Shown: positions 1 through 64,000 of the stretch, in pieces
How the letters are laid out: every line of letters starts with the position of its first letter
Position numbering within the stretch: position 1 is the stretch's first letter
Source: Promethearchaeota archaeon
Lineage (GTDB): Archaea; Asgardarchaeota; Lokiarchaeia; Sigyniarchaeales; SOKP01
Length of the DNA: 64,000 nucleotides
Reading direction: 5' to 3'
NCBI GenBank assembly: GCA_048940925.1
Contig: JBHLOC010000025.1
Location: 1 to 64,000 of the forward strand
Notes under the pieces: generated by a model
Databases searched by the model: none
Told to the model about the DNA's origin: nothing
Seen by the model: only the letters and a program-made list of their open reading frames with translations
Made by a program: the position numbers and the translations under genes

Positions 1-77
1 TATTATAAATATGTTTAAGTATTAATTATAAGTTATTAATATACAAACTAAGTTGACATTTTTTGAGGTGACCACCT

Positions 78-488
78 ATTTTTAAAAAAATCTTAATAGG
101 TATTGATGATTCAGAGGAATCTTTTAGAGCTGTTAATAGAGTAATAGAGATTCAAGAGAATTTTGATGGTGAAATAGTTGCATTTCATTCAGTAGCGCAT
201 AATATAGCAAAGAATTCCACACGATCTGCTTCTGATGCTCAAGAGGGTAAAGAAATTCTAAATAAAGTTGAGAAATTATTTAAGAAGGCAAATATCTCAG
301 TCGAAACAAGATTAATTTCTGATATGCATCCTGAAGAATATATCAAAAAAGCAGTTGAAAATGAAGGTTTCAATCTAGTTGTTCTTGGTTCTACGGGAAA
401 ACATAAAAAATTAGAACAGGTATTATTAGGTTCTATTCCTTCAAAGGTTATTAATAATGTTTTATGTGATGTGTTAGTCGTGAAATAA
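78..488 (+). CDS. Universal stress protein (UspA family), not in ORF track; apparent ATT start
   Basis: Manual translation: (I)FKKILIGIDDSEESFRAV...FNLVVLGSTGKHKKLEQVLLGSIPSKVINNVLCDVLVVK*, a complete USP domain. In-frame TGA at 69-71; SD GAGGTGA at 65-71 lies 6 nt before ATT at 78. Confidence 0.9.
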   Translation: MFKKILIGIDDSEESFRAVNRVIEIQENFDGEIVAFHSVAHNIAKNSTRSASDAQEGKEILNKVEKLFKKANISVETRLISDMHPEEYIKKAVENEGFNLVVLGSTGKHKKLEQVLLGSIPSKVINNVLCDVLVVK

Positions 489-581
489 CTCAACATTTAA
501 ATCTCTAAAGTTTTTAGGACTAGAGAAGGAAACTTTTTTATATAATTTAAAGAAATTATTTTTATTACTATTTTTGGACTT

Positions 582-830
582 ATGGCGATATATGCAATTC
601 TTTATCCCGGTAATAAATTTAATGTTTTAACAGGAACAGGGACGCGAAAAGTAGGCGCAGGTGTGTTTATAGCAACATATTTTATAACTGAATTAACTTA
701 TGCGATTGTCTCAATTATAGATCCCTTAAGTATAGGGCAAACGACCCATTTCGCCCATGTTGGGGATTTCCTTGGAGGAGCTATGATAGCGAGTATTTTC
801 AAAGTTGTAAAACCTAAATACAAAAAGTAA
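582..830 (+). pseudogene. C-terminal fragment of a rhomboid-family intramembrane protease
   Basis: (IFGL)MAIYAILYP...THFAHVGDFLGG resembles rhomboid TM4-TM6 (AHxGG altered to AHVGD). No GxSG catalytic motif or N-terminal TMs are found upstream. Confidence 0.6.
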
Positions 831-858
831 TGCAAAAATTTTCTTTCTTTTTTTTATA

Positions 859-1131
859 TTAAGAAGGTAATAGACGTAATACCCATTTAAAATATTTTTT
901 TAACTTATCAGGAGCAATGAAATAAAGTATTATCCCCCTAGCACCAAGGATAATTATAAGAATGCAAGATGTTATTGATAGAATATATAGAAATCTGATC
1001 CCAGAATCCATAATTGCAAAATATGGGGGCAATGCAGTAATAATATAAATTAACGGTACCACTCCTATAACAAAAATTACTATACAAACGATAAGTATTT
1101 TTTTTAATCCAATATCAGCAATCTCCTCCAT
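859..1131 (-). CDS. Small two-TM membrane protein, hypothetical
   Basis: 90 aa, two hydrophobic segments, SD-like GAGGTG upstream. Confidence 0.65.
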   Translation of the reverse strand: MEEIADIGLKKILIVCIVIFVIGVVPLIYIITALPPYFAIMDSGIRFLYILSITSCILIIILGARGIILYFIAPDKLKKYFKWVLRLLPS

Positions 1132-1229
1132 ATTTATAATAAGTATTTCACCTCTCTTATGTATAATTTTATAAATCCAAATATGAGAAAAGAAAATCGA
1201 ATAATTGAATTTTTTCTTTTTTTTTTATT

Positions 1230-1300
1230 TTAAGTAGGTACTAGGCGTAATACCCAATCTATATAATTTTTTAATTTATAAAGAGCGATAAGAAAATCAT
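1230..1300 (-). pseudogene. Orphan 3' end of a paralog of the 859..1131 gene
   Basis: Translates IALYKLKNYIDWVLRLVPT* versus IAPDKLKKYFKWVLRLLPS* of the intact gene; the flanking T-rich tract is also similar. Confidence 0.65.
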
Positions 1301-1342
1301 TTGCAATGAAAAGATAAAAAAAATTTGAGATATTACCTTAAC

Positions 1343-3172
1343 TTAAAATTTATATAATCCACTTTGAATATTTTCATAGATATCCTTTGTTAAAGAGGTA
1401 TATTCTGACTCGCCTGGTAGCATAACATACAATAGATCATCAATACTCTCCAGATCGAAACCCTCTTTTTTCAATTTTACTTTTTTTAATTTAAAAGTCG
1501 GGGTGATTGAAATTTCAGATTTTACCCTGAGAAAGATTGGTATAGCATATGCGGGAAGGTTTTTCCTCAAAATGTTAGCTAATTCTTTTAAATCAAAACC
1601 CTTAATATCTACTTTTGGTAAGATAGCACCCATTCCTGCTCGCCCATCAGTATTAGGTATTTGAATACCATAGACTGATGATATATATACCTGATCAAAT
1701 ATATTAAGCACTTCTTCTACCTCGGTAGTAGATACATTGTGTCCTTTCCAGCGGAAAGTATCTCCTAGTCGGTCTACAAATTGGGCATGAGTACATCCTA
1801 GATCCTTGAGCAAATCACCTGTATTAAACCATAAATCTCCTTCTTTAAATACATTATGTAATAGCTTGGCTTCAGTAGCCTTTCTATCAGTATATCCACT
1901 GAATTCAGTTAGACCTTTGCATTCAAATAAACATAAACCAGTTTCACCAAGACCAACCCTCTGCATAAACCCATTTTCACTTCTTATTGGTCTTTCTTCT
2001 TCGGCATCAAGTTTAACAATGGCATAATTAACAGTGGAAAGTCCTATGGTGCAATCAAAATTAAGTAAATTGTAAAAACCACCCACACCTTCACTAGCTC
2101 CATAAGCTTCAGCTACGATACTGATATTAAAGCGTTCTTTAAATTCTTTCCATATGTCTGGGCGTAAACCGTTTCCAATAATTGCTCTAATAGTATTATT
2201 TCTGTCATTAGGGGTTGGATCTTGATTCATCAAATAACGACATAATTCTCCGACATAAGTAAAGATTGTCGCATTATATTCGCCAATTTCATCCCAAAAA
2301 CGGCTAACACTGAACTTACGGCTTATAGCTAAGGCCGCTCCACTCACAAAAGCGGGAGCCCAACCTAGCCATATAGCAGTCCCGTGGAAAAAAGGGAGAG
2401 CAACATAAATAGTATCATTGGGAGTTGCTTCTGTCATTATAAGTCCAAAAATATAACCATTAAGAACTAATGAACGATGGATTACTATAGCTGCTTTGTA
2501 TAAGCCGGTGGTACCAGAAGTAAAAAAATAAGCAATAGGATCATTAGTTTTAACATTAATCGTAGTTGAAGGATTGTATGTAGGAAAATCCTTAATGGCT
2601 TTAGAAAGATCAATAAAATCATCCGGAATTAGTATAGAATCTCGATCTGGTGAAAATAAAAGTGTCTGTTCTTTTGATAAATCGAGCTCAGATTTAACGT
2701 CAGTGAAAATATCGATTAATTCTGAACCAACAATAATAAATTTTCCAGGTGTAAGTTTTAAGCAATATACAAGGGTTCTTTCTCGCAGTTCAGTATTAAT
2801 CAATGAGCTTATTGCACCTATTTTACTAATAGCAGTAAAAATACTTAAAAACTCTGGTCTATTTGTCATAAAAATCTCAACGACATCACCTTTTTTCAAT
2901 CCTAAGGAAATAAAATAATGAGCATATTGATTAACGTGTTCATTAAATTCTTTATAAGTATACATTATATCCTCAAATTTTAAGGCAACATTTTCAGGAT
3001 ATTTTTGTGCACTTGTTTCAATTATAGTTCCCCATGAGATTTTTTTTTCAGAGTCTACTTCCAAGATCTTTTGAAAAGTTGGATCATGTTTTTTATACAC
3101 ATTCAACCTTCTTTTTCTAAATTCTCTCCTATCAATAAGATCTTTTTCTTTTTGTCTTGGAATTTCTAACAT
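1343..3172 (-). CDS. Long-chain acyl-CoA synthetase (FATP/VLACS-like)
   Basis: AMP-binding motif FTSGTTG, YGASE, and FATP signature WFNTGDLL...FVDRLGDTFRWKGHNVSTTEVE. Confidence 0.92.
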   Translation of the reverse strand: MLEIPRQKEKDLIDRREFRKRRLNVYKKHDPTFQKILEVDSEKKISWGTIIETSAQKYPENVALKFEDIMYTYKEFNEHVNQYAHYFISLGLKKGDVVEIFMTNRPEFLSIFTAISKIGAISSLINTELRERTLVYCLKLTPGKFIIVGSELIDIFTDVKSELDLSKEQTLLFSPDRDSILIPDDFIDLSKAIKDFPTYNPSTTINVKTNDPIAYFFTSGTTGLYKAAIVIHRSLVLNGYIFGLIMTEATPNDTIYVALPFFHGTAIWLGWAPAFVSGAALAISRKFSVSRFWDEIGEYNATIFTYVGELCRYLMNQDPTPNDRNNTIRAIIGNGLRPDIWKEFKERFNISIVAEAYGASEGVGGFYNLLNFDCTIGLSTVNYAIVKLDAEEERPIRSENGFMQRVGLGETGLCLFECKGLTEFSGYTDRKATEAKLLHNVFKEGDLWFNTGDLLKDLGCTHAQFVDRLGDTFRWKGHNVSTTEVEEVLNIFDQVYISSVYGIQIPNTDGRAGMGAILPKVDIKGFDLKELANILRKNLPAYAIPIFLRVKSEISITPTFKLKKVKLKKEGFDLESIDDLLYVMLPGESEYTSLTKDIYENIQSGLYKF

Positions 3173-3461
3173 ACTAATTGCCTTTTTTATCTATAAATTA
3201 AAGTAATTAGCTAGATTTCTTTTAATAAAAGAATTTCGATAAAGAAGTTAAGTATTTCCCATTTATAAATTTTATATTCTTAGAAGTATATAAATTCCAA
3301 AATAAACAAATAGCAAGTAAAAAAGAAATAGAAAAATTTTACTTTTTTTTTGTTATTATCCACGTCATGTTACTTTTATGTTCTAAAATTTTTTCTATAA
3401 TGAATTACTTGAAAAGATAATTACTATTATAAAATTTATTAAATACAATTTAAAAAAGAAT

Positions 3462-4832
3462 ATGACCACTAATATAGTAGTTATCGGTATGGGATATGTA
3501 GGCATACCAATGGCAGCATTATTAGCAAATGTTGATAATTTTTATGTTACTGGGATTCAACGAAGGTCAAAAAGATCTGGGTGGAAGATAGATTGGCTCA
3601 ATAGTGGAAAGAATCCTTTTGAGGGAGAAGAGCCAGGCTTAGATGAATTAATAGCTAATGTTGTAAAGAATGGAAAATTTAAAGTTACAGATAAATATGA
3701 TGATGTAGATAATGCAGATTTTATTCTTGTTGATGTACAAACTCCAGTTGATTTAGATTCTAAAGTTCCCAGATATGAATCTTTGAAAGAGGTGTCTAAA
3801 GAAATATCTAAACATCTCAGAAAAGGAACTACGATTATAATTGAATCCACAGTAGCACCTGGTACAACAAACAATATTGTTCAACCAATATTAGAGGAAG
3901 GAAGTGGATTAAAGAGAGGAAACGATTTTTATCTAGTATTTTCATTCGAACGCCTTATGCCAGGGAAATTACTCGAATATATCACAGATATGGAACGAGT
4001 AATTGGAGGTGGGTGTGAAGAAGCGAATAATAGGGCAAAATTTTTATATGGAAAGGTAGTTAAAAGGGAATTAAGAGTTACTGATACATTAACAGCAGAA
4101 TTAACTAAATGTATTGAAAATGCTTATAGAGATGTTAATATTGCTTTTGCAAATGAAATGGCATTATTATGTGAAGACTTTAATAGAAATATATTTGAGA
4201 TTATTGAATTAATTAACCAGAGAGATGATCGAATGATGCATTATCCTGGTTCAGGTGTAGGAGGTCATTGTTTAACTAAAGATCCACACTTACTCGAATA
4301 TGGTCATCGCACGTATACAGAACATAAATTTAATTCGGATATCTTGCTAAAAGCAAGAGAGCTAAATGATTCTATGCCTCGTCATATAATAGAATTAATG
4401 GAAGATACGTTTAGAGAATCTCGTAAATTAGTAGATAATATTAAAGTTACTCTTTTAGGTGTTTCTTATAAAGCAAATACAGATGATACACGTAATACGC
4501 CCTCAGAAAATATTGTCAAATTCCTCAAAAATAGGTATCATTCGCACAATATAACATTTATAGCACATGATCCTTATGTGAAATCTCGAGATTACAATGC
4601 TACAGAATTAACCCATGATTTTGATAAAGCAGTTTCTGGTGCTGATGTACTTATTTTTGCGACAAACCATAGTGAATATTATAATATTGATCTTGATGAT
4701 TTGAAAAAAAAATTAAGAACCCCTATTATAATTGATGGAAGGAATATCTTTAGGAAAAAAACAGTCGAGGAAAAGGGATTCACATATAGAAAAGTCGGAG
4801 AAGGATCAAATACACCAACAAATATTAGATAA
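3462..4832 (+). CDS. Nucleotide-sugar dehydrogenase (UDP-ManNAc/UDP-GlcNAc dehydrogenase, WecC-like)
   Basis: GMGYVG Rossmann motif, IESTVAPGTT, ENAYRDVNIAFANE, catalytic GVGGHCL, GVSYK..TDDTRNTP. Confidence 0.9.
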   Translation: MTTNIVVIGMGYVGIPMAALLANVDNFYVTGIQRRSKRSGWKIDWLNSGKNPFEGEEPGLDELIANVVKNGKFKVTDKYDDVDNADFILVDVQTPVDLDSKVPRYESLKEVSKEISKHLRKGTTIIIESTVAPGTTNNIVQPILEEGSGLKRGNDFYLVFSFERLMPGKLLEYITDMERVIGGGCEEANNRAKFLYGKVVKRELRVTDTLTAELTKCIENAYRDVNIAFANEMALLCEDFNRNIFEIIELINQRDDRMMHYPGSGVGGHCLTKDPHLLEYGHRTYTEHKFNSDILLKARELNDSMPRHIIELMEDTFRESRKLVDNIKVTLLGVSYKANTDDTRNTPSENIVKFLKNRYHSHNITFIAHDPYVKSRDYNATELTHDFDKAVSGADVLIFATNHSEYYNIDLDDLKKKLRTPIIIDGRNIFRKKTVEEKGFTYRKVGEGSNTPTNIR

Positions 4833-4856
4833 TAAATATATAATTAATCACAGCTC

Positions 4857-5963
4857 TTATATATCTTCAACTCGCAGAAACTGTAAGCCTTCCTCTAATG
4901 TTTTAGCAAAAGGCAACTTAACATTCTTACTGATTAATTGATTTCTAAAATTCTCAAGAATGTTCTCTGCTGCTTCTGTTAATTCATCCATTTTGTTAGA
5001 CATTAATAAAATTTCCATATCCGTTTTAATTACTTCAGGAAGTTTCTTAATATACTCATCTATCGGATAAAGACTATTTCTGTCCCATCTCTTATTTTGA
5101 AGAACCATATAAGACCAAATAAAGAATTCTGTAAGATCTGTTGTGGCATAAATTCCAGCATTTAGATCATTATTTTTAGCAGCAGACTTTATCGTATAAT
5201 ATCCCTCAACTGCAGAACTCCATTCTGCTATAATATTCTTATAGGTTTCTTCAGGTTTATCCATATTATCTGCCAACCAATTTTTATATAGCAGATGAAG
5301 ATCATCTACTAGCTCCTCTGCAATTTTAAGAGCTTTGTTTGGCTTGGCTGTTATCAATTTCTCAAATCGTTGAGTAAAATTATTAGGTTTGATTGAAAAT
5401 TTCTCTATTTCTGCTAGTTGTTTCCCCCAGTTGTTAAGAAAGTATTGGTTGTTTAATCCTGCTAATCTATGACAAACTCCAATAGCTATATCCCAAATAA
5501 GTAATCTGATATTTTCTTCTTTATCATTTTCAATATTTTTTTCAATCAACCAAAGTTTACTGAAGAGATCATCAAAGTTCATTGTTTCTTTTACTACTGT
5601 TATTCCCCCTTGATTGATCTTAGATAAAATATTTTCGAGTTTTTGTCGATGTTCTAAACTTTTCTCCCAAACAACAATACCATTTGCTAGAGATCCAGCA
5701 CTCGTACTCCAACAGCCGAGTTTACCTTTTACAAGCTCTTCAGCATACTCCCATGTCATAGACCATGCTTGAATAGGTCTTTCATTAAACATAAATTCCC
5801 AGACAACTTTCTTTGAATCACAAATTATCATTATATCATAATCGGAGAGTTCCTGACCTAAATTGCGAGCAAAACTACCAAATAAAATAACTAAATCGAT
5901 TTCTGGAACATTTTTTGCTAATAAATAGGCAATTTGTTTAATTTCTTGTAAATTCTCATTCAT
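4857..5963 (-). CDS. Pol-beta-type nucleotidyltransferase domain protein (kanamycin NTase-like)
   Basis: N-terminal LFGSFAR...SDYDIMII motif followed by helical domains. Confidence 0.7.
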   Translation of the reverse strand: MNENLQEIKQIAYLLAKNVPEIDLVILFGSFARNLGQELSDYDIMIICDSKKVVWEFMFNERPIQAWSMTWEYAEELVKGKLGCWSTSAGSLANGIVVWEKSLEHRQKLENILSKINQGGITVVKETMNFDDLFSKLWLIEKNIENDKEENIRLLIWDIAIGVCHRLAGLNNQYFLNNWGKQLAEIEKFSIKPNNFTQRFEKLITAKPNKALKIAEELVDDLHLLYKNWLADNMDKPEETYKNIIAEWSSAVEGYYTIKSAAKNNDLNAGIYATTDLTEFFIWSYMVLQNKRWDRNSLYPIDEYIKKLPEVIKTDMEILLMSNKMDELTEAAENILENFRNQLISKNVKLPFAKTLEEGLQFLRVEDI

Positions 5964-6280
5964 TGCAATCAGTGTGTAAATATTTTACTATATTAAAAAT
6001 GATCAGATTATTTTTTTTAATAATTACCCAAATATTGATAAAACTAGAGAAGGATCAAAAAATTGTTTAAAAAATGGGATTAAATAAAAGTTAATCGTTA
6101 GTTCTTACGGAACGTAAAGTTAAATCCAAACATTTTTGATTTAATTTTTTTAGATAGATTTTGTTAACTTTCCTTAATTTAATATAAAAAGATGAAGCAA
6201 TATTATATAATCTCGAATTCTTGGCTGAATTCATGGGATTAGATCCCAATATTTTTTAAATCTAATCTTTGAGATTTGTA

Positions 6281-6421
6281 TTAGTTTTTTGAAATTCTTT
6301 TCTTATGGCGTCTATTCTTGATAATTTTAAAACCCCGAATAATTCCGTCAATTATACCTCATCCCGTACAAAAGAATTCGTCTTTTTTTGAACTATCTAG
6401 TTTTTGTTTCCATTCTGACAT
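6281..6421 (-). CDS. Candidate 46-aa selenoprotein (in-frame TGA in CxxU context)
   Basis: ATG 6421 to TAA 6281 reads MSEWKQKLDSSKKDEFFCTG(TGA)GIIDGIIRGFKIIKNRRHKKRISKN; AUGA-containing hairpin at 6199-6253. Speculative. Confidence 0.35.
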
Positions 6422-6577
6422 GATTTTAATTTAAGTTTGTGTTTTTAAATTTAAAATCTATTGAAGAAATAAATATATTATTGTTATTAATAATAAGAAT
6501 GTATTATGAAGAATTATATTAAGTTAACTTTCTCTTTTAAGCTGTTAACTTGAATTAAATATTTTGTAAGTAGATTA

Positions 6578-7438
6578 TTACAATCCTAATTCTTCTAGTC
6601 TCCGAACTGCCTCTAAAGCTGTGCTGAATATTACGTTCCTTTCGACAGCACACATCATCAGAAATTCATAAACATCATTTAGAGTTCCTTTAGTCCAACC
6701 TAATTCAGCGAACTCGAAATGATGCCAGAAACTTTGAAAAACATCAACACTAAGGTCTCCTCTTAATCTATTTCTGAGATAATTAATCTGACTCTTTATA
6801 TCACCCCCACCAAGATTCCCACTAACTGGTAATTCAATTATAGAAGATCTTCCTTCAATCCAAGGATCACTTGTTGATGGTCGATAAGGGTAGAACTCCT
6901 TATGTCGAGAGTTATCTGCTAGAATAAAATCACCTGTAGCTGGGTGTTTTAATTTTTCTCCAGGAACAAGTGAGCAATCCACTTTAAAACCTGCCTCCTC
7001 CAAGACTTGGATTGTGTTCGTATGAAATGTAAACATTCCGCTAACATGAGTTACAGGGGGCGGTATATCAAGAGCAATAGCCATTTGTCTAATAGCTCCA
7101 GCGATTCTATCTTGATTTAAAACACCATTCTCATCAATACAGTAAGCATATCTTCCTTTATATGTGTGGCCATTCTTTCGTTGGGATCCAGGTAAGTGGG
7201 AGTGGATCCCAATTTCATGACCTTCTTCTATAAACCGGAATATATCCTCTAAATGCTCTGATAGAAACTCTTCAGTAATACAGTATGTGACTTTTGGGTT
7301 TTTTCCTGTTTCTTTGAAAATTTGATCAAAAACATCTTCTATCTTAGGTTGTATCTTCTCAAATAACTGCCAAGACCCATCGAAATCTAATTCAGTATGA
7401 CAAACAAGTACAATATGAAGCTCTGTATCTTTACTCAT
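6578..7438 (-). CDS. Polysaccharide deacetylase / NodB-like (CE4) family protein
   Basis: HTELD near the N-terminus, GHEIGIHSH metal motif, GFKVDCS, IIELPV. Confidence 0.7.
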   Translation of the reverse strand: MSKDTELHIVLVCHTELDFDGSWQLFEKIQPKIEDVFDQIFKETGKNPKVTYCITEEFLSEHLEDIFRFIEEGHEIGIHSHLPGSQRKNGHTYKGRYAYCIDENGVLNQDRIAGAIRQMAIALDIPPPVTHVSGMFTFHTNTIQVLEEAGFKVDCSLVPGEKLKHPATGDFILADNSRHKEFYPYRPSTSDPWIEGRSSIIELPVSGNLGGGDIKSQINYLRNRLRGDLSVDVFQSFWHHFEFAELGWTKGTLNDVYEFLMMCAVERNVIFSTALEAVRRLEELGL

Positions 7439-7627
7439 ATAATGTTATTTATATCTTTATTCATACATAAGATTAATCTTTAAGAGACATACAAGTTTCA
7501 AGTTTTTTTAAATTTTGTCCCAATTTTCTGTGAAATTGGAATGGAAAGGTAAAAATTCTATGCTATTTAATAATTTTAAAATAGATTAAATATTTATTTA
7601 GCTTAACAAGGAGAAGAAAAGAAAAAA

Positions 7628-7906
7628 ATGGCAGGAATAAAAGAGTTAAAAAAAGAACTTTCTGAAATGCGAAATAGTATGGAAAAATTAACAGAAGAAT
7701 TACATGAGACCAATCTTGCTATTAGGGAATCATTAAATTCGACATCTCAGGTAATAAAAGAAGCAAGTGAAAAATTTTCAAAAGCATTAGAAGATGTAAT
7801 GAAAACAATGTCAGATTTAACAATTCAGATGAATGTAAGAGATACGATTTTGAAGAATCTTGGGATTGATGGAATGATTCCAGGATTTCTGAAGAAGAAA
7901 AAGTAA
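7628..7906 (+). CDS. Small coiled-coil protein, hypothetical
   Basis: 92 aa heptad-like helical sequence; AGGAG upstream. Confidence 0.7.
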   Translation: MAGIKELKKELSEMRNSMEKLTEELHETNLAIRESLNSTSQVIKEASEKFSKALEDVMKTMSDLTIQMNVRDTILKNLGIDGMIPGFLKKKK

Positions 7907-7909
7907 TCA

Positions 7910-8104
7910 TCATATTTTTTGTTCCTTTTCCCAGTTCTTAACCACAAAATACAATATTACCAGCGAAATCATATATATAACAGCAATTAACGACCATAAA
8001 ATAACTTCATTAGTATTATTTTCAAATATACCTGCAATTGCTTTGTAAATAAAGAAAATACTAAATAATGTTAATAATCGAATTCCTGAACTTACTTTAT
8101 TCAT
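7910..8104 (-). CDS. Small two-TM membrane protein
   Basis: 64 aa with two hydrophobic helices; convergent with 7628..7906. Confidence 0.6.
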   Translation of the reverse strand: MNKVSSGIRLLTLFSIFFIYKAIAGIFENNTNEVILWSLIAVIYMISLVILYFVVKNWEKEQKI

Positions 8105-8187
8105 ATTATAAACATATGTGTAATGATTAAAGTAATATATTACTTAGAATTAAAAGTATAATATAGAAAAAAATAAATTGAAATAAA

Positions 8188-8397
8188 ATGAGAGAAAGAA
8201 CTCCACCAATTTGCTTTAGTTGTGGTAAGAGTTGCAAAGAATCCATGGATAGAACTTATTATTGTATATGTGATATTGCTATTTGTCATGATTGTATTAA
8301 CTCAATCAAAAAAAATGATAAGGTCTGGATTTGCCCTAAATGTAAAGAAGAAAATGACATAGAAAAAAGTAGATTATTTAGATTGGCCCATGAGTAA
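8188..8397 (+). CDS. Stand-alone C4C4 RING-like zinc finger
   Basis: C9-x2-C12-x13-C26-x-C28-x4-C33-x2-C36-x12-C49-x2-C52. Confidence 0.75.
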   Translation: MRERTPPICFSCGKSCKESMDRTYYCICDIAICHDCINSIKKNDKVWICPKCKEENDIEKSRLFRLAHE

Positions 8398-8637
8398 GTT
8401 CTAATTTAATTTATTTGGTTAAGCAATAAAATTTTTTTAATTCTTTATATGCCTATGATGAAAATACCTAAGTTATGATTTATTATCAAAGATGATAAGA
8501 TCAGAGGAAGACTGAGGCATTTCTTAATGTTGGACTATTAATAATTAGATATATTAAACAAGAGAAGAAAGATATAAACAATTATAAGCGTTCTAGATTT
8601 TAATAACTTAAGTACATAAGAGTGAGATGAGATTATC

Positions 8638-9126
8638 ATGAGTGTAAACATAATTTCAAAGGTTGTAGAATTAGAGAATTGTAATAAGGAGGATTTTATC
8701 AAAGCTCTATATAAAGAAGAGTTTTGGATAAATACTAATCCATCAAAAAAAATGGAAGCAAAATTCATTGCTCCTAATGTATTATATAGTAAAATATTAG
8801 ATGAAATTGTGAAAATTCCTGTTGAAATGGAAGGAGAATTGGTTTTACAGGATAAAGGGGAACAACCTGAAGGGAAAGGACGATTAATTGAATTGAACGT
8901 TAGAAATAATAAAGATGTTAAAGAATTAGAAGGTAATTTAAGAATCAAGACCATAACTCCAACTAAATCAAAAATAGGAGTTTTTATTAAGAGTTTTTCT
9001 TTAGGGAGTGATTTTCTAAATTTAATTGGGAGAAATGCTGCAGAACTTACTTTAAGAACTAAAATAACAGAAATGTTAAGAAAATTAGAACGTTGGTTAA
9101 AAGTAAATTCTCTCAGTGATTTATAA
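8638..9126 (+). CDS. Hypothetical protein, possibly SRPBCC/START fold
   Basis: 162 aa with alternating beta strands and a long C-terminal helix; fold call is inference. Confidence 0.6.
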   Translation: MSVNIISKVVELENCNKEDFIKALYKEEFWINTNPSKKMEAKFIAPNVLYSKILDEIVKIPVEMEGELVLQDKGEQPEGKGRLIELNVRNNKDVKELEGNLRIKTITPTKSKIGVFIKSFSLGSDFLNLIGRNAAELTLRTKITEMLRKLERWLKVNSLSDL

Positions 9127-9218
9127 TAGGTAAGATTCATTAATTATATATAGAAGAAATTATTTATGATTCATTTTTAATATAATATGGAGATTTTTTA
9201 CCAGGATTCAGTTGAAAA

Positions 9219-10064
9219 ATGAACATTTGGGTATTAGAATCGGATTCGGGCATTACACTCGTCTATAAACCATATATGGAATTTCCTGTAAATGAAGATT
9301 TAGTTTCTGGTTTATTAACTGCTTTGAATCAATTTACAATAGTGGAATTCAAGCAAGGAATTGATTCCATTGAAATGGGTGGTTTAAGATGGGTTTATAT
9401 CCAAGATAAAGATACTAACTTATTATTTATAGGGGCAGATTCCAAAGAAGTAAGTGGAGATATATTGAGAGCGCGCTTAGATGTCATACGACACACATTT
9501 ATTCAACAATATGCCCATGAAAAGAATCGTTGGGGAAGTAATTGGGCAGGTAATGTGGAACTCTACAAACCATTTGAAGATGTTATTGATGAATATTATA
9601 CCCAATGGAAACAAGCAGAACGTGTTACATCTGTAGCTGAATTTTTTGATATGTTAGGGATTTTTCAACAAATATTAAATTTAGTGATTAATGTCATTGA
9701 AGGTCATTTATCGGTAAAAAAAAGGAATCGAATCTATAAAAAAATAGAATTACTGTTCAAAAATTATGAGAACCTTGAAATTGTGAAAAAAAATCCTGAA
9801 TTAAGTAAAATAAATTTTCAGAGAAAAACTGGTGTGAACGTTATTAATATCAACCCGACGAACTGTGATATGTTTGTTGCTGAAAAACAATTGATAAATT
9901 TAATTAAGACTATAGTTGAAATACTTAAAGCTGAAGAGGGATTTTATACATGTTTGAAATATTTTATAGAAGAAAATATTTTTGACTATATTTTATCTAA
10001 TTTTAATCTCTTAAACGACCTGAACTTATTTATTTTTCTGATTCAACTCTTTTTATTAAAATAA
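9219..10064 (+). CDS. Longin-like domain protein (Asgard ESP type)
   Basis: N-terminal pattern IWVLESDSGITLVYK...EDLVSGLLTALNQF...SIEMGGLRWVY is typical of archaeal longin domains. Confidence 0.7.
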   Translation: MNIWVLESDSGITLVYKPYMEFPVNEDLVSGLLTALNQFTIVEFKQGIDSIEMGGLRWVYIQDKDTNLLFIGADSKEVSGDILRARLDVIRHTFIQQYAHEKNRWGSNWAGNVELYKPFEDVIDEYYTQWKQAERVTSVAEFFDMLGIFQQILNLVINVIEGHLSVKKRNRIYKKIELLFKNYENLEIVKKNPELSKINFQRKTGVNVININPTNCDMFVAEKQLINLIKTIVEILKAEEGFYTCLKYFIEENIFDYILSNFNLLNDLNLFIFLIQLFLLK

Positions 10065-10246
10065 TTATCAATCAAAATTTTTAATTTGTGATTCAGTAAA
10101 AAGAAATAGTAAAATCGAATAAGAAAGATCATTAAAATTTTTAACGTTCTTGCTGTGAAATTAAAAACTGTAGATTTTAATTAGATTTATTAAACGCTGT
10201 TTATTTACAATATTAATTGATTCTACGATTATCAGTTTAAAATAGA

Positions 10247-11551
10247 ATGGATCTTATATTATTAATAATAATTTTTGTTATTTTCGGAATTGTTATTCTA
10301 AGTTATACGAGATCAAATCTAGATTTTGTCGCCATCTCTCTTTTATGTTGTTTTATAGCAGCATCAATTACATTTGTAGTAAAAGGAACAGATCTACATA
10401 CGTTTATTGTTAGTATTGAATGGCCAGCAATTCTTATTATATTAAGTATGAGTATCATAACTAAAATTGCTCAAGATTCTAATATTTTAGAATATGTTGC
10501 CGTAAAACTTTTTAAAATATCTAATGGAGACCAAAGGATTTTCTTTTGGCTTTTATGTATAATAACAACGTTGTTAGCAGCAATTATAAGTGATGTAGTT
10601 GTGGTGTTAATATTAGCACCTATTGTAATTCGACTCTGCAACTTCTTAAAAATAAGATCTGGGACATATCTATTAGGAATGACAATCTGTATCAATATTG
10701 GTTCAATAATTACTCCATTTTCAAGTGGAGAAAATATTATTATCTCAACGGCTTTTAATCTTGATACACTTTATTTTATTCAGTATTTTTGGATTTTTTC
10801 ATTTTTGTTACTTTTTTTAACTATATTTTTAATAGATAAGTTTATTCTCTCAAAAGAACCAAAAATAGAGGAACAACAGAAGAGATTTGTCATAGATTTA
10901 ATAGACACAGATGTTATGGTTAAAAATAAAAAAATGTTTTATCTTAATAGCATCGCTATTATTACAATGATTATTTTATTTGTTGCCCTACCTGTACCCC
11001 TATATCTAACAGCAGTCGTTTCAACTTTAATTTTAGTCCTAGTTAATAGGAAATTTACTAAAAAACCTATGAGTGAACTATTAAAAGATATTGAATGGGA
11101 AATCATATTCTTCTTTATCTCCTTGTATGTTATCATTGAATGTCTTATTCAGGCAGGATTTACTGAAATTTTTACTAATTTACCTTTTCGAGAATTAAAT
11201 CCAATTTTTTTATCATTCTTGATTTTAATTATTGTGAGTTTTGTGAGTGGATTTGTTGCAAATACTCCTACTGCATTAATTTTTAATACCATAATCATGA
11301 CTTTAATTGCAGCTCCAAATTATTTTGAACCAGTTCCATTATTATTTGCTTTTATAATAGGGATAAATCTCGGTGGAAATATTATACCTCAAGGTGCTGC
11401 CTGTGATATGATGACTTTAAAAATCGCACAAGATTCAGGGGTAGATAATCTAAATTATAAACGCTTACTAAAAACTGGAGCTACTTTTGCTTTCATACAT
11501 ATTGGACTCGCAGCTTTCTACTTAATTATTTTATCAGCAATTTTTGTCTAA
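10247..11551 (+). CDS. ArsB/NhaD/CitM (IT superfamily) permease
   Basis: Many TM helices with repeated motifs NIGSIITPFSSGENII and NLGGNIIPQGAACD. Confidence 0.85.
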   Translation: MDLILLIIIFVIFGIVILSYTRSNLDFVAISLLCCFIAASITFVVKGTDLHTFIVSIEWPAILIILSMSIITKIAQDSNILEYVAVKLFKISNGDQRIFFWLLCIITTLLAAIISDVVVVLILAPIVIRLCNFLKIRSGTYLLGMTICINIGSIITPFSSGENIIISTAFNLDTLYFIQYFWIFSFLLLFLTIFLIDKFILSKEPKIEEQQKRFVIDLIDTDVMVKNKKMFYLNSIAIITMIILFVALPVPLYLTAVVSTLILVLVNRKFTKKPMSELLKDIEWEIIFFFISLYVIIECLIQAGFTEIFTNLPFRELNPIFLSFLILIIVSFVSGFVANTPTALIFNTIIMTLIAAPNYFEPVPLLFAFIIGINLGGNIIPQGAACDMMTLKIAQDSGVDNLNYKRLLKTGATFAFIHIGLAAFYLIILSAIFV

Positions 11552-11612
11552 TAAGAAAGAGAGAAAGCATATTAAAAAGTTAGGTTTCCTCGCAAAATTT
11601 ATTTACTTTAAT

Positions 11613-12140
11613 CTATTTTATTCCTTGGTCATCTATAATAAGATGTGTGAGATCAAAGAAAGCCTTTTCAACATTTTCCCCTGTTTTAGCTGAAGTCTCA
11701 ATATATAAACATTCTTTATTTTTAACATATTTTTCTACTTCATCCCTATCAATAATTTGTCCTATTTCAGGAATTAAATCAGTTTTATTACCTATTATTA
11801 CTTTTGGAATGTCATTTTTCATAATACTCCGCATTTCTGAGAGCCAACTCTTCATACCTGTAAATGTATGTTGCCTTGAAAGATCAAATACTAGCATTGC
11901 ACCCTGTGCACCATCATAAAAACTTCGATGTAGAAATTTAAATCGCTCTTGGCCTCCTATATCCCAAATATGGAGTTTAATTAATTTTGATGGTTGAAAT
12001 TCCACGGTCTTAGTTAAAAAGTCAACTCCAATAGTTAATTTATATTTCAAAGTAAATTCATTATGAACAAATCTGTTTAACAAACTTGTTTTACCAACCG
12101 CACTTGGCCCAACAATTATAACCTTAAAAGTGAATTCCAT
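11613..12140 (-). CDS. Rab-like small GTPase
   Basis: G1 GPSAVGKTS, TIGVDF, WDIGGQERF, GNKTD, ETSAK; no C-terminal prenylation cysteines. Confidence 0.95.
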   Translation of the reverse strand: MEFTFKVIIVGPSAVGKTSLLNRFVHNEFTLKYKLTIGVDFLTKTVEFQPSKLIKLHIWDIGGQERFKFLHRSFYDGAQGAMLVFDLSRQHTFTGMKSWLSEMRSIMKNDIPKVIIGNKTDLIPEIGQIIDRDEVEKYVKNKECLYIETSAKTGENVEKAFFDLTHLIIDDQGIK

Positions 12141-12287
12141 GATAGTTTTTAGTCTAAGTAGTTTATTAGATTTATAATTATATTTTTTGTTTTTAAATTT
12201 ACTCTAAAGCGTAATTAGATATATATTAAATTTAACCATTATTTTTAGTTCAATGAAAAAGTAGGATTTAAAAAAGAGTTAAAAATA

Positions 12288-13538
12288 TTATAACCAACCT
12301 CTAAGCCGCATAGCGTTAATAACACGCTCAACAGCAATAATATATGCTCCCATTCTATTATGAGTGCTAAATTTATTTGCTTGTTCTACAGTAGAACGAT
12401 AAGCGCGCGTCATTACTCTATCTAATGCCTCAAAAACTTCAGTTTCTGTCCAAAAGTAACGATAATAACCTTGAACCATTTCAAAATAAGATACAGTAAC
12501 CCCTCCTGCGTTACACAAAAAGTCAGGAATAACAATTATCCCCTTTTCAAAGAGAGTTGTATCAGCATCTGGTGTAGTTGGTCCATTTGCTAATTCTGCA
12601 ATAATTTTAGTATTTATATTATCAACATTATTTCTTGTTATGACATTTTCAAGTGCTGCAGGTACTAATACATCACATTCTAATTCCAACAATTCTTCAT
12701 TTGTGATATCCTTTGTCCCTTTTGCTCCCACAACTGATCTTGTCTTTTCTTTATGTTCAGCAGCCATATAAGGATCTATCCCCCCTTCATTATAGATACC
12801 TCCTTTAGAATCAGATACTGCTATGACTTTGCAGCCAAACTCATCATTTAATAGTTTTGCAGCCCATGAACCAGCATTACCATAACCTTGAACTACTACT
12901 TTAGCCCCGTTTAAGTTAAGTCCAATATCTTTTGCAGCTTCTCGTATAGCAAATACTCCTCCTTTTGCTGTTGCTATTGATCTTCCAGCGCTACCTCCCA
13001 ATGGTAAAGGTTTACCAGTAATTACAGAAGGAGCATGCCTACGGACAATTTTTTCATATTCATCTTGCATCCATGCCATTATTTGAGGATTTGTATAAAC
13101 ATCTGGTGCAGGAACATCTATATTGGGTCCTATAAAATCAGCAAGTTGTCTAATATAATTTCGGGCAAGACTTTCAAGCTCTCTATTACTCATAGCTTTT
13201 GGATTGCATATTATTCCTCCTTTAGCTCCACCAAGAGGAATATCCACACATGCAGTCTTCCACGTCATCCAAGCTGATAGTGCTTTTACTAATGAAGCAC
13301 TTTCATCTGGATGCCATCTTATTCCGCCTTTCATTGGGCCTCTAGCAGAATTATATTGACTCCTGAAACCCTTAAATGTCTTTATCGAACCATCATCCAT
13401 TTTCATAGTTATTTTTATTTCTACAAACCTTTCAGGTTCACTTAAAGCATTATAAATTTCACTATCATATCCACTAATTTGACATGCATCATAGAGTTGT
13501 TTTTGGCTAATCTTAAAAGGATCCAACTCTTCACTCAT
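12288..13538 (-). CDS. gdhA: Glutamate dehydrogenase
   Basis: [45 protein letters not shown] 13538 preferred over upstream TTG 13559. Confidence 0.95.
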
Positions 13539-13779
13539 CTTAAATTTCACTCTCGTCAATTATACCAATAATAAATTTGAATAATTTTCAATTTCAGGTA
13601 TATAAAAGATAATTATTCTGAATAAATTTGTATTTTTTATTATTTAATTTGATTAATAATTTATGATATAAAATAATAGCAATAAATCTTTTCTATGGGA
13701 AAGATTTGGGAAATTAGAATTTCGGATGTTAAAAGATTGTAATGATTACAATAACCAAGGTCTTAAATTTAAATTATAT

Positions 13780-16524
13780 TTAGCAACTATGTTGATTTTC
13801 GTCTAATCTGAATTTATGACTCAAATATTCGTCTATAGCTATTGCTGCTTTTTTTCCTCCTCCCATAGCTGAAATAACAGTGGCAGAGCCTGTAACTATA
13901 TCTCCCCCTGCATAGATACCTTCTAAATTAGTATTACTATTTTCATCAGTCTCAATATATCCCCATTTATCAAGCTTTAATTCTGGAAGTGATTTAATTA
14001 ATATCGGATTAGGAGTAGTGCCTATAGCTATTATGACAGTATCTGTTTCTATGGTATATTCAGAATTTTCAATTGGTATCGGTCTACGACGGTCAGATTC
14101 ATCAGGTTCACCTAAACGCATTTTAATAACCTCCATTTCTTTTACAGATTCATTTTTATCTCCTATGATCTTTTTAGGATTAGTTAAAAATAGAAATTCA
14201 ATTCCCTCTTCAATAGCATGATGATATTCCTCTCTTCTTGCTGGCATCTCATATTCAGACCTCCTATAAACAACTATTACTTTTTTTGCTCCTAATCGTT
14301 TAGCAACCCTAGATGCATCTAACGCAGTATTTCCTCCACCAATAATAGTTACAATTTCACCTACCTTAATTGGGGTGTCATATTCAGGAAATCTATAGGC
14401 CTTCATTAAATTGGCTCGTGTGAGGAATTCATTTGCTGTTAGAACCCCATTAAGAGTCAATCCTGGAATTTTGGGAAACATAGGAAGTCCAGCACCTACC
14501 CCAATAAAAAATGCTTCAAATCCCAGTTGCTTTAATTCTTCTAAAGTTAGAGTTTTCCCTATAATAGAATTATAATGCATTTTCACATCTAACATTTTTA
14601 ATGTTTCAATCTCTTCCTTTACAATTTCTTTTGGTAATCTAAATTCTGGGATACCATATGCCAATACTCCTCCTCCCGTATGAAAAGCCTCAAATATTGA
14701 AACATCATAACCTCTCATAGCAAGTTCTCCAGCGCAAGTTAAACCAGCGGGTCCAGCTCCTATAATAGCGACTTTTATATTTTTTGGGGATTGACAATCA
14801 GGACATTCTTTTAATTGGTTTTTCCTTTCCCAATCAGCAATGAACCTTTCTAAATATCCAATAGCAATAGGCTCATCAAGATTATTTAATAAACATCTTT
14901 CTTCACATTGAATTTCTTGTGGGCACACTCTTCCACAAATAGCCGGCAATAAATTATATTTCTTTATTGCACGAATTGCTTCAATAAATTTCTCTTCTTT
15001 TAGCAATTTTATAAATTTGGGGATATTTATATTAACAGGGCATCCATCAACACATTGAGGATATCCACATTGTAAACATCTATGAGCTTCTAATTTTACC
15101 ATTTCTGGCGTTAAACCCTTAGGTACTTCATGAAAATTTTTTACTCGTATACTAGGGTCTTGTTCAATCATTTTTGGCCTATATATTTCCTTAAAGATTT
15201 TTTGCTTTGATTTTGCTATTCTTTTAAGAGATTGAAAATTATTACTATCCTCCATTATTTGTTTGTATTCAATTAGTTGAAGATCAATAGCCTTTTGGAA
15301 GATATCAGCACCTTTTTTGGTTCTTATAATAACTGTTGACCAACCGGGTTCAGACCCGATCGAACCGACCGAAATATCTGCGTGTTCTGAAGTAAGATCA
15401 TCACAAAAGTAACATGCTAACCTACTATATTTTTTAATTTCATTTACAGGTATAGTATAAATAGAATTATCTTTATGAAAAACAAAAAAGCGTCCTTTAT
15501 CGATATCCATTTTTTTAATATCATTAGGAGAGAGTTGAAATTCTGCTTTCAGAAGAGACTTAATTTGATCATAATTAAATGATTCCATGCAGAACAATCC
15601 TATTTTTAGAATAATATTTTGATAAAAAGAGTTATTCAAAGGATAAAGCATTGTCTTCTTAAGGGCTTTCATCATGCAAGGTGTTCCGACTACGGCGATC
15701 TTTTCATAATTCTTAGAAGAATTCAGAATTCTTAGGTTAGGAGTATTAGTATATTTGGTGCCAGAAGTTATTAACAAGTCTTTTTCATTGTCAACCATAA
15801 CGGGTAGAGGTTTATGTGGTTCGTTAGAAACACTAACTGCTAATGCAGCATCAATCAAATTTTCTCGAAAAGCGGTTTTAAGTAATGTTGTAACAATTCC
15901 TCCATTTTGTGCATTTTTTTTAATTTGATTATCATTAGTCTGTGCTGTATAGATTTCAGAAAAATAATTTAATTGTTCAGAAAATTTAACATCTATATCT
16001 TTATCCTCTCTTAATCTTTTTAGATTTTTTGGAAAGAAGGATCTTGGGCAACAAATAAAGCATAAGCCACAATTAATACATACTTCTTCTTTTATATCAA
16101 AAGAAGTCCCCATATGATGAATTGCATTGACAGGACAAATAGAATCACATAATCCGCATCCACAACATAAATTTTTATCTCTAATTATTGATACATTAGG
16201 AAATAACCCTTTATTCTCATTTTGCTCTATAAATTTTTGAAAAAATCTTGATTGTTTACCCAGAAATTTTAAACAGCCTAATTCTTTTAAATATTCTATA
16301 TTACAAATTAAAGATTTTTCTGTTATCCCTAATTTTTCCTTTAATTTGGGAATATCTATTGAACCAATTTTTTTTATATTTTCTAAAATTTTTTGTCGCT
16401 CTCTTTCTGCTTGAGAGAGGAGTTTTATGAATTCATTAAATTCCTTTTCATTATATCTTTCTGTTTTTATAATCTCATCTTTATTATCAAGGAAAACTCT
16501 AATTAGAGGTGATTGTATTTCCAT
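13780..16524 (-). CDS. Fusion: wHTH + 2x[4Fe-4S] ferredoxin + FrhB (F420-binding) + NfnB/GltD/SudA flavoprotein
   Basis: Ferredoxin CCGCGLCDSICP/CINCGLCFICCP; FrhB motifs GGIVTTLL, VGTPC, IGLFCMESF, ADISVGSIGS..GWSTV; GltD motifs RCLQC..PQCVDGCP, CGRVCPQEIQCE, GAGPAG, GGGNTALD. Confidence 0.9.
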   Translation of the reverse strand: MEIQSPLIRVFLDNKDEIIKTERYNEKEFNEFIKLLSQAERERQKILENIKKIGSIDIPKLKEKLGITEKSLICNIEYLKELGCLKFLGKQSRFFQKFIEQNENKGLFPNVSIIRDKNLCCGCGLCDSICPVNAIHHMGTSFDIKEEVCINCGLCFICCPRSFFPKNLKRLREDKDIDVKFSEQLNYFSEIYTAQTNDNQIKKNAQNGGIVTTLLKTAFRENLIDAALAVSVSNEPHKPLPVMVDNEKDLLITSGTKYTNTPNLRILNSSKNYEKIAVVGTPCMMKALKKTMLYPLNNSFYQNIILKIGLFCMESFNYDQIKSLLKAEFQLSPNDIKKMDIDKGRFFVFHKDNSIYTIPVNEIKKYSRLACYFCDDLTSEHADISVGSIGSEPGWSTVIIRTKKGADIFQKAIDLQLIEYKQIMEDSNNFQSLKRIAKSKQKIFKEIYRPKMIEQDPSIRVKNFHEVPKGLTPEMVKLEAHRCLQCGYPQCVDGCPVNINIPKFIKLLKEEKFIEAIRAIKKYNLLPAICGRVCPQEIQCEERCLLNNLDEPIAIGYLERFIADWERKNQLKECPDCQSPKNIKVAIIGAGPAGLTCAGELAMRGYDVSIFEAFHTGGGVLAYGIPEFRLPKEIVKEEIETLKMLDVKMHYNSIIGKTLTLEELKQLGFEAFFIGVGAGLPMFPKIPGLTLNGVLTANEFLTRANLMKAYRFPEYDTPIKVGEIVTIIGGGNTALDASRVAKRLGAKKVIVVYRRSEYEMPARREEYHHAIEEGIEFLFLTNPKKIIGDKNESVKEMEVIKMRLGEPDESDRRRPIPIENSEYTIETDTVIIAIGTTPNPILIKSLPELKLDKWGYIETDENSNTNLEGIYAGGDIVTGSATVISAMGGGKKAAIAIDEYLSHKFRLDENQHSC

Positions 16525-16525
16525 T

Positions 16526-17416
16526 TTAAGGAGTTTCACCTTCCATCTTTTCCATTGCTTTACATTTTTGTTTATATCGTTCTAATGAAATTTTTTCTTG
16601 CTCAACAAACCTATTAGCACGACTTAAAAGATTATCAAAATCTACTACATGACCATCAACATCTGGTCCATCAACACAAGCAAAAAGTATTTCTCCAGTT
16701 TTAGTTGAGAATCGACATCCTCCACACATCCCTGTTCCATCAATCATTATTGTGTTTAAAGATACATAAGTTTTTACCTTAGGTAATCCTTCAATTCCAC
16801 TAGTGAGAATAGAAACATTTTTCATCATAATTAATGGACCAATTGCGATAACAACACTAATTTTTTCTTTTTCTAACAAGTCTTTTAGAGGTTTAGTTAC
16901 AAAGCCCTTTATTCCCTCAGTCCCATCATTTGTACAAGTAATCACTCTATCACTAACGACATTCATTTTGTCTTTCCAAAATAATAATTCACGTGTTTTT
17001 GCACCTACAATTGATATAACCTTATTACCTGCATTTTTCAATTCTTTTGCCTGTGGAAAACATTCAGCAATACCCACTCCCCCTCCAACTATAACAATGG
17101 GATTTTCATATTTTTCAATATGAATTTTATTTCCAAGTGGTCCAATCACATCTAAAATTTCATCATCGACATTCTTATGTGAAAGCAATAGTGTAGATTT
17201 TCCAACTACTTGAAAAACTATAGTGATAATTCCTTTTTCGCTACTATAATCGGCAATAGTAAGAGGAATTCTCTCACCGGTCTCATTTATTCGAATTAAT
17301 ACAAAATTACCAGCAAATGCCTTTTTCGCAATTAAAGGGGCCCTTACATCAATTTCAAATAAAGTTCCACTATTTCCAAGCTGAATTTTTTTTAGTATCT
17401 TGTAGGGCATAAGCAA
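16526..17416 (-). CDS. nfnA: NfnA/SudB-type FAD/[2Fe-2S] subunit of an electron-bifurcating transhydrogenase
   Basis: ERIPLTIAD, GPLG, GGGVGIA, and MIDGTGMCGGCR...CVDGP (Asp/Cys3 [2Fe-2S] motif); abuts the downstream fusion gene. Confidence 0.88.
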   Translation of the reverse strand: MLMPYKILKKIQLGNSGTLFEIDVRAPLIAKKAFAGNFVLIRINETGERIPLTIADYSSEKGIITIVFQVVGKSTLLLSHKNVDDEILDVIGPLGNKIHIEKYENPIVIVGGGVGIAECFPQAKELKNAGNKVISIVGAKTRELLFWKDKMNVVSDRVITCTNDGTEGIKGFVTKPLKDLLEKEKISVVIAIGPLIMMKNVSILTSGIEGLPKVKTYVSLNTIMIDGTGMCGGCRFSTKTGEILFACVDGPDVDGHVVDFDNLLSRANRFVEQEKISLERYKQKCKAMEKMEGETP

Positions 17417-17510
17417 TTTTCAAAAATTTTAAATTTATTTTGGATAAATCCATTTTCTAATTGATGGAATATTTCAATGTAAAAAAAGAGTATTATTAAA
17501 TATATTGGTT

Positions 17511-17528
17511 ATGGGAATTACTTCCCCT
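17511..17528. promoter_or_regulatory. Palindromic operator ATGGGA-N6-TCCC(C)T upstream of nfnA
   Basis: ATGGGAATTACTTCCCCT; matches sites at 23054 and 29214. Confidence 0.6.
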
Positions 17529-17757
17529 ATGTCATTGACTATAGCCACGATAAAAGGTTTCAGATGATCTCTTCAACTTATTTTTAATTTCTAAAAATCA
17601 AATTTATAAAAGATTTTAACCAAGAAAAAACGAATGATTATTTCGAAAAATTAATTTTCTCTAGGAGCTTATTAAATATTAAATTTAAAATATTTTCATT
17701 GAACTAAATACAAATTCACCTAAAATTTAAAATTTATAAAAAAAGCTTGATTTTATT

Positions 17758-19317
17758 ATGGATAATGTTATTGTTCTAGATTTTGGAGGGCAATACTGTC
17801 ACTTAATAACTAGACGTATTAGAAACTTAGGTGTTTATGCTGAAATTTTACCTTTTAATACGGATTTAGACAGAATTAAGGAATTGATGCCTAACGCAAT
17901 AATTCTCTCGGGTGGTCCTGGTAGTGTTTATGAAGAAAATAGTCCAAATCTAGCTAAAGCATTTTTTCATTTTACCGTTGAACATAAAATCCCAGTCTTA
18001 GGGATTTGCTATGGCCATCATTTGATTATGCAAATGGAAGGAGGAAAGGTAGAGCCAAAAGAAAAAAAAGAATATGGTAAAGCAAATTTAGAAATAATAG
18101 AAAAGAGCGTATTATTCAATTCATTAGAAACAAATGAAATTGTATGGATGTCACATGGAGATCAGATTACAAAAGTAGCAGATGGATACAAAATTTATGC
18201 TAAAACGGAGACTTGTCCTATTGCTGCTTATGGAAATGAAGAAAGGATGCTATTTGGGGTTCAATTTCACCCTGAAGTAGTAAATACTCCAAAAGGAAAC
18301 ATAATACTATCTAATTTTATCTTTAAAATCGCTCAATGTAAAAAAGAATGGAAATTAGAAAACTGGATTGAGCGAACTATTGAAAGCATTAAAAATGAAA
18401 TAGGTCCAAATAATAGAGTAATCTTAGGACTAAGTGGAGGTGTGGATTCATCAGTTACAGCAGTTCTAATACATAAAGCAATTGGAGATAGACTTCATAG
18501 TATTTTTGTTAATAATGGTGTTTTGAGAAAAAATGAACACATTCAAGTTCAAGAGACTTTTAGAAATCGATTAAACTTTAAGAACTTTCATTATATTGAT
18601 GCTGAGGACTTATTTTTAGAAAGACTTAAGAATATTGAAGATCCTGAGGAAAAACGTCGTATTATTGGCCACACATTTATAGAAGTGTTTGAGAATAAGA
18701 CTGTAGAATTAGAAAAAGAATTCCCAGATATTAAGTATTTAGCTCAAGGTACTATATATCCTGATCGCGTGGAAACTAGTGCTACAAGTAATGCTTCTGC
18801 GAAAATTAAATCACACCATAACTTAACTCTCCCAGATAATATGAAGCTCGAAATTATCGAGCCTTTAAAGGATTTATATAAAGATGAAGTTAGAGAGATT
18901 GGATTGAAGGTAGGTATTCCAAAAGATATTATTATAAGACATCCATTCCCAGGACCAGGTTTGGCAGTTAGGATTATAGGTCCAATAGATAAGAATAAAC
19001 TTGATATAATACGAGAAGCTGATGAGATTTTAATCGAAGAAATAAATAATGCAGGTATATATGAAAACCTATGGCAAGCATTTTGTGTTTTTCTTCCACT
19101 AAAAACCGTAGGAATTATGGGAGATTACAGAACTTATGAGTATATGTGTGCTATTAGAGCAGTTGAATCAGTGGATGTAATGACTGCTAATTTCGCTAAA
19201 CTCAATATGGACTTATTAGAAAGAATTAGTACTCGAATTATCAATGAAGTCAAAGGAATTAATCGTGTCGTTTATGATATATCTAACAAACCCCCAAGTA
19301 CTATAGAATATGAATAA
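17758..19317 (+). CDS. guaA: GMP synthase (glutamine-hydrolysing), fused form
   Basis: LDFGGQY, GICYG, QFHPEV, LSGGVDSSV, HPFPGPGL, KPPSTIEYE. Confidence 0.97.
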   Translation: MDNVIVLDFGGQYCHLITRRIRNLGVYAEILPFNTDLDRIKELMPNAIILSGGPGSVYEENSPNLAKAFFHFTVEHKIPVLGICYGHHLIMQMEGGKVEPKEKKEYGKANLEIIEKSVLFNSLETNEIVWMSHGDQITKVADGYKIYAKTETCPIAAYGNEERMLFGVQFHPEVVNTPKGNIILSNFIFKIAQCKKEWKLENWIERTIESIKNEIGPNNRVILGLSGGVDSSVTAVLIHKAIGDRLHSIFVNNGVLRKNEHIQVQETFRNRLNFKNFHYIDAEDLFLERLKNIEDPEEKRRIIGHTFIEVFENKTVELEKEFPDIKYLAQGTIYPDRVETSATSNASAKIKSHHNLTLPDNMKLEIIEPLKDLYKDEVREIGLKVGIPKDIIIRHPFPGPGLAVRIIGPIDKNKLDIIREADEILIEEINNAGIYENLWQAFCVFLPLKTVGIMGDYRTYEYMCAIRAVESVDVMTANFAKLNMDLLERISTRIINEVKGINRVVYDISNKPPSTIEYE

Positions 19318-19545
19318 TTAAAAAAGATTATCTTCTTTTATTCTTTATTAATTCTTTCTTTTTTATATTCCCATGCTCTATATCCATGGATGAATAAACA
19401 TACAACAAAGCTATACAGTACATTCTTTTGCCCTGGTACTTGGACTACCGAGTTATCAGGCCGCGCAAAAAATAGTATTACTTATCCAACTAGAATTGCA
19501 GCAAAGATCAAGAAGTTAAAAGCATATCGGGGTTGGATACTCTTT
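19318..19545 (-). pseudogene. Degraded membrane-protein remnant
   Basis: RYAFNFLIFAAILVG*VILFFARPDNSVVQVPGQKNVLYSFVVCLFIHGYRAW: two TM-like segments with an internal stop and no clear start. Confidence 0.35.
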
Positions 19546-19739
19546 TTTTAGTAAAATAATGATTGTATATAAGATTGATGGCCTTACTATTAATTATAAT
19601 TAACTTTAATGCAAATTAATATCAACTAAAAAATAATCATTATTTAAAACCTTTATAAGAGAAGAATTCACTTTTAAATTCCTCCAGAAACATCTTAAAG
19701 ATAAAGAAAAGGTTTTTAATTTTTCTAATTTTAAACCTC

Positions 19740-21539
19740 ATGATTAAAATGAGTGAAAACGAAATCACATGGGATTTAACGGAAATATTTGCGAGTTATG
19801 ATGACCCAAGGATCACCGACACAATTAATAGACTTTCAAAAAGTGCTGATGATTTAATAAGAGATTATAAAGGAAAAATCAATAATACTGACTTTAATTC
19901 TCAAAAACTATTAGAACTTTTCGAAAAACATGAGAATTTTCAAGCAGATCTCAATGAAATTAAACTCTTTACAAATAGATTATATAGTGCTAATATGACA
20001 ATTCCAGAAAGTGAAACATTGAAGAATCGAGTTGAGGATTTTGAAACAAAAATATCGAAGGATTTAGCATTTTTAGAATTAGAGGTTGCAAAATTTGTAG
20101 ATAAAAATCCAAATGTAATTAATGATCAAATTCTTACTAACTACAAGCATAAGTTGGAAAAAATAAAAAGAGCTTATCCTCATTATTTATCTGAAGTAGA
20201 AGAACAACTAATCCTTGAGAAGGATCAATATGGTATTAAAGCATGGAGTAATTTGCAGTCTAAATGGTTGAACACGAGGAAAATAATGGTGAATGTTGAA
20301 GGTGAAGATAAAGAACTGTCATATGGAGAAGCTAATGCATTACTTACTCACCCAGATAGGAAGACTAGAATTTCAGCAAATAAATCTATTTATGGATTGT
20401 TAGGAAAAGAGGAGTATGTTTTTTCTTCAGCCCTTAGAAGTATTTGTGGAGATTGGATTAAAAATTCTAAAAGACGAAAATATGACAGTCCTATGCATAA
20501 TAGTCTCTTAGTAAATGATACAACTCAAGAAATAATCGATAATTTGATGAAATCAATAGAAGAAGGAGTAAATATTTATCGTAAATATTTATATCTTAAA
20601 GCAAAAATTTTAAAACTACCAATTCTAAGCTGTGCTGATGTACGTGCGCCATTACCAATTGCACCACATAAAAAATATTCATGGGAACAAGCAAAAGAAC
20701 TTGCAATTCAAGCTTATGAAAAATTTGATACTGAATTCGCTACTATTGTGAAAGAAATGTTTGATAAAAAACATATTGATGCAAGTCCTAGAAAAGGTAA
20801 ACGAAATGGAGCAAATTGTGCTTCGTGGTATAAAGGTAAATCTGCTTTTATTCTTCTGACTTATACTGGTAAATTAAATGAGATTTTTACACTTATACAT
20901 GAGCTTGGACATGCTATCCATGATTATCTCGCAATAGAAGAACAAACATATTATAATATTCATCCAGGATATACTGTAGCAGAAACAGCATCAACCTTCG
21001 GAGAGCTATTAGTAACAGATCTCCTTATTGAGAGAGCAGATTCAAAAGAAGAAAAGATGGCGATTTTAGCCCATGTATTAGATGAAGCAGGACAAGGTGC
21101 GTTCCAAGTGAGTGCAAGAGTTTGGTTCGAACAAGATCTTTATAGAGCAATTGAAAGAGGCGAAAATTTAGACGGAAAGACAATTTCCAAATATTGGTGT
21201 GCAGGGAGAAATCAAATATATGGAGACTCTGTTGAGTGGTTTGACGAGATGGATTGGGAATGGACGATGAAACCACATTACTTCATACCCAATTTTCGGT
21301 TTTATAATTATCCATATGTCTATGCACAACTATTCGTGTATGCATTGTATCAAACATTTAAAAAAGAAGGTAAAGAATTCGTTCCTAAATTTAAAAAACT
21401 TCTGAGAGCTGGAGGTAGTTTGGCACCAGAAGAGTTAGGAGATATTGTAGGACTGAATATCACGAAGCAAGACTTCTGGGAATTAGGACTAAAACAATAT
21501 GAAGATTTTGTCAATCAATTGGAAGGGTTAATGAGATAA
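19740..21539 (+). CDS. pepF: Oligoendopeptidase F (M3B)
   Basis: TLIHELGHAIH zinc motif, AETAS, PHYF..FYNYPY. Confidence 0.92.
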   Translation: MIKMSENEITWDLTEIFASYDDPRITDTINRLSKSADDLIRDYKGKINNTDFNSQKLLELFEKHENFQADLNEIKLFTNRLYSANMTIPESETLKNRVEDFETKISKDLAFLELEVAKFVDKNPNVINDQILTNYKHKLEKIKRAYPHYLSEVEEQLILEKDQYGIKAWSNLQSKWLNTRKIMVNVEGEDKELSYGEANALLTHPDRKTRISANKSIYGLLGKEEYVFSSALRSICGDWIKNSKRRKYDSPMHNSLLVNDTTQEIIDNLMKSIEEGVNIYRKYLYLKAKILKLPILSCADVRAPLPIAPHKKYSWEQAKELAIQAYEKFDTEFATIVKEMFDKKHIDASPRKGKRNGANCASWYKGKSAFILLTYTGKLNEIFTLIHELGHAIHDYLAIEEQTYYNIHPGYTVAETASTFGELLVTDLLIERADSKEEKMAILAHVLDEAGQGAFQVSARVWFEQDLYRAIERGENLDGKTISKYWCAGRNQIYGDSVEWFDEMDWEWTMKPHYFIPNFRFYNYPYVYAQLFVYALYQTFKKEGKEFVPKFKKLLRAGGSLAPEELGDIVGLNITKQDFWELGLKQYEDFVNQLEGLMR

Positions 21540-21645
21540 ACTCTGTCTAAAAAACATATCATAAAAATTTTCTTTAAATTTTTTATTCAAATATTCTTTT
21601 TTTATCATAGTTTTTATAAAAATTTACTAGGTCTAAATCTTTCGT

Positions 21646-22281
21646 GTGTTTTTTATGGAAAAAAAAGAAATTGTCCGTAAGGGCTATAATAAAGTAGCTA
21701 AAAAAATTCAAGAAATCGATGGCTTAGAAAAGGATGGATTGGATGAATGGAAACCGTTTTCTGAATTTATGGATCGAGTACCGTTAGGTGGTTTAGTATT
21801 AGATGCTGGTTGTGGTAATGGATCATATTCATGTTATTTAAATAAAAAATGTGATGTAATTGGTGTTGATATATCTGAGAAACAAATCGAGTTAGCAAAA
21901 CAAAACGCGCTTAAAGGTAAATTTATTTGCATGGATATGACCAGACTTGAATTTCCTAATGAATTTTTTGATGGAATTTTATCTTACTATTCTATAATTC
22001 ATATTCCTCGGGATGAACATTATGATTTGTTAAAAAATTTTTATCGTATGTTAAAAATACACGGAGTTTGTTTACTCACTTTTCACATTAATAATGATCC
22101 AGAATCCTATGCTGAAGATTTTTTTGGTTCTGGGAGTTTAATGTATTGGAGTGGATTTGATAAAGATTTTAATATTAAAATGCTTAGAAATATTGGATTC
22201 AAAATTATTTGGTCAAAATTAATAAAAGAATCCTCTACGTTTGGAGAAGATTTTCACTTATTTGTATTTGTAGAAAAATGA
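21646..22281 (+). CDS. Class I SAM-dependent methyltransferase
   Basis: VLDAGCGNG, GVDIS, FFDGILSYYSIIH. Confidence 0.9.
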   Translation: MFFMEKKEIVRKGYNKVAKKIQEIDGLEKDGLDEWKPFSEFMDRVPLGGLVLDAGCGNGSYSCYLNKKCDVIGVDISEKQIELAKQNALKGKFICMDMTRLEFPNEFFDGILSYYSIIHIPRDEHYDLLKNFYRMLKIHGVCLLTFHINNDPESYAEDFFGSGSLMYWSGFDKDFNIKMLRNIGFKIIWSKLIKESSTFGEDFHLFVFVEK

Positions 22282-22439
22282 TTTTTGTTGGAACCTAAAA
22301 TATTAGCCCAAAAGGTAAAGAAAGACCTCTTTATAAATTCCAGAATAAATCTCTTTTGTTACAAACTTATAATCTAATGATTCCTGAGATTTAATACCTA
22401 ATTTCCATTTATGACAAATAATTTTAATAAGCTGAGAGA

Positions 22440-23005
22440 TTTAATCAATATCTTGTCGATCTACTAAATTTGCTTTAAATTTTCTTACTCCTGCGAATAT
22501 TTGTTTAATATCAATACTAAATTTACTTGAGAAATTACATTAGATCGAAGATGGTATTTCTGATTTCTTAATTTTCTCACCGAAAAATTTTGCTTTCATC
22601 GCAGCTGTGAATGGAGCTCTTGCCATGGGTGCCCCATATGTAAAATGCATAGCCATGGCAAGAGCTTTAAAAATTTGGGTCATATTTACTTTTCCGTCTT
22701 CTATAGCAATTGATGGAATGGTGGTATTGAGATTTTTCTTTTTAATCATATCAATATGTCAAACTTCAAGTGCTTCTAAGTATGCTGTTGGAATTGAGCT
22801 ATCGTTAATCATACTTATGGGACTCATCCCTGTACCTCCATCAGCACCATCAAAAGTCATTCCGTTAACCTTTCCATCATCATTTAATCTTAATGTTTAT
22901 GTTGTTGCTACTGTTCTACATGCACCTGCTTTATAAAAATTTATTTTAGTTCCACTTGAGCGTAATTGATCAATTTCATCATAATTTGATTGATAAGACT
23001 CCATT
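22440..23005 (-). pseudogene. Pseudogene of an FMN-binding glutamate-synthase-family protein
   Basis: One frame reads ...KAGACR...*...TFDGADGGTGMSP...IPTAYLEA...*...TQIFKALAM...MARAPFTAAMKA...*...IKQIFAGVRKF; contains internal stops, deletions and an internal inversion. Confidence 0.85.
22615..22666. repeat. Perfect 14-bp inverted repeat flanking an inverted 24-bp segment
   Basis: AGCTCTTGCCATGG (22615-22628) and CCATGGCAAGAGCT (22653-22666). Confidence 0.9.
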
Positions 23006-23053
23006 GAAAATATAGTTATATCTGTTTAACTGTTCTTATGTTGTTGTATTTAA

Positions 23054-23071
23054 ATGGGAATTGTTACCCAT
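23054..23071. promoter_or_regulatory. Palindromic operator ATGGGA-N6-(A)CCCAT upstream of the gltB pseudogene
   Basis: ATGGGAATTGTTACCCAT. Confidence 0.6.
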
Positions 23072-23302
23072 TATTTGTGATATAAATTAGATTTCAATCT
23101 TAAAAAACTTTAGTATTATAAATTACACAATTTGTTAATAATTTCAAAAAAATTTATGATAATGATACGAAATTAAGATTGAATCATTTAATAAATTTTA
23201 AAAAATTGTTTCAAAATTAAACATTGTTTTATGATAAAATATCAAATATAAAAATTTAATATTTAAATCTGAACAATTTTAAGAAAAAGGAATGATAAAC
23301 GT

Positions 23303-24136
23303 TTAAATTAGTTGACTACAGTAATTCATAGCAAAAGGTCTTTTAGAAATTGGTTTAATAGCTTTAAAAGGTTTTTTTCTAATAATTTCGAGGGAAATAT
23401 TGAATGTTTTACAGAAATCTTTTATATAAAAGTCGATTTCTTTCTGTTCTTCTTCTAAAAGTTCAGAAACTTGTGCCCCAACACCTAACCAACCTTCGAC
23501 ATTTTTATCCGTTCTAAGATAAATAACGCCTCTATGAATCCCTGTTCCTAATTCTGTTCCACAAATAGGCTGTTGATTCTCAATAATTGTGCCATTTGGT
23601 AAGAATTTTAGACCAAGCACAATAATTTTACCACCTGCCATATACTCGCCCAAGAAATCTTTAGCTGTGCCACCGATTATTAAAATAGGAAATTGATTTT
23701 TATATTCTTTCATATGGATACCAACTCTATAACCCACGTCTCCCTTGACATAGATTTTTCCACCTCTTGAAGATAATCCGATAACATCCCCTCCATCTCC
23801 ATAAATTATTAATGTTCCTTCATTCATTGTATTTCCTGTTTGATCCTCACAATTCCCAATAACACTAATTTTAGGACCATCCATAAAAATTCCTAAATCA
23901 TTACCTGGAACTCCATTAATAATTATTTCTACATTTCCTTGTAAAGCTGCACCTATAAATCTCTGCCCACAAACATTGTTTAATACAATATTTTTACAAT
24001 TATTTTTAACGGCATCATTGATCATAGAATTTAATTCTCTATAGTCAATTGGTTCTCCATTTGGGGCAGCATTTATCTCTAGAGGTTCTATTCTATCCAT
24101 TTCAAAATTTTTAACTTCAATATCATTCATTATCAT
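23303..24136 (-). CDS. gltB3: Glutamate synthase domain 3 subunit (GXGXG beta-helix, GltB3)
   Basis: GQRFIG, GNDLGIFMDG, GYRVGIHMK, FLGEYMAGG; start could also be 24154. Confidence 0.9.
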   Translation of the reverse strand: MIMNDIEVKNFEMDRIEPLEINAAPNGEPIDYRELNSMINDAVKNNCKNIVLNNVCGQRFIGAALQGNVEIIINGVPGNDLGIFMDGPKISVIGNCEDQTGNTMNEGTLIIYGDGGDVIGLSSRGGKIYVKGDVGYRVGIHMKEYKNQFPILIIGGTAKDFLGEYMAGGKIIVLGLKFLPNGTIIENQQPICGTELGTGIHRGVIYLRTDKNVEGWLGVGAQVSELLEEEQKEIDFYIKDFCKTFNISLEIIRKKPFKAIKPISKRPFAMNYCSQLI

Positions 24137-24140
24137 AGTT

Positions 24141-25661
24141 TTATTCACCAGCATGTTTTACTCCTAAAATATCCGCAATATGCGGATTTGGACCAATATA
24201 CCTTAATCGGTCTCTATTTGAGCGAAGAGATTCCACAGAATCTATTCCCATCGCTCCTAAAACTTCCTTTAATTCTTCATTCCAAGAATGAAATAAATTT
24301 ATGATTCTTTTTTTTGAAACATCAATATCTAATCTCTTCACTAAAATTTCTTGCTGTGTTGCGATACCCCATGAACAAAGACCTCTAAAGCATTGCTGGC
24401 AGACTCGACATCCCATTGCTATTAATACCGGTGTACAACACATAGCTATATCTGCCCCTAATGCAATAGCTTTGATCAAATCGGCAGAATATCTAATAGA
24501 GCCCCCAGCAATTAATGTTATCTCTTCTCTCAATCCTTCTTGCCTTAACTTTTCATCAACAACTGCAATGGCTATCTCAATAGGGATCCCTGCATGATCT
24601 CTAATAATTCTTGGCGCAGCACCAGTACCCCCTCTAAAACCATCAATTGTTAGGAAATCGGCACCACCTTTAACTATTCCTATCGCAATTGGGGCTGAAT
24701 TATGTACTGCCGCAATCTTTACTCCCACAGGAACCTTATATCTTGTTGCTTCTTTTAATGCTGCTATTAATTGAGCTAAATCCTCTATTGAATAAATATC
24801 ATGATGAGGATATGGAGATAATGCATCACTTCCCTGTGGAATCATACGCGTTTGCGAAATTAAATTGCTTACTTTTTCACCTGGGAGATGGCCACCGTGC
24901 CCAGGTTTTGCTCCTTGCCCTATTTTGATTTCTAGACCTGCTGCATTATGTAAATAATTAATATCCACACCAAATCTTCCTGATGCGACTTCAGTAATAA
25001 TATTTGGAGCATATTCATAAAAATCTGGATGTAGACCCCCTTCTCCTGAACCTGCTACAATATTTAATTCTTTTACTGCTTGATATATTGCTTGACATGC
25101 ATTGTAGCTAATTGACCCTAAAGACATATGACCAACCATAATTGGCATATCTATTTCAAAATTAGGAAAGAGATTTGTCTTTAATGAAATATCGTTAATA
25201 TCATCATAATCACCTGAAAAATTAAGCTGCTTTAACTTTCGTCCAAATATTATTTTAGTTTCTATTGTCTCTCTCAATGGATCAATACTAGGATTTGTGA
25301 CTTGGCAAGCGTCAAGAAGTAGGTCATCAAAGATGGATCTAATCGGTCTATCATTGCCCGTTGCTGAAAGTAAAACGCCTCCATTTCCTGATTGAGCCCA
25401 AATTATATTTCTAATTTTTCTAGTATAGTTACCATGTTGGGGTAAATAAGCATCATTTTGAACAATGCGTATCGCCTTTCCTGGGCACATAACTACACAT
25501 CTTTGGCACGCTACGCATTTATTGTCATCAGCAATTATTCGTTCTCCATTGAAATATAGTACTCCAAATGAACAATTATTTACACATCTTTTACATTTCT
25601 TACAATTCTCTTGATTAATATTTACTCTATAATAAGGGAGAATCTCATGTACTATAGCCAA
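24141..25661 (-). CDS. gltB2: Glutamate synthase domain 2 subunit (FMN-binding, N-terminal 2x[4Fe-4S]; GltB2)
   Basis: CKKCKRCVNNC/CVACQRCVVMCP, EIKIGQGAKPGHGGHLPGEKV, HHDIYSIEDL, CRVCQQC...C. Confidence 0.95.
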   Translation of the reverse strand: MAIVHEILPYYRVNINQENCKKCKRCVNNCSFGVLYFNGERIIADDNKCVACQRCVVMCPGKAIRIVQNDAYLPQHGNYTRKIRNIIWAQSGNGGVLLSATGNDRPIRSIFDDLLLDACQVTNPSIDPLRETIETKIIFGRKLKQLNFSGDYDDINDISLKTNLFPNFEIDMPIMVGHMSLGSISYNACQAIYQAVKELNIVAGSGEGGLHPDFYEYAPNIITEVASGRFGVDINYLHNAAGLEIKIGQGAKPGHGGHLPGEKVSNLISQTRMIPQGSDALSPYPHHDIYSIEDLAQLIAALKEATRYKVPVGVKIAAVHNSAPIAIGIVKGGADFLTIDGFRGGTGAAPRIIRDHAGIPIEIAIAVVDEKLRQEGLREEITLIAGGSIRYSADLIKAIALGADIAMCCTPVLIAMGCRVCQQCFRGLCSWGIATQQEILVKRLDIDVSKKRIINLFHSWNEELKEVLGAMGIDSVESLRSNRDRLRYIGPNPHIADILGVKHAGE

Positions 25662-25663
25662 TT

Positions 25664-26857
25664 TTATACCTCCATTTTAGATAAATTATGTTTTATCAAT
25701 GGTATTTCAAGACCATTTTTAATTAATCCTTTCCCCTGTTTAGCTATAACAACAGATCCACTCTTCGGATGCCAAATATCAAGCAAATCGAATTTATCGT
25801 CATCAAGCATCAACCTTCTAAAGGAGGATTCTTCACTGCTCATATACACAGTATTCTTATCTTCACTAATTCCAACTACTAAAGGCCGTAGTTTTTTTCT
25901 ATCAGATAATCCTATCATAGTAGGAATAGGATCTGAATAACCAACAACAATAGAAAACGGTCCATTCAACATAGCACTTCTATAAGTTGCTCTTATATTT
26001 TTGTATATTACTTGAGTTTTATTATCTAATTTTTCAATTTCTTCATATAATGGTGGTGCTAAAGCAATAGCAACGAGAGGTATTGGGATTTTATGTTTAC
26101 GGCATAATAAGTCAAACAGATACGCGATAACTTCTGTGTCAGTAAAAAGAGTACATTTATATCCAAACGAATCTAAGTACCTTTTATTTGTTCCATAGGA
26201 TGTTATCTCACCATTATGAACCACCGAACAATTTAATAGATTAAATGGATGTGCCCCGCCCCACCATCCAGGAGTATTTGTTGGAAATCTTGAATGTGCC
26301 AACCACATATACGCTTTATATTCTGAAATTTTATAAAAATCTGCAATTTCATATGACCAGCCATTACCTTTAAAAACACCCACATCTTTGCCAGATGACA
26401 TCACAAATGCATTTTCAATATTAGCATTGATAGCCATTACTATTTGGACTATTTTTTCATCGTTATCTTCGTTATTATAGTTTTCTGGATCAAAGAACAC
26501 TCTCCAGATTATCGGAGGATTGATCACCTCAGAATGCATCTTTGTTGGTATAGGCTCCGATTTGATTATTTTACCATTTTTTTCCAAATATTTTAGGGTA
26601 TTTGATTTTGCATTTTCATTGTCAAAAAGAAAATGAAATGCATAATAATTTTTATATTCAGGATAAATTCCGTATCCCGCAAAACCCGCACCAAGACCAT
26701 TTTCTCTCTCCTTCAAAATACATAACATTTCAATTACTTTATCCCCTGAAACTCTATTCCCATCAGTGTTTATAAAACCAGATATTCCACATCCATCAAA
26801 TACTCGCTGATTTCTATATTGTGCGGGTAAAGATGTATAATTTTCCCATCTCATCAC
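25664..26857 (-). CDS. gltB1: Glutamate synthase domain 1 subunit (class II glutamine amidotransferase, GltB1)
   Basis: Propeptide then CGISG, HSRFPTNT...GAHPF, VHNGEI, TDTEV, DRKKLRP. Confidence 0.93.
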   Translation of the reverse strand: MMRWENYTSLPAQYRNQRVFDGCGISGFINTDGNRVSGDKVIEMLCILKERENGLGAGFAGYGIYPEYKNYYAFHFLFDNENAKSNTLKYLEKNGKIIKSEPIPTKMHSEVINPPIIWRVFFDPENYNNEDNDEKIVQIVMAINANIENAFVMSSGKDVGVFKGNGWSYEIADFYKISEYKAYMWLAHSRFPTNTPGWWGGAHPFNLLNCSVVHNGEITSYGTNKRYLDSFGYKCTLFTDTEVIAYLFDLLCRKHKIPIPLVAIALAPPLYEEIEKLDNKTQVIYKNIRATYRSAMLNGPFSIVVGYSDPIPTMIGLSDRKKLRPLVVGISEDKNTVYMSSEESSFRRLMLDDDKFDLLDIWHPKSGSVVIAKQGKGLIKNGLEIPLIKHNLSKMEV

Positions 26858-26860
26858 TTT

Positions 26861-28219
26861 TCACTCTCTCATGTTTGAAGAATCCGGTTTTATGTTTTCA
26901 TTCTCTATAATATTAAATAGTTTTTTCAAATCTCCAACTTTAGGTTTATTAGTTTCTAACCCTACTCTATTACGGGCTGATTTTGATAATAAACCAATAA
27001 TTCCTTTCTGATAAAAGGAATAGAATTCACGTGCATATCCTTTTGTAGCATATCCTCGCTCTGTCGCGAGATTACGTAAAATTGAAAAAATTTCAATCAT
27101 ACCAACTCTCATAGGACAAAGCTCATAACATAAATAACAATCAAGACACAGCCAAATTGACTGATCAGATATGACCTCTTCAACTCTTCCTTCAAGGAGC
27201 TTATAGACAATTTCGCTTGGTCTGAATTCGGTCAATTTTGATATGATACAGTCATCGTCACATGCTCTACATGAATAACATTTGAATAAGAAATTAGGAT
27301 CGAAATATTTTCTTATTTCCCTATTTTTTGCTTTAATATCTTCAATTTTTTTAAAAAGTGATTTGACTTGCGTTCTGTGGTACTTTTTCATCAATTCTCG
27401 AATATTAATCTCTAGGGCAATACATAATAATTCTGAATAATATAACACGGGAATATCGTAATTACGATCTTCTTTTTTTAAATCTTGTTGCAAATGATCA
27501 AATTGAATAAAACACTGAGGACAACACACAACAATACAATCAATCTTATTCTCCTTCATACTTAATAATTTCGCATTAATTATTTCTAATGATAAATTTG
27601 GACTCCCAGCTCTCCCAAGACTTCCTCCACAACATTCCATTTTAAATTCATAATCAATACTTTGAGCACCTAAATCTCTAATCAAATCATCAAATAAAGT
27701 TGGCTCAAGTGGATCATCAGTCTGTACTTTATTGCTTGGTCTAAGGAAGTGACAACCATAAAAAACCGCAATCCTTAACCCCGTTAATGGAAACTTTAAA
27801 TTATCTTTTATCGTCTCCCTTCTGAATTTGAAAACGAATTCGACCAAATGATAAATGTTACAATCTCCACGGACTTTAAGATCAATTTTATCCAAATATT
27901 CATTGATCTTCTCTTTTAAATGATGATCTTCTTCAATTTCACCTTTCACTTTTTTGAAGGTTGTAAAACACCCATTACAAGGAGTTAAAATAGCTTTATT
28001 CTCCATCTCAGCAAGACTAAGATTTCGAGCTGCCGTTAAATAGAACAACAATTTATTAGAATTTTTAATCCCATTCGGCTCAGGACAACAAGAAAACTTT
28101 GAATTTTCAGTAAAAGCAATCCCTAAATAATCTAATACATTTCTTATTGAAACTTCTATAAAAGGAAGCCGATATGTTATAGTGCATCCTGGGAATAAGA
28201 CTATCTCATGATTAATTAT
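26861..28219 (-). CDS. Heterodisulfide reductase HdrB-HdrC fusion; N-terminus extends beyond the ORF-track start, apparent ATA/ATT start
   Basis: Frame upstream of 28051 reads IINHEIVLFPGCTITYRLP...FSCCPEP (first CCG domain). Second CCG domain FYGCH/ECCGG/CCPQC; HdrC clusters CYSCRACDDDC and CLDCYLCYELCP. Confidence 0.88.
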   Translation of the reverse strand: MINHEIVLFPGCTITYRLPFIEVSIRNVLDYLGIAFTENSKFSCCPEPNGIKNSNKLLFYLTAARNLSLAEMENKAILTPCNGCFTTFKKVKGEIEEDHHLKEKINEYLDKIDLKVRGDCNIYHLVEFVFKFRRETIKDNLKFPLTGLRIAVFYGCHFLRPSNKVQTDDPLEPTLFDDLIRDLGAQSIDYEFKMECCGGSLGRAGSPNLSLEIINAKLLSMKENKIDCIVVCCPQCFIQFDHLQQDLKKEDRNYDIPVLYYSELLCIALEINIRELMKKYHRTQVKSLFKKIEDIKAKNREIRKYFDPNFLFKCYSCRACDDDCIISKLTEFRPSEIVYKLLEGRVEEVISDQSIWLCLDCYLCYELCPMRVGMIEIFSILRNLATERGYATKGYAREFYSFYQKGIIGLLSKSARNRVGLETNKPKVGDLKKLFNIIENENIKPDSSNMRE

Positions 28220-28409
28220 TTTAAACCTCTTTAATTATATTAAGTTATTTTAAAAGATTTTGAAAGATTTATGTAAATAGGCTAAATAAATAACATAATT
28301 TTACTTAGCTAAATGATCTACCTTATTTACTCCTATTCTAGTTATATTTATTTGAGTCTTTATCATAATTTTTTTCACTTTTTTTCTTAACTTCAAATAA
28401 AAACTAAAC

Positions 28410-28919
28410 TTATTCGTAGATAAGAAGCTTTTTCGTCCTATCCATTTTTTGATTATTATTTACAGCTGAAAATACATATGATTCATATTCATTTTTCTTG
28501 AGTTTTTCTAAATGGGATCCTTCTAAAATTAATTCATGACTATCTAATTCTGATACGAATAAGTCCATACACGCAATTCCAGTATCACAATTCCAATTAG
28601 GTTCTTTATGTTTCGGCCCAAAAATCCTTCCAAACGGTATTGAACTATGTTCGCATATATGGATAATATTCCTGCCATAAGAATATTCCTCTCCACATTC
28701 TGGACATTCGATCATTTTTGAAATTAATTTGCTTCTTTGGTCTAGATTACTTCCAAATGCAAAATAATTAACTTCTAGAAAGTTATCGCACCTCCATTTA
28801 TAGTCATATCTTTCATCTTTGGAGCTCAATCCGCTTTTATTGGCAATTTCTTCACAATCTTGGCATATTTTTCTGTCGTAGTAAATCTTTTTTCCACAAA
28901 ATTGACATTTCAATGACAT
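28410..28919 (-). CDS. Zinc-finger protein (two Cys-rich modules), C-terminal LIYE; paralog of 32940..33341
   Basis: CQFC...CQDC and CPEC...HIC modules, each followed by WxCD. Confidence 0.8.
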   Translation of the reverse strand: MSLKCQFCGKKIYYDRKICQDCEEIANKSGLSSKDERYDYKWRCDNFLEVNYFAFGSNLDQRSKLISKMIECPECGEEYSYGRNIIHICEHSSIPFGRIFGPKHKEPNWNCDTGIACMDLFVSELDSHELILEGSHLEKLKKNEYESYVFSAVNNNQKMDRTKKLLIYE

Positions 28920-28939
28920 TTTTATTCAATTCTCCAAAT

Positions 28940-29206
28940 TTAGATTGCTTTGTATAGACGTGGGCGTTTATTATAATATATCTCGAGTTTTTCAGGCATT
29001 TTTCTCTTAATTCTGTTTATAACATGCACAACTCCATTTCTGTTATGCCCATATCCCATAGCAGCTGCCCACTCCGCTGCTGTTGAAACTCCAATCTCCT
29101 TTAGTTTATCCAAGCATATCTCTTCCCACGTTTTTAGTACTATTTGATTCTCTATTTTTATCACTCCATACTTTTTATTAACAATTTTAAGTGCATTTCT
29201 AATCAA
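28940..29206 (-). CDS. Small winged-HTH protein, putative regulator
   Basis: WEEICLDKLKEIGVSTAAEWAAAMGY...VVHVINRI...RPRLYK fits a wHTH pattern; 20 bp from the zinc-finger gene; true start may be further downstream. Confidence 0.7.
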   Translation of the reverse strand: MIRNALKIVNKKYGVIKIENQIVLKTWEEICLDKLKEIGVSTAAEWAAAMGYGHNRNGVVHVINRIKRKMPEKLEIYYNKRPRLYKAI

Positions 29207-29213
29207 AATAATG

Positions 29214-29231
29214 ATGGGAATCAGATCCCAT
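29214..29231. promoter_or_regulatory. Perfect palindromic operator ATGGGA-N6-TCCCAT directly upstream of the wHTH gene
   Basis: ATGGGAATCAGATCCCAT, about 30 bp downstream of a minus-strand TATA-like CTTTATTAA (29269-29261). Confidence 0.7.
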
Positions 29232-29648
29232 TATATTATATAATAAGATAAACAAGCTCCTTAATAAAGTTTAGGATTAAAAACTAAACATTATTGCATT
29301 ATTTAGCAAATTTTCTTAAATAGATCGACAAAATTATATTCATCTCTAAATAAAAAATTATAAAAAAAAATGATTAATCTGAATAATGTTCATTCTAAAA
29401 ATATCTTTAATTTAAATTTTATGGAAATACTCTAAAAAAATTTCAATAAACGGAGGTTTTTATTTAATTCCTTTTAGTGGAGTAATAAACCTAAAAATTT
29501 TTAGTTTTTTGAAAAATAATTCTAAAGTTATCATGACCTAATGATTTCATGAATTAAAATTTCCAAGTTTATGCTTTTGAGAGCAATATTGCATTTTTAA
29601 TAAAAACAAATTGAAAATAACAACCATTCAACAAATCAAATCGTCAAT

Positions 29649-29683
29649 TGATATTATAAAACAATCTGATATTATAAAACAAT
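29649..29683. repeat. 17-bp tandem direct repeat
   Basis: TGATATTATAAAACAAT at 29649-29665 and 29667-29683. Confidence 0.8.
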
Positions 29684-29811
29684 ACAAACGAAAAATAAAG
29701 AATTAAATATCAAAGTATCAAATTTGGGTTAAATACGTCTATTTCTACTGAATTTTAATATCGATATTACAGAAATAGAAAAAAAATAACTTAATAAAGG
29801 ATCAAAAGATT

Positions 29812-30843
29812 ATGAGTCTTCTCAAATACATTATTAGAAGAGTGGTTGTTATGATTCCAGTATTATTCGGAGTATTGACTTTAACATTTATTCTTAATAG
29901 ATTAATGCCAGGGGATCCGATTGCTGCTCGATTATCTGCTGCGGGAATACATAATCCCGCACAGGGTCTTTATCAACAGATGAAGTGTCAGCTTGGTCTC
30001 TGTGATCCAATAATAGTTCAATATTTTCGATATGTAGAGGAATTATTCACAGGTCAATGGGGAGTTTCTGTATCTATTGTTCGAAATGAACCTGTCTGGG
30101 ATCTCATAATGGAAAGAATGCCATTGACAATAGATTTAACAGTATTTTCTGTGGCAATATCGTCCTTTTTAGGAATTAAGGCAGGAGTTATTTCAGCTGT
30201 TAATAGGAATAAAACTATTGATACAGTAGTGAGAGGACTTGCTTTATTAGGTGTAGCTATTCCTGTATTTTTTCTAGGAATGTTATTACAATACACATTC
30301 GGTTATGTTGTAAAAATCTTCGAGCCTACAGGATATTTGAGTATTAACATTGAAAATCCCCCATTTGTGACCGGATTTATTATAATCGATGCTATATTAG
30401 CAGGTCAGTTTTATGTTGTTATCGATTATCTATGGCATTTATGTTTACCTGTGTTTTGTCTGTCATTTATTAGTCTCGCCACTATTACACGTCAGACTCG
30501 TTCGAGCATGTTAGAAGTGTTAGAGATGGATTATGTCAGAACTGCAAGAGCAAAAGGATGTGAAGAAAAAGTAGTAATCCATTCTCATACCTTGAGAAAC
30601 GCTTTAATTCCGACTGTGACTATTATAGGATTAAGTATAGCTGGTTTATTAGGAGGAGCTGTTCTTACAGAAACTACTTTTGGATTAAATGGAATGGGGA
30701 ATCTTTTTGTTAATGCGATTCTCTTATATGACTATTGGGTGTTAAATGCCCTTGTATTTATGATAACAATCATTTTCATATTTGCAACTTTGCTAACTGA
30801 TGTAATATACGCAATTTTAGACCCCAGAATACGATACAGATAA
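29812..30843 (+). CDS. dppB: Peptide ABC transporter permease (DppB/OppB), stand-alone
   Basis: MPGDP, RSSMLEVLEMDYVRTARAKG (EAA loop), LDPRIR. Confidence 0.92.
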   Translation: MSLLKYIIRRVVVMIPVLFGVLTLTFILNRLMPGDPIAARLSAAGIHNPAQGLYQQMKCQLGLCDPIIVQYFRYVEELFTGQWGVSVSIVRNEPVWDLIMERMPLTIDLTVFSVAISSFLGIKAGVISAVNRNKTIDTVVRGLALLGVAIPVFFLGMLLQYTFGYVVKIFEPTGYLSINIENPPFVTGFIIIDAILAGQFYVVIDYLWHLCLPVFCLSFISLATITRQTRSSMLEVLEMDYVRTARAKGCEEKVVIHSHTLRNALIPTVTIIGLSIAGLLGGAVLTETTFGLNGMGNLFVNAILLYDYWVLNALVFMITIIFIFATLLTDVIYAILDPRIRYR

Positions 30844-30929
30844 TGGTTTTTATTCACAAAAAGAGATATTTTTTACCTTCTCATCTTATTTACATTCTGC
30901 TATATCAAATTAATTATTTGTAGAAAATT

Positions 30930-31148
30930 ATTAATTAAATCATTTCAATTAACTGCAATAATTGTTAGATCAAATCCATCAGGCAAGTCGAATGTATCTT
31001 AATAGCATTTAATCTCTAGTATTTCCAAGCTTCCTCTTGACACAAAATATTAGTTTCCACTAAAGCCTCAATTGACTAAACCGAAAAGTTGTCATTTCCT
31101 TTTGGCAGAAGCACCAATAAAAGCAATAGATTTAGGGTAAAAAATTTC
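30930..31148 (-). pseudogene. Remnant of the CoA-binding domain of an ADP-forming acyl-CoA ligase
   Basis: EIFYPKSIAFIGASAKRK*...GFSGN*YFV...EILEIKCY*DTFDLPDGFDLTIIAV with multiple stops. Confidence 0.75.
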
Positions 31149-31261
31149 TCAAAATAATTAATCTGCTTCACAGATGGAATAGATAATTTTGTAACTTAAA
31201 TTTAACCCATCTTTATGATTGATTAAATAAAAATATAAATTTTGCATCAAATGTATTAATT

Positions 31262-32119
31262 ATGCGTTCTGAGGACTATTATCAAGTTATTCAAGAAAAA
31301 GATTATTTAGTTATAATTAGGGAGCAACTTGACAAGATTGATTCTCGCTATCTCACTAAGTATACTAATCTCTTCTTGGTTATAGGAAATAAGGAGTGTT
31401 TATTAATAGATACCGGGTGTGGATTCTTTCCTCTCAAACCTATTATAAACAAATTTCTGAACGGTAAAAAATTATATGTGGTTAATACTCATTCCCATTT
31501 TGATCATGTGGGAGGAAATGGTGAATTTGATACGATTTATATCCACGAAAATGAGGAAGCCTTCGTAAAAAATGAACTTGATTTAACTTTTCTTAAAGAA
31601 GCTCCAAATACTATAGTGAATCGCTTCAATAATACAAATTTGATTTTACCACCATCAAAAAAGATTATTCCTTTGAAAGGAGGTGAGATCTTCGAACTAG
31701 GAGGGATCGATGTTAGATGGATTCATAACGCAGGACATTCTACAGGTTCTATTTCTTTATACACAGATAAAGGAGAACTTTTTCCTGGTGATCTAGTGCA
31801 TTATGGTGCTATCCCACTTCCACCTAAGGATGATCTATCCTTTATAACAGAAAGTGTTGAAAAACTAATTAAATTATACGATGAAAAAAACATTAATGAA
31901 ATATATCCTTCCCATGAAGATTATGGTGTCTCTAAAGACATATTAACAGAATTATTGAGTCTTCTTAAAAACATCGATGATTTCTGGGAAAATCGGATAC
32001 CGAATAAATTTAATAATGCTTGGGAAATCGATATGGGCGGATTTCATCTAATGTTAAAGGTTGGAATAAAAGAACGTAAAGATTTCCGAACTAAAGTGAG
32101 ACTCTTAAAAGAGGAATAA
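31262..32119 (+). CDS. Metallo-beta-lactamase-fold hydrolase
   Basis: LIDTG, NTHSHFDHVGG, GHSTGS, GD, PSH. Confidence 0.9.
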   Translation: MRSEDYYQVIQEKDYLVIIREQLDKIDSRYLTKYTNLFLVIGNKECLLIDTGCGFFPLKPIINKFLNGKKLYVVNTHSHFDHVGGNGEFDTIYIHENEEAFVKNELDLTFLKEAPNTIVNRFNNTNLILPPSKKIIPLKGGEIFELGGIDVRWIHNAGHSTGSISLYTDKGELFPGDLVHYGAIPLPPKDDLSFITESVEKLIKLYDEKNINEIYPSHEDYGVSKDILTELLSLLKNIDDFWENRIPNKFNNAWEIDMGGFHLMLKVGIKERKDFRTKVRLLKEE

Positions 32120-32156
32120 AGTTTATAAAAAATTGAAGTTTTTCCAATAAGTATTT

Positions 32157-32660
32157 TTATGTATTATTTACTACTTTTTCTTTTTTTTTTAAAGCGGTAA
32201 AAGAACTAACTTCTTTAATGGTATTTAATACGAAATGAGTGTTGGTGTGCTCAACATATGGAGATTTATGAATATCCTTAATCATTTTACTTAATTCTTC
32301 TCGGGTTTTAAATCTCGCTAAAATAAGGGCATCATAAGTTCCTGTAATATCATACACACCAAAAACATTAGGGTTATCAGCAATCTTTTCTTCAACCTCA
32401 AACATTTTCCCCTTTGATATTGTTACCTCTATAATACCCATAATTTCATATCCTAACTTCTCAAAATTAATTTTAGCACCGTAATTTATGATAATACCTT
32501 TCTTTTCTAAATTCTCAACATGATTTTTAATTGTAACTGGTGATCCTACATCTAACTCTTTAGCAAGTTGGCGAAATGAAATTCTACTGTCTTCACTTAG
32601 TTTTTTTAGGATGTCAATATCTAAATCAGAAAAATCTTCATGGGTAGATTGCTGAGTCAT
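32157..32660 (-). CDS. Lrp/AsnC family transcriptional regulator
   Basis: LDIDILKKLSEDSRISFRQLAKEL HTH; ITGTYD ligand-binding domain. Confidence 0.93.
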   Translation of the reverse strand: MTQQSTHEDFSDLDIDILKKLSEDSRISFRQLAKELDVGSPVTIKNHVENLEKKGIIINYGAKINFEKLGYEIMGIIEVTISKGKMFEVEEKIADNPNVFGVYDITGTYDALILARFKTREELSKMIKDIHKSPYVEHTNTHFVLNTIKEVSSFTALKKKEKVVNNT

Positions 32661-32729
32661 AATAATAAAGAGTTATATATACATTATAAAAGTATGCAAT
32701 TGTCCATAGAAAAACTTAAGAATCGACCG

Positions 32730-32873
32730 AATGATCATTTTTTTCGACGACAAAAATTATCAAATTGTACGATCGATCACTTTATTTAAGTAATAATGAT
32801 CATTTATAACTGTTATTCTCCATTAATGTAAACATTTGAGCTAGAAAAAATTAAAATTTATATATGTACGATC
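32730..32873. promoter_or_regulatory. Array of short palindromes in the divergent lrp / zinc-finger-glnA intergenic region
   Basis: AATGATCATT at 32730 and 32795; TGTACGATC at 32766 and 32865; AATGTAAACATT at 32825; TATA-like TTTATATA at 32857. Confidence 0.5.
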
Positions 32874-32939
32874 ATATCATTAATTATATAATTAAAAATT
32901 AGTGAAAATTCCTCTAAGTATAAAAAAGAAGATTTAGAT

Positions 32940-33341
32940 ATGAAAAAAATGCCATTAAAATGCCCTATATGTGGAAAAAAATATTATTATGATAGTAAAA
33001 TTTGCCATGAATGCGAAGATTATTCAAAATATAGTGGTTTGACAAATCAAGATGAGTATTATGTTCAAAAATGGAATTCTGGTGTTTTTTTAGGATTTGA
33101 TTCCATAACATTTGGAAGACAAAAAGCAGATAATTTATATATTAAAATTGCTTCTGAACCAAAATTCACGAAATTCAAATCCAGGAAAGACTATAAATGG
33201 AACTGTGAGTCAAATGTTAGATTTAGGAATTATATTACTCAAAAAGATCATCTTTATCAATTAAATGCGCTTAAGCATTTAACTACTGAAAATTCAAGGT
33301 TTTTTGGAAGAGATACTAATAATTCATTGATTTATGAATAA
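32940..33341 (+). CDS. Zinc-finger protein, C-terminal LIYE; paralog of 28410..28919
   Basis: LKCPICGKKYYYDSKICHECE...SGL...KW...KWNCE...SLIYE. Confidence 0.8.
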   Translation: MKKMPLKCPICGKKYYYDSKICHECEDYSKYSGLTNQDEYYVQKWNSGVFLGFDSITFGRQKADNLYIKIASEPKFTKFKSRKDYKWNCESNVRFRNYITQKDHLYQLNALKHLTTENSRFFGRDTNNSLIYE

Positions 33342-33441
33342 ATTAATAAATAACATGATAAAAATGAATTATATTTTAATATTCAAATCTTCAAAATTAA
33401 GTGTAATAATATAATTTTAAAAAAAATAAAAAAGAATTATT

Positions 33442-34944
33442 ATGACAAGTACTAAAGAAAGTTTTGTAAAAGGGATTATAGAACCAAGTGTAAACGCTGT
33501 AGAAGCAGCTAAAAAGATCCTCGAAGCGGAACAAGTAAAGTTCGTGTTATGTGCTTTTACAGATGTTCGAGGTATTTTTCAGAGTTTTAGCTCTCCTGTT
33601 CATCATTTTTTAAAAGGAGATCAATATTTTGAAACGGGAATTGGTTTTGATGGGTCGAGTATACGAGGATTTAGAGAACTTCACACTAGTGATATGATTT
33701 TCTATCCTGATCCTCAAGCTTTATATATCCTTCCTTGGACGACCGGTTTTCAAAAAACTGCAGTTTTAATAGGAAATATACGTGAACCGTTCGGAAGTAT
33801 AGAAGCTGCTGACTGTGATCCTAGAGGATATGTAGCGCAGCGTGCCATAGATAAAGCTTCAGAATTGGGCTATACATCTTACTTTGGACCTGAAATTGAA
33901 TTTTTTGTTTTTAAGTCTATAGATCCAAGTAAGTTAGATTATGATATTTTTACCAGCCCAAAGGGAGGTGCAGGAGATAGTTGGGGCCCACCAAGAGTGA
34001 ATCCCGTATCTCCCGAAACCGAGATTGGGGGGTATATATTAAGACCTAAAGAAGCATACTTTAGGAATCCTCCTGAGGATACTACTAATGGTTATCGTAA
34101 CGATCTTACAAATACACTCGAAACAATGGGATATACCGTTGAGATGCATCACCATGAGGTCTCTACTAAAGGACAAGTTGAAATAAACTATCGTTATAGT
34201 GACCTATTGGACACTGCGGATAAAGTTCAGATTTACAAGCTTGCTGCACGAAATATTGCTGCTAAATATGGATGGATTGCAACATTTATGCCAAAACCAA
34301 TTTATTTAGATAATGCTAGTGGTATGCATGTTCATAATTCAATGTTCAAGGATGGTGAAAATGCTTTCTGGGATCCAGATGATGATTATGCTGAGATTAG
34401 TCAGGAATGTAGGTATTATATTGGTGGCCTTCTCGAACATGCTGAAGCATTAACGGCGATATGTTGCCCAACAGTCAATTCATATAAACGATTAGTTCCT
34501 GGATTCGAGGCTCCTATTAATATTATGTATAGTCGAAGAAATAGATCAGCATTAATCCGAATTCCAGTGTATTTAAAAGGTGAAAAATACAAAAATAGAA
34601 GACGTATAGAATATAGGGGAGTTGATCCCTCAACAAACTCTTACTTTGCTTTTGCGGCAATATTAACGGCAGGATTAGATGGAATTAAAAAGAAGATTGA
34701 TCCTGGTGACCCTGTAGATAAGGATGTTTATGAAATGTCTGAATCAGAGAAAAAGTCTGCTGGTGTGAAACAATTACCAACAACTCTAAAAGATGCATTG
34801 GACATTATGGAAACTGATTCAATATCAAAAGAAATTCTTGGATCTCATCTCTATGATGCCTTCGTAGAATACAAAACAAATGAATGGAATCAGTTTTGTC
34901 TTTATGTAACACCTTGGGAAATTATGAAATATTTAGACTACTAA
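33442..34944 (+). CDS. glnA: Glutamine synthetase type I
   Basis: FDGSSIRGF, GPEIEFF, HHEV..GQVEI, TFMPKP...SGMHVH, NSYKRLVPGFEAP, NRSALIRIP, IEYRGVD. Confidence 0.95.
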   Translation: MTSTKESFVKGIIEPSVNAVEAAKKILEAEQVKFVLCAFTDVRGIFQSFSSPVHHFLKGDQYFETGIGFDGSSIRGFRELHTSDMIFYPDPQALYILPWTTGFQKTAVLIGNIREPFGSIEAADCDPRGYVAQRAIDKASELGYTSYFGPEIEFFVFKSIDPSKLDYDIFTSPKGGAGDSWGPPRVNPVSPETEIGGYILRPKEAYFRNPPEDTTNGYRNDLTNTLETMGYTVEMHHHEVSTKGQVEINYRYSDLLDTADKVQIYKLAARNIAAKYGWIATFMPKPIYLDNASGMHVHNSMFKDGENAFWDPDDDYAEISQECRYYIGGLLEHAEALTAICCPTVNSYKRLVPGFEAPINIMYSRRNRSALIRIPVYLKGEKYKNRRRIEYRGVDPSTNSYFAFAAILTAGLDGIKKKIDPGDPVDKDVYEMSESEKKSAGVKQLPTTLKDALDIMETDSISKEILGSHLYDAFVEYKTNEWNQFCLYVTPWEIMKYLDY

Positions 34945-35209
34945 TTAAATTTTACTTATTTTTTGATAATTCAAATCTCCAAACCATAAAAATGAAAAAG
35001 AGATATAATATTAGTTGCGAAAGGCATTTAGACGAGAAAAATTTTTTAATTGAATACTATTGTTGTGAATACTCTTGAGGCGAGATATTAATAAATAGGT
35101 GATTAATTTATTTTTCAGATCAGAAACACAATTTAGAGTTAATTAGTCTGAAATAATCTAAACTTCAGGAAGGTTGAAAAGTGTGGCAGATAGTAAGAAT
35201 TGTGAAAGA

Positions 35210-35247
35210 AATGTAATTAAACTCGAGAATTCGATGGCAATTACATT
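35210..35247. repeat. Inverted repeat / stem-loop upstream of the RHH gene
   Basis: AATGTAATT (35210-35218) and AATTACATT (35239-35247) enclose TCGA-GAAT-TCGA. Confidence 0.6.
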
Positions 35248-35324
35248 CACCCAAGAATGGTTTAATAAAACTCACTTGAAAGATATTTATATCAAGAATA
35301 TTAGAAGCAAAATTGCGATAGAAA

Positions 35325-35912
35325 ATGAATGAATTAGAAAATAATCACACGATAAATGACAGGATAACTATTGCAATAGATGAGCAAACAAAACAAATAT
35401 TAAATCAGTTAAATAATCACTCGGAGAGTTCTCGATCTGAAACAATAAGAAAAGCAATTAAATTTTATCATAAATTTAAGAAAGTTTTTGATCAAAAAGA
35501 AAAGGGGGTATCTGCTCAGGTAAACACTTACTTAGAATTACTTTCTAATGGAGAACATATTATTTTAGATGTAGATCATTATCTAACATTTTTAAAATTT
35601 ATTGAAAATTCCCCGAATAAAGATCAGTTTGATGATTTCAATAAATCAATTGGTAGGGCTCATGCAGAAGAATTTTCTCATGATCTTAATATAACTACAG
35701 TCCAAAAAGTAGTAGAACGCCTTGAAGCATGCAATTTTTTCAAAATAATTAAAGATTCATCTAACAAATGTACCCTACTTTTAGGATCTGACATTCAAAA
35801 GAACTTTATTAAGACTTTTTTAGAAGAAGTCTTAAAAGGTATGGGTTTTAAAGTAAGTATTAACGAAGGATTTTCTAAATTAAAGATAATTATAGAGGAT
35901 TTTTCAATTTAG
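35325..35912 (+). CDS. CopG/ribbon-helix-helix regulator with C-terminal ligand-binding-like domain
   Basis: RITIAIDEQTKQILNQL...SRSETIRKAI RHH pattern. Confidence 0.8.
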   Translation: MNELENNHTINDRITIAIDEQTKQILNQLNNHSESSRSETIRKAIKFYHKFKKVFDQKEKGVSAQVNTYLELLSNGEHIILDVDHYLTFLKFIENSPNKDQFDDFNKSIGRAHAEEFSHDLNITTVQKVVERLEACNFFKIIKDSSNKCTLLLGSDIQKNFIKTFLEEVLKGMGFKVSINEGFSKLKIIIEDFSI

Positions 35913-36190
35913 AATTCTTCATTCTTTTAAATACAATCTTCAGGATTTTCAAATTGATATATATAATTTTCTCTGCTGCTGTTCTTCGATAAATAACGCT
36001 ATATTTTAACTTTGGTTCGAATGTAATCTCAAGTTGATTATTCTCTTCATTATCTTTCATCCCCGAATTCGATCTATTGTCCAATCTAAGCTGTTATTAT
36101 AAATTACGTCATTTTGATTTTTTCGCTCACTGATTTGAAAACATCCAAAGTATTGTAAGTACCTAAATAAAGAAAAAAATTACTTTTGAA

Positions 36191-36532
36191 CTATAAAATA
36201 TCGTCTCCCTTTTCTCTCGTTCTTATTCTTATTGCGGTTTCGATAGGCATAATAAAGATTTTTCCATCCCCAGGTTTTCCTGTTTGGGCTTTTTCAATAA
36301 TAGTATCTACAATTTCATCAATATTTATTTTCTCACTCACTACAATCTCAAGTTTTAATTTATCAATCCATTCTATGCAATATTTACCAGACCTATCTAC
36401 CAGTTTTATTCCACGCTGGTGTCCATGACCTTTTACTTTATGGATACTCATACCTTTTATGTCTTTTTCAAATAATCCAGATTTAATTGCTTCTAATTTC
36501 TCCGGTCGTATAAAACACTCTATTTTTTTCAT
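36191..36532 (-). CDS. glnK: PII nitrogen regulatory protein
   Basis: MKKIECFIRP, T-loop GHGHQRG...KY, TGKPGDGKIF, IRIRT; directly downstream of amtB. Confidence 0.95.
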   Translation of the reverse strand: MKKIECFIRPEKLEAIKSGLFEKDIKGMSIHKVKGHGHQRGIKLVDRSGKYCIEWIDKLKLEIVVSEKINIDEIVDTIIEKAQTGKPGDGKIFIMPIETAIRIRTREKGDDIL

Positions 36533-36550
36533 CTTATTTTTATACCTCCA

Positions 36551-37750
36551 TTATGCTTTTTCTCCGTGGATTGAAATATCTATACCTACGTATTCTTCTT
36601 CTTCAGATGCTCTCAAACCAATTAGTTTATCGATCACTTTCGCAATTACCCAAGTTATTACAAAAGTATATCCAATTGTCGCTATAATTCCTACAGTTTG
36701 AATCCATACTTGTCCAGGGTTGCCTGATATTAATCCTGTAGCCCCCACACTTGCAAAAATTCCGGTAGCAATCGCGCCCCAAATACCTCCCCATCCATGA
36801 ATAGCCCACGCATCTAAAGATTCATCAATTTTCGATTTTGAACGCCAAGAAAGTATACCATAACAAATTATTGCAACCACAGCCCCGATTATCAATGCGA
36901 CCCACGGTTGAACAAAACCAGCAGCAGGAGTAATTGCGACCAGCCCCGCTAAACCACCCGTTGCTAATCCAAGAGTACTAAATTTTCCCGTTTTATAATA
37001 TTCTATAATCATCCAAACTAAGGCTGCTACACTCGCCGCTAATTGTGTATTAAACATAGCTAATACAGCGGTACTGTCTGCAGCTAAAGCACTCCCCCCA
37101 TTAAACCCAAACCATCCTAACCAAAGTAGTCCCATTCCTAGTAATACATTAGGAATATTTGAAGGTTCTATCGATTCTTCTTGATATCCTTTCCTTGGCC
37201 CAATTACCAGGGCAACTGCTAAGGAGGCAAATCCTACATTTACATGCACAACGGTACCTCCAGCGAAATCCAGAGCTCCTAGAAAACCTAACCACCCACC
37301 ATCTCCCCAAACCCAATGGGCTATAGGAGAATATACTATTATCAGCCAGATTGAGATAAATATCATGAATGCTTTAAAATTAACTCTCTCTGCGAAAGGA
37401 CTTGCTATAATCGCTACAGTAATTATTGCAAACATCAATTGAAACGCCATATATAAAAGATGTGGTATTGTATCAGAATATACTGGATAGGCTTCTGTTC
37501 CTACTCCGAAAAGTGCAAGGAAATTAAAGCCTCCAATAAATCCACCACCCATATCGGGAGCAAAAGCCAAACTATAGCCAATTATGAACCAACCAACTGT
37601 TACTATTAATATTGAGACAAAACACATTGCCATCATATTTATAATATTCTTCTTACGTAGCAAACCCCCATAAAAGAATGCTAACCCCGGAGTCATAATA
37701 AAAACTAACCCAGTACATATCAAGATAAAAGATATATCTCCACTTGACAA
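36551..37750 (-). CDS. amtB: Ammonium transporter
   Basis: MTPGLAFFYGG, DFAGGTVVH, WFGFNGGS, GLVAITP, twin-His retained (AIHG). Confidence 0.97.
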   Translation of the reverse strand: MSSGDISFILICTGLVFIMTPGLAFFYGGLLRKKNIINMMAMCFVSILIVTVGWFIIGYSLAFAPDMGGGFIGGFNFLALFGVGTEAYPVYSDTIPHLLYMAFQLMFAIITVAIIASPFAERVNFKAFMIFISIWLIIVYSPIAHWVWGDGGWLGFLGALDFAGGTVVHVNVGFASLAVALVIGPRKGYQEESIEPSNIPNVLLGMGLLWLGWFGFNGGSALAADSTAVLAMFNTQLAASVAALVWMIIEYYKTGKFSTLGLATGGLAGLVAITPAAGFVQPWVALIIGAVVAIICYGILSWRSKSKIDESLDAWAIHGWGGIWGAIATGIFASVGATGLISGNPGQVWIQTVGIIATIGYTFVITWVIAKVIDKLIGLRASEEEEYVGIDISIHGEKA

Positions 37751-38142
37751 ATTTATCCACTTTAATAATATTTTAATTTTATTAATTATGGTTTCATTTG
37801 ATTTAGATTTTGTATTCTAAAACTCAAATATAATGAAAAACATCGAATATAAAAGGTTAATTGAGAAAAAAAATTATAGATTAAGATCTTTTAGCTAATT
37901 TTATTAACGATCATGTATTGAATAACAATAAGTTCTTTCATTTTATGAAAAAATATGAAATACTCATAAAAGATTGAATAAATAAATAATAATAAAGAAA
38001 AAATATCTAAGTTTTTACAATATCATGAGAAAATTAAATATATGTACCAGGTAAATTTCACTATTAGTTCATAATATAGTTTATATGAAAAAATATAATT
38101 GAGTATAATAGAATATATTGAAAAAAAATAAAATGAAGAGAA

Positions 38143-39495
38143 ATGATTGAAAAAGACGATCCAAAAAGGAAAGAGATTTGTGATAAAGTAATAGAGAAGA
38201 TTAAAGAAGAGGATATAAAATTTATTTATCTTCAATTTACTGATATCCATGGAATTATTAAATCTTTTGAAATAAACTCCAAGAGGATTGAGGATATTTT
38301 TGAAGTAGGTGAGAATTTCGACGGGAGTTCTATAACGGGTTACGGAGCGATTGAAGAGAGTGATAAAGTTGCACTTCCTGATCCTAGCACATTTTATCTT
38401 TTGCCTTGGAGAAAAGAAAATAAGGTTGCAAGGGTAATTTGTGATATCTATAAACCTGATGGAAAACGGTATGAAGGAGACCCTCGCAGAATATTACAAA
38501 GAGCTGTCAATAAAGCAAAAGAACTAGGTTATGATTACTATTGTGCTCCAGAAATGGAGTTCTTCATATTAACCCCAGATACCGAAAAAGCATTTAAGCC
38601 CTCAGATATGAGAGGATATTTCGATTATGATCCATATGATGTTAACGAAATAATAAGGTATAGAATTGCAGAATATTGCGATGCAATGGGTATTTCTGCA
38701 GAGTGTGTACATCATGAAGTTGCATTTGGACAGCATGAGGTAGATTTCAGATATGATGAAGCAGTAAATACAGCAGATAACACAGTTACAATAAAAACGA
38801 TAGTTAAAACTGTCTCGGCGCAACATAATTTATTAGGAACATTTATGCCTAAACCTTTTGATGGGATTAATGGATCAGGCATGCATGTACATCAATCTTT
38901 ATGGAATAATGGGAATAATATCTTTTATGATGAAAATGATAAAGATCATATTTCGATTATCATGAAAAGATGGATTGCAGGTCAATTAAAACACGCTATC
39001 TCGATGTGTGCTGTTTTAAGTAGTTGGCCTAATTCTTATAAGAGATTAGTTCCTGGATTTGAGGCTCCAGTTTATCTTGCTTGGGGTTTTAGGAATAGAT
39101 CTCCTTTAATCAGGGTACCAGATTTTCATAATAAATCCACCGCAGCTAGATGTGAAATTCGTTGTCCAGATCCTGCTGGTAATCCTTATCTTCAATTTGC
39201 TGTTCTTCTCGCTTCAGGATTAGATGGGATTTTATCAGAGGAAATTGACATTCCTGAACCAACCGATAGAAATGTATATCATTTATCTTCAAAAGAAATG
39301 GAAAAAGAAGGTATTATTTCATTACCAGGGAGTCTTAGTGAAGCTTTAAAGTATTTTAGAGATTCAGAATTTATGAAGGAAGTTTTCGGAGAATTAGCAT
39401 TTAAAAACTACTATTATGCCAAATTGGAGGAATTTGATAAATACAGAGTCGTAGTGAGCGAATGGGAGAGAAATAGATATATAACTCATTTGTAG
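38143..39495 (+). CDS. glnA: Glutamine synthetase type I (second, shorter GSI-alpha-like copy)
   Basis: FDGSSITGY, APEMEFF, HHEVAFGQHEV, FMPKP..NGSGMHVH, NRSPLIRVP, CEIRCPD. Confidence 0.95.
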   Translation: MIEKDDPKRKEICDKVIEKIKEEDIKFIYLQFTDIHGIIKSFEINSKRIEDIFEVGENFDGSSITGYGAIEESDKVALPDPSTFYLLPWRKENKVARVICDIYKPDGKRYEGDPRRILQRAVNKAKELGYDYYCAPEMEFFILTPDTEKAFKPSDMRGYFDYDPYDVNEIIRYRIAEYCDAMGISAECVHHEVAFGQHEVDFRYDEAVNTADNTVTIKTIVKTVSAQHNLLGTFMPKPFDGINGSGMHVHQSLWNNGNNIFYDENDKDHISIIMKRWIAGQLKHAISMCAVLSSWPNSYKRLVPGFEAPVYLAWGFRNRSPLIRVPDFHNKSTAARCEIRCPDPAGNPYLQFAVLLASGLDGILSEEIDIPEPTDRNVYHLSSKEMEKEGIISLPGSLSEALKYFRDSEFMKEVFGELAFKNYYYAKLEEFDKYRVVVSEWERNRYITHL

Positions 39496-39721
39496 GTTTC
39501 TTTTTTTCATTGAAATAGTAATTCAGTCAATTTAAAACATAGAAATATTTTATATTTAATTTAAAATCTATTTTTCTTTTAATTATATTATGTTTTGCTG
39601 AATGCAGAACAAAAATATTAGAATTAAGGGTTGTAGTTAACATAAAGCATTTCAATTTATATAAAATAAAGATTTATCAAATTATGTTCATCCAAAATTT
39701 TTCAAAATTAAGGTTTTTTAA

Positions 39722-39880
39722 ATGAAAGAGGTTACTAAAATATTAAAAGGAAATATCAATAAATTGGTTGATCTAATCAATGAATTTTTAAGAAAGAATG
39801 CAGATAAGAATGCCGAATTGGTTTCTGTTGCTAATTTTGGAGATCGCAAATATTTAGCATTCCTTCAATATGATGTATGA
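39722..39880 (+). CDS. 52-aa small protein, not in ORF track
   Basis: MKEVTKILKGNINKLVDLINEFLRKNADKNAELVSVANFGDRKYLAFLQYDV*; beta-alpha-beta-beta-like pattern; AAGGT upstream. Confidence 0.55.
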   Translation: MKEVTKILKGNINKLVDLINEFLRKNADKNAELVSVANFGDRKYLAFLQYDV

Positions 39881-39934
39881 TAAATCCAAGATAAACAATA
39901 AAATTCAGATTATATAATTATCAATCCTCTTTTT

Positions 39935-40201
39935 TTGATTAAATTTTCTAAAGAAATTTCTGATCAGCAATTTCAGATCTTTAATGGGATCTCTTCTAAA
40001 TGCGTACGATTAGAAAAAGAAAACCTTATAAAACAGGCTAAAAAAATTAACTAAGAGAAAGAAAAGTTAGAACTGGAGAAAAGAAAAACAAAATTGAAAG
40101 ACAGAAGGTTTTTGATAATTTTGGGAATTGCATTGCTTGGGATCACTGGTGTTGGCACCACTATCGTCATGAGTATCCACCATTGTAGTAGATATGGATG
40201 A
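39935..40201 (+). pseudogene. Interrupted coiled-coil plus C-terminal TM protein
   Basis: ...LEKENLIKQAKKIN*(TAA 40052)EKEKLELEKRKTKLKDRRFLIILGIALLGITGVGTTIVM... Confidence 0.45.
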
Positions 40202-40268
40202 ACAAGCAATAGTAACCACAAGAGAATAAAAATATTTATAAAATGGATTACAAAGGAGATAGAATTAC

Positions 40269-40337
40269 ATGGATTTTTCACACAAATTAGTGGTAGTAAG
40301 TGAATGGGAAAAAAACAGATATATAACTCATTTGTAA
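40269..40337 (+). other. 22-codon ORF / diverged duplicate of the glnA (38143) 3' end
   Basis: MDFSHKLVVVSEWEKNRYITHL*; 40290-40337 matches 39448-39495 at 41/48 nt; AGGAG at 40254-40258. Confidence 0.75.
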
Positions 40338-40461
40338 TCCTTTTTCTTGACTTTTTTTATATAGCTTTTAAGATTAATTTAAAGTCTTTATACAACTTAT
40401 TTTTATATATATAAAATTTATACAAAAAACAAGATAATAATATATTTTGAGTGTTTAAAAA

Positions 40462-42111
40462 ATGCGAAATTCAAAATTAAAGGTTTTAATTGCTCAAATT
40501 AATCCTATTGTAGGAGATATTAACCATAACGCAAAAAAAATAATTGATATTATAAGAGACAATCAGGATTGTGATATTATAGTTTTTCCTGAAATGGCAC
40601 TTGTTGGCTATCCAATTATGGATCATATTTATGATCCAGTGATCAAAAATAGAAATCTTGATGCTATTAGAAAAATCAAGCAAACCAAAACGCAGGCAAC
40701 AATAATTTTAGGAACTTTTACAGAACCAGAAAATTTAAAGGGAAAAATCCAGCGGTTTTATAATTCTGCTGTTATAATCGAAAATAATGAAATAAAAGCT
40801 TACGTCAATAAACGCTTATTACCAAATTATGATATATTTGATGAGAGAAGATATTTTTCATTTGATGATAAATACGAACCTTTGGAACTCAAGGGATATA
40901 AAGTAGGAATATTAATATGTGAAGATATATGGGATGAGCATTATGATATAAAAGTAGCAAGGAATTTAGTTTCTAATGGTGCTGAAATTTTAATCGTTAT
41001 AAATGCTTCTCCGTATCACATAAATAAGTTTAGGTTAAGAAGTGATTTAGTTAAGGAGAAATCTAACAGTCTTTCAGTCCCTGTCATATATGTAAATATG
41101 GTGGGTGGTCTTGATGAAATAGTATATGATGGTCAAAGTTTTATAACAAATAAGTTTGGTCAGATAATTTTTAAAGCAAAAGCATTTGAAGAAGATATCT
41201 GCTCATTTGAAGTCCCTATGAAAGATAATGAGCTAATTAAAGAAAAAGATTATACAATTGAATGGAGAGATGAAGCGATAAATGCTCTAACATTAAATTT
41301 ATATGATTATTATTATAAAAGTGGAATTTTTGATGGTGTCGTTTTAGGGCTAAGTGGAGGGATTGATTCAGCTTTTACTGCTTATATTTGTGATAAAGCT
41401 CTTGGTTCAGATAAAGTAACAGCTATTATGATGCCCACAAAATTTACTTCAAAAGAAAGTATTAATCTTGCCCGCAACTTATGTGAGAATTTAAACCTTA
41501 AGTATATAATCCATCCTATTGATGAATTATTTGATGTTTATGAGACTAATTTAGAAAAAAATCTAGGAAATTTACCTTTTGATATAGCAGATGAGAATCT
41601 ACAAGCAAGAATTAGAGCAAATGTTTTGATGTATTATTCAAATAAATTCAATTGGTTATTAGTTTCCACTGGTAATAAATCCGAGATTGGAGTAGGTTAT
41701 TGTACTTTATATGGTGATACATGCGGAGGGAAAAATGTTCCTGGAGATCTTTTAAAAGTTCAAATATATGAAATCTGTAATTGGATTAATAAAGAGAAAG
41801 AAATAATTCCTAAAGGGATTATTGAAAGACCTCCAACTGCAGAATTACGAGAAAATCAAAAAGATAGTGATTCATTACCTACTTATGAAATCCTTGATGT
41901 AATATTAGAGGAAATAATTGAGAATGGAATTGGTTCTGAATTTACAAATTTGAAAAGTAAGGGTTATGATATTAATATAATCAATAAGGTAAGAAACCTT
42001 TATTTAAATTCAGAATATAAACGCAGACAATTAGTTCAAACAATTAAAGTGAGTGAAAGTGCTTTTGGAATCGGGAGGAGATATCCTGTATTAAAAAAAA
42101 TAAAATTCTAA
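40462..42111 (+). CDS. nadE: Glutamine-dependent NAD+ synthetase
   Basis: Nitrilase domain (FPE, K.LLPNY, ICED) plus LSGGIDS, ENLQARIR, TGNKSE, PTAEL. Confidence 0.95.
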   Translation: MRNSKLKVLIAQINPIVGDINHNAKKIIDIIRDNQDCDIIVFPEMALVGYPIMDHIYDPVIKNRNLDAIRKIKQTKTQATIILGTFTEPENLKGKIQRFYNSAVIIENNEIKAYVNKRLLPNYDIFDERRYFSFDDKYEPLELKGYKVGILICEDIWDEHYDIKVARNLVSNGAEILIVINASPYHINKFRLRSDLVKEKSNSLSVPVIYVNMVGGLDEIVYDGQSFITNKFGQIIFKAKAFEEDICSFEVPMKDNELIKEKDYTIEWRDEAINALTLNLYDYYYKSGIFDGVVLGLSGGIDSAFTAYICDKALGSDKVTAIMMPTKFTSKESINLARNLCENLNLKYIIHPIDELFDVYETNLEKNLGNLPFDIADENLQARIRANVLMYYSNKFNWLLVSTGNKSEIGVGYCTLYGDTCGGKNVPGDLLKVQIYEICNWINKEKEIIPKGIIERPPTAELRENQKDSDSLPTYEILDVILEEIIENGIGSEFTNLKSKGYDINIINKVRNLYLNSEYKRRQLVQTIKVSESAFGIGRRYPVLKKIKF

Positions 42112-42287
42112 CGAATAAGTAAATAATCATCATAATTACTTTGAAGAAAATGATGTTTTACTTGGTTATATGAGGAAATGGAAGAGAATTGAAGATAATA
42201 TTCATTTTCACAATATTTATATAATATTTTTACACTAGTATATTGAATATTTTTATTAGTTTGATATGATAATCTTAAGGGTGATTT

Positions 42288-44093
42288 TTGATTTCAAGTG
42301 TAAAAGAAAGTTATAGAAACATAAAGGAAAAGTATATGAGTATAAATGAATTTCACAGGAATATAATTTTAACAATTTTTATTGCTATTATCTGTTTATT
42401 TGTTGGATTATATATAATTTTTGTATTTACTCGTCTGTTACCTGTAGATCCTGTGGCTTCTTATTTAGCTGCTAGGGGGATACATAATCCTGCAGAAGGA
42501 GCTTATCAACAAATGAAATGTCAGTTAGGGTTTTGTGATTCTATAACAGTACAATATTTTAAATATATTAGCGATTTTTTTACAGGTAATTGGAGGATAT
42601 CAGTTTCTTTATATTCTGGGACAAAAGTTACTGATATATTTGGAGAAACAATTCCAAAAACATTGGGATTAATTTCATTACCGTTGATAATAGGAGGAGG
42701 ATTCGGATTTTTCCTAGGAAGGATTTCATCAAGAAACAGAGGTACAGGGAAAGATAAAATTATTCAAGTATTTAGCATTTTAGGAATATCACTTCCTATA
42801 TTTTTCCTTTGCGGAATATTTCAATATGCTCTATGTTATGAGTTAAAGATATGTGAACCTACAGGAATTTCAGCGTTACCTATAGAAATCTTAACTTTCA
42901 CCCTAACAGCATTTATTACTTGGCAAGTTCGCTCCTATTTGACTAATAAATCATATGAAAAATCGCTACTTTTAAATACAATTAAAACAGGAATAAGTTT
43001 TAGTTATATCTTTATGTTTTGGTTATTAGTAGAAGTTACTTTTAACATATATGGATTTGGTACAATTTTAATATATGCAATTTCGCAGTATGATTATTTT
43101 CTTATAAGGGGAAGTTTGTTCTTAATAATTATAATGTTTGTTATAGTTACAATAAGTTCTAATTTGATCTTCAGCATCTATATGTCTCGAAGAAGTAAAT
43201 CCTTTGAATATAATACAGAACCGAAATTTGATGATACAACAGACAAAGGAGAGAATAGTATTGAAAGCAATCCTGAAGAGAATATAAAAGAGTTTTTACG
43301 ACGTAGATTGAAATCTCCTTTCTTTATCCTTGGTGCAATTTTAATAATATTTTTTATTTTTATTGCAATATTCCCTCAATTGATGACACAATATTCTTTA
43401 TCAGAGACTTTAAATCCTTCTTCTGATTTATGGAACCCTCCATCTTCAGAACACCCTTTGGGGCAAACAGTATCAGGACTAGATGTATATGCATTAATAA
43501 TTTGGGGTATACATGATTCAATAATAGTAGGTTTTTTAGCCGTTCTTATAGGTTTGATAGGGGGAAGTATATTCGGATTTATTGCTGGAAAATTTAATCG
43601 ATGGGGATATAGGATAATTATGGGGCTCATGATATTTTTCTATATTTTTCCAGGAATAGTTCTTGTTATACTGTTAATAGATTCTAGTCTACTTTTCTAT
43701 GGACCTTTCTATTGGTATGGGTCATTGTTTATTGGGATTTTATTAATTCCTAATTTCACGAGAGTAATTGCTAATGCAATTTCAGGGGAAATTAATATAC
43801 ATAAAATAAGTAAAGCTGTAATTAGTCAAATCCCGTTAAATTTCGCTATATTTATCGTAATTTATACCACAGTAGGGTTTTTAGGATTATACACATTATA
43901 TTCTGTTTTAGAGCTACAAAATCAGCCAATCCAATTAGGAAGTATTGTTAATATGGGAAGTCAAATACTTCCTGATGCGCCATGGGCTAGTTTCTGGCCA
44001 GGACTTACAATTTTTGGTATAGTTCTGAGTTTTCTTCTTTTTCATGTTGGATTACAGGATTACCAATCGAAGAATCGAATTAAAATTGAATAA
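42288..44093 (+). CDS. Fused DppB-DppC peptide ABC permease lacking EAA loops
   Basis: N half LPVDP...GNWRIS; C half PPSSEHPLGQT..GLD, APW..FWPG; no DYVRTARAKG or YVEAARAxG segment. Confidence 0.82.
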   Translation: MISSVKESYRNIKEKYMSINEFHRNIILTIFIAIICLFVGLYIIFVFTRLLPVDPVASYLAARGIHNPAEGAYQQMKCQLGFCDSITVQYFKYISDFFTGNWRISVSLYSGTKVTDIFGETIPKTLGLISLPLIIGGGFGFFLGRISSRNRGTGKDKIIQVFSILGISLPIFFLCGIFQYALCYELKICEPTGISALPIEILTFTLTAFITWQVRSYLTNKSYEKSLLLNTIKTGISFSYIFMFWLLVEVTFNIYGFGTILIYAISQYDYFLIRGSLFLIIIMFVIVTISSNLIFSIYMSRRSKSFEYNTEPKFDDTTDKGENSIESNPEENIKEFLRRRLKSPFFILGAILIIFFIFIAIFPQLMTQYSLSETLNPSSDLWNPPSSEHPLGQTVSGLDVYALIIWGIHDSIIVGFLAVLIGLIGGSIFGFIAGKFNRWGYRIIMGLMIFFYIFPGIVLVILLIDSSLLFYGPFYWYGSLFIGILLIPNFTRVIANAISGEINIHKISKAVISQIPLNFAIFIVIYTTVGFLGLYTLYSVLELQNQPIQLGSIVNMGSQILPDAPWASFWPGLTIFGIVLSFLLFHVGLQDYQSKNRIKIE

Positions 44094-44102
44094 AAAGATT
44101 GG

Positions 44103-44354
44103 CTAGAATAAGTCTGGGTGCATTTTTTCGATATTTTCCATAGCTTCAGTAAATAAAGTCTGTAATATCATATTATCATAAACATAGATATTTTCTATTA
44201 TATAATCTAAAATGTCATTAGCTATTCTCTTATCTTTGTTAGTATAGTTTTCCATTTTAGATTTAAATAAGATATTAAATTCTTCTTTCAGCCAATCTAA
44301 TTCCCCTCTTAGATCTTCTTCTAAGATTTCATAATACTTAACGCTAATTTTCAT
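44103..44354 (-). CDS. Small helical hypothetical protein
   Basis: 83 aa; SD GAGGT upstream. Confidence 0.7.
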   Translation of the reverse strand: MKISVKYYEILEEDLRGELDWLKEEFNILFKSKMENYTNKDKRIANDILDYIIENIYVYDNMILQTLFTEAMENIEKMHPDLF

Positions 44355-44630
44355 AAATATACCTCAACCTTATAATCTTTTTATAAATCTCCTTTTCTGT
44401 TATATAAAATAAATTGAAAATGCTATAAATAATTTATAGAGACCAGTTTTTATATAACAAATCCCCATATCATCTAATAAGAATTAAAATAATTAAACCC
44501 CCAAAAATATCAATTTTGATAAGGTAATTTTTACAATAGAGTTCAATTTTAATATATAAGTTTTTAAAAAATGACGTTTAATTTGTGTTATCTTAAAGAA
44601 TTTATAAAAATAGAAGAGAGTTGAAAATAA

Positions 44631-45158
44631 ATGGGAGGTAAATGGATAGGTATTTTTCCTGTTATATGTGTAGTGTTATTGATTGTCTCTTTGTTTTTAC
44701 CAATAATGGGTTTAAGTATTTTTAGTTCTGGAGTCATAGATCCCGCTATAACTGGAAATATTATGCCTTTTGGAGGAGGATTATTGAATGAGCTTGACCC
44801 TTATGTTGCTACAGTTCCTGAAGCTGGTGAACTTCAAACAGCTTTTTTCTGGGTGGGAATTGTCTTTGCGGTTTTTTTTGGTCTTGATGCTTTATTCCTA
44901 TTTATTAATGGGATTAGAGTTATGACTGGAAGCAAAGAACTTAAAAAGGCAAGAAAAAGATGGTTGATGGGGGGTTTATCCAGGATTATCAGTCAAGTTA
45001 TATTAATCGCATTATTATTGTTTCTTATTCCAGATCTTATAGCTGATAATTACCCTGGAGTTGAATTGACTTTTACTATTGGGTTAGGAATGATTATGGT
45101 AATGGTTGTAGGTGGAGTTTTGATTTTCGCATGGATTCTTGCTAAAATTGCTGATTAA
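44631..45158 (+). CDS. Four-TM membrane protein, hypothetical
   Basis: Four hydrophobic helices. Confidence 0.75.
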   Translation: MGGKWIGIFPVICVVLLIVSLFLPIMGLSIFSSGVIDPAITGNIMPFGGGLLNELDPYVATVPEAGELQTAFFWVGIVFAVFFGLDALFLFINGIRVMTGSKELKKARKRWLMGGLSRIISQVILIALLLFLIPDLIADNYPGVELTFTIGLGMIMVMVVGGVLIFAWILAKIAD

Positions 45159-45233
45159 ATATATAATATTTCTCTAATTTTTTTTGGGTTTTAATTAGTA
45201 TCAGATCTCTGTTTTTCCTTATCCATTGACAAA

Positions 45234-46982
45234 TTATAAATTTTTTAAAACTCCTGACATATGCGCCCAACTGTTACCCCAATTTTCCCAACCTCGTGAA
45301 TCAGAATTCCATACATCAATTTCAAAACCGGAAAATAACCAAGCTACGGGGTAAAGTTCTTCAATAAGACGTTCTTGAATTTTATAATATAATTCTTTTC
45401 TTACCGTTTCATCAGTTTCCACCAAAGCCTTGTCAATCCATTGTTGGACAACTGTGTCATTAGTATGTTGATCATTAACAAACCCATCGCTTTTACTTGA
45501 AAATAGGGGATTTATGTTGGTACTAGGATCATTAAAATCTGGACTCCAATACCTAGACCACCACAATGCATCTGATGTGGAATTCACAATAAAATCATCT
45601 CTTGTCCTAGGAATGCGGTCTATATGTATTCCAATCTGTTTGAGATTTTCTTTGACCACCAGTGTAAGATTTGCTGTGTACCACCCAGCTCCTGGCATAC
45701 CAAAGAGATAGGAAATATTGTATGTTTCAAGTGGATTGGTACTACTTGCTATTGCTTCCCACTCATTTCCAGAAGTGATATTATCATTAGCACTGAGACC
45801 TGCCGTTCCAGGCCACTTAGCGTCTATAAGAATTTGTCTTGCTTTTGAAACGTTGTAAAAAGGTACATCAAAAGCAGTCCAGTTAGCATAAAGCAATCCT
45901 TTTGAGATTGGCGACATTAACCTTGGTACTGATATATTTTTCGGATAAGAATATTTTTCAAAAATGGAAGTATAATTTAAAGCATATGAAATTGCTTTCC
46001 TCATAGTAACATTTATTCGATTATTATCCATTCCAAGGTATTCGATAGATGTGACTTCACGTATATTGAAAATAATATTTGGATCCCTGCTATAATTTTC
46101 AAGATATAAAATCCTACCTGGAGGAGAGATCATAGCAAAATGAGTTTCTCCATATAAGATTCGTTCACTACAGTTTTCCATGGATTCAGTTGAGCTAAAG
46201 TCCGTATATAAGAATACAAATCTTTCAATTCTAGGCTCAGGTATGCCCCAATATTTATGATTAGCAATTATCGTAGTATTTTTATATCGTATATTGGATT
46301 CAAATTTATAAGGTCCTGTTCCAATTAATTTTTCATTATCATTAAGGAATCTATTAGCAGGAGTTGATGCGGGTGATAAAATATGGGCTGATAAATGGGT
46401 TAATAGTGCCCTAAATGGAACGTAGGGCCTATTCAACACAAATCTTACAGTGTAATCGTCCAAAACTAGAGTTTTATTAAGAATAGGTATACCATCTGCA
46501 TGATACCATATATAAGAATACCCATGAGGAAAAGTCATATTAGGCAATAATCGAAGTAGTCTATCAAAATTCCACTTGACTGCTGTGGCGTTAAATGGTG
46601 TACCATCATGAAATTTAATCCCCTTTCTAAGAGGACAGGTAAAATTTAGACTATCCTTGCTCCATTCCCCTTTTAATGCCAAGTATGGAACATTATCATA
46701 ATAGTTACCGGTCCATTTTTCGTTAAATAATGGCTCAACAATTTGACTTGGCACGAGATCTTGATCAATGTAATATGGATTGAGAGAGTCAATACTTTCC
46801 AAACCTCCAAAACACCCAAAAATGAAAGTTTTCTCCTCGCTTTGACCCAATAAAAACACAACACCACCAACTATTCCTGCGATTGCTACAGCTCCAATTA
46901 ATCCTCCGACCACGATAATTTTATGTTCAGCAAAAATCTTCTTCAATTTAGGAAATTTCTTCTTATCTTTAGGTTTTCCTAT
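45234..46982 (-). CDS. dppA: Peptide ABC transporter substrate-binding protein (family 5, DppA), N-terminal TM anchor
   Basis: LRKGIKFHDGTPFNATAVKWNF, GTGPYKF, MRKAISYA, WSPDFNDP. Start is TTG 46946 or ATA 46982 behind SD GAGGGTGA. Confidence 0.9.
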   Translation of the reverse strand: MGKPKDKKKFPKLKKIFAEHKIIVVGGLIGAVAIAGIVGGVVFLLGQSEEKTFIFGCFGGLESIDSLNPYYIDQDLVPSQIVEPLFNEKWTGNYYDNVPYLALKGEWSKDSLNFTCPLRKGIKFHDGTPFNATAVKWNFDRLLRLLPNMTFPHGYSYIWYHADGIPILNKTLVLDDYTVRFVLNRPYVPFRALLTHLSAHILSPASTPANRFLNDNEKLIGTGPYKFESNIRYKNTTIIANHKYWGIPEPRIERFVFLYTDFSSTESMENCSERILYGETHFAMISPPGRILYLENYSRDPNIIFNIREVTSIEYLGMDNNRINVTMRKAISYALNYTSIFEKYSYPKNISVPRLMSPISKGLLYANWTAFDVPFYNVSKARQILIDAKWPGTAGLSANDNITSGNEWEAIASSTNPLETYNISYLFGMPGAGWYTANLTLVVKENLKQIGIHIDRIPRTRDDFIVNSTSDALWWSRYWSPDFNDPSTNINPLFSSKSDGFVNDQHTNDTVVQQWIDKALVETDETVRKELYYKIQERLIEELYPVAWLFSGFEIDVWNSDSRGWENWGNSWAHMSGVLKNL

Positions 46983-47178
46983 TTCATTTTCACCCTCAAA
47001 ATTAATTTAAAAAATATATGGTATCTATATTGAATTTTAATATAAGTAATAATTCATTAATTGAATTATCGAGTTATTAAATCTTACGATCATATAAAAA
47101 ATAACGTAAGGTTGAGATATTACTTCAATTAAAAGTATCTCTTATCTAAATAAGTGAAATATTACAAAATTTAGGGAT

Positions 47179-48186
47179 GTGATTTGTACCATGGTGAACA
47201 AAAGAATAGTAGCAATTATTCTTGTACTTATTTTTGGTTTTAGTATGACTATCTCTATTCCTATTATTATTCTTTCAGCTGGTTTCTCACCTTTAGTTAC
47301 AATTGTGGAAACAATTAGATTTGAAGATACAAAATATAACTCTTCTGCTGTTGAAGAATTAAATCTTATTGCAGACGTAGGGAATATTAAAATCCAATAT
47401 ATTACTTTGCCAGTTGAATATTGCGCAATGATAGAAGTTAATTTTGACATGGTTGGGTATAACCTCTTTGGTAGAACTTCTTCTTATTATTTCAATTTTC
47501 CTGAAAATAAGAGCTTTAATAATTTATTCAATTTAGAACTACAATCAGACACAGATTGGTTTGATACTTCAAAATGGATTAAGCAAAATGTAAGTATTGT
47601 TGTGTCTATTAATTCAAACATCCTATTTAATATTAATACGACTATAAGGGAAGAGGGGGATGTTAATATCTATGTCTCAGGCGGAACTATTATCAATAAT
47701 ATTGATGTAAACATTAAAACAGGTGACATTGTATATGATTTAATTTTTTGTTCAATGAGAGGAAATATTATTGGAAATGTTGATTCAGGGGATATTACTT
47801 TAAAGGCTAATAATGTTAAATACACTCAAAATAATATATGGAATTTAACTAATAATAAAGGTAAAATTGCTCTTGATATAATTCAAACTAGGCTTATGGG
47901 TGCTAATTTGACGGGTACAGGAGAATCAAATTCAGGAAAAATAATCTTAAAATATCGGGATTATTCATCTGATATTGGAGCAATATTCAAATTTTACAAT
48001 TCTTCGGAGGTTGATTGGCATACTTTAGATAATGTTTGGAGAGATTTTAACGGACCAATTCCTCTTGGGCATAACGGGGCGATATTTAAATCCTATGATT
48101 TTCCAAACAATTTTAACTATGATTTTTCCTTTTTTATAGCATATTCAAATCCCAAAAAATATAAGATAAACCTTACCAGTGTTTAA
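47179..48186 (+). CDS. Membrane-anchored beta-strand-repeat protein (DUF4097/adhesin-like)
   Basis: N-terminal TM; repeated T/S-G-D-I turns (EGDVNI, TGDIVY, SGDITL, SGKIIL). Confidence 0.6.
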   Translation: MICTMVNKRIVAIILVLIFGFSMTISIPIIILSAGFSPLVTIVETIRFEDTKYNSSAVEELNLIADVGNIKIQYITLPVEYCAMIEVNFDMVGYNLFGRTSSYYFNFPENKSFNNLFNLELQSDTDWFDTSKWIKQNVSIVVSINSNILFNINTTIREEGDVNIYVSGGTIINNIDVNIKTGDIVYDLIFCSMRGNIIGNVDSGDITLKANNVKYTQNNIWNLTNNKGKIALDIIQTRLMGANLTGTGESNSGKIILKYRDYSSDIGAIFKFYNSSEVDWHTLDNVWRDFNGPIPLGHNGAIFKSYDFPNNFNYDFSFFIAYSNPKKYKINLTSV

Positions 48187-48279
48187 AAAAAATATAATCT
48201 TATTTTATTATATTATTTACTTGTCATAAGAATATTTAATAAGTCTATTTAGGTTCTAAAAAGCTAATTTATTATTATA

Positions 48280-50088
48280 TTAAACAATCTCTTTCATTTT
48301 TTCAATATATTCTAAAGATTGATGACGAAAATAAATATTATAGAGGTCAGCATACGTCCCTTCCTTAGCCATTAATTCATCATGATTGCCTTCTTCTGCA
48401 ATGTGCCCATGATCCAACACAATTATTCTATCTACATGACGCACAGTCCAGAGCCTATGAGCTATTATAATTGATGTGCGTCCTTCAATCGTTTTTTGTA
48501 ACGCATCTTGGATGCGAGTTTCTGTGAAAGGATCAACTGAAGCAGTAGCTTCATCTAAGATAAGAATAGCAGGATCTTCTAATAGAACTCGAGCAAAAAC
48601 TACTAATTGTCGTTGACCCATTGAAAGGTGACTACCTCTTTCACCAACGTCTGTTTCTAATCCCTTTGGTAGATCTTCAATCCAATCAGAACCACTAGTT
48701 ACATTTAATGAATTATAAACATCTTCTTTTTGTGCATCTCTACAACAATATTTTATATTATTGTCGATTGAATCTGCAAAAAGGAATGGTGTTTGAGGTA
48801 TAATACCAATTTGTTTACGGTATTCTTTAAGATCATAGTTTCTGATGCTTATACCATCTATTAAAATATCGCCTCCTTGAAATTCATAAAATCTTGCTAA
48901 AAGTTTTGCTAAACTAGACTTTCCAGCACCAGTATGCCCAACGATTGCTATTGATTCTCCTGATTTAATTGATAGATTAAAGTTATTAAAAACATTTTTA
49001 TTTTTTTCATAGTGGAATGTTAAGTTTCTAATTTCTATATTTCCTTTTAATCTAGTAGGCTTAATATTATCATGTTGAATTACTAATGGTTGGGCATCTA
49101 CTAAAGCAAAAATACGCTCAGATGCCGCCATTCCAGCTTGAAATGTAGGCCAAAATGCAGCAATCGATAATAAAGGAAAAAATAAATAATTTAAGCCTTG
49201 GAGAAATAAATTTAGGTCTCCAGCACTTATCGTTCCTCCTAAAACACCACTACCTCCAAAAAATACTAATAAAGTTATAACAATTCCTTGTATGATTCCT
49301 AAGGCTGGGAAGATGGCATTTAATATAAACGCTCTTCTTAAATTGACCTTATAAGAAGTGTCATTTACATTATTGAACTTTTCATATAATTTTTCTTCCT
49401 GACGAAAGGTTTTTGCTATTTGAATACCAGAGAAGCTTTCTTTAACAAAATCATTAACAGAAGCAAGAGCTCTTTGACCCAATAAAGTCTTATTTCTAGC
49501 TATTTTTCGAAATGATAATGCTAGTAAAACAAATATTGGAATTGCAATGATTATTGCTGATGTTAATATAATATTTATAAAGAACATAAAAATAAGTAAA
49601 AAGAAGAGAATCAAGATTGAAGATATTAATTGAATAGACAAATCGACAGTTGTTCCGAAAGTTTCACTATCTGAATTTACTCGACTAACTATTTTACCTG
49701 TTGGATTTCTGTCAAAAAAAGTAAGGTCATGATTTAAAACTGCATCTGCTGCATCTTTTCTCAGATCTAAAACAACACCGCCTATAACTCGAAAAGCATA
49801 TCGTTGTTGAAAATAATTAAAAACCCAACTTAATAAATTAAAAATAAGAATAAGAATAATGATTAAGAATATATAGAAAATATTCCTGTTCGCCTCTAAA
49901 TTATTAATAATTATACTAGTTAGAACTGGGACAACGGCAGAAGTAATAGATGCGATGGTTATAAAAAAAATAACTATCGTCATTGATCGCTTAAATGGAC
50001 GGAAATAAGATAAAATACGCTTTAATAAAACCCTATCAGAAATTTCACGATCATATTCTTCAGCTTCTAAATCCCACCCATATGCCAA
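48280..50088 (-). CDS. ABC exporter, TMD+NBD (consensus-Walker-B subunit of a heterodimer)
   Basis: GHTGAGKS, LSMGQRQ, ILDEATAS, IAHRL. Confidence 0.93.
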   Translation of the reverse strand: MAYGWDLEAEEYDREISDRVLLKRILSYFRPFKRSMTIVIFFITIASITSAVVPVLTSIIINNLEANRNIFYIFLIIILILIFNLLSWVFNYFQQRYAFRVIGGVVLDLRKDAADAVLNHDLTFFDRNPTGKIVSRVNSDSETFGTTVDLSIQLISSILILFFLLIFMFFINIILTSAIIIAIPIFVLLALSFRKIARNKTLLGQRALASVNDFVKESFSGIQIAKTFRQEEKLYEKFNNVNDTSYKVNLRRAFILNAIFPALGIIQGIVITLLVFFGGSGVLGGTISAGDLNLFLQGLNYLFFPLLSIAAFWPTFQAGMAASERIFALVDAQPLVIQHDNIKPTRLKGNIEIRNLTFHYEKNKNVFNNFNLSIKSGESIAIVGHTGAGKSSLAKLLARFYEFQGGDILIDGISIRNYDLKEYRKQIGIIPQTPFLFADSIDNNIKYCCRDAQKEDVYNSLNVTSGSDWIEDLPKGLETDVGERGSHLSMGQRQLVVFARVLLEDPAILILDEATASVDPFTETRIQDALQKTIEGRTSIIIAHRLWTVRHVDRIIVLDHGHIAEEGNHDELMAKEGTYADLYNIYFRHQSLEYIEKMKEIV

Positions 50089-50092
50089 TTTT

Positions 50093-51931
50093 CTAAGCCT
50101 CCTCGCATTGTTTAATTAATGTATCAATTTCAACATCAAATTTTTTGACAAAAATTCGTTGATATTCTATTGAAGTTTTTAATAATTCTTCATGAGTTCC
50201 TTTAGCAACAATTTCTCCATTTTTCAATACAATTATTAAATCAGCCCATCGAATTTGACTTAAACGATGTGTGATAAGAATTGTAGTTCGATTTTTAAGG
50301 ATATTTCGAATAGCTCTCTGAATTTTATCCTCAGTATTAGAATCTATTGCTGAAGTAGAATCATCTAAAATTAAAATTTTAGGATCGACAAGAAAGGCAC
50401 GAGCAATAGCAATTCTTTGTCTTTCACCTCCACTTAATTGAACACCTCTCTCTCCAACTTCAGAATGATATTGGTTTGGTAAATTCGAGATAAACTCGTG
50501 TGCTTGCGCTTCTTTTGCCACTTTAATGACTTGTTCAATTGAGCCTGTATGACCAAATGAAATGTTTTCAAAAATGGTTGTAGAAAACAAAAATACTTCC
50601 TGATCTACATAAGAAATTTGATTTCTTAACGATTTTAAGGCATACTCACGGATGTCAACATTATTAATCAGAATTCTGCCCTCATCAACATCATATAATC
50701 GTGAAATTAATTTTGTCAAAGTTGTTTTACCTGATCCAGTAGTCCCTACTATTGCTAAAGTTTGACTAGGTTTAACTTCAAAACTTATATTCTTTAATAC
50801 TGGTTTTTCACTTCCAGGATAACTAAAAGTCACATTTTCGAATTTAATAGCACCGTTAATTTCCTTTTTATAACCCTCAACATTTTCATCAATTTCTGTT
50901 TTTTTATTCATTAATTCAAGTAACCTCTGAGCACTTGAAACTGCTAGTCTTATGATTGCAAAAACAAAAATAGATATTGATGTAGGGAAACGTAATAATG
51001 CTAATAGACCTAAATAACCAATTATTTGTCCAATATTCATCAGACCCATAAAATTAAGGATTATAGCATGTAAGAGACCACCAGTGATAGTCAAGGCTAA
51101 AATTAGTAATGGAAGATATTTGGCTTCAATATCTCCTTCTTCAACATATGCATTTCTATAATTATTAGCATCATCAAAATATTTTTGACTTTCTTTAGTT
51201 TCTTGGGCTGTTGCTTTAACAACTTCAATTCCAGTTAATGTTTCATTCAATGTTGCATTCATCATCCCATAAAAACCACGTAATTTCCCAGTAACTGGCC
51301 CAATTTTTCTGATATATGATCTTAGAGAAATAATAAATAAAATAGAAAAAATTAATGGAGCTAAAATTAACTGTGAAGGATAAAAAGCGATAATATAGAA
51401 AATAGGAATTATTAACGAGGTGAAGGACTCAAATATTAGGGAGATTGCGGGACTAATCAAAAAATTCATTGTTCGAACATCATCAGTTGCACGTGCCATC
51501 AATTCTCCAATTTTTTGTTGGTCATGAAATGATTGGCTTTTACCAAGGAGATTAGAATAGAATTCTCTTCTACAATCTCTTTCTAATCTTTGTGCTATAA
51601 CTTCACGTAGCATATAATTAGTTAGGCGCAATATAGGAGTCCCTATACTTAATAATAATATGAAAATTGTGTAGAATAGTAAACTTGATTGTTTTCCAGT
51701 TAAAAAGTCTGTAATTGCATTTCCAATAATAACTAAAATTGCAGATGATAAATTGGCTGTAAGAATAGTGGTAAATAATACAATAATTATAAATGTTTTA
51801 TTAGATCCATGAAAAATATGAGATAATATCCATCTTCTTGAACCTTTCTGTCTTGCTTTTTCAAAAGGATCTTTTCCTGGTCTAAATTCTACATAATTAG
51901 CAGTGATCTGATTTGCTCTTGTACCCTGCAT
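50093..51931 (-). CDS. ABC exporter, TMD+NBD (degenerate-Walker-B subunit of a heterodimer)
   Basis: GTTGSGKT, LSGGERQ, ILDDSTS (catalytic Glu replaced by Asp). Confidence 0.93.
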   Translation of the reverse strand: MQGTRANQITANYVEFRPGKDPFEKARQKGSRRWILSHIFHGSNKTFIIIVLFTTILTANLSSAILVIIGNAITDFLTGKQSSLLFYTIFILLLSIGTPILRLTNYMLREVIAQRLERDCRREFYSNLLGKSQSFHDQQKIGELMARATDDVRTMNFLISPAISLIFESFTSLIIPIFYIIAFYPSQLILAPLIFSILFIISLRSYIRKIGPVTGKLRGFYGMMNATLNETLTGIEVVKATAQETKESQKYFDDANNYRNAYVEEGDIEAKYLPLLILALTITGGLLHAIILNFMGLMNIGQIIGYLGLLALLRFPTSISIFVFAIIRLAVSSAQRLLELMNKKTEIDENVEGYKKEINGAIKFENVTFSYPGSEKPVLKNISFEVKPSQTLAIVGTTGSGKTTLTKLISRLYDVDEGRILINNVDIREYALKSLRNQISYVDQEVFLFSTTIFENISFGHTGSIEQVIKVAKEAQAHEFISNLPNQYHSEVGERGVQLSGGERQRIAIARAFLVDPKILILDDSTSAIDSNTEDKIQRAIRNILKNRTTILITHRLSQIRWADLIIVLKNGEIVAKGTHEELLKTSIEYQRIFVKKFDVEIDTLIKQCEEA

Positions 51932-52113
51932 ATTTTTATAATTATAATGGTAGGAAATTATTTCTCAAGTTATTTTGTTGAAGTACTTTATAGTTAATAG
52001 ATTTGTTACCTTCAAAATATAAATTATTAATATAATTATTTCAATAAGGAGAGGATGGTTTTTTTTAAAAGATTATTTATAAATTTAAAATTAATGAGGA
52101 AAAGTTGATATAA

Positions 52114-52611
52114 ATGATAGATATTACTATTAGAAAAGCTCAAGGGGAGGATGCTGAAGAAATATCAAATATTTGGAAAGTTATATGTGCTGAGAGGAAA
52201 TATTCTGCTGTAAACTATCCTTTCACACCTGAACAAGAAAAAGATTATATACTTTCTTTATCTGAACGTGAAATCATTTTTAAAGCCGAAACAAAAGATC
52301 AAATTATTGGTTTCCAATCATTAGACAAATGGGCAAATTATACAGATTCATTTGATCACGTTGGAACAATTGGAACTTTTATTCTTCCTAAATGGCGAGG
52401 ATATGGAATTGGAAGAGAATTAGCTATTAAAACGTTTCAGTTTGCCCGCAAACATGAATATGAAAAACTTGTTATATATGTCCGAGCAAAAAATACAGGT
52501 GCGATAGAATTTTATAAAAATCTAGGTTTTATCCAAAAAGGTGTGCTTTCAAAACAAGTCAAAATTGATGGTATTTATGAAGATGAGATTTTTATGGAAT
52601 TTTTTCTATAG
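52114..52611 (+). CDS. GNAT acetyltransferase
   Basis: ILPKWRGYGIG, N.GAIEFYKNLGF. Confidence 0.9.
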   Translation: MIDITIRKAQGEDAEEISNIWKVICAERKYSAVNYPFTPEQEKDYILSLSEREIIFKAETKDQIIGFQSLDKWANYTDSFDHVGTIGTFILPKWRGYGIGRELAIKTFQFARKHEYEKLVIYVRAKNTGAIEFYKNLGFIQKGVLSKQVKIDGIYEDEIFMEFFL

Positions 52612-52706
52612 ACTTTTCACTCAATACTTATTAACCCATTAATAAGAAAGAATGGTTACATTTTGTTAAGGAACAATTTAAATATAATAACTTTCATTAA
52701 ATAATT

Positions 52707-52862
52707 GTGTCGGAAAGAGAAATTGCTTATGATTTAAGATTGGAAGATCAATTAGAGGAAGTAAAGTTAAAAATATGGATGAATGAAGAATTACAAATTC
52801 AACCAAAACATTATCATCACTCAATTAAGAAAAATTTCCTAAAATTTTTAAATAGATTTTAG
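52707..52862 (+). CDS. Possible 51-aa small protein, not in ORF track
   Basis: GTG start; MSEREIAYDLRLEDQLEEVKLKIWMNEELQIQPKHYHHSIKKNFLKFLNRF*; TATA-like TTTAAATA about 25 bp upstream. Confidence 0.4.
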   Translation: MSEREIAYDLRLEDQLEEVKLKIWMNEELQIQPKHYHHSIKKNFLKFLNRF

Positions 52863-52945
52863 CTCTGTTTTTATTTTTCCTTCTTTTTACGATTTAAAAT
52901 AGAGTTAGTTGTTTATGAATTTTTATTGTTTATCAATTAATATGC

Positions 52946-53230
52946 TTAAAAGGGATAATTCTTTTTGGTACTTATAAGAGTTGTGGTTGCTTCTATCCAT
53001 TGAGATAATTGTTCTTCAGTTCGGCAAAAACTAACTAGTTTATCTAAATCCTCAAGATTCTTAAATTTACATTCAACTATTAAATCCCACGCACCATATA
53101 GAGGTGTTGAATAAGTTACTTGCCAATTTTCACCCGGATTACTGGATTTTAAATTTTTTAATTTCTCAATCACTTTCCATTGAGCACTAATGATTTTCAT
53201 TCTGAATAAGATATATCCCCGATAATAAAT
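52946..53230 (-). CDS. Stand-alone Lrp/AsnC ligand-binding (RAM) domain; apparent ATT start at 53230
   Basis: PLYGAWDLIVEC...TTTL; the first strand IYYRGYILFR lies upstream of the ORF-track ATG (53200), behind SD AGGTG. Confidence 0.75.
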   Translation of the reverse strand: MYYRGYILFRMKIISAQWKVIEKLKNLKSSNPGENWQVTYSTPLYGAWDLIVECKFKNLEDLDKLVSFCRTEEQLSQWIEATTTLISTKKNYPF

Positions 53231-53275
53231 TTTACAACACCTAATATGTGAATAATCTAGACAAATTATTATTTT

Positions 53276-56200
53276 TTACCAATAAACTTCTTTCAAAGAG
53301 TTATGGTATTCATTTAGAGATTTAATTTCTACTTTTTTGGTACGTATTTTTTCAATTGCATCTATAATTGCTTCAGCTAATTGTAAATTAATAATGACGG
53401 GAATATTATAATCCACAGCCATTCTTCTAATTTTATATTCATCATCCATAATAATTTTAAATTTTTCTTCTACAGTAGTTGGTAAGGGAATATTTATAAC
53501 CATATCAATACTCCCATCTTGTAAACATTGTAAGATATTTGGCTCCATCCCATATTCATGTACTTTATAAAGCTTTACAGCTTTAATACCGTTGTTTTTA
53601 AGAGCTATAGCAGTATCTTCTGTAGCGAAAATCGAAAATCCTAATTTCTTTAACTTACAGGCCAAAGGTATGACTTTTTTCTTTAATTCTGCTCCACCGA
53701 CGGAGATTAAAATATTTCCTCCATCAATTGGAATGTATTGTTCTGCAGCATCTAATGCTTTGATTAAAGCGTCGGGAAAATTTTCACCAATACATGCTAC
53801 TTCACCCGTACTTGCCATTTCTACGCCTAAAACAGGATCTGCTTTATCTAATCTCATAAATGAAAACATTGGTGCTTTAATTGAAACATAATTACCATAT
53901 GGTAAATCCATTAATCTTTTCGGTATTGTTTTACCCATAAATACTTCCGCAGCAAGCCTCATTAAATTTATACCCCTTGTTTTGGAAACATAGGGCATAC
54001 TTCGGCTGGATCTGAGATTGCATTCAATTACATAAACTTCACTATCTTTAACAAGGTATTGGACATTAAAAGGACCTTGTATTTTCAATGCTAATGCTAT
54101 TTTTTTTGTGTATTCCTCAATTGTCTTTATCACTTTATTTGATACTGTATAATACCCAATTGACATCGTTGCATCCCCTGAATGAATTCCAGCGTTTTCA
54201 ATATGTTCCACTACTGCTCCAATAAATACATTCTCACCATCACACACACCATCACATTCCACTTCTCTGGAGTCTGTGAAAAATTTTGTAATGACTACAG
54301 GAAACTCTTTTGAAATTGATACAGCTAAATCAAAAGTGTCTCTTAACGTTTTTTCATCATATGAAACCCGCATTGCCGCGCCACTTAGGACATAAGAGGG
54401 CCTTACTAAAACAGGATATTCAACATTTTTAGCGAATTTTAAAGCATCTTCTTTGTTAGTTAGTACGCTCCATCGAGGTTGCTTAATATCAAGCTGATCT
54501 AGCAAAGAACTGAATTTTGAGCGGTCTTCTGCCATATCTATTCTGCTACCATGGGTTCCAAATATATTTAAATTAACTTTCCGGAAAAACTCAGAATATT
54601 TAGAAAATTTTGTTGCAAGATTTTGGGCAATCTGGCCCCCAACAGAAACAACGATACCATCTGCTTTTTCAAATTCGCAAATATCTAAGATTCTTTCACC
54701 AGAAATTTCTTCGAAGTAGAGCTTATGGGCAGTTTCTGTATCAGTACTTACTGTTTCAGGATTATAATTGACCATAATTGTTTGATCAACTCCTTGTTTT
54801 TTGATTCCCCAAAGACAGTTAACTGAACCCCAATCAAATTCTACCGAAGATCCAATACGATAAGTTCCAGATCCTAAAATTATAATTTTTTTAAGATTAG
54901 CTTTTTTTTCATTTTCAAAATTAATATCATGTTCTGAAGCACTGTAAGTCAAATAAAGATAATTTGTAATAGCTGGCCATTCTGCTGCTAATGTATCAAT
55001 TCGTTTAACATAGGGATGAATATTTAATCGTCTTCTCATTTGTCTGATATATATTGTGTCAACTCCCATTATTTTTGCTATTTGTCCGTCAGAAAAACCA
55101 AATCTTTTTGCTCTTTCTAGCCAATATTTTTTTTCAGTATCAGAAGTGTCTAATAAATCAAGGTTTTGTAGTTGATATTCTATTTTAATGATGTTTTTCA
55201 ATTTGTATAAAAACCATTTGTCCACTCTTGATAAATTATAGATCTCATCAATAGTGATACCTCGTTTTATTGCTTCAGCAAGTCTGAACACTCTTAGATC
55301 TGTTGGATTTCTTAAAGCATACTTCAATTCATTGATATCATCAATTGGTTTTAAATCATTTGCTACTAAGCCTTTCATACCAATATCAAGCATTCTAATA
55401 GCTTTTTGCAGGACTTCTTCAAATGTCCTTCCAATTGCCATGACTTCGCCTACACTTTTCATCTGGGAGCCTATTCTTCGGTCTACCTTTTGAAATTTCG
55501 TAAGATCCCATCTCGGAATTTTAAGCACTATGTAATCTAATGCAGGTTCAAAACAAGCAGTAGTAATTCCGGTGATCTTATTTTTTAGTTCCGGTAAAGT
55601 GAATCCTATTGCTAATTTAGCTGCTATATATGCTAAGGGATAACCTGTTGCTTTTGATGCTAATGCTGATGATCTTGAAAGTCGAGCATTTACTTCTATT
55701 GCACGGAACTGTTTTGAAAAAGGATCTAAGCCATATTGAATATTACATTCTCCAATAATACCCAAATTTCTTATAACTCTAATAGAAGCTGATCGGAGCA
55801 TTTGGTATTCCTCATTTGTGAGAGTTTGGCTCGGGCTTACGACCAATGATTCACCAGTATGAAGTCCTACTGGATCAAAGTTTTCCATATTGCAGTTAAT
55901 AAAACAGTTATCTTTAGAATCTCGTACCACCTCATATTCAATCTCTTTCCATCCCCATATACTTTCCTCAATTAGAATTTGATTAATTCTTGATTGAGCT
56001 AAAGCTTTTTTTGCCTTTCTTTCGAATTCTTTCATATTATTAACTATACCTGATCCTCTTCCACCTAATGTATATGCCACTCGTATCATACAAGGAAAAC
56101 CAATCTCTTTTACAGCTTTTAAAGCTTCAATATATGAATTTACCGCTTGACTCTTACAAACTTTCACATTGGATTTTTCCATTGCTTTAACAAAAAGATT

Positions 56201-56587
56201 TCTATCCTCAGTTGCTTCAATTGCTTCAATAGGGGTTCCCAATACTCTTACATTATATTTTTTAAGAATTCCTTTTTCGTTTAGTTCAACACCTACATTT
56301 AAAGCCGTTTGACCTCCAAAAGCTAATAAAATTCCGTCTGGATTTTCTTTTTTAATTACTTTCTCCACATATTCTATGTTAATAGGTAATAAGTATACTT
56401 TATCTGAGAGTTCTGGATCAGTCTGAATGGTAGCTATATTTGGATTAATTAAAATAGTTTCTATTCCTTCTTCTTTAAGAGCTTTTAATACTTGACTTCC
56501 AGAGTAATCAAATTCTCCAGCTTGACCAATACGGATTCCTCCAGATCCGAGAACCAATGCTTTTCTAATACTTTTATCCAATGGCAT
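53276..56587 (-). CDS. carB: Carbamoyl-phosphate synthase large subunit
   Basis: GQAGEFDYSG, NPNIATIQTD, EVNARLSRSSALASKATGYP, duplicated ATP-grasp, C-terminal MGS domain. Confidence 0.97.
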   Translation of the reverse strand: MPLDKSIRKALVLGSGGIRIGQAGEFDYSGSQVLKALKEEGIETILINPNIATIQTDPELSDKVYLLPINIEYVEKVIKKENPDGILLAFGGQTALNVGVELNEKGILKKYNVRVLGTPIEAIEATEDRNLFVKAMEKSNVKVCKSQAVNSYIEALKAVKEIGFPCMIRVAYTLGGRGSGIVNNMKEFERKAKKALAQSRINQILIEESIWGWKEIEYEVVRDSKDNCFINCNMENFDPVGLHTGESLVVSPSQTLTNEEYQMLRSASIRVIRNLGIIGECNIQYGLDPFSKQFRAIEVNARLSRSSALASKATGYPLAYIAAKLAIGFTLPELKNKITGITTACFEPALDYIVLKIPRWDLTKFQKVDRRIGSQMKSVGEVMAIGRTFEEVLQKAIRMLDIGMKGLVANDLKPIDDINELKYALRNPTDLRVFRLAEAIKRGITIDEIYNLSRVDKWFLYKLKNIIKIEYQLQNLDLLDTSDTEKKYWLERAKRFGFSDGQIAKIMGVDTIYIRQMRRRLNIHPYVKRIDTLAAEWPAITNYLYLTYSASEHDINFENEKKANLKKIIILGSGTYRIGSSVEFDWGSVNCLWGIKKQGVDQTIMVNYNPETVSTDTETAHKLYFEEISGERILDICEFEKADGIVVSVGGQIAQNLATKFSKYSEFFRKVNLNIFGTHGSRIDMAEDRSKFSSLLDQLDIKQPRWSVLTNKEDALKFAKNVEYPVLVRPSYVLSGAAMRVSYDEKTLRDTFDLAVSISKEFPVVITKFFTDSREVECDGVCDGENVFIGAVVEHIENAGIHSGDATMSIGYYTVSNKVIKTIEEYTKKIALALKIQGPFNVQYLVKDSEVYVIECNLRSSRSMPYVSKTRGINLMRLAAEVFMGKTIPKRLMDLPYGNYVSIKAPMFSFMRLDKADPVLGVEMASTGEVACIGENFPDALIKALDAAEQYIPIDGGNILISVGGAELKKKVIPLACKLKKLGFSIFATEDTAIALKNNGIKAVKLYKVHEYGMEPNILQCLQDGSIDMVINIPLPTTVEEKFKIIMDDEYKIRRMAVDYNIPVIINLQLAEAIIDAIEKIRTKKVEIKSLNEYHNSLKEVYW

Positions 56588-56591
56588 AAAA

Positions 56592-57725
56592 CTATAGCTC
56601 CATAAGTTCTATAAATTTATCGAAGAGGTATAACGAATCTAATGGTCCTGGTGATGCTTCTGGATGAAATTGAACCGCTAGAAGGGGTTTATTTTCATGT
56701 ATTAAGCCTTCATTTGTTTGATCATCGACATTTTTTAGATATTCTTTAAAGCCATTCTTTTCAAAGTCTTTAACACAAAAACCATGATTTTGTGATGTTA
56801 TATAACATTGGTTAGTTTCAGGATTTATAACCGTCTTATTTCCACCTCTGTGTCCATACTTCAATTTGTACTTATACCCTCCAGCAGCTATTCCAAGAAT
56901 TTGATTTCCTAAACAAATGCCAAATGTTGGAATATTATTTTTAATTAGTTGTTTACAAACTTTAATTGCACTTATACACATATCAGGATCTCCTGGTCCA
57001 TTTGAGATGAAAACACCATCAGGGTTATAACTCATAATCTTCTCATAACTATAATTATAAGGCGTTAGAATAATTTCTAACCCTCGTTTTATGAAATTTC
57101 TCAAGATATTGAATTTTACACCACAATCTAACACTACAATTCGCCCTTTTGGATTTGGTGGAAAGAAAATTTTAACTTCTTTAGTCGAAACTTCACTTAC
57201 TAAGTGTCTGAGATTAGGATCTTCTGCTTTTTTGACAATTTTTTTTAATTCCTCTACATTTGGTCTTTCTTCTGATTCGTAAATAGCTAATAGACAAACT
57301 TGAACACCTTCTTCTCTTAAAATTTTAGTAATAGCACGAGTATCGACCCACTCAATCCCAGGAACTCCTTCCTCACAAAGGAAATCATGTAAAGTTTTTT
57401 TGCTTTCATAATGACTTGGTTGTTTACAACATTCATTTACTACGAATCCGGTCACTTTTATAGAATCTGACTCAAAATACTTAGTAATTCCATATTCATC
57501 TTTTTCCCATGGAGGAACTCCATAATTTCCTACTAATGGATGTGTCAGTACTACTATCTGCCCTTGATATGATGGATCGGTTAAAGTCTCATTATAACCA
57601 GCTCCCGTCATTGTGTTAAAAACAAGTTCTCCCGTTACTATTTTTGTCGCTCCAAAACCAATCCCTTGAAAATATCGACCATCTTGAAGCATTAATATAG
57701 CAGGTCTTTCTTTCTTATAGAGCAT
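56592..57725 (-). CDS. carA: Carbamoyl-phosphate synthase small subunit
   Basis: GELVFNT, LTDPSY, SNGPGDP, GICLG, SQNHG, QFHPEASPGP. Confidence 0.97.
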   Translation of the reverse strand: MLYKKERPAILMLQDGRYFQGIGFGATKIVTGELVFNTMTGAGYNETLTDPSYQGQIVVLTHPLVGNYGVPPWEKDEYGITKYFESDSIKVTGFVVNECCKQPSHYESKKTLHDFLCEEGVPGIEWVDTRAITKILREEGVQVCLLAIYESEERPNVEELKKIVKKAEDPNLRHLVSEVSTKEVKIFFPPNPKGRIVVLDCGVKFNILRNFIKRGLEIILTPYNYSYEKIMSYNPDGVFISNGPGDPDMCISAIKVCKQLIKNNIPTFGICLGNQILGIAAGGYKYKLKYGHRGGNKTVINPETNQCYITSQNHGFCVKDFEKNGFKEYLKNVDDQTNEGLIHENKPLLAVQFHPEASPGPLDSLYLFDKFIELMEL

Positions 57726-57871
57726 TTATAAAATTTTCATGAACATCTTTATTTATCTTAAAATAAAGGTAACTAATTTTTTTTTTAAGATTGTTTATTA
57801 ACGAGTTAAATATAAAAAGTTAAATTGAGAAATTTTGATGAATCTTGATTAAATTGTCTGTATTAATCCAC

Positions 57872-58933
57872 TTAAATTCTTTTAGTGTCAAGAAATTCCT
57901 CTTTAAAGGCAAGTAAAAATTCTGTAAGGGTTGATTCAATAGCTTTAATTATAGTTTCCAATTCCAAATCATCAAAACTATTCCACCATGAATACCTGTA
58001 ACTATCCATAACTTCTAATTCTTTAGGATTTTTCATGGTTATTATTTCATTTTCAAGTAAAAAAGATGGATCTAATAAGTTAGTATCACCATCTTCAAGT
58101 CGTCGCTGATTTTGGAGCATACACTCAAGTAAATCATCATAAAATAATAAGGGTATATACTTTAATTCCTTTGATTTCATTTGAGTTCCCAATTTAATCC
58201 GCTCATCTTCTTGTCTTGAAAATCCCTTCTCCCTAAGATCGAAAATTTCAATATCTATTAACTCTGGATGATATTGAGTCTCATTAACTTTTTTGAATTT
58301 TTTATAATAAGTAAAATCTTTTACCTTGTAAAGGTTTACACTCTCTTGTTTACCTTTTATCTCTATAAGCATAGAATTTTCTTCCATTCTCTTTCTACAT
58401 ACATCTGCTACAATTTGACAATAATTTTTGGCGGCATCTATAAGATCTTCCTCAAGAATTTTAGCTTTTATAATTGTATGTAAATAAGCTCTCGAAAAAG
58501 CAGAAAAGTCTTCTTCTAGACGGAATAAATTTCCATAAAGAAATTTTGTCGAATTCCACCATCTTAAAGCTCTTTCTAATGTGAAATGGACAGAAAATTT
58601 CTCACGAGACCGAATTTCTGTGAAATACAGTAACTTTTCTACTCCATACTGTAGAAAAGGTGCAGGATTGATCACAGCGGTCTTATCGTCGGTGAGAGCA
58701 AATGATATTGGTTCTCGAGGTCGAATTAGAATCGATTTTTCACCATTAAAAACACGATCAACACGCATCGGTAATGGCATGATTGGATTACTCTTTATAT
58801 TCTCTATGAGATGGAGTAAATGTGGATTTTTTTCATTAATATATTCTGGTGGAAAGATATCAATGAAAAAGAAAAACGGAGCCGCATCATACTTAAATGT
58901 CTTAAATTTATTAATTGGTCTTATAGTAATCAC
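57872..58933 (-). CDS. Hypothetical protein
   Basis: 353-aa ORF with normal composition; no recognised motif. Confidence 0.75.
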   Translation of the reverse strand: MITIRPINKFKTFKYDAAPFFFFIDIFPPEYINEKNPHLLHLIENIKSNPIMPLPMRVDRVFNGEKSILIRPREPISFALTDDKTAVINPAPFLQYGVEKLLYFTEIRSREKFSVHFTLERALRWWNSTKFLYGNLFRLEEDFSAFSRAYLHTIIKAKILEEDLIDAAKNYCQIVADVCRKRMEENSMLIEIKGKQESVNLYKVKDFTYYKKFKKVNETQYHPELIDIEIFDLREKGFSRQEDERIKLGTQMKSKELKYIPLLFYDDLLECMLQNQRRLEDGDTNLLDPSFLLENEIITMKNPKELEVMDSYRYSWWNSFDDLELETIIKAIESTLTEFLLAFKEEFLDTKRI

Positions 58934-59191
58934 TAAAAAATTTTTAATTTACATCTTTGTAATTTATACTCTAAAATACAATAAGAGAAAACTTTAATGA
59001 TATCTTAAGTTAATGATTTTAATTTGTTAATTTCAAGAAAACTTAACAGATTAGAGAACTTATTCGGTAATACAACGATTAGTCTGAAAGAATAAATTGA
59101 GAATCTTCTTCTAACTAAGATGCTGTTTGTGTAGAATTCACATAGACTCATTACCTTATTCTAAAATAATAAAAAAAATAGAAAAAAGAAA

Positions 59192-60358
59192 TTACTTCAT
59201 ATCTACAAATTTCCCGTTCTTAAACAATTCACATGGTTTAAGATATTCACTACCAATTTTTTCGGCGAATTCTTCTAATACTTTAACGAGTTCCTCCCAA
59301 TTTGGAATACCAATTTCAAAAGGCCCGGGAGCATTCGTACCAGCCATAGCAGCATCATCAATGATTTTCCAACCAGAAACAATACCTTCTTCTAATATTC
59401 GACATCCTTCATTTAGACGAATAGCAAGACGAATTCTAAGGTCAACCAATCCAGCTTTTTTGATTTTAGAGAAATCTGGTTGCGGTCTTCCCTTGGACCA
59501 ATCATAAAACCCTTGTCCTGCCTTTCTACCCCATTTACCATCTTTATACATTTGTGCTATTACCTTTCCGGGTTTAAAATCTTCGTGTAATGTTTTGGCA
59601 TAGTAATTTCGTATATGATATCCTGTATCAAGACCAGTGTAATCAGCTAACACTAAAGGTGACATAGGTCCTCTACTCCCGAAATCCGCATCTAAAGATT
59701 CAAAAGGTATTCCTTTTTCTAAGCAAGTGTCAAGAAGATAATTCATATAGATACCACCTGGAGCATTTAACCTATTCACAATAAATCCTGGACGATCCTT
59801 CAAGACTTTAGCTACATATCTGTCTCCTCTAAGACAAGGTAAACTCTCACTAACTTTCATACCAATATTCATTGAATCTTCAGAAGCTTTTTCACCAGCA
59901 ATAACCTCTATTAATCTCATTAATGGTGCCGGATTAAAAAAATGCATCCCAATGCATTTGTCTTCTCTATTCGTAGCAGTTGCCATTTCAGTTATAGACA
60001 TAGTTGATGTATTTGAAGCAATTACAGTATGAGGAGGAGCATTTTCATCACAAGCTTTGAAGATTTTTTTCTTAACATCCATATCCTCAACAACTGCTTC
60101 TATGATTAAATCAGCATCTTTTATAGCAGAAGCTAAATCTAAACTTGTTTTCATTCGTGCCATATTTTCGGCTGCATTTAATACTCCTTTAGATTCAAGT
60201 TTGTTTAAGCCACCTTCTATACTAGCGACAGCTTTATCAATTATTTCTTGTGAGATATCTACAAGAGTTGTATTATATCCTGCCATTAATGAGATCTGAG
60301 CAATTCCATTTCCCATTAATCCAACACCGATTACCACGATGTTTTTAACATCTACCAT
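59192..60358 (-). CDS. 3-hydroxyacyl-CoA dehydrogenase
   Basis: GVGLMGNGIA, IEAVVE, SNTS, GMHFFNP, PGFIVNR; duplicated C-terminal domain. Confidence 0.93.
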   Translation of the reverse strand: MVDVKNIVVIGVGLMGNGIAQISLMAGYNTTLVDISQEIIDKAVASIEGGLNKLESKGVLNAAENMARMKTSLDLASAIKDADLIIEAVVEDMDVKKKIFKACDENAPPHTVIASNTSTMSITEMATATNREDKCIGMHFFNPAPLMRLIEVIAGEKASEDSMNIGMKVSESLPCLRGDRYVAKVLKDRPGFIVNRLNAPGGIYMNYLLDTCLEKGIPFESLDADFGSRGPMSPLVLADYTGLDTGYHIRNYYAKTLHEDFKPGKVIAQMYKDGKWGRKAGQGFYDWSKGRPQPDFSKIKKAGLVDLRIRLAIRLNEGCRILEEGIVSGWKIIDDAAMAGTNAPGPFEIGIPNWEELVKVLEEFAEKIGSEYLKPCELFKNGKFVDMK

Positions 60359-60418
60359 TTTATTTTAACACCTATACTTTTAAATAAATATAAAACTTTA
60401 AAGGTTTAGTATTTATGC

Positions 60419-61471
60419 TTATCTTAAAAGCCCATAAGCATTTCTCAAACGTTTTTCTGCATCATTAACTATTTCATCAACAATTTTTTTGACGTTTTCC
60501 ACGCTATGAATAATTCCAATACTCTGTCCTAAAAGAACTGCTCCTGAATAAACATCCCCTGTATAAGCAGCTTCGTACGCCTTCATTTCTTCAACTAATT
60601 CTTGTTGTGACATAGCTGATTCTTGAGCTATTTTCGCTTCCTTATCAGCTACTAACCCATGATGCAATGAATATTCATTTTTCCATAAGCGTATTGGTCC
60701 TAGTGATCCTGTTACCAATATAGTATCTTGAGCTTTCGCTGGAGGAACAACTTTTTTATATTCTTCACTAAATTCACTATCATTTGATGCTATAAATCGT
60801 GAACCCATTGCAATAGCTCCTGCTCCCATTGCTAAAGCAGCAGCTAGTCCTTCACCCGTAGCAAATCCTCCACATGCTACTATGGGAAAATCTGGATATT
60901 TTTGAAGAACTTGTTGCAATAAGACTAAGGTACTCACTTTTTCATATGATTGATGACCTCCACCTTCACCACCGGTGACAACCATTCCATCTACTCCTGA
61001 AGCAACACACTTTTCAGCAAGCCATAATGCAGGGGCAACATGAAAGTGCTTAATTTGTGATCCATTTTCTTTCAATTTTTGATACGCTTTTGATTGTGGT
61101 AGCGTTTTTGAAGAACCTGCACTAGTGATAGCATAAACACATTGGTCTTTTAACCTTTGATTTTCCATAATGAATCTTGGAATTTCTGTAACTAATTGTT
61201 GGGCAGCTAATTCCCTACGCGAAGTTCTTACGTTAAATCCAAAAGGCTTATCTGTGTGCTCAACTACCTCTAACATATTTTCTTTCATAATCTCAATGGG
61301 ATTTCTTCCTTTTTGATAGTCACTTAACAAAGCACTATGACTTAAGACCCCAAGTCCACCTGCTTCTGAAACTGCAATTGTCAACTCAGTTGTGTAGAAA
61401 GGGCCCATTGGAGCAGCGATTATGGGATGTTTAATCCCTAACATTTTTGTTACGTTTGTTTCTAATACCAT
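60419..61471 (-). CDS. Nitronate monooxygenase / FabK-like FMN oxidoreductase
   Basis: PIIAAPM, AGGLG, GGEGGGH, CGG, MGSRF; ATG 61471 preferred over TTG 61522. Confidence 0.88.
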   Translation of the reverse strand: MVLETNVTKMLGIKHPIIAAPMGPFYTTELTIAVSEAGGLGVLSHSALLSDYQKGRNPIEIMKENMLEVVEHTDKPFGFNVRTSRRELAAQQLVTEIPRFIMENQRLKDQCVYAITSAGSSKTLPQSKAYQKLKENGSQIKHFHVAPALWLAEKCVASGVDGMVVTGGEGGGHQSYEKVSTLVLLQQVLQKYPDFPIVACGGFATGEGLAAALAMGAGAIAMGSRFIASNDSEFSEEYKKVVPPAKAQDTILVTGSLGPIRLWKNEYSLHHGLVADKEAKIAQESAMSQQELVEEMKAYEAAYTGDVYSGAVLLGQSIGIIHSVENVKKIVDEIVNDAEKRLRNAYGLLR

Positions 61472-61673
61472 TTTTTTCACAATCTTACAATTCTGAATTA
61501 AATTATTATATAATTTAGACAAAGAAATTATTTGTAATGTAAATATTTTTCTCCCATATTAGAAACACCTTTTACAAATCGAAAATTTTTATTTGTTGTT
61601 ATCAAGAATTATTATTATAGTTTTCAAGCTAGTTTTAAACAAATAGAAGCTTTAATTTAATTTCTAAGTCAAG

Positions 61674-62711
61674 TTGAGTTTAATGGAAAAAAATATTGAA
61701 GATTTAACTATTGTAATTTATGGGGTTGGTGGAATTGGCGCTACTCTTGGAGGATGGCTATCGGAAAAGCGTGAAAACGTGTACTTATTAGCAAGAGGAG
61801 ATAATGCAAAAGCGCTTAAATCTAATGGATTGATTCTTTATGAAAAAGAAAACAATAATCCAGCACCGATACCAGTCAAGATCATCGAAGACTTAAATGA
61901 ACTTACCAATATTGATGTTATAGTAATCACTGTTAAAAATTATGATTTAGAGGAAGTTGCAAAAGATATTTCCAAGAAATTAGGAGACAAACCAATTGTT
62001 GTAGGATTACAAAATGGGTTTGAGAATCAGTATGTTTTACCAAAATATTTTACTAAGATTGTTTATGGTGTTGTAGTTCAGTCCGGTTGGCGAGATAAAC
62101 CCGGAATTTTTGGAACAAGGGGGAAAGGACACTTAACCCTAGGAACTCCTAACAATGAGAATCAGGAAATTGTTGAAAAAATTGTTGAACTCTTAAATAT
62201 TGGAATCCCAACAAAGATAACAAAAGAATTTCAGGATGCAGCTTATTCAAAATTGATAATAAACCTTACAAATGCAACTTTTACTCTAATAAGTTCAGAA
62301 CTTAAAGATAATGATGCGATTTTTAAGTTATGGAAAATAATGATGAATGTATACTTTGAGGGTATGAAAGTTGTAAAAGCAGCTGGATATAAAGAGTTTG
62401 AATTGAAGGGGTTACTTTCTTGGAAAATAATGGAACTTGGGAAAGATTTTGATAAAAAAACAGCAGTTAACAGTTTTAAAGGAAGTGCTAAATATGCATG
62501 GTTAAATAGTATGGCTCAAGACATGATAAGGCGACAGAAAAGTCAATCTGAGCTTGAATCTCTAAATGGGTATCTTTTAAAATTAGCAGATTCACTGGAT
62601 ATTGAAACCCCTTACAATAGAATGATTTATAGGCTTTGTAAGGAGCAATTTAAAAAGATACCTTATAAGCCATTACCTGTTGATGTTGTTTGGGAAAAAA
62701 TGGAGAATTAA
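61674..62711 (+). CDS. panE: Ketopantoate reductase family protein
   Basis: GVGGIG, ITVK, LQNG, SKLIIN, SMAQD, SELESLNG. Confidence 0.85.
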   Translation: MSLMEKNIEDLTIVIYGVGGIGATLGGWLSEKRENVYLLARGDNAKALKSNGLILYEKENNNPAPIPVKIIEDLNELTNIDVIVITVKNYDLEEVAKDISKKLGDKPIVVGLQNGFENQYVLPKYFTKIVYGVVVQSGWRDKPGIFGTRGKGHLTLGTPNNENQEIVEKIVELLNIGIPTKITKEFQDAAYSKLIINLTNATFTLISSELKDNDAIFKLWKIMMNVYFEGMKVVKAAGYKEFELKGLLSWKIMELGKDFDKKTAVNSFKGSAKYAWLNSMAQDMIRRQKSQSELESLNGYLLKLADSLDIETPYNRMIYRLCKEQFKKIPYKPLPVDVVWEKMEN

Positions 62712-62880
62712 TTCTATATTATTTTTAAAGAGATCACTTATGAAAGAATTATTTTTTACCTATAAAGGTGGTAAAATACATCCAAAACTTAAATGGAAAA
62801 ATATTTTACCCCAAAGTGGTAATTACATATTTGGTTATTATGATAGGAATATTTCTTTTAAATAAAAAAATGAAAATGTA

Positions 62881-64000
62881 ATGAAAAAAATTAGATATAA
62901 AGATTATTATAATAAAGTTTTTGGAGCATGGTTAGGAAGAGTTGTGGGAGATTTTATTGGAGCTCCCGTAGAATTAAGCTCACATGATAAGATAAAAGAA
63001 AAGTATGGAGAAATTACAGATTATATTGAACCTATAGATTTAACTCAGGTAAATGATGATGAAATGTATGAAATCATTGCTTTAATAGCTTTAGAAAAAT
63101 ATGGTATTGAAGTTAAAGCAGAACAAATTGCCTTAGAATGGGTTAATCTCCTCAATAGAGAAGATATGGTGTTTACTGCTGAAAAAATTGCATTAAATAA
63201 TCTCAAAGCTCAAATTAAACCTCCTCAATCAGGTACTTTAAATAATGTCTATTTTGACTTTATAGGTGCCCAAATGAGAGCGGATATTTGGGGTTTGATA
63301 ACACCTGGTTGTCCTGATCTTGCAAAACATTATGCTGAACTCGATGGATCAATCTCTCATGCAGGGATAGGAATAGAAGGAGAAATCTTTATTGCTGTTC
63401 TAATTTCTCAAGCTTTCTTTGAAGAAAACATTAGGCAGAATATTAATAAAGCTCTTCAATATATTTCCCCTGAACAGGATAGTTTATATACTCAAATGGT
63501 CAAAAAATCACTTGAGATCTATGAGACCTATCCTAATGATTTCAGAACAGCAAGGAATATTTTAATAAGAGAATATTGGTTGACAGAAGTATTAGAAGAG
63601 GTAATTAATAGTTCTACTATTCTACCTATCGAAAGAAGGATTTTACTGAACACTCGTATTGGAAGTGTTCATGTATTACCTAATATTGGGATTATTATAT
63701 TATCACTTTTATATGGCGTTCAAGATCAGAATGATCCTTTTGGGAGATCGATATGTGTAGCGGCCATGATGGGTTATGATACTGATTGTAATTGTGGAAA
63801 TATTGGTGCAATTATGGGTGTTCAGCTAGGTGCTGATAAGATCCCTGCAAAATGGAAAGATCCATTGCAAGATACTTTCACTACATACGTAGAAGGATAT
63901 GAAAAATGGAAAATCTCTGAATTAGCTCAAAGAATAGTAAATGTAGGAGAAAAAGTTATTCATAATAAAGCAATAGAGAGAATTAGTATTAATAAAAAAG
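62881..64000 (+). CDS. ADP-ribosylglycohydrolase family protein (runs off window end), not in ORF track
   Basis: MKKIRYKDYYNKVFGAWLGRVVGDFIGAPVE...NDDE...IGAQMRAD...GYDTDCNCGNIGAIMG. Confidence 0.88.
   Translation, partial: MKKIRYKDYYNKVFGAWLGRVVGDFIGAPVELSSHDKIKEKYGEITDYIEPIDLTQVNDDEMYEIIALIALEKYGIEVKAEQIALEWVNLLNREDMVFTAEKIALNNLKAQIKPPQSGTLNNVYFDFIGAQMRADIWGLITPGCPDLAKHYAELDGSISHAGIGIEGEIFIAVLISQAFFEENIRQNINKALQYISPEQDSLYTQMVKKSLEIYETYPNDFRTARNILIREYWLTEVLEEVINSSTILPIERRILLNTRIGSVHVLPNIGIIILSLLYGVQDQNDPFGRSICVAAMMGYDTDCNCGNIGAIMGVQLGADKIPAKWKDPLQDTFTTYVEGYEKWKISELAQRIVNVGEKVIHNKAIERISINKK

Follow-up and report, generated by a model that had tools for sequence, protein, structure and literature searches.

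The locus described here raises the question of whether a short intergenic spacer of a lokiarchaeial genome encodes a small selenoprotein and, if it does, which RNA signal would direct the insertion of selenocysteine (Sec). The window, i.e., the whole stretch of 64,000 nucleotides that was analysed, represents contig C84 of a 4.8 Mb genome with 29.6% G+C. The spacer of 614 nt is flanked by two minus-strand ORFs, one of which (6578-7438) gave no matches in the Pfam search and the other (4857-5963) was recognized by Pfam as a Polbeta-type nucleotidyltransferase. The initial annotation had placed in this gap, considered otherwise empty, an unannotated gene for a 46-residue selenopeptide followed by a hairpin regarded as its SECIS.

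The proposed frame, referred to as gene 1, reads as claimed. It occupies positions 6281..6421 of the minus strand, from ATG6421 to the TAA stop (6283-6281), comprises 46 codons plus the stop, and contains a sole in-frame TGA (6359..6361). Translated with this TGA as U, the product is MSEWKQKLDSSKKDEFFCTGUGIIDGIIRGFKIIKNRRHKKRISKN, where Cys18 (codon at 6370-6368, minus strand) and the putative Sec21 form a Cys18-Thr-Gly-Sec21 (CxxU) motif within F-F-C-T-G-U-G, ahead of a basic tail. The gap turned out not to be empty otherwise. It also holds a TATA-like A/T box, ATATATTTATTT (6467..6478, minus strand), situated approximately 45-57 nt upstream of the gene 1 ATG, and a decayed second copy of the 3' RNA element described below (6159-6087). 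The A/T box was near-invariant in the alignment of 17 genomes and is a probable TATA-type promoter element of the micro-gene. Within the spacer, short A/T-rich blocks (6128-6160 and 6440-6500, minus strand) have counterparts of 80-90% identity at numerous unrelated sites in related genomes; they probably correspond to shared promoter- or terminator-like sequence, or to further element copies in those genomes.

The spacer (approximately 6499-6168) was matched in all 24 sampled genomes of the genus, and the detailed alignment of the locus comprised 17 genomes. The six-frame profile search covered 154 genomes of the order and recovered the gene 1 ORF from 106 of them (103/134 genomes of the family, 12/24 genera), hence the homologs, whose absence would have spoken against the gene, do exist. 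Every significant match in these 106 genomes had exactly one in-frame TGA. Four stop-free matches to the profile were weak (E > 1e-3) and lay inside long unrelated ORFs. The TGA was invariant in 17/17 aligned genomes, and the Thr and Gly codons beside it were present in all four synonymous forms. The codons around the TGA were, in order, TGT/TGC, ACT/ACA/ACC/ACG, GGT/GGA/GGC/GGG, TGA, GGT/GGC/AGC and others, ATT/ATA/ATC, and GAT/GAC. The ORF begins with M-S-E-W-K in the aligned genomes, an N-terminal indel of 12 nt preserves the frame, and the consensus reads MSEWKNKLDN..-C-T-G-U-[G/S]-I-[I/V]-D-[G/S]-x-I-x-[G/C]-I-K... and continues into a K/R-rich tail.

The coding signature extends across the TGA. 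Pairwise divergence at the first, second, and third codon positions amounted to 0.21/0.17/0.40 upstream of the TGA and 0.33/0.16/0.46 in the 12 codons downstream of it, the third position being the most divergent on both sides. The dN/dS ratio (NG86) was 0.28 upstream and 0.24-0.30 downstream, so that purifying selection is equally strong before and after the TGA. The frame past the TGA stayed open for 24-32 codons in all 17 genomes, with the other two frames closing at medians of 5 and 2. Conservation of the ORF, therefore, does not end at the TGA, since codon periodicity, the open frame, and the low dN/dS all persist beyond it.

The initial annotation had anticipated homologs with either TGA or Cys at codon 21. 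Cys homologs were found neither in the 154 genomes nor in a protein collection of 5.8 billion clusters, and TGG or TGY at the Sec position was absent from all relatives (>100 genomes). The profile search of the same collection returned 14 proteins of 45-58 residues, encoded on contigs of <=1.7 kb, all of them with C-T-G-W. Two of the 14 are identical to the ORF of the genome G003, whose codon is TGA, so the W in these two entries is the gene-caller translation of TGA; in the remaining twelve proteins the W presumably also comes from TGA. Cys homologs are a common but not an indispensable attribute of selenoprotein families; as they are lacking here, surveys based on Sec/Cys pairs would miss the gene 1 family.

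The genome contains the whole set of Sec functions that the initial annotation had suggested to look for. The tRNA-Sec scored 63.7 bits (cut-off 47), the SepSecS gene adjoins it, and an EFSec/SelB-like gene lies nearby (240 bits, just below the cut-off of the bacterial SelB model). There are also two selD genes, each with an in-frame TGA. TGA acts here as an ordinary stop, closing 259 of 1957 long frames, thus a reassigned code is not the explanation for the TGA in gene 1. Of the 154 genomes of the order, 146 possess SepSecS; the co-occurrence of gene 1 with the Sec trait is consistent with Sec decoding but non-discriminating, because nearly the whole order uses Sec.

The hairpin drawn initially downstream of gene 1 was only partly confirmed. 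Its three complementary segments, AAUAUUG with UAAUAUU at 6205-6199, UAAUC with GAUUA, and GAAUUC-AGCCAA-GAAUUC, are all present, but only GAAUUC/GAAUUC belongs to the conserved fold. The outer helix AAUAUUG/UAAUAUU sits in a sequence that is not conserved in the 17-genome alignment. The UAAUC/GAUUA helix was paired in 77.6% of cells, showed no covariation, and had its middle pair broken in 11 of 17 genomes, the column of that pair covarying instead with its partner in helix P2 of the fold described below. The AUGA taken for the 5' half of an AUGA/GA core is present at 6234-6231 but varies across genomes (AUGA, ACGA, AAGA, or AUAA). The GA of this AUGA is Watson-Crick paired at the base of helix P3. 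If the AUGA is instead left unpaired to serve as the core, an upper stem of only 4 bp with a loop of 6 nt results. Such a drawing also leaves two extra nucleotides before the 3' GA and falls outside both published SECIS models. On the basis of the family alignment, the helices of the first-drawn hairpin were rejected, with the exception of GAAUUC/GAAUUC.

The RNAalifold consensus and the pair counts revealed a different structure, a three-way junction designated element A (6209..6276, minus strand), which is a probable core-less SECIS. Helix P1 pairs 6276-6271 with 6214-6209 (AAUCUC/GAGAUU), and a junction of two nucleotides, AA, separates it from helix P2, formed by 6268-6258 with 6245-6236 (10 bp) and closed by the 12-nt loop nnAAAAnnnUAG (6257-6246). 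The second junction, UAY (6235-6233), leads to helix P3 (6232-6227 with 6220-6215, GAAUUC/GAAUUC, 6-nt loop at 6226-6221), the 3' strand of which runs straight into P1; all these parts lie on the minus strand. A local palindrome, GGGAUCUAAUCCC (6233-6248), is made up of the 3' half of P2 together with the junction, and its GGGAU/AUCCC pairing is not kept in relatives. Element A is the most conserved portion of the locus. P1 begins 5 nt past the stop, and in the genomes with a longer protein tail the element overlaps the final codons.

Among the 17 A copies, 95.5% of cells were paired, three P2 pairs were compensatory (one of them with six pair types), and the covariation score exceeded those of all 500 shuffles and of all slid registers. 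The covariance model R2, built from the A copies, was used to fit an alignment of 41 A and B copies, B being the paralogous group of elements found behind a second gene in relatives. In this larger set, 96.4% of cells were paired and 15 of 22 pairs changed on both sides, in all three helices, e.g., from A-U to G-C in P3; these counts are qualified by the fitting of the alignment to the model and by the paralogy of A and B. The single-sequence MFE fold gave the same three-way junction (z = -2.85 versus shuffles). R2 scored 84 bits on element A in this genome and 76-99 bits across the A copies of 21/21 genomes. The Rfam gathering scan of the window produced no matches, and the eukaryotic SECIS model (RF00031) had no match in the genome at E <= 1.

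To what extent element A resembles the SECIS elements of this lineage was judged against the published models and the genuine elements of the same genome. In lokiSECIS type I, a 9-bp stem stands between AUGA on its 5' side and GA on its 3' side, and the 11-nt loop opens with adenines and closes with (A)G (Mariotti et al. 2016, PMC4989117); the SelD SECIS is a type II variant with a ministem (PMC4989117; PMC11227280). The Asgard eSECIS-like model has the core 5'-GA_[G/A]A-3', an upper stem of 7-15 bp, and a loop of 8-20 nt (Huang et al. 2024, PMC11227280). The pattern scan of the genome identified seven type I elements, which either begin 4-23 nt after a TGA-containing gene or overlap its end; the HdrA-VhuD tandems and HdrA are among these genes. 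Both selD genes have type II elements, beginning 5-8 nt past the stop. The covariance model R1, derived from the seven type I elements, gave 54-61 bits on this training set and 31-38 bits on two more genomic elements. On the candidate region it reached 12.8 bits as a partial match to a bare stem-loop (E = 2), which was one of 45 noise matches in the window, and the relatives' element copies scored at most approximately 20 bits, i.e., at noise level. The hairpin as first drawn, therefore, does not correspond to the SECIS consensus of the genome. Canonical SECIS three-way junctions with R1 scores of 38.5 and 31.6 bits are located at C41:146524-146577 (+) and C62:28245-28299 (-), respectively.

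In the MFE folds of eight genuine elements (three from HdrA-VhuD, one from HdrA, two from SelD, and two further), the SECIS hairpin always rose from a basal helix and was followed by a 3' side hairpin that leads without interruption back into that helix; the loops of the side hairpins often contained ...UGCAA.... Element A has the same three-way topology as the genome's own SECIS of selD, HdrA-VhuD, and HdrA, starts like them within approximately 25 nt of the stop, and carries a side-hairpin loop comparable to theirs (CGCAAA, CGCAA, AGCCAA). It shares with lokiSECIS type I the location directly behind the stop of a TGA-containing gene, and its P2 resembles the type I hairpin, with a stem of ~9-10 bp and a loop of 11-12 nt that contains an A-run and a (U)AG end. 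The terminal AG occurs in most copies; copy A of this genome has UGG, and its stem and loop measure 10 bp and 12 nt versus the 9 bp and 11 nt defined, so that P2 comes near the type I definition without coinciding with it.

The differences concern the core. In contrast to lokiSECIS type I, element A has no AUGA 5' of the stem, where the P2 flank is CUCAA(G), and no GA (or AA) 3' of it, where the flank is UAY. The canonical junctions of ~8 nt (with AUGA, 5') and ~5 nt (with GA/AA first, 3') are replaced by AA and UAY, and P2 closes at its base with the Watson-Crick pairs GGA/UCC, unlike in canonical SECIS. The stem and loop lengths of P2 fit the Asgard eSECIS-like model, but the GA_RA core is absent. 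By inspection, the element consensus also lacks the asymmetric GAA_A bulge of Euryarchaeal SECIS, with its long lower stem and short G+C upper stem. On manual inspection, the tandem sheared G.A pairs of a kink-turn or k-junction could not be fitted at any of the junctions, as every register pairs the candidate GA with UC in Watson-Crick fashion. The most apt description of element A is thus that of a three-way junction of the SECIS type lacking the kink-turn core.

In the relatives, the locus contains a second module. Each of the 16 relatives examined carries a second micro-ORF, gene 2, approximately 150 nt past element A; it has its own A/T box, an invariant in-frame TGA, and the consensus MEDQEDYLDLEFDDD-C-Y-S-T-S-U-GMLNMWYRRAQKLRKLRE (CxxxxU). 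Behind it is element B, a second element copy with the same P1/P2/P3 layout, intact copies of which scored 38-61 bits with R2 in 20/20 relatives. Gene 2 had no match anywhere in the genome studied here (best E = 0.99). The pairwise alignment with the closest relative, G018, placed an approximate deletion junction at 6160..6165, where ~250 bp encompassing gene 2 and its promoter are missing. The orphan element B (6087..6159, minus strand), which in relatives follows gene 2, is decayed (R2 21.1 bits), its substitutions affecting P1, P3, and the UAG of the loop. Since element B decayed after the loss of gene 2, the element appears to be tied to the ORF. The decay fits a cis-acting recoding signal and argues against an independent RNA gene. 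The two gene and element modules probably arose by duplication, hence they do not constitute fully independent evidence.

The neighbourhood has also been rearranged. In relatives, the pair of micro-selenoprotein genes and a gene for a UDP-glucose/GDP-mannose dehydrogenase are immediate neighbours in convergent orientation, and here (window 3462-5963) the Polbeta-type nucleotidyltransferase gene (4857-5963, minus strand) intervenes between the dehydrogenase and the micro-gene. The locus, therefore, has both an insertion and the gene 2 deletion. The R2 search of the genome, in which 150 of 8,440 first-look candidates were scored, so that weak copies may have escaped it, revealed no further sound element copies. 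A 26-bit look-alike at C86:46504-46590 (-) has P1 and P3 near the consensus, a broken P2, and an insertion of 13 nt; it is located in or beside a small-GTPase-like ORF and may be either a decayed copy or a coincidence. A match on C31, inside a zinc-finger ORF, was dismissed as coincidental.

Altogether, these results make it quite probable that gene 1 is a 46-codon gene whose UGA is decoded as Sec and that the conserved core-less 3' RNA most likely directs the recoding. The UGA at codon 21 would be read as Sec, creating the Cys18-Thr-Gly-Sec21 motif at the turn of a predicted helical hairpin, with Sec capping the N-terminus of a second, amphipathic basic helix. The likely chemistry would be that of a reversible selenylsulfide redox couple on a minimal scaffold. 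Recoding would most likely be directed by the RNA starting 5 nt past the stop and composed of P1, P2 with its lokiSECIS-type loop, and the side hairpin P3; the arrangement is that of SECIS elements in this lineage, but the junction strands that are normally AUGA and GA would have shrunk to AA and UAY. We infer the Sec insertion itself, the SECIS function of element A, and the redox role of the peptide from comparative data. Against this explanation, element A is devoid of the AUGA_GA quartet that defines the published Asgard and eukaryotic SECIS, and the usual support from Sec/Cys pairs is missing. Of the initial proposal, the selenopeptide has thus gained strong support from its homologs, the coding signature past the TGA, and the Sec machinery, but the hairpin, as drawn, is not supported as a SECIS.

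Alternatively, Sec might be inserted in response to some other cue, with the 3' three-way junction serving as a terminator, a stability/processing element, or a protein-binding site. We consider this improbable. The absence of the AUGA/GA core and the noise-level scores of the canonical lokiSECIS model speak for such a role, yet no other conserved structure was detected, the synonymous sites past the UGA vary freely, and no R1 match lies nearby. Moreover, the topology and the apical-loop motif are common to genuine SECIS and element A, and the element accompanies both TGA micro-genes and decays upon gene loss. It is very unlikely that the UGA is read as an amino acid other than Sec, e.g., as Trp or Cys by near-cognate decoding, to give a 46-residue protein without selenium. 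The W assigned to this codon by public gene callers in 14 database entries seems to favour such decoding, but at least two of these entries equal the G003 ORF letter for letter, with TGA as the codon, so that the W is a code artefact. TGA is a normal stop in this genome, and the lack of TGG/TGY at this codon in >100 genomes would not be expected were Trp or Cys acceptable. In addition, a Cys three residues upstream provides the classic CxxU spacing in a lineage that decodes Sec.

The default reading of the code, with the TGA as a true stop, would leave a 20-residue peptide followed by a sequence conserved as part of a longer RNA element, and a structured RNA does exist in the 3' region. The 24-32 codons past the TGA, with their periodicity, dN/dS of 0.24-0.30, and a frame that is open in 17/17 genomes, all confined to the frame of the ORF, render this highly unlikely, and the predicted structure begins only past the final stop. 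That a chance ORF and a chance hairpin met in an AT-rich spacer would be conceivable for one genome of 30% G+C, in which short one-stop frames and short A/U helices are common and the fold z of -2.85 is only mild. This view is refuted by the ORF and element in >100 genomes, the coding signature, and the RNA covariation, and its probability is negligible.

For the selenopeptide, which is the reading we prefer, the protein model offers some functional hints. The gene 1 peptide had no Pfam match. The AF2 model based on the 17-sequence alignment is a helical hairpin (pLDDT 73.5) in which helix 1 (residues 3-18) ends at Cys18 and helix 2 (residues 21-45) is N-capped by Sec21. In CxxC/CxxU motifs, the reactive residue occupies this N-cap. 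Helix 2 has small residues at i, i+4, and i+8, is amphipathic and basic, and ends in a polybasic tail. The gene 1 product may act as a redox peptide of minimal size that uses a selenylsulfide and perhaps binds to an acidic surface or partner. In the eukaryotic thioredoxin-fold selenoproteins SelW, SelH, SelT, and SelM, the Sec of the CxxU motif sits at a helix N-terminus. The gene 1 product would have both features, but its 46 residues are too few for the beta-alpha-beta thioredoxin fold, the model has two helices, and no homology was detected. The role of a leader peptide or uORF was rejected: in relatives, the gene that comes next, for the UDP-glucose/GDP-mannose dehydrogenase, is read in the opposite direction towards the micro-genes, and different genes lie upstream.

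The selenoprotein families listed in the Asgard survey are SelD, FrhA/VhuU, HdrA, FrhD/VhuD, Prx-like, AhpF-N-like, and DsbA-like, and a review from 2026 arrives at 11 families for the archaea, with no mention of small or orphan selenoproteins (PMC13188914). The gene 1 family appears in neither list, and no paper describing it was found in the literature. With the known Asgard and archaeal selenoproteins it shares a UGA near Cys, a redox-type motif, and a Sec-decoding lokiarchaeial host, but it differs from them in having no sequence or Pfam relationship, no Cys homologs, and only 46-57 residues. VhuU is likewise a very small selenoprotein.

Other ORFs of the genome were noted next to canonical elements. 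An ORF at C63 ~88300-88590 (+) has a predicted membrane segment and a C-K-R-U motif, and its last codons and TGA stop overlap a canonical lokiSECIS at 88551-88585 (R1 59.9 bits); it may be another unlisted small selenoprotein. Canonical lokiSECIS elements were also seen at C41:222972-223006 (-), behind a membrane ORF of approximately 78 aa (..FEGGTSUSSPC..), and at C7:42951-42985 (-), behind an ORF with adjacent TGA-TGA codons (..HADUUADV..).

Gene 1 very probably encodes a Sec micro-protein conserved in >100 Loki-type Asgard genomes and missed by annotation, because the internal UGA is taken as a stop. The published Asgard selenoproteomes were compiled from homologs of known families and from Sec/Cys pairs, with SECIS searches that demand the GA_RA core. 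The gene 1 family fails both filters, so the existing catalogues undercount selenoproteins. There is about an even chance that, in Lokiarchaeia, a SECIS without the AUGA/GA kink-turn core can direct Sec insertion, with the three-way junction and the A-rich, UAG-ending loop as the recognition determinants and the core being either dispensable or a later specialisation, and that the micro-proteins form a new lineage-wide class without Cys counterparts. A 46-residue CxxU hairpin would rank among the smallest natural selenoproteins and could be a useful minimal redox scaffold. If the core-less element does direct Sec insertion, the target of the archaeal SECIS-binding factor would need rethinking, and the finding would bear on the origin of the eukaryotic SECIS/SBP2 system.

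Follow-up and report, generated by a model that had tools for sequence, protein, structure and literature searches.

To our knowledge, the low-potential arm of every characterised Nfn enzyme is served by ferredoxin or flavodoxin. T. maritima NfnAB (4YLF) and P. furiosus NfnI (5JCA) have the same two-gene organization and all the cofactor motifs of the pair described here, and the large subunits are 55–57% identical (Z about 40). Unlike them, our large subunit has ∼450 extra N-terminal residues and has lost the basic residue past the last cluster cysteine. None of the four Nfn patterns described previously has such an extension, and neither F420 nor Frh is mentioned there (PMC6405883). The extension itself resembles a module of a 2x[4Fe-4S] domain and FrhB known from ACDS zeta (8RIU_B) and FwdI (8RJA_E) of Ca. 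Ethanoperedens thermophilum, where it shifts a ferredoxin-type enzyme onto F420 (PMC11493965), and also from FpoF/FqoF and the N-terminal half of Fsr. The known modules are separate subunits of non-bifurcating enzymes or are fused to sulfite reductase, whereas here the module (identity ∼32%) is fused to a presumably bifurcating flavoprotein, with a putative winged helix added. NfnB-like units are also joined to other redox modules in the HdrA–NfnB fusions of ANME-1 (PMC9012536) and in NfnABC/StnABC, but their partners are different, and none joins FrhB to NfnB. Our literature search, in which coverage of subscription papers was thin and an earlier mention is thus possible, yielded no paper on an FrhB–NfnB fusion; likewise, the first-pass annotation of this DNA had not recognized a characterised architecture.

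The locus belongs to a Promethearchaeota archaeon (Asgardarchaeota; Lokiarchaeia; Sigyniarchaeales; SOKP01 in GTDB) represented by a MAG, GCA_048940925.1, and the analyzed window comprises positions 1–64,000 of contig JBHLOC010000025.1. The nfnA gene, encoding the predicted small subunit with a-FAD, NAD(H) and [2Fe-2S] sites, is located on the minus strand at 17416/17410–16526, ATG 17410 being the likely start. One base past its stop, on the same strand, is ATG 16524, the likely start of a single open frame (13780–16524) encoding the 914-aa fusion protein; residue numbers below count from GTG 16539 (919-aa frame). The next gene on this strand, 221–244 nt downstream, is gdhA for a Thermococcales-type glutamate dehydrogenase (13559/13535–12288). 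This confirms the gene order first read from the DNA, i.e. a canonical NfnA directly upstream of a ∼915-aa fusion followed by gdhA. A promoter and terminator scan of the locus with bacterial models, the host being archaeal, gave counts at the chance level.

The nfnA product matches PRK06222 with 350 bits (cut-off 220) and scores better with P. furiosus NfnI-S (E 5e-84, 285 bits) than with Xfn-S (E 6e-43, 151 bits). Using published motif definitions (PMC6405883), we found ERIPLT (the ERxPxT FAD motif), TNDGTEG, and DGTGMCGGC (the Asp/Cys3 [2Fe-2S] motif); the TNDG-x-G loop can be aligned to NfnI, whereas Xfn lacks it. By sequence, NfnA belongs with NfnI, the NAD-binding type, and not with Xfn/NfnII. 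The C-terminal half of the fusion protein (13813–15174, minus strand; Fer4_20 at residues 465–575, Pyr_redox_2 at 589–893) is an NfnB domain with predicted sites for two [4Fe-4S] clusters, the bifurcating FAD, and NADP(H). Its match to T. maritima NfnB has E 4e-168, versus 8e-81 for GltD. Seven cluster cysteines, Glu564, Arg634, and Arg759-Arg760 are kept in all 90 homologues; in the alignment, Glu564 corresponds to T. maritima Glu117 and Arg634, the bifurcation arginine at FAD N5, to Arg187, while Arg759-Arg760 are the two arginines expected for the NADP phosphate. The fusion protein is below the cut-offs of TIGR01317 and TIGR01318 and passes that of TIGR01316, which matches NfnB-type proteins as well. 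We rejected GltD, the GOGAT small subunit, as a candidate, since NfnB scores far better, the gene is paired with nfnA, and the glt genes (gltB1-B2-B3, 23303–26857) are 5.9 kb off, behind three plus-strand genes. In the F420-dependent glutamate synthase of methanogens and in GltD, electrons likewise enter through an FrhB- or GltD-type unit near glutamate genes, but, unlike GltD, the C-terminal half here is of the NfnB type, has an NfnA partner, and lies outside the glt cluster. Among fused loci, 61 of 62 have nfnA directly upstream, the exception being a fused copy interrupted by a stop. We classify the two genes as a true NfnAB pair.

The N-terminal half contains a 2x[4Fe-4S] ferredoxin-like domain (residues 119–167; 16039–16185, minus strand), all eight cysteines of which are present in 90/90 homologues, and an FrhB domain (15184–15972, minus strand; FrhB_N 196–272, FrhB_C 279–429) with predicted FAD and [4Fe-4S] sites and an F420 pocket. 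The FrhB cysteines 288/317/376/379, also found in 90/90, correspond to the [4Fe-4S] ligands Cys104/134/192/195 of M. marburgensis FrhB (PMC3591093). The pocket motifs Gly213-Gly214 (NGG cap), Lys262-Tyr263, Ser393-Ile394, and the IDKGR loop are each kept in 81–90 of 90 homologues, the M. marburgensis counterparts being the GG N-cap, Lys75-Tyr76, Ser209-Val210, and the IGKGK turn. Hence, the degenerate F420- or FAD-binding residues that the first-pass annotation had allowed for were not found. In the predicted structure (pLDDT 83, pTM 0.79), the module is closest to the proven F420 reductases 8RIU_B (Z 39.9, rmsd 2.6 over 342 residues) and 8RJA_E (Z 35.9); it has E 1e-54 with F420 reductases, and its layout is that of FpoF (NF040616 match). 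By these comparisons, the FrhB module is intact and of the F420 type. A complex prediction for the FrhB module and the NfnB half scored 0.06 and was set aside as evidence.

The first ∼100 residues had no match over the cut-off in a Pfam search. They correspond to a putative helical or winged-helix domain (16225–16524, minus strand) with sub-cut-off matches to HTH families (E 0.004–0.05), a winged-helix atlas score of 0.86, and fold matches to Lrp/AsnC-type HTH (Z about 7; HTH folds Z 5.4–7.2 over ∼50 residues); the agreement of these three lines weakly suggests a winged helix. This domain is related to a tail carried by long MvhD proteins (probability 90%, 78 columns) as well as to the N-terminal part of Hdr-cluster FrhB proteins, and it is the least conserved region of the protein (mean identity 48%). 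As MvhD tails share it, a structural role is as likely as DNA binding. The order of a wHTH-like segment, a 2x[4Fe-4S] domain, a full FrhB, and an intact NfnB thus stands as initially described, and this architecture recurs in ∼95 clusters of public proteins. Databases label homologues of the fusion protein “NADPH-dependent glutamate synthase.”

F420 biosynthesis, suggested earlier as a check, is encoded in the genome: cofG, cofH, cofD, cofE, and F420-dependent Mtd are over the cut-offs, and cofC has a weak match only (63 bits, cut-off 105). Judging by these genes, the host makes F420. Other genomes with the fusion are similar, as 52 of 58 have cofG, and all four of the remaining six that were searched for cofD have it. 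Neither Fno nor FrhA was found over the cut-off in the source genome, which has a distant F420_oxidored-family gene (71 bits) and many further FrhB genes, and Fno passed the cut-off in 0/151 Lokiarchaeia genomes. Fno (F420H2:NADP+ oxidoreductase) would join the same two pools as the fusion enzyme, but it is an unrelated small protein that transfers hydride directly, without NAD coupling.

One residue of NfnB follows the presence of the module. Codon 553 (14881–14883, minus strand), four residues past the cluster ligand Cys549 near the distal NfnB cluster, encodes Asn here and Lys or Arg in unfused NfnB. It is basic in 62/62 unfused genes, including seven that lost the module secondarily, versus 4/62 fused ones, and is the sole column of 464 with such a split; the pattern is post hoc, with 2–3 informative independent pairs, and is not significant (sign test p 0.25–0.5). 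This suggests that the FrhB module replaces ferredoxin docking at the distal cluster, and the earlier idea of a tethered module in place of soluble ferredoxin seems probable.

The analysis directly establishes the domains and ligands, the pairing of the two genes, the presence of genes for F420 synthesis, the single origin of the module, and its later losses, and from these we propose the following mechanism. NfnA and the fusion protein would form an NfnAB-type flavin-based bifurcating complex in which an integral F420 reductase, and not soluble ferredoxin, terminates the low-potential arm. NADPH would reduce the NfnB FAD; one electron would pass through the NfnA [2Fe-2S] cluster and FAD to NAD+, and the other would reach the FrhB FAD by way of both NfnB clusters, then the clusters of the tethered domain, and finally the FrhB cluster; after two such rounds, the FrhB FAD would donate hydride to F420. 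The resulting reaction, 2 NADPH + NAD+ + F420 -> 2 NADP+ + NADH + F420H2, has in our judgment slightly better than an even chance of being the actual one; that the enzyme is fully self-contained, bifurcating without ferredoxin among NADPH, NAD+, and F420 as its three hydride carriers, is a more tentative proposal that we place somewhat below even. It would reoxidize NADPH, possibly formed by the neighboring GDH in glutamate oxidation, and provide F420H2 in a cell without Fno and Frh.

At −370 mV for NADPH, −280 mV (a commonly quoted value) for NAD, and −340 mV for F420, the computed energy of this reaction is about −23 kJ/mol. At standard potentials it is +4 kJ/mol, that is, near equilibrium, and therefore the direction would be set by the pool ratios. 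With cluster potentials taken over from P. furiosus NfnI (−513 and −718 mV; PMC6405883), F420H2, at about −340 mV, is ill suited to donate to this branch, and hence F420 reduction from NADPH is the likelier direction; the first-pass annotation had F420H2 as the donor. The F420 reductases closest to the module, 8RIU_B and 8RJA_E, replace ferredoxin on CODH and Fwd, where ferredoxin is reduced eightfold slower than F420 (PMC11493965). If the proposal is true, the NADPH-to-NAD+ drop would push F420 to a more reduced state than NADPH alone could, and the enzyme would be the main NADP–F420 link in a Lokiarchaeia family without Fno and Frh.

It is rather unlikely, in our view, that soluble ferredoxin docks on the tethered 2x[4Fe-4S] domain and feeds both Nfn confurcation (NADH + ferredoxin -> NADPH) and an FpoF-like ferredoxin:F420 reaction. 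The FpoF layout of the module fits this. Methanosarcina FpoF has ferredoxin:F420 activity, and the computed energy of electron transfer from ferredoxin to F420 is −15 to −31 kJ/mol. Besides, slow ferredoxin reduction persists in ethanotroph complexes that contain a module of this kind (PMC11493965). However, an ungated link of this kind would drain low-potential electrons, and the basic residue by the distal cluster is gone in fused forms, although the tethered domain may offer a new docking site.

The direction proposed initially, confurcation of F420H2 and NADH to 2 NADPH for GDH/GOGAT, seems improbable. It has about −4 kJ/mol at standard potentials, gdhA directly follows the fusion in 15/19 fused genomes of the source's own genus, nitrogen assimilation genes abound in the 64-kb window, and the many other FrhB genes could supply F420H2. 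Yet at usual physiological ratios it costs +15 to +23 kJ/mol, and the NfnB clusters, if P. furiosus-like, would be 173 and 378 mV uphill (PMC6405883); the same argument has been made for FrhB on PFOR and CODH (PMC9012536). Moreover, the gdhA link is not specific to the fusion, because unfused copies sit in the same neighborhood and have gdhA next to them more often (30/52 versus 17/50 fused), and other fused copies adjoin MtdA-like, Hdr-like, or unrelated genes. With the GOGAT genes at a distance as well, the claim that the enzyme feeds GDH/GOGAT is not upheld.

There is little chance that the enzyme is non-bifurcating or does not use F420, being either a plain F420H2:NADP+ transhydrogenase in place of Fno or an FrhB fold with another acceptor. 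While Fno is absent class-wide, some FrhB folds do not use F420 (HCAR, 5DQR), and Xfn/NfnII shares the Nfn fold but lacks NAD-dependent activity (PMC6405883), the fusion retains an intact NfnI-like NfnA beside it, Arg634 is invariant, and the module is much farther from HCAR (E 5e-11, Z 24.9) than from F420 reductases. Finally, an assembly chimera or chance read-through, conceivable given the 8% contamination of the MAG, is refuted with near certainty, as contigs from three runs, one of another study, span the junction near 15183 without mismatch, the complete single-frame fusion recurs in 54 genomes, and GC3 is even over the locus genes (0.17–0.19).

The fusion is present in at least 58 of the 151 Lokiarchaeia genomes, all of one family. 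The FrhB module has a single origin, with Hdr-cluster FrhB genes as its sister group, and seven genomes have secondarily lost it. Decay of the module before loss was considered and rejected, the losers' sister genes retaining 91–95% of conserved FrhB positions; one of them, G007, is alone clearly damaged. An apparent 630-aa short form was a start mis-call in the one case checked (P0103). Most unfused relatives likewise make F420 and lack Fno; for this reason, the fusion is dispensable. Fno is absent from fused and unfused genomes alike; the proposed enzyme, if real, would explain the F420–NADP link in F420-making Lokiarchaeia without Fno.

At this one locus, close relatives differ in whether the gene is fused, was never fused, or has secondarily lost the module; they provide natural controls, with one residue tracking the switch. 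An Nfn ending in F420 would test whether bifurcation stays coupled with an acceptor whose reducing power does no more than roughly match that of NADPH, and a ferredoxin-free NADPH-to-F420H2 enzyme could serve F420 biocatalysis. Some relatives have a NuoG-like–NfnA fusion and NfnB at this locus, and two genomes combine the NuoG-like–NfnA fusion with the FrhB fusion.

The locus lies entirely on the minus strand and has the gene order noted in the first-pass annotation: nfnA (17410-16526), the fusion gene (16524-13780, 914 aa), which starts one base after nfnA, and gdhA, 221-244 AT-rich bases downstream. Numbered from the GTG at 16539, the fusion protein carries two 4Fe-4S motifs (residues 119-167) and the Pfam domains FrhB_N (196-272), FrhB_C (279-429), Fer4_20 (465-575) and Pyr_redox_2 (589-893); three weak lines of resemblance point to a winged helix in the first 100 residues. 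The C-terminal half best matches T. maritima NfnB (E 4e-168), with GltD far behind (E 8e-81), and we therefore reject a GOGAT subunit despite the database names. The middle part comes nearest to FrhB and to the subunits that reduce F420 in the CODH and Fwd complexes of ethanotrophs. The predicted structure is confident (pLDDT 83, pTM 0.79) and superposes on NfnI-L at Z 41 and on 8RIU_B at Z 40.

The possibility of an assembly chimera is ruled out, as the FrhB-NfnB junction is spanned with zero mismatches by contigs from three runs and the same layout recurs in many genomes. One of these runs is possibly the source sample itself, and another, from a different study, is a mangrove metagenome. 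A domain-architecture search yielded ∼95 protein clusters with this layout, those named being Promethearchaeota/Lokiarchaeota; the best 150 matches of a profile search included only one long representative. We found the fusion in at least 58 of 151 genomes of the class, in 54 as a single long frame, all in the family of the window's genome. In a phylum-wide sample of 201 genomes, the module likewise turned up in this family alone, at the threshold used. A few fusion records are named as other Asgard in NCBI, and those matched fall into the same family in GTDB. We found no published description of an FrhB-NfnB fusion in the literature searched.

Eight ferredoxin, four FrhB and seven NfnB cysteines are invariant across 90 homologues, as are Glu564, Arg634 and Arg759-Arg760. 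Glu564 aligns with T. maritima Glu117, and Arg634 with Arg187, the FAD N5 partner in NfnB (PMC6405883). The F420/FAD pocket is not degenerate: the equivalents of the FrhB sites Lys75-Tyr76, Ser209-Val210, IGKGK turn and helix cap (PMC3591093) are Lys262-Tyr263, Ser393-Ile394, IDKGR and Gly213-Gly214, retained in 81-90 of the 90 homologues. NfnA is NfnI-like, not Xfn-like, and its gene directly precedes the fusion in 61 of 62 fused loci. Agreeing with Nfn in every sequence criterion, the fusion enzyme is predicted to work like Nfn, with F420 probably as its low-potential partner. Two related genomes carry damaged copies, one having lost the GG cap and ∼50 residues of FrhB (G007, L039:7451-10039), the other with a TAA within FrhB_C (G086, L109).

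The window's genome encodes cofG, cofH, cofD and cofE above the cut-offs, a weak cofC, and F420-dependent Mtd. Mer-like genes, FrhA and Fno score below the cut-off in this genome, and Fno exceeds it in none of the 151 class genomes. CofG is present in 52 of the 58 fused genomes; four of the remaining six were checked, and all have cofD. In another family (f2), cofG is absent in 13 genomes, and Nfn is only unfused in the 11 genomes with the locus read. Since most unfused genomes of the window's family have cofG as well, F420 is a precondition rather than a predictor of the fusion. FrhB-type genes number about a dozen in the window's genome, and several of them are joined to other redox domains. 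An hdrCBA-mvhD cluster contains a differently arranged second FrhB/GltD-type fusion, an 822-aa protein with a GltD-like unit inside an FrhB domain (L133:8466-10934; G000:C55:64465-66933), and a gene for a 608-aa ferredoxin-FrhB-NfnA/PyrK-like fusion (L134:3215-5041; G000:C45:9214-11040) ends a putative 2-oxoacid:ferredoxin oxidoreductase operon.

With NADPH at -370, NAD at -280 and F420 at -340 mV, the reaction 2 NADPH + NAD+ + F420 yields about -23 kJ/mol; the value is -15 kJ/mol with F420 at -380 mV and +4 at standard potentials. The potentials other than that of NAD are from PMC6405883 and PMC9012536. In reverse, F420H2 would have to pass electrons 173 and 378 mV uphill to the NfnB clusters, if these are P. 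furiosus-like, and precedent enzymes bearing the 2x[4Fe-4S]-FrhB module reduce F420 (PMC11493965). These considerations favor a direction in which the enzyme would oxidize NADPH, with F420 and NAD+ as acceptors. The proposal of an F420-coupled Nfn is supported by the Nfn criteria and F420 genes; its NADPH-forming direction is less likely, and the feeding of GDH/GOGAT is not supported. Given the similar reducing power of F420 and NADPH, such coupling would bring little energetic benefit unless the F420 pool is held in a strongly reduced state.

GdhA comes next after 17 of 50 fused versus 30 of 52 unfused genes; the glt genes lie 5.9 kb away, and unfused copies have glt neighbors too. The glutamate link is thus common to the unfused form and not the purpose of the fusion; other fused copies have MtdA-like or Hdr-like neighbors. 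The adjacent gdhA encodes a Thermococcales-type GDH, which could be one source of the NADPH. Directly upstream of gltB1-B2-B3 is an HdrB-HdrC fusion (26861-28201, minus strand), a possible electron partner of the GOGAT; its start precedes the listed TTG, as homology reaches upstream to 28201. By sequence, 33442-42111 is a nitrogen cluster with two glutamine synthetases, PII, an ammonium transporter and a glutamine-dependent NAD synthetase.

The 62 fused modules all group in a single clade (SH-aLRT 99), whose sisters are stand-alone ∼500-aa genes of the same winged-helix, ferredoxin and FrhB layout directly after a selenocysteine HdrA and MvhD in a conserved Hdr cluster. The winged helix of the fusion has a counterpart in the tail of a long MvhD from this cluster; it is therefore probably a leftover, or a docking element, that came from there. 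In the window's genome (L131:4121-6547; G000:C41:144120-146546), hdrA and mvhD, followed by the stand-alone paralogue, run through four and three TGA codons, respectively, at positions resembling Cys sites, which would fit selenocysteine. In the NfnB tree, a supported clade unites 57 fused genes and, nested among them, seven unfused ones, which are secondary losses of the module; five further fused genes fall outside this clade, at positions that the tree does not resolve. Close relatives have at the same locus plain nfnA-nfnB-gdhA, or a NuoG-like-NfnA fusion with nfnB. Two genomes combine both Nfn extensions: a NuoG/molybdopterin-family-NfnA fusion of >1000 aa precedes FrhB-NfnB in G062 (L183:1-5924), and in G020 (L143) the former is cut by the contig end. 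Elsewhere, one nfnA is followed by two full-length fusion copies in tandem (G077, L031:7361-13742), and in G031 (L158:1220-5978) and at related loci the fused pair occurs a second time, downstream of an MtdA-like (Mpt_N) gene.

Position 553 is Lys/Arg in 55 of 55 never-fused and 7 of 7 secondary-loss genes, whereas just 4 of the 62 fused ones have a basic residue there, the sole such column of 464; the pattern is post hoc, with 2-3 independent informative pairs, too few for a sign test to reach significance. It lies four residues past the cluster ligand Cys549, equivalent to T. maritima Cys100, which we take to be a distal-cluster ligand. A basic residue here would suit an acidic ferredoxin as docking partner; the loss of that residue with the module and its return after module loss fit a module covering that face. 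Structural alignments of FrhB-family chains terminate on model residues 552-559, which suggests that the model places this loop against the module, a weak hint in the same direction. A second, unfused NfnB of the window's genome (L135:9144-10511; G000:C85:45143-46510), 63% identical, on a long branch and with no nfnA alongside, retains the basic residue.

Follow-up and report, generated by a model that had tools for sequence, protein, structure and literature searches.

In Bacillus and other Firmicutes, nitrogen control is exerted by GlnR and TnrA, which are among the closest counterparts of the proteins described here. The GlnR gene immediately precedes glnA; in the protein, a disordered linker longer than 30 residues joins the folded DNA-binding head to a conserved C-terminal tail, which binds in the active site of the GSI-alpha-type glutamine synthetase (GS) (PMC9249791). 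The GS residue that contacts GlnR, Arg62 in B. subtilis (Arg66 in M. mazei), also mediates glutamine feedback (PMC9249791). Among the small archaeal CPxCG zinc-finger proteins, Brz of Halobacterium salinarum is encoded directly upstream of, and in the same orientation as, the gene that it controls (PMC2253796). sP26 and GlnK1 of M. mazei and IF7/IF17 of cyanobacteria are small, partly disordered proteins whose task is to control GS or nitrogen regulators (PMC11957540), and the PII-NtcA adaptor PipX can be grouped with them as a small nitrogen-control protein. LysW/ArgW and Pup are small proteins that act through a C-terminal Glu; LysW has a zinc ribbon too, and Pup is disordered and processed by a GS-derived ligase, its Glu occupying the GS glutamate position and being activated as gamma-glutamyl phosphate (PMC3511204). 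The proteasome activators PAN, Cdc48 and PbaB carry HbYX tails (hydrophobic residue-Tyr/Phe-X), in which X is "almost any residue" and gate opening is driven by occupancy of the Hb pocket (PMC12352868).

We analyzed a window of 64,000 nucleotides from a Promethearchaeota archaeon (GCA_048940925.1, JBHLOC010000025.1:1-64000), in which an earlier note had described two paralogous zinc-finger proteins sharing the last residues LIYE, the longer with a second zinc module. The two ORFs, ZnR169 and ZnR133, are present at the coordinates listed in Table 1, both end in LIYE, and their N termini share 28/56 identities (50%; BLASTP E value, 7e-17). A second BLASTP match, between residues 70 to 110 of ZnR169 and the ZnR133 N terminus (E value, 2e-5), confirms the second module. 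Because its orthologs begin with MSLKC or MPLKC, the probable start codon of ZnR133 is the ATG at 32949. Of CPxCG-type motifs, ZnR133 has one (CPICG) and ZnR169 has two (CQFCG and CPECG). The second ribbon of ZnR169 is probably of the C2HC type (C72, C75, H87 and C89), and position 86, a variable Cys, is Ile in this genome. ZnR133 retains a remnant of this module, with SEPK aligned to CPEC of ZnR169, and its W45 and N46 are nearly invariant among orthologs (alignment A2). Members of the family begin with a CPxCG-type ribbon and end with the tail L-x-[Y/F]-E; between these lie a W-N-C motif, present once or twice, and a poorly ordered linker. AlphaFold assigned pLDDT values above 80 to residues 1 to 30 only (the zinc ribbon) and below 60 elsewhere, and the linker is of low confidence in both predicted structures; a protein in which only the zinc ribbon folds confidently, as modeled, has a shape that fits a tail-docking factor.

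Table 1. Features of the GOGAT-linked and glnA-linked units in the window
Feature	Coordinates	Strand	Description
hdrBC-like gene and split gltB (three genes)	23303..28051	-	Downstream of ZnR169; ORFs
ZnR169	28410..28919	-	169 aa; two-module zinc-ribbon protein, LIYE end; GOGAT-linked paralog; ORF and translation
ZnR169 C-terminal tail	28413..28424	-	LIYE
ZnR169 second WNC motif	28587..28595	-	Residues 109-111; W109, N110, C111 invariant in alignment A3
ZnR169 zinc module 2	28653..28706	-	C72, C75, H87, C89; CPxCGxEYSYGRxIxHxC; nearly invariant in A3
ZnR169 first W-R/N-C motif	28788..28796	-	Residues 42-44
ZnR169 zinc ribbon 1	28854..28907	-	C5, C8, C19, C22; motif position; Cys conserved in alignments A1 and A3
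wHTH88	28940..29206	-	Small winged-helix-like protein, first cassette gene; conserved part 28943-29185
Palindromic operator	29215..29230	.	TGGGA-N6-TCCCA before wHTH88; putative
Lrp/AsnC regulator	32157..32660	-	Divergent from ZnR133; Pfam AsnC_trans_reg 1.3e-14, plus HTH_24
ZnR133	32940..33341	+	133 aa; one-ribbon paralog, LIYE end; glnA-linked; ORF and translation
ZnR133 zinc ribbon	32961..33014	+	C8, C11, C22, C25; CPxCG type; four Cys invariant in A2
ZnR133 first W-N motif	33072..33080	+	WNS here, WNC in most orthologs
ZnR133 degenerate second module	33153..33206	+	SEPK through second WNC
ZnR133 C-terminal tail	33327..33338	+	LIYE
Conserved ZnR133-glnA spacer	33342..33441	+	100 nt between ZnR133 and GS500
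GS500	33442..34944	+	GSI-beta-type glutamine synthetase with insertion; Pfam Gln-synt_C 4.6e-125
GS450	38143..39495	+	GSI-alpha glutamine synthetase; Pfam; best PDB matches M. mazei and B. subtilis GSI-alpha

ZnR proteins were found in 79 of 134 genomes of one Asgard family of uncultured archaea and in 0/266 genomes elsewhere in the phylum. Searches of Pfam and NCBIfam gave only sub-threshold zinc-ribbon matches, the best in Pfam being DZR and DZR_2 (19.8 and 18.3 bits, versus cutoffs of 27), and no fold in the PDB matched with an E value below 1. We also searched the head for similarity to DNA-binding or regulator-binding domains, which was undetectable, and HTH families of Pfam and NCBIfam gave no match to it. 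Judged from these comparisons, ZnR is, as the earlier note had supposed, an undescribed family; its members are small, lineage-specific zinc-binding proteins with only generic zinc-ribbon relatives. Isoelectric points range from 4.7 to 9.7 across the family (median of 8.1 in the GS-linked type), and there is thus no consistent nucleic-acid-binding charge.

The C-terminal tail is conserved in homologs: of the 126 unique sequences of the family, which come from about 80 genomes, 105 end in [YF]E. Leu occupies position -4 in 89 of these 105 tails, the penultimate residue is Tyr in 90 and Phe in 15, and the final residue is always Glu (105/105). Position -3 is I, L, V, M, F or A in 95 tails and K (5), R (2), S (2) or T (1) in the other 10, among them the LKFE and LRFE tails of GOGAT-linked orthologs. 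Of the HbYX motif that the tail had been taken to represent, the penultimate Tyr/Phe therefore stands in all 105 sequences, whereas X is an invariant Glu and Hb is not always hydrophobic. When all ORFs of at least 60 aa in the genome were scanned for a C-terminal [LIVMF][LIVMFAK][YF]E, 11 matched, and ZnR169 and ZnR133 were the only zinc-ribbon proteins among them; most of the other nine are shorter than 100 aa and without further evidence of being genes. The LIYE ending shared by ZnR169 and ZnR133 is not due to chance.

The association with genes of nitrogen assimilation is likewise conserved. In 26/30 loci, a ZnR133-type gene is followed immediately by glnA in the same orientation, with 27 to 100 nt between the two, and an Lrp gene diverges from the ZnR gene in 21/30. 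In relatives devoid of ZnR, Lrp is directly divergent from glnA, and the absence of ZnR from some close relatives that keep Lrp beside glnA indicates that ZnR is dispensable. Over 85 nt, the spacer between ZnR133 and glnA shares approximately 80% identity with its counterpart in a genome of the same genus, and a search against Rfam gave no match. In relatives, the usual downstream partner is a GSI-alpha orthologous to GS450 (the GS encoded downstream of ZnR in the 26/30 loci is 77 to 91% identical to GS450), whereas ZnR133 precedes GS500, a GSI-beta-type enzyme that aligns over its full length with the GSI-beta structures 1hto and 2gls. As GS450 and GS500 are the only GS genes in the genome, GS450 must be the housekeeping enzyme. 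Ala or Ser replaces Arg62/Arg66 in GS450 and throughout its orthologs, which excludes a binding mode identical to that of GlnR. In enzymes of the GSI-beta type, such as GS500, the insertion fills the side-pore site used by GlnR (PMC9249791); together with the GSI-beta class of this partner, it was counted against the adaptor function considered below.

As had been claimed, ZnR169 is situated upstream of a gene for a 396-aa HdrB/C-like protein (Pfam CCG and Fer4 domains) and a three-part gltB, and 100 nt separate ZnR133 from the GS gene downstream. The order wHTH88-ZnR169-hdrBC-gltB1 was found in 5/8 fetched loci, one with a truncated ZnR169, and the remaining three comprised wHTH88 followed by ZnR169 only. 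Orthologs of ZnR169 are 165 to 174 aa in length. In 13 further loci, a tailed subtype of 97 to 108 aa follows a wHTH88-like gene and precedes a Glu_synthase (PF01645) gene or gltB1-3 on the same strand, or else is located after gltB3. Wherever the gene downstream of a tailed member could be named, it encoded GS or a Glu_synthase-domain protein, not amtB, glnK or nadE.

These cassettes consistently begin with wHTH88, and the ZnR gene comes directly after it. In the lineage, 88/135 genomes encode a member of the wHTH88 family (mean column identity of 57% in alignment A4), which is retained even where ZnR has been lost. The identification of wHTH88 as an HTH protein is a lead from weak look-alikes in the protein atlas (scores of 0.88 to 0.90), and a comparison with Lrp by hhalign was not significant. 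The exact putative operator TGGGA-N6-TCCCA is present in a single copy in the 4.8-Mb genome. Scanning with ATGGGA-N6-TCCCAT, allowing up to 3 mismatches in the 12 specified bases, identified a copy upstream of wHTH88 in 41/42 distinct loci; its distance from the gene is constant, whereas the N6 spacer varies freely. No NrpR was found in this genome.

A third paralog in this genome (C85) consists of the ribbon-WNC module fused directly to a complete Lrp/AsnC regulator (HTH_24 and ligand-binding domain), and such fusions are present in three other genomes. This links the ZnR head to HTH regulators. The fusion proteins are tail-less, as is a GOGAT-linked subtype of a second genus, showing that the zinc module works without the tail. 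Nearly all ZnR members examined adjoin, or are fused to, an HTH regulator. The location of ZnR genes beside both GS/GOGAT genes and genes for DNA-binding regulators makes nitrogen-control factors likelier than proteasome activators.

We tentatively propose that ZnR proteins are nitrogen-regulatory adaptors, accessory factors that form part of the GS and GOGAT operons, with a head that works with HTH regulators and a tail that docks on a sensor enzyme. The zinc-ribbon/WNC head would act with the HTH regulator encoded alongside: Lrp in the case of glnA and, in the glutamate synthase units, wHTH88, which has the TGGGA-N6-TCCCA operator. The free tail would dock in a pocket of the sensor enzyme, most likely GS, so that GS/GOGAT expression or activity would track the glutamine/glutamate state. 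That wHTH88 binds DNA, that the head touches the regulator and which protein receives the tail are all inferences. That GS-linked and GOGAT-linked paralogs carry an identical tail speaks for a single receptor shared by both, by analogy with GS serving both GlnR and TnrA. Against the proposal count the absence of any similarity of the head to DNA-binding or regulator-binding domains, the wide range of pI, the weak look-alikes behind the HTH assignment of wHTH88, the differences from GlnR in tail sequence and at Arg62, and the dispensability of ZnR. The earlier note's alternative of tail-docking enzyme regulators is close to this proposal and viable.

The logic would be that of Bacillus GlnR/TnrA, here divided between two polypeptides. 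In both systems, a small gene directly precedes glnA in the same orientation, and its product has a folded head at the N terminus, followed by a long flexible linker, and a conserved tail at the extreme C terminus; two paralogs with similar tails belong to the GS and GOGAT operons, and the partner enzyme is of the GSI-alpha class. There is no sequence homology. The ZnR head is a zinc ribbon, whereas that of GlnR/TnrA is a MerR-type wHTH, and ZnR would need the separate wHTH88 or Lrp for DNA binding; their tail is XG(E/D)XSRF, that of ZnR L-x-[YF]-E; and the GS lacks the Arg62 that GlnR contacts. Brz, compared by description, is shorter, has neither a conserved C-terminal tail nor WNC motifs, and belongs to another lineage and another regulon (bop). 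sP26, GlnK1, IF7/IF17 and PipX are unrelated in sequence, have neither a zinc ribbon nor the L-x-[YF]-E tail, and none of them is duplicated across GS and GOGAT operons.

A purely post-translational role, in which ZnR binds the neighboring enzyme (GS or the Glu_synthase-type FMN protein), is a less probable reading. The C-terminal Glu, with both carboxylates free, would sit in the site for glutamate/2-oxoglutarate, acting as a pseudo-substrate or mimicking the product. ZnR would then fall in the class of IF7/IF17 and sP26, and might bridge GS to GOGAT; control of GS by small proteins in M. mazei and a proposed GS-GOGAT coupling have been discussed (PMC11957540). The invariance of the terminal Glu is what a glutamate-site ligand would need, every tailed member with a nameable downstream gene adjoins a glutamate-binding enzyme, and the body, disordered in the models, resembles those of other small enzyme regulators. 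On the other hand, GS normally binds the free alpha-amino group of its substrate, which a Glu in a peptide bond lacks. One tail for two unrelated active sites is also less economical than a common receptor, the pairing with HTH genes and the Lrp fusion are left unexplained, and the tail-less GOGAT-linked subtype shows that the head has an independent function.

The earlier note had suggested proteasome adaptors or activators as one possibility, an idea that our results do not support. The tail would be an HbYX motif for the pockets of the 20S alpha ring, serving gate opening or delivery of GS/GOGAT; alternatively, the disordered ZnR would deliver itself for rapid ATP-independent turnover. About 90% of ZnR tails (95/105) formally match hydrophobic-[Y/F]-X, Phe also replaces Tyr in PAN2 and one Cdc48 of this genome, which encodes PAN, Cdc48 and presumably the 20S proteasome, and a protein predicted to be mostly disordered is a plausible 20S substrate. 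Yet X, nearly free in HbYX (PMC12352868), is Glu in all 105 ZnR tails and in 0/6 of the native PAN/Cdc48 activator tails (S, V, V, R, K and R), and about 10% of ZnR tails place K, R, S or T where pocket occupancy is the gate-opening step (PMC12352868). Searches of ZnR revealed no ring-forming or known activator domain (AAA+ ring or PAC2/PbaB fold). The proteasome is universal, whereas ZnR is limited to nitrogen assimilation operons of one archaeal family, and neither the strict linkage to HTH regulators nor the tail-less members would be explained. Sequence evidence thus disfavors the proteasome reading, which we consider distinctly unlikely.

Least probable is that the C-terminal Glu is a chemical handle whose gamma-carboxylate is activated by a GS-type carboxylate-amine ligase, as in PafA/Pup and LysX/LysW, leaving ZnR amidated, ligated to an amine or lysine, or carrying a glutamate-derived intermediate: LysW combines a zinc ribbon with an invariant C-terminal Glu, Pup is a small disordered protein with a C-terminal Glu and the gene for a GS-fold ligase alongside (PMC3511204), and ZnR genes closely precede GS genes, but GS450 is a canonical, highly conserved housekeeping GSI-alpha, the LysW model (NF041070) gives 12.3 bits (cutoff, 75) over a 12-residue zinc knuckle only and indicates non-homology, ZnR has neither the EDWGE nor the GG[QE] tail nor an acidic pI, its neighbors are housekeeping GS/GOGAT and HTH genes rather than LysX/ArgX or PafA/Dop-like genes, and the GOGAT-linked paralogs have no neighboring ligase.

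The genome containing the window belongs to an Asgard archaeon (30% GC, 4.8 Mb, 90 contigs) and encodes two paralogous zinc-ribbon proteins, ZnR169, which is GOGAT linked, and ZnR133, which is glnA linked. One public homolog bears the label Thorarchaeota. Their first 56 residues are 50% identical (BLASTP, E value of 7e-17). The earlier note had proposed that the longer protein contains a second zinc module and that both proteins end in the same four residues. Both proposals hold: residues 70 to 110 of ZnR169 match the N terminus of ZnR133 (BLASTP, E value of 2e-5), and the two translations terminate in LIYE. The two-module form is probably ancestral, since a degenerate second module persists in ZnR133, in which SEPK takes the place of the CPEC of ZnR169. 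The second ribbon of ZnR169 departs from most orthologs at one cysteine position, and as its His87 and Cys89 are nearly invariant, the site is probably of the C2HC type. The positions of these and other features are listed in the table.

Positions of the features discussed (window coordinates unless a contig or locus is named)
Feature	Position	Strand	Description
guaA	17758-19317		GMP synthase gene
ZnR169	28410-28919	-	ORF, 169 aa
ZnR169 residue 86, second ribbon	28653-28706	-	Ile here; Cys in most orthologs (KICHxC)
wHTH88	28940-29206	-	Small winged-helix-like gene
Palindrome	29215-29230		Exact TGGGA-N6-TCCCA
Lrp/ZnR133 divergent promoter region	32731-32880		Candidate Lrp sites
ZnR133	32940-33341	+	ORF, 133 aa
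GS500	33442-34944	+	Glutamine synthetase, GSI-beta-like
Ribbon-helix-helix gene	35325-35912	+	CopG type, 195 aa
GS450	38143-39495	+	Glutamine synthetase, GSI-alpha
Lrp-fused third paralog	Contig C85, ~44141-44722 (L049:2141-2722)	-	In-frame ribbon-WNC and complete Lrp/AsnC, no tail
Cys-rich protein gene	L057:236-778	+	180 aa, same-genus genome without ZnR133

The ZnR family is narrowly distributed. Searches of ZnR169 and ZnR133 against Pfam and NCBIfam gave only subthreshold zinc-ribbon matches, the family profile found nothing meaningful in the PDB, and the protein atlas and a Foldseek search with the ZnR model returned generic or subthreshold zinc-ribbon matches at most, with no Foldseek match at an E value below 1. 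Among 1.84 billion representative proteins, the profile retrieved only 59 clusters at an E value of ≤0.001; one match, the 1,650-aa P0048, was discarded as a low-complexity repeat protein, and no longer fused forms were found among proteins of at least 241 aa. Whole-genome searches confined the family to a single family-level lineage, where 79 of 134 genomes carry it, chiefly those of two genera (43/53 and 32/42 genomes), and found it in 0 of 266 genomes from the rest of the phylum. The HMM undercounts the family, as further diverged copies surfaced beside wHTH88 genes.

We examined the C termini of 126 unique ZnR sequences, taken from all fetched loci and proteins. The motif [YF]E ends 105 of them; the other 21 are fragments or members of a tail-less subtype. 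Within the 105, the last residue is Glu in every case, position -2 is Tyr in 90 and Phe in 15, position -3 is Ile, Leu, Val, Met, Phe, or Ala in 95 (Lys in 5, Arg in 2, Ser in 2, and Thr in 1), and position -4 is Leu in 89. In the alignments, the terminal Glu, two W-N(-C) motifs, the four ribbon cysteines, and one Lys are invariant or nearly so. Elsewhere in the genome no convincing gene encodes a tail of this kind, and the tail was thus rejected as a genome-wide docking signal. AlphaFold2 with family alignments produced poor models of the two paralogs (mean pLDDT of 58.7 and 42.3), in which only the ribbon is a confident fold (pLDDT of >80 for residues 1 to 30). The models are consistent with a small zinc knuckle followed by a flexible chain that carries short linear motifs and a free tail.

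On the GOGAT side, ZnR169-type genes (165 to 174 aa) lie 20 to 30 nt behind wHTH88. In five of eight fetched loci the ZnR169-type gene, truncated in one of them, is followed by hdrBC-gltB1-3, and the other three show just wHTH88 and then ZnR169. A shorter tailed subtype (72 to 108 aa), with a ribbon of the module 2 kind, is also found behind a wHTH88-like gene, mostly 5' of a gene for a 548-aa Glu_synthase (PF01645) protein or of gltB1-3. A tail-less 81-aa form follows wHTH88 in at least one hdrBC-gltB operon of the second genus (L081), and about seven more genomes of that genus contain similar short open frames just 3' of wHTH88 matches. wHTH88 itself is present in 88 of 135 lineage genomes; where ZnR has been lost, it still precedes the Glu_synthase genes.

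No Pfam family matches wHTH88. A winged helix is suggested by its pattern of conservation and by look-alikes in the protein atlas (DUF7123, z-alpha, HTH_11, and DUF977, with scores of 0.88 to 0.90); an hhalign comparison with the Lrp HTH fell in the right register at a probability of 2.4%, which is not significant and was not used as evidence. In 41 of 42 distinct loci from other genomes, a palindrome with the core TGGGA-N6-TCCCA lies at a fixed distance 5' of wHTH88. Its exact form occurs only once in this 4.8-Mb genome, right before wHTH88. Scans used the pattern ATGGGA-N6-TCCCAT with up to three mismatches in the 12 specified bases, N6 varying freely. As the window contains four sites at two or fewer mismatches against 2.7 expected, only the exact palindrome and its conservation across genomes are counted here. 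The palindrome was sought at ZnR133/glnA and was not found. NrpR (PF01995), a nitrogen regulator known from methanogens, is absent from this genome, and the same model does match in the control genomes of Methanocaldococcus jannaschii and Methanosarcina acetivorans. These sequence data support a dedicated local regulator, and this regulator would probably be wHTH88 itself.

On the glnA side, a ZnR133-type gene lies immediately 5' of a same-strand glutamine synthetase (GS) gene in 26 of 30 loci, with spacers of about 30 to 100 nt, and a divergent Lrp/AsnC gene occupies its other side in 21 of the 30. Close relatives that lack ZnR have Lrp directly divergent from glnA, which indicates that ZnR is an accessory inserted between the regulator and the enzyme gene. 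In the Lrp/ZnR133 divergent promoter region, the palindromes AATGATCATT and TGTACGATC each occur twice. An Rfam search of the conserved ZnR-glnA spacer for an RNA element gave no match.

The enzyme encoded after ZnR133-type genes in relatives is an ortholog of GS450 (77 to 91% identity), a GSI-alpha enzyme whose closest structures are those from Methanosarcina mazei and Bacillus subtilis. In this genome, which has no GS genes besides GS500 and GS450, the gene after ZnR133 is instead GS500, which has the characteristic GSI-beta insertion of about 32 aa, and GS450 lies 5 kb past it, after an RHH gene, glnK, and amtB. The 100-nt ZnR133-GS500 spacer shares about 80% identity with its ZnR-GS450 counterpart in a congener, indicating that GS500 took its place behind the same spacer. 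The arrangement resembles the outcome of a gene replacement or of a block insertion at the start codon. In the D50 loop (FDGSSITGYGAIEESD in GS450), GS450 and every ortholog examined carry Ala or Ser in place of B. subtilis Arg62 and M. mazei Arg66, a residue tied to feedback inhibition by glutamine and to GlnR binding (PMC9249791, PMC11957540). This raises the possibility that these GSI-alpha enzymes lack that intrinsic switch. This loop does not differ between orthologs that have a ZnR gene upstream and those that do not.

A third paralog, fused to Lrp, is found in this genome and in three others. Its module is of the type CPxCGEEYSLGRKIYHxC...PWNC. The C85 copy has no ATG, GTG, or TTG before the ribbon in its open frame, and that of a relative (L050) starts with MVICPNCG. 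In the four genomes, a histidine kinase/response regulator gene pair faces the fused gene in convergent orientation. A GltD-like neighbor was considered as a nitrogen link, but it is not kept in the three other genomes (stretches of 4.5 to 5 kb), and we therefore claim no such link for this paralog.

Since ZnR ribbons are encoded in fusion with Lrp, together with wHTH88 in one operon, or divergently from Lrp, the ZnR head belongs with HTH regulators. The GS-linked and GOGAT-linked paralogs share the same tail, the best-conserved element of the family, which suggests one common receptor. Our preferred reading, which we hold tentatively and at somewhat less than even chances, is that ZnR is an adaptor whose head would act on wHTH88 or Lrp and whose tail would read the state of GS. 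GlnR of the Firmicutes is built likewise, its folded head being joined by a flexible linker to a conserved tail at the extreme C terminus, and is encoded directly 5' of a GSI-alpha glnA; its tail binds the active site of feedback-inhibited GS, as does that of TnrA (PMC9249791). The GlnR tail differs in sequence from that of ZnR, and with Ala or Ser at the Arg62/Arg66 position in all GS450 orthologs, the binding mode cannot be the same.

ZnR might instead be a pure enzyme modulator whose terminal Glu mimics glutamate or 2-oxoglutarate. We consider this unlikely. It would account for the Glu that ends every tail and for the confinement to enzymes that bind glutamate, but not for the HTH linkage or the tail-less forms. 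More doubtful still is the suggestion of the earlier note that the tail is an HbYX motif for the proteasome: about 90% of the tails formally fit, but the last residue is invariably Glu, about 10% have K, R, S, or T at the Hb position, where pocket occupancy is the gate-opening step (PMC12352868), the genome's own PAN and Cdc48 tails differ (RLYS, DLFV, RLFV, ELYR, DFYK, and GIYR), and ZnR lacks any activator body. Least probable is a covalent role like that of Pup or LysW, in which a GS-type enzyme would activate the gamma-carboxylate of the terminal Glu, as PafA does on Pup and LysX on LysW, and ZnR would be amidated or ligated as a protein-bound glutamate/glutamine carrier or tag within the GS/GOGAT cycle; PafA, a GS derivative that places the C-terminal Glu of Pup where GS binds glutamate (PMC3511204), makes this attractive, but the partner here is a housekeeping GS, the LysW model scores 12 bits against a cutoff of 75, and no ligase lies beside the GOGAT-linked paralogs.

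To our knowledge, there is next to no work on nitrogen control in Asgard archaea, and we found no paper on the ZnR family. For GS and GOGAT the lineage appears to have evolved a circuit of its own, composed of wHTH88 and its unique palindromic operator, Lrp regulators, and ZnR proteins whose L-x-[Y/F]-E tail is invariant. Should the tail dock on GS, as the adaptor reading supposes, archaea would have arrived independently at the GlnR/TnrA principle of using the enzyme itself to sense nitrogen on behalf of its regulators, and the tail would supply a short peptide that binds an archaeal GS. All components are small and expressible, making the question directly testable with peptides and purified proteins. 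The nearest described systems are probably analogues, not relatives: GlnR/TnrA, Brz-type CPxCG zinc fingers, which are encoded 5' of their target (PMC2253796), and sP26-like small GS modulators (PMC11957540).

Several neighboring genes were also noted. The GMP synthase encoded by guaA ends in STIEYE, likewise aromatic-Glu, and guaA and pepF adjoin the wHTH88-ZnR-Glu_synthase cassette in many relatives; the likeness is probably coincidental, this being the universal GuaA C terminus. The Cys-rich protein of L057, which starts with MSLKCYYHPERE and ends in IIKE, is encoded beside the Lrp/glnA pair. The ribbon-helix-helix gene follows glnA in the window and also in a Thorarchaeota-labeled contig (L010), and its product is predicted to be another conserved small regulator of the cluster.

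Follow-up and report, generated by a model that had tools for sequence, protein, structure and literature searches.

Introduction

C-terminal displacement is known from rhs/cdiA loci, and T6SS effector genes of Vibrio cholerae undergo sequential displacement (Kirchberger et al. 2017, PMC5361080); displacement in rhs was described by Jackson et al. 2009, as cited in PMC5361080. The route proposed for rhs and T6SS displacement is homology-facilitated illegitimate recombination (PMC5361080; PMC3240628). For this process PMC5361080 cites de Vries and Wackernagel 2002, Prudhomme et al. 2002 and Meier and Wackernagel 2003, and in the accounts given in PMC5361080 and PMC3240628 the experiments describing it used transformable bacteria and E. 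coli conjugation.

A locus resembling these displacements was analyzed at the 3' end of glnA within a 64,000-nt stretch of Promethearchaeota archaeon DNA (GCA_048940925.1, JBHLOC010000025.1:1-64000), referred to here as the window, from whose first letter all positions are counted. As in rhs/cdiA and T6SS loci there is an upstream homology anchor, a new 3' end accompanied by extra DNA, an old end orphaned downstream, and relic arrays after repeats. Unlike in those loci, glnA encodes a housekeeping enzyme, the new and old ends encode nearly the same peptide, and no toxin/immunity logic applies. Selection for end diversity is not evident at glnA, and the host is an Asgard archaeon, an organism for which the route is proposed by analogy. 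With homology-facilitated illegitimate recombination the locus shares one homologous anchor (in glnA), one non-homologous join (40288|40289) and an apparent net gain of foreign DNA.

Site-specific integrative elements also occupy gene 3' ends, examples being those of tRNA-targeting integrases and the casposons at the 3' end of aEF-2. In glutamine synthetase (GS) of type GSI the C-terminal helix is an inter-ring contact, and the cyanobacterial inactivating factors IF7 and IF17 are small-protein regulators of GS. A 23-aa protein of Methanosarcina mazei, sP26, is described as binding archaeal GSI-alpha (PMC10651883; bioRxiv 10.1101/2020.05.06.080432), and the M. mazei GS dodecamers are presented in PMC10651883 as unstable and regulated through their oligomer state.

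Results

The glnA gene (38143-39495, + strand) was intact and encoded a 450-aa glutamine synthetase with a complete C-terminus and the Pfam domains Gln-synt_N and Gln-synt_C. The top PDB matches of the product were structures of M. mazei GS (8ufj, 8tfb and 8s59, E ~1e-130), aligned through the last residue, and GS of Bacillus and Methanothermococcus were also among the top matches. The product is assigned to the GSI-alpha type from the presence of both domains, the length of ~450 aa and the nearest GS being archaeal and Gram-positive. The exact protein sequence had no record in public collections.

A 48-nt direct repeat was returned by the repeat finder between 39447-39494, at the end of glnA (copy 1), and 40289-40336 (copy 2), with 42/48 positions identical (88%) and a spacing of 842 nt. 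In a whole-genome search of the 4.8-Mb assembly to which the window belongs (G000), the pair gave E = 2e-9 and no further copy of the 48-nt tail was found. Read as codons, 39448-39495 and 40290-40337 differed by five synonymous changes, one R to K change (AGA to AAA) and TAG to TAA. The final 20 nt of the two copies were identical and formed their longest exact match, and T-tracts were located 3' of both. The repeat of the glnA tail reported in the preliminary description at 40290-40337 is thus real. Copy 2, counted with its stop as 16 codons (40289-40337, + strand), matched the working glnA tails of two relatives, G067 and G001, at 44/48 positions. Upstream of 40289 similarity between the copies dropped sharply, to between ~9/21 and 14/24 matches depending on the alignment, and a discrete junction was therefore placed at 40288|40289.

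The 22-codon ORF containing copy 2 (40269-40337, + strand) had the sequence MDFSHKLVVVSEWEKNRYITHL and was in frame with the copy. Codons 1-7 were derived from the inserted DNA and the last 15 codons and the stop from the glnA relic, the ATG at 40269 lying to the left of the junction; 14 of the 15 last residues were those of the GS tail. AGGAG was located at 40254-40258, 10 nt 5' of the ATG, and an in-frame TAG at 40260-40262, two codons 5' of the ATG, blocked any longer ORF. The reading frame, ATG, AGGAG and downstream T-tract that had first drawn attention to the ORF were all seen in the sequence. By direct reading, a TATA-like TTTATAAA was also noted at 40235-40242, ~27 nt 5' of the ATG, from which incidental transcription of the ORF may occur.

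The locus was compared with 53 other species of the Loki-type Asgard genus (54 genomes including G000) and with 80 metagenome contigs. One relative, G018, was the nearest in every conserved block of the locus, and both outer flanks were G018-like. In G018 the glnA tail was joined directly to sequence orthologous to window 40294-42111 (spacer and nadE) at 86.8% identity. In the metagenome contig L064, whose GlnA was 93% identical, the glnA tail aligned straight through the spacer and nadE with no insert. The corresponding spacer in the window, IG2 (40338-40461, + strand), contained T-tracts and over 100 nt had 78% identity with the spacer of G018. It was followed by nadE, encoding a glutamine-dependent NAD synthetase (40462-42111, + strand; Pfam CN_hydrolase and NAD_synthase), with nucleotide identity of 86.8% to G018 versus 74.6% to G014. 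Copy 2 continued unbroken into this G018- and L064-orthologous sequence. From the empty sites in G018 and L064, copy 2 and its T-rich flank were identified as the ancestral glnA end with the old spacer. We infer that the T-tracts of IG2 served as the former terminator of glnA, and the nadE promoter may lie in a TATA-like, AT-rich stretch of IG2.

The working end of glnA was of another lineage. A site was counted as informative when G000 shared its base with either G018 or G014 but not with both. Over the first 400 nt of the gene 53 such sites were G018-like versus 13 G014-like, at 39211-39410 the counts were 22 versus 12, and in the last 85 nt (39411-39495) they were 1 versus 11. Over its last 96 nt glnA had 88% identity with G014 against 80% with G018. 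For the 96 nt that follow the stop codon (IG1, 39496-39591), the glnA-nadE spacers of G014 and G065 were the sole matches. The segment from 39411 to 39591 (+ strand), consisting of the last ~85 nt of glnA including copy 1 and of IG1, was accordingly classed as imported from a G014/G065-like lineage. The left crossover at ~39411 is approximate, as glnA is mosaic along its whole length. The simplest reading of these site patterns would be a G018-like backbone with an import between ~39411 and 40288.

The insert (39496-40288, ~794 nt) was a patchwork of IG1, a 52-codon module and the 3' relic of an aminopeptidase gene. The small-gene module (39646-39935, + strand), with its 52-codon ORF at 39722-39880, was 83% identical to G051:C84 and partly matched G001:C454. 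The G051/G001 homologue is flanked by an acetyl-CoA hydrolase-like gene on one side and a histone-fold gene on the other, and the module was sporadic, occurring in only a few of the 54 genus genomes. The stretch 39612-39718 was considered as a remnant of a nadE start and rejected, since it belongs to this module. The aminopeptidase relic (40131-40245, + strand) comprised the 3' end of a gene resembling that of methionine aminopeptidase (…TIVVDMDEQAIVTTRE, with its stop at 40227-40229) and downstream bases, and was detected by a tblastx match to the end of a 305-aa gene, G007:C89, to which the name methionine aminopeptidase was assigned by eye. In its post-stop spacer the relic was nearer to G007 than to the intact copy of G000 itself (C73:10138-11052).

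Pfam gave no match for the four small ORFs of the insert, and Rfam gave only a chance-level match over 39300-40600. The 37-nt string across the junction had no exact match in any metagenome contig. A donor with the whole insert in one piece was not found, and import was therefore inferred from the patches.

Further glnA-tail relics were located with a degenerate motif for …EWE(R/K)xRYI… applied to the 54 genus genomes, with the reversed motif as control. The motif gave 43 matches and the reversed control 0. The AAA (Lys) codon was present only in copy 2, the other 42 matches having Arg. Several matches on one contig and strand were found in G000, G049 (871 nt apart) and G067 (three matches). 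The relic of G049, 871 nt downstream, was ~97 nt long and contained an indel. That the relics of G000 and G049 share a 5' boundary, a possible hint of site specificity, was considered and rejected, as in local alignment the G049 relic reached ~-97 with an indel. G067 carried two relics of ~90 nt each, together with a 35-nt relic of the nadE end immediately after the glnA stop. In G020 glnA was deleted and a lone relic (~90-100 nt) stood before the gene that normally ends the slot.

Larger displaced pieces were found in the metagenome contigs. In L094 the displaced piece of glnA exceeded 200 codons (> 600 nt). In L074 (LAZR01002113.1; we take the LAZR01 records to be the Lokiarchaeum GC14_75 assembly) an insert was flanked by a direct repeat of 166 nt at 99% identity by the repeat finder, traceable to ~190 nt by alignment. 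Within this insert were a glutamine amidotransferase fragment, a ParE toxin gene and, 5' of the latter, a 74-aa ORF, which had no Pfam match and is taken to be the putative antitoxin of ParE. The empty site matching the L074 insert was present in L072.

An older, decayed glnA-tail relic (…WKRIEDNIHF…) was located in the window itself at ~42140-42211 (+ strand), between nadE and a DppBC-like permease gene. It aligned with relic r1 of G067 (…VVVNEWERTRYIIHF), which sits 5' of the orthologous permease gene, and the two relics are orthologous. The peptide sequence of several of the relatives' relics is fairly well preserved, a possible result of slow decay or of weak constraint.

Gene ends were also surveyed across the G000 genome. 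Crude ORF calls of at least 150 aa were used, and the 63-nt tail, head and middle of each gene were searched against the genome. Nearby direct copies outside long ORFs numbered 19 for tails (15 downstream), 9 for heads (6 upstream) and 1 for middles (downstream); the rough start-codon calls may undercount heads. About half of the tail matches extended into longer paralogue fragments. In this genome, stranded gene ends seem to be a general side effect of gene turnover.

Discussion

Relatives hold the empty site, glnA changes lineage close to its end, the insert is mosaic and tail relics recur at the same gene. Given these observations, the segment 40289-40337 is very probably the original 3' end of glnA, displaced by the recombination of foreign DNA that brought a substitute end. 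The incoming segment, derived from other Lokiarchaeial lineages, would have recombined into the end of glnA, supplying its own glnA end (now the working one, from ~39411) and ~794 nt of mixed spacer (39496-40288). The left join would have been made by homology within glnA and the right join would be non-homologous, just 5' of the 16 codons with which the resident gene ends (40288|40289). The resident codons, with the old terminator and spacer, would have been shifted 842 nt downstream to their present place in front of nadE. The preliminary description had offered, as the second of two hypotheses, a 3' end displaced by an ~800-bp insertion or allele replacement; the empty sites in G018 and L064, the working tail and flank of another lineage, and the contiguity of copy 2 with the ancestral spacer and nadE all uphold it.

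Two routes are conceivable, homology-facilitated illegitimate recombination and the integration of a circular fragment by one crossover, and the second accounts for L074 no less well than the first. Copy 2 is most likely a relic without a function of its own. The differences between the copies are mostly synonymous because each copy goes back to a functional glnA of its own lineage, on which purifying selection acted up to the import, and this bias needs no selection on the short ORF.

Direct repeats of a gene 3' end flank inserted DNA at glnA, as in the integrative elements that target gene 3' ends, and here the gene is a conserved one, the final 20 nt of the repeats are identical and tail relics recur. 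The copies could on these grounds be read as attL and attR of a site-specific integrative element at the glnA 3' end, since decayed to ~800 bp. Unlike the slots of such elements, that of glnA showed no terminal inverted repeats, no fixed repeat boundary and, in the ORFs scanned, no recombinase. The recombinase scan comprised the four ORFs of the window insert and three insert ORFs of G049; Pfam gave no match for the three G049 ORFs, and neither set contained an integrase, a casposase or any Pfam domain. The repeat finder returned no inverted repeat joining the ends of the insert. Between glnA and a conserved 175-aa gene the gene content ranged from none to three genes across the genus, and the cargo differed by genome (nadE, permease genes, the 249-aa ORF in G001, the ParE toxin gene), was unrelated between genomes and included no shared element. 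Relic extents ran from 48 nt in G000 to > 600 nt in L094, which leaves no fixed att boundary, and the foreign-like, G014-like tract of glnA begins ~37 nt 5' of the repeat. The identical 20 nt are also identical in the working tail of G067 and only 1-2 nt off in G014 and G018. With no recombinase in the scanned ORFs, no constant repeat boundary and cargo that is not shared, the copies are unlikely to mark a site-specific element, and the earlier wording 'att-like' is not retained.

It is very unlikely that the 22-codon ORF is translated and that its product imitates the C-terminal helix of GS, competing for the inter-ring pocket and modulating dodecamer assembly or activity. The ORF is intact, with an ATG, AGGAG 10 nt 5' and a stop, its final residues are nearly all those of the GS tail, and there is a published precedent in sP26, which is of similar size; the ORF also lies next to a GSI-alpha gene, and the action proposed for it is likewise on GS oligomer state. 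Unlike sP26 and IF7/IF17, which have dedicated genes, the window ORF occurs in one genome only and is built across a recombination junction. It was present in 1 of the 54 genus genomes and in 0 of the 59 metagenome loci with at least 1 kb of downstream sequence, and its start and SD lie in foreign DNA to the left of the junction and are absent from all relatives. Four relics were read codon by codon (G049, G020 and the two of G067), and none had a canonical start: those of G049 and G020 had no in-frame ATG, GTG or TTG 3' of the upstream stop, and both of G067 lacked a start and a stop. Internal stops were found in the relics of L072 and L074 and in the window relic at ~42140-42211.

The only residue change in copy 2 falls on an Arg that is invariant in the other 42 genus tails, and the synonymous bias, which had seemed to fit both hypotheses of the preliminary description, is accounted for by descent from two working genes. 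In DNA as AT-rich as this, an in-frame start somewhere in the 7 codons that separate the relic from the upstream stop is not an uncommon chance event (~0.1-0.3 by a rough estimate). The ATG and AGGAG are most likely accidental, being part of the inserted DNA 3' of the aminopeptidase relic. The mimic peptide, the first hypothesis of the preliminary description, therefore fails the comparison with relatives that this description had itself named as a check: none of them has the ATG and SD, and the relics read in them lack starts or contain internal stops. There is a slim chance that the junction created a newborn, expressed 22-residue peptide, a copy of the GS C-terminal helix, that would tune or disturb assembly of the neighbouring GSI-alpha dodecamer in this one lineage.

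A local tandem duplication starting in the glnA tail, followed by divergence and deletions in one copy, is highly improbable. Duplications that overlap a gene end leave just such tail fragments, the genome-wide excess of tails and heads over middles fits them too, and the L074 copies are 99% identical. However, IG1 and IG2 are orthologous to different lineages and not paralogous to each other, and the insert contains no nadE 5' sequence, yet holds material of other loci and lineages. A chimeric join of co-occurring strains in the metagenome-assembled genome is barely credible: G000 consists of 90 contigs with 8.4% estimated contamination and its glnA looks mosaic, but a strain chimera at a shared repeat would yield a single tail, the copies share no exact match longer than 20 nt, the junction sequence is shared with nothing else in the genome, and the architecture is repeated in the independent assemblies G049, G067 and L074.

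As a stranded old 3' end, the glnA relic is an ordinary recombination scar of a known kind, and only its recurrence at glnA and the turnover slot in Lokiarchaeia are mildly new. The finding has little value alone and modest value for Asgard genomics as a wider pattern. It removes a tempting false lead, the GS-mimic micropeptide, and it illustrates that a gene end and its copy may differ in a synonymously biased way merely because both come from working alleles and that stranded gene ends can mislead small-ORF prediction. For the Lokiarchaeia, the slot 3' of glnA is a hot spot of gene turnover in which stranded ends mark successive imports, and such ends are therefore usable to order events and to detect recombination between lineages.

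Sequence surrounding the 22-codon ORF

The 22-codon ORF (40269-40337, plus strand) is flanked on both sides by a 10-nt perfect inverted repeat at 40244-40253 and 40331-40340 (GGATTACAAA and TTTGTAATCC), which matches at 15 of 17 positions once extended. Judged from sequence, in RNA the repeat would pair the AGGAG motif (40254-40258) with the end of the relic, the stranded copy of the glnA 3′ end in which the ORF terminates. By a rough estimate, such a repeat is at about chance level for DNA this AT-rich.

Within the insert (39496-40288), the 52-codon ORF at 39722-39880 and its upstream region form a sporadic small module, with counterparts in the genus genomes G051 (L023, G051:C84) and G001 (L019, G001:C454). 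The G051 copy carries ATA in place of ATG, with the frame intact and mostly conservative changes; ∼100 nt are deleted from the G001 module.

Regions flanking glnA and nadE

A 4.7-kb block upstream of glnA (33431-38105), encoding a second, divergent 500-aa glutamine synthetase, a ribbon-helix-helix protein, a PII protein and an ammonium transporter, is missing from both G018, the closest relative at the locus, and G014, which the working glnA end resembles; in these genomes a Zn-ribbon gene adjoins glnA directly on its upstream side. Also missing from both, between nadE and the 175-aa gene, is the 601-aa DppBC-like permease gene (within 42112-44083), which is present in one or two copies in other genus members. 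An older, decayed glnA-tail relic lies at 42140-42211, between the nadE stop and the permease gene; its orthologue in G067 (L034), located upstream of the permease genes there, is better preserved. The conserved TATA-like stretch directly 3′ of the older relic may be the permease promoter.

Rearrangements in other genomes

In G067, the glnA stop is immediately followed by a 35-nt nadE 3′-end relic (L034, G067:C88, about 7740-7775, minus strand), implying that nadE has been lost from this position by deletion. A unit comprising the nadE relic, a glnA relic and the permease gene is tandemly duplicated in this genome. In G024, glnA is preceded rather than followed by a nadE 3′ end (L043, G024:C21), which is another rearrangement at the glnA locus.

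Locus L074 (4753-6115 of LAZR01002113.1, which we take to be part of the Lokiarchaeum GC14_75 assembly) carries an insert of ∼970 nt between direct repeats of 166-190 nt that are 99% identical and consist of the glnA tail, the spacer and part of an older relic. This insert, for which L072 represents the matching empty site, contains a glutamine amidotransferase fragment and a ParE toxin gene; the ORF beside the latter is likely the antitoxin.

Gene-end copies elsewhere in the host genome

Other host genes have their last 50-155 nt copied in direct orientation 0.7-1.5 kb downstream, examples being C7:5580-5642, C6:11912-11961, C82:78306-78357 and C55:88382-88444. Short direct copies across the host genome comprised 19 gene tails, 9 heads and 1 middle in a crude census.
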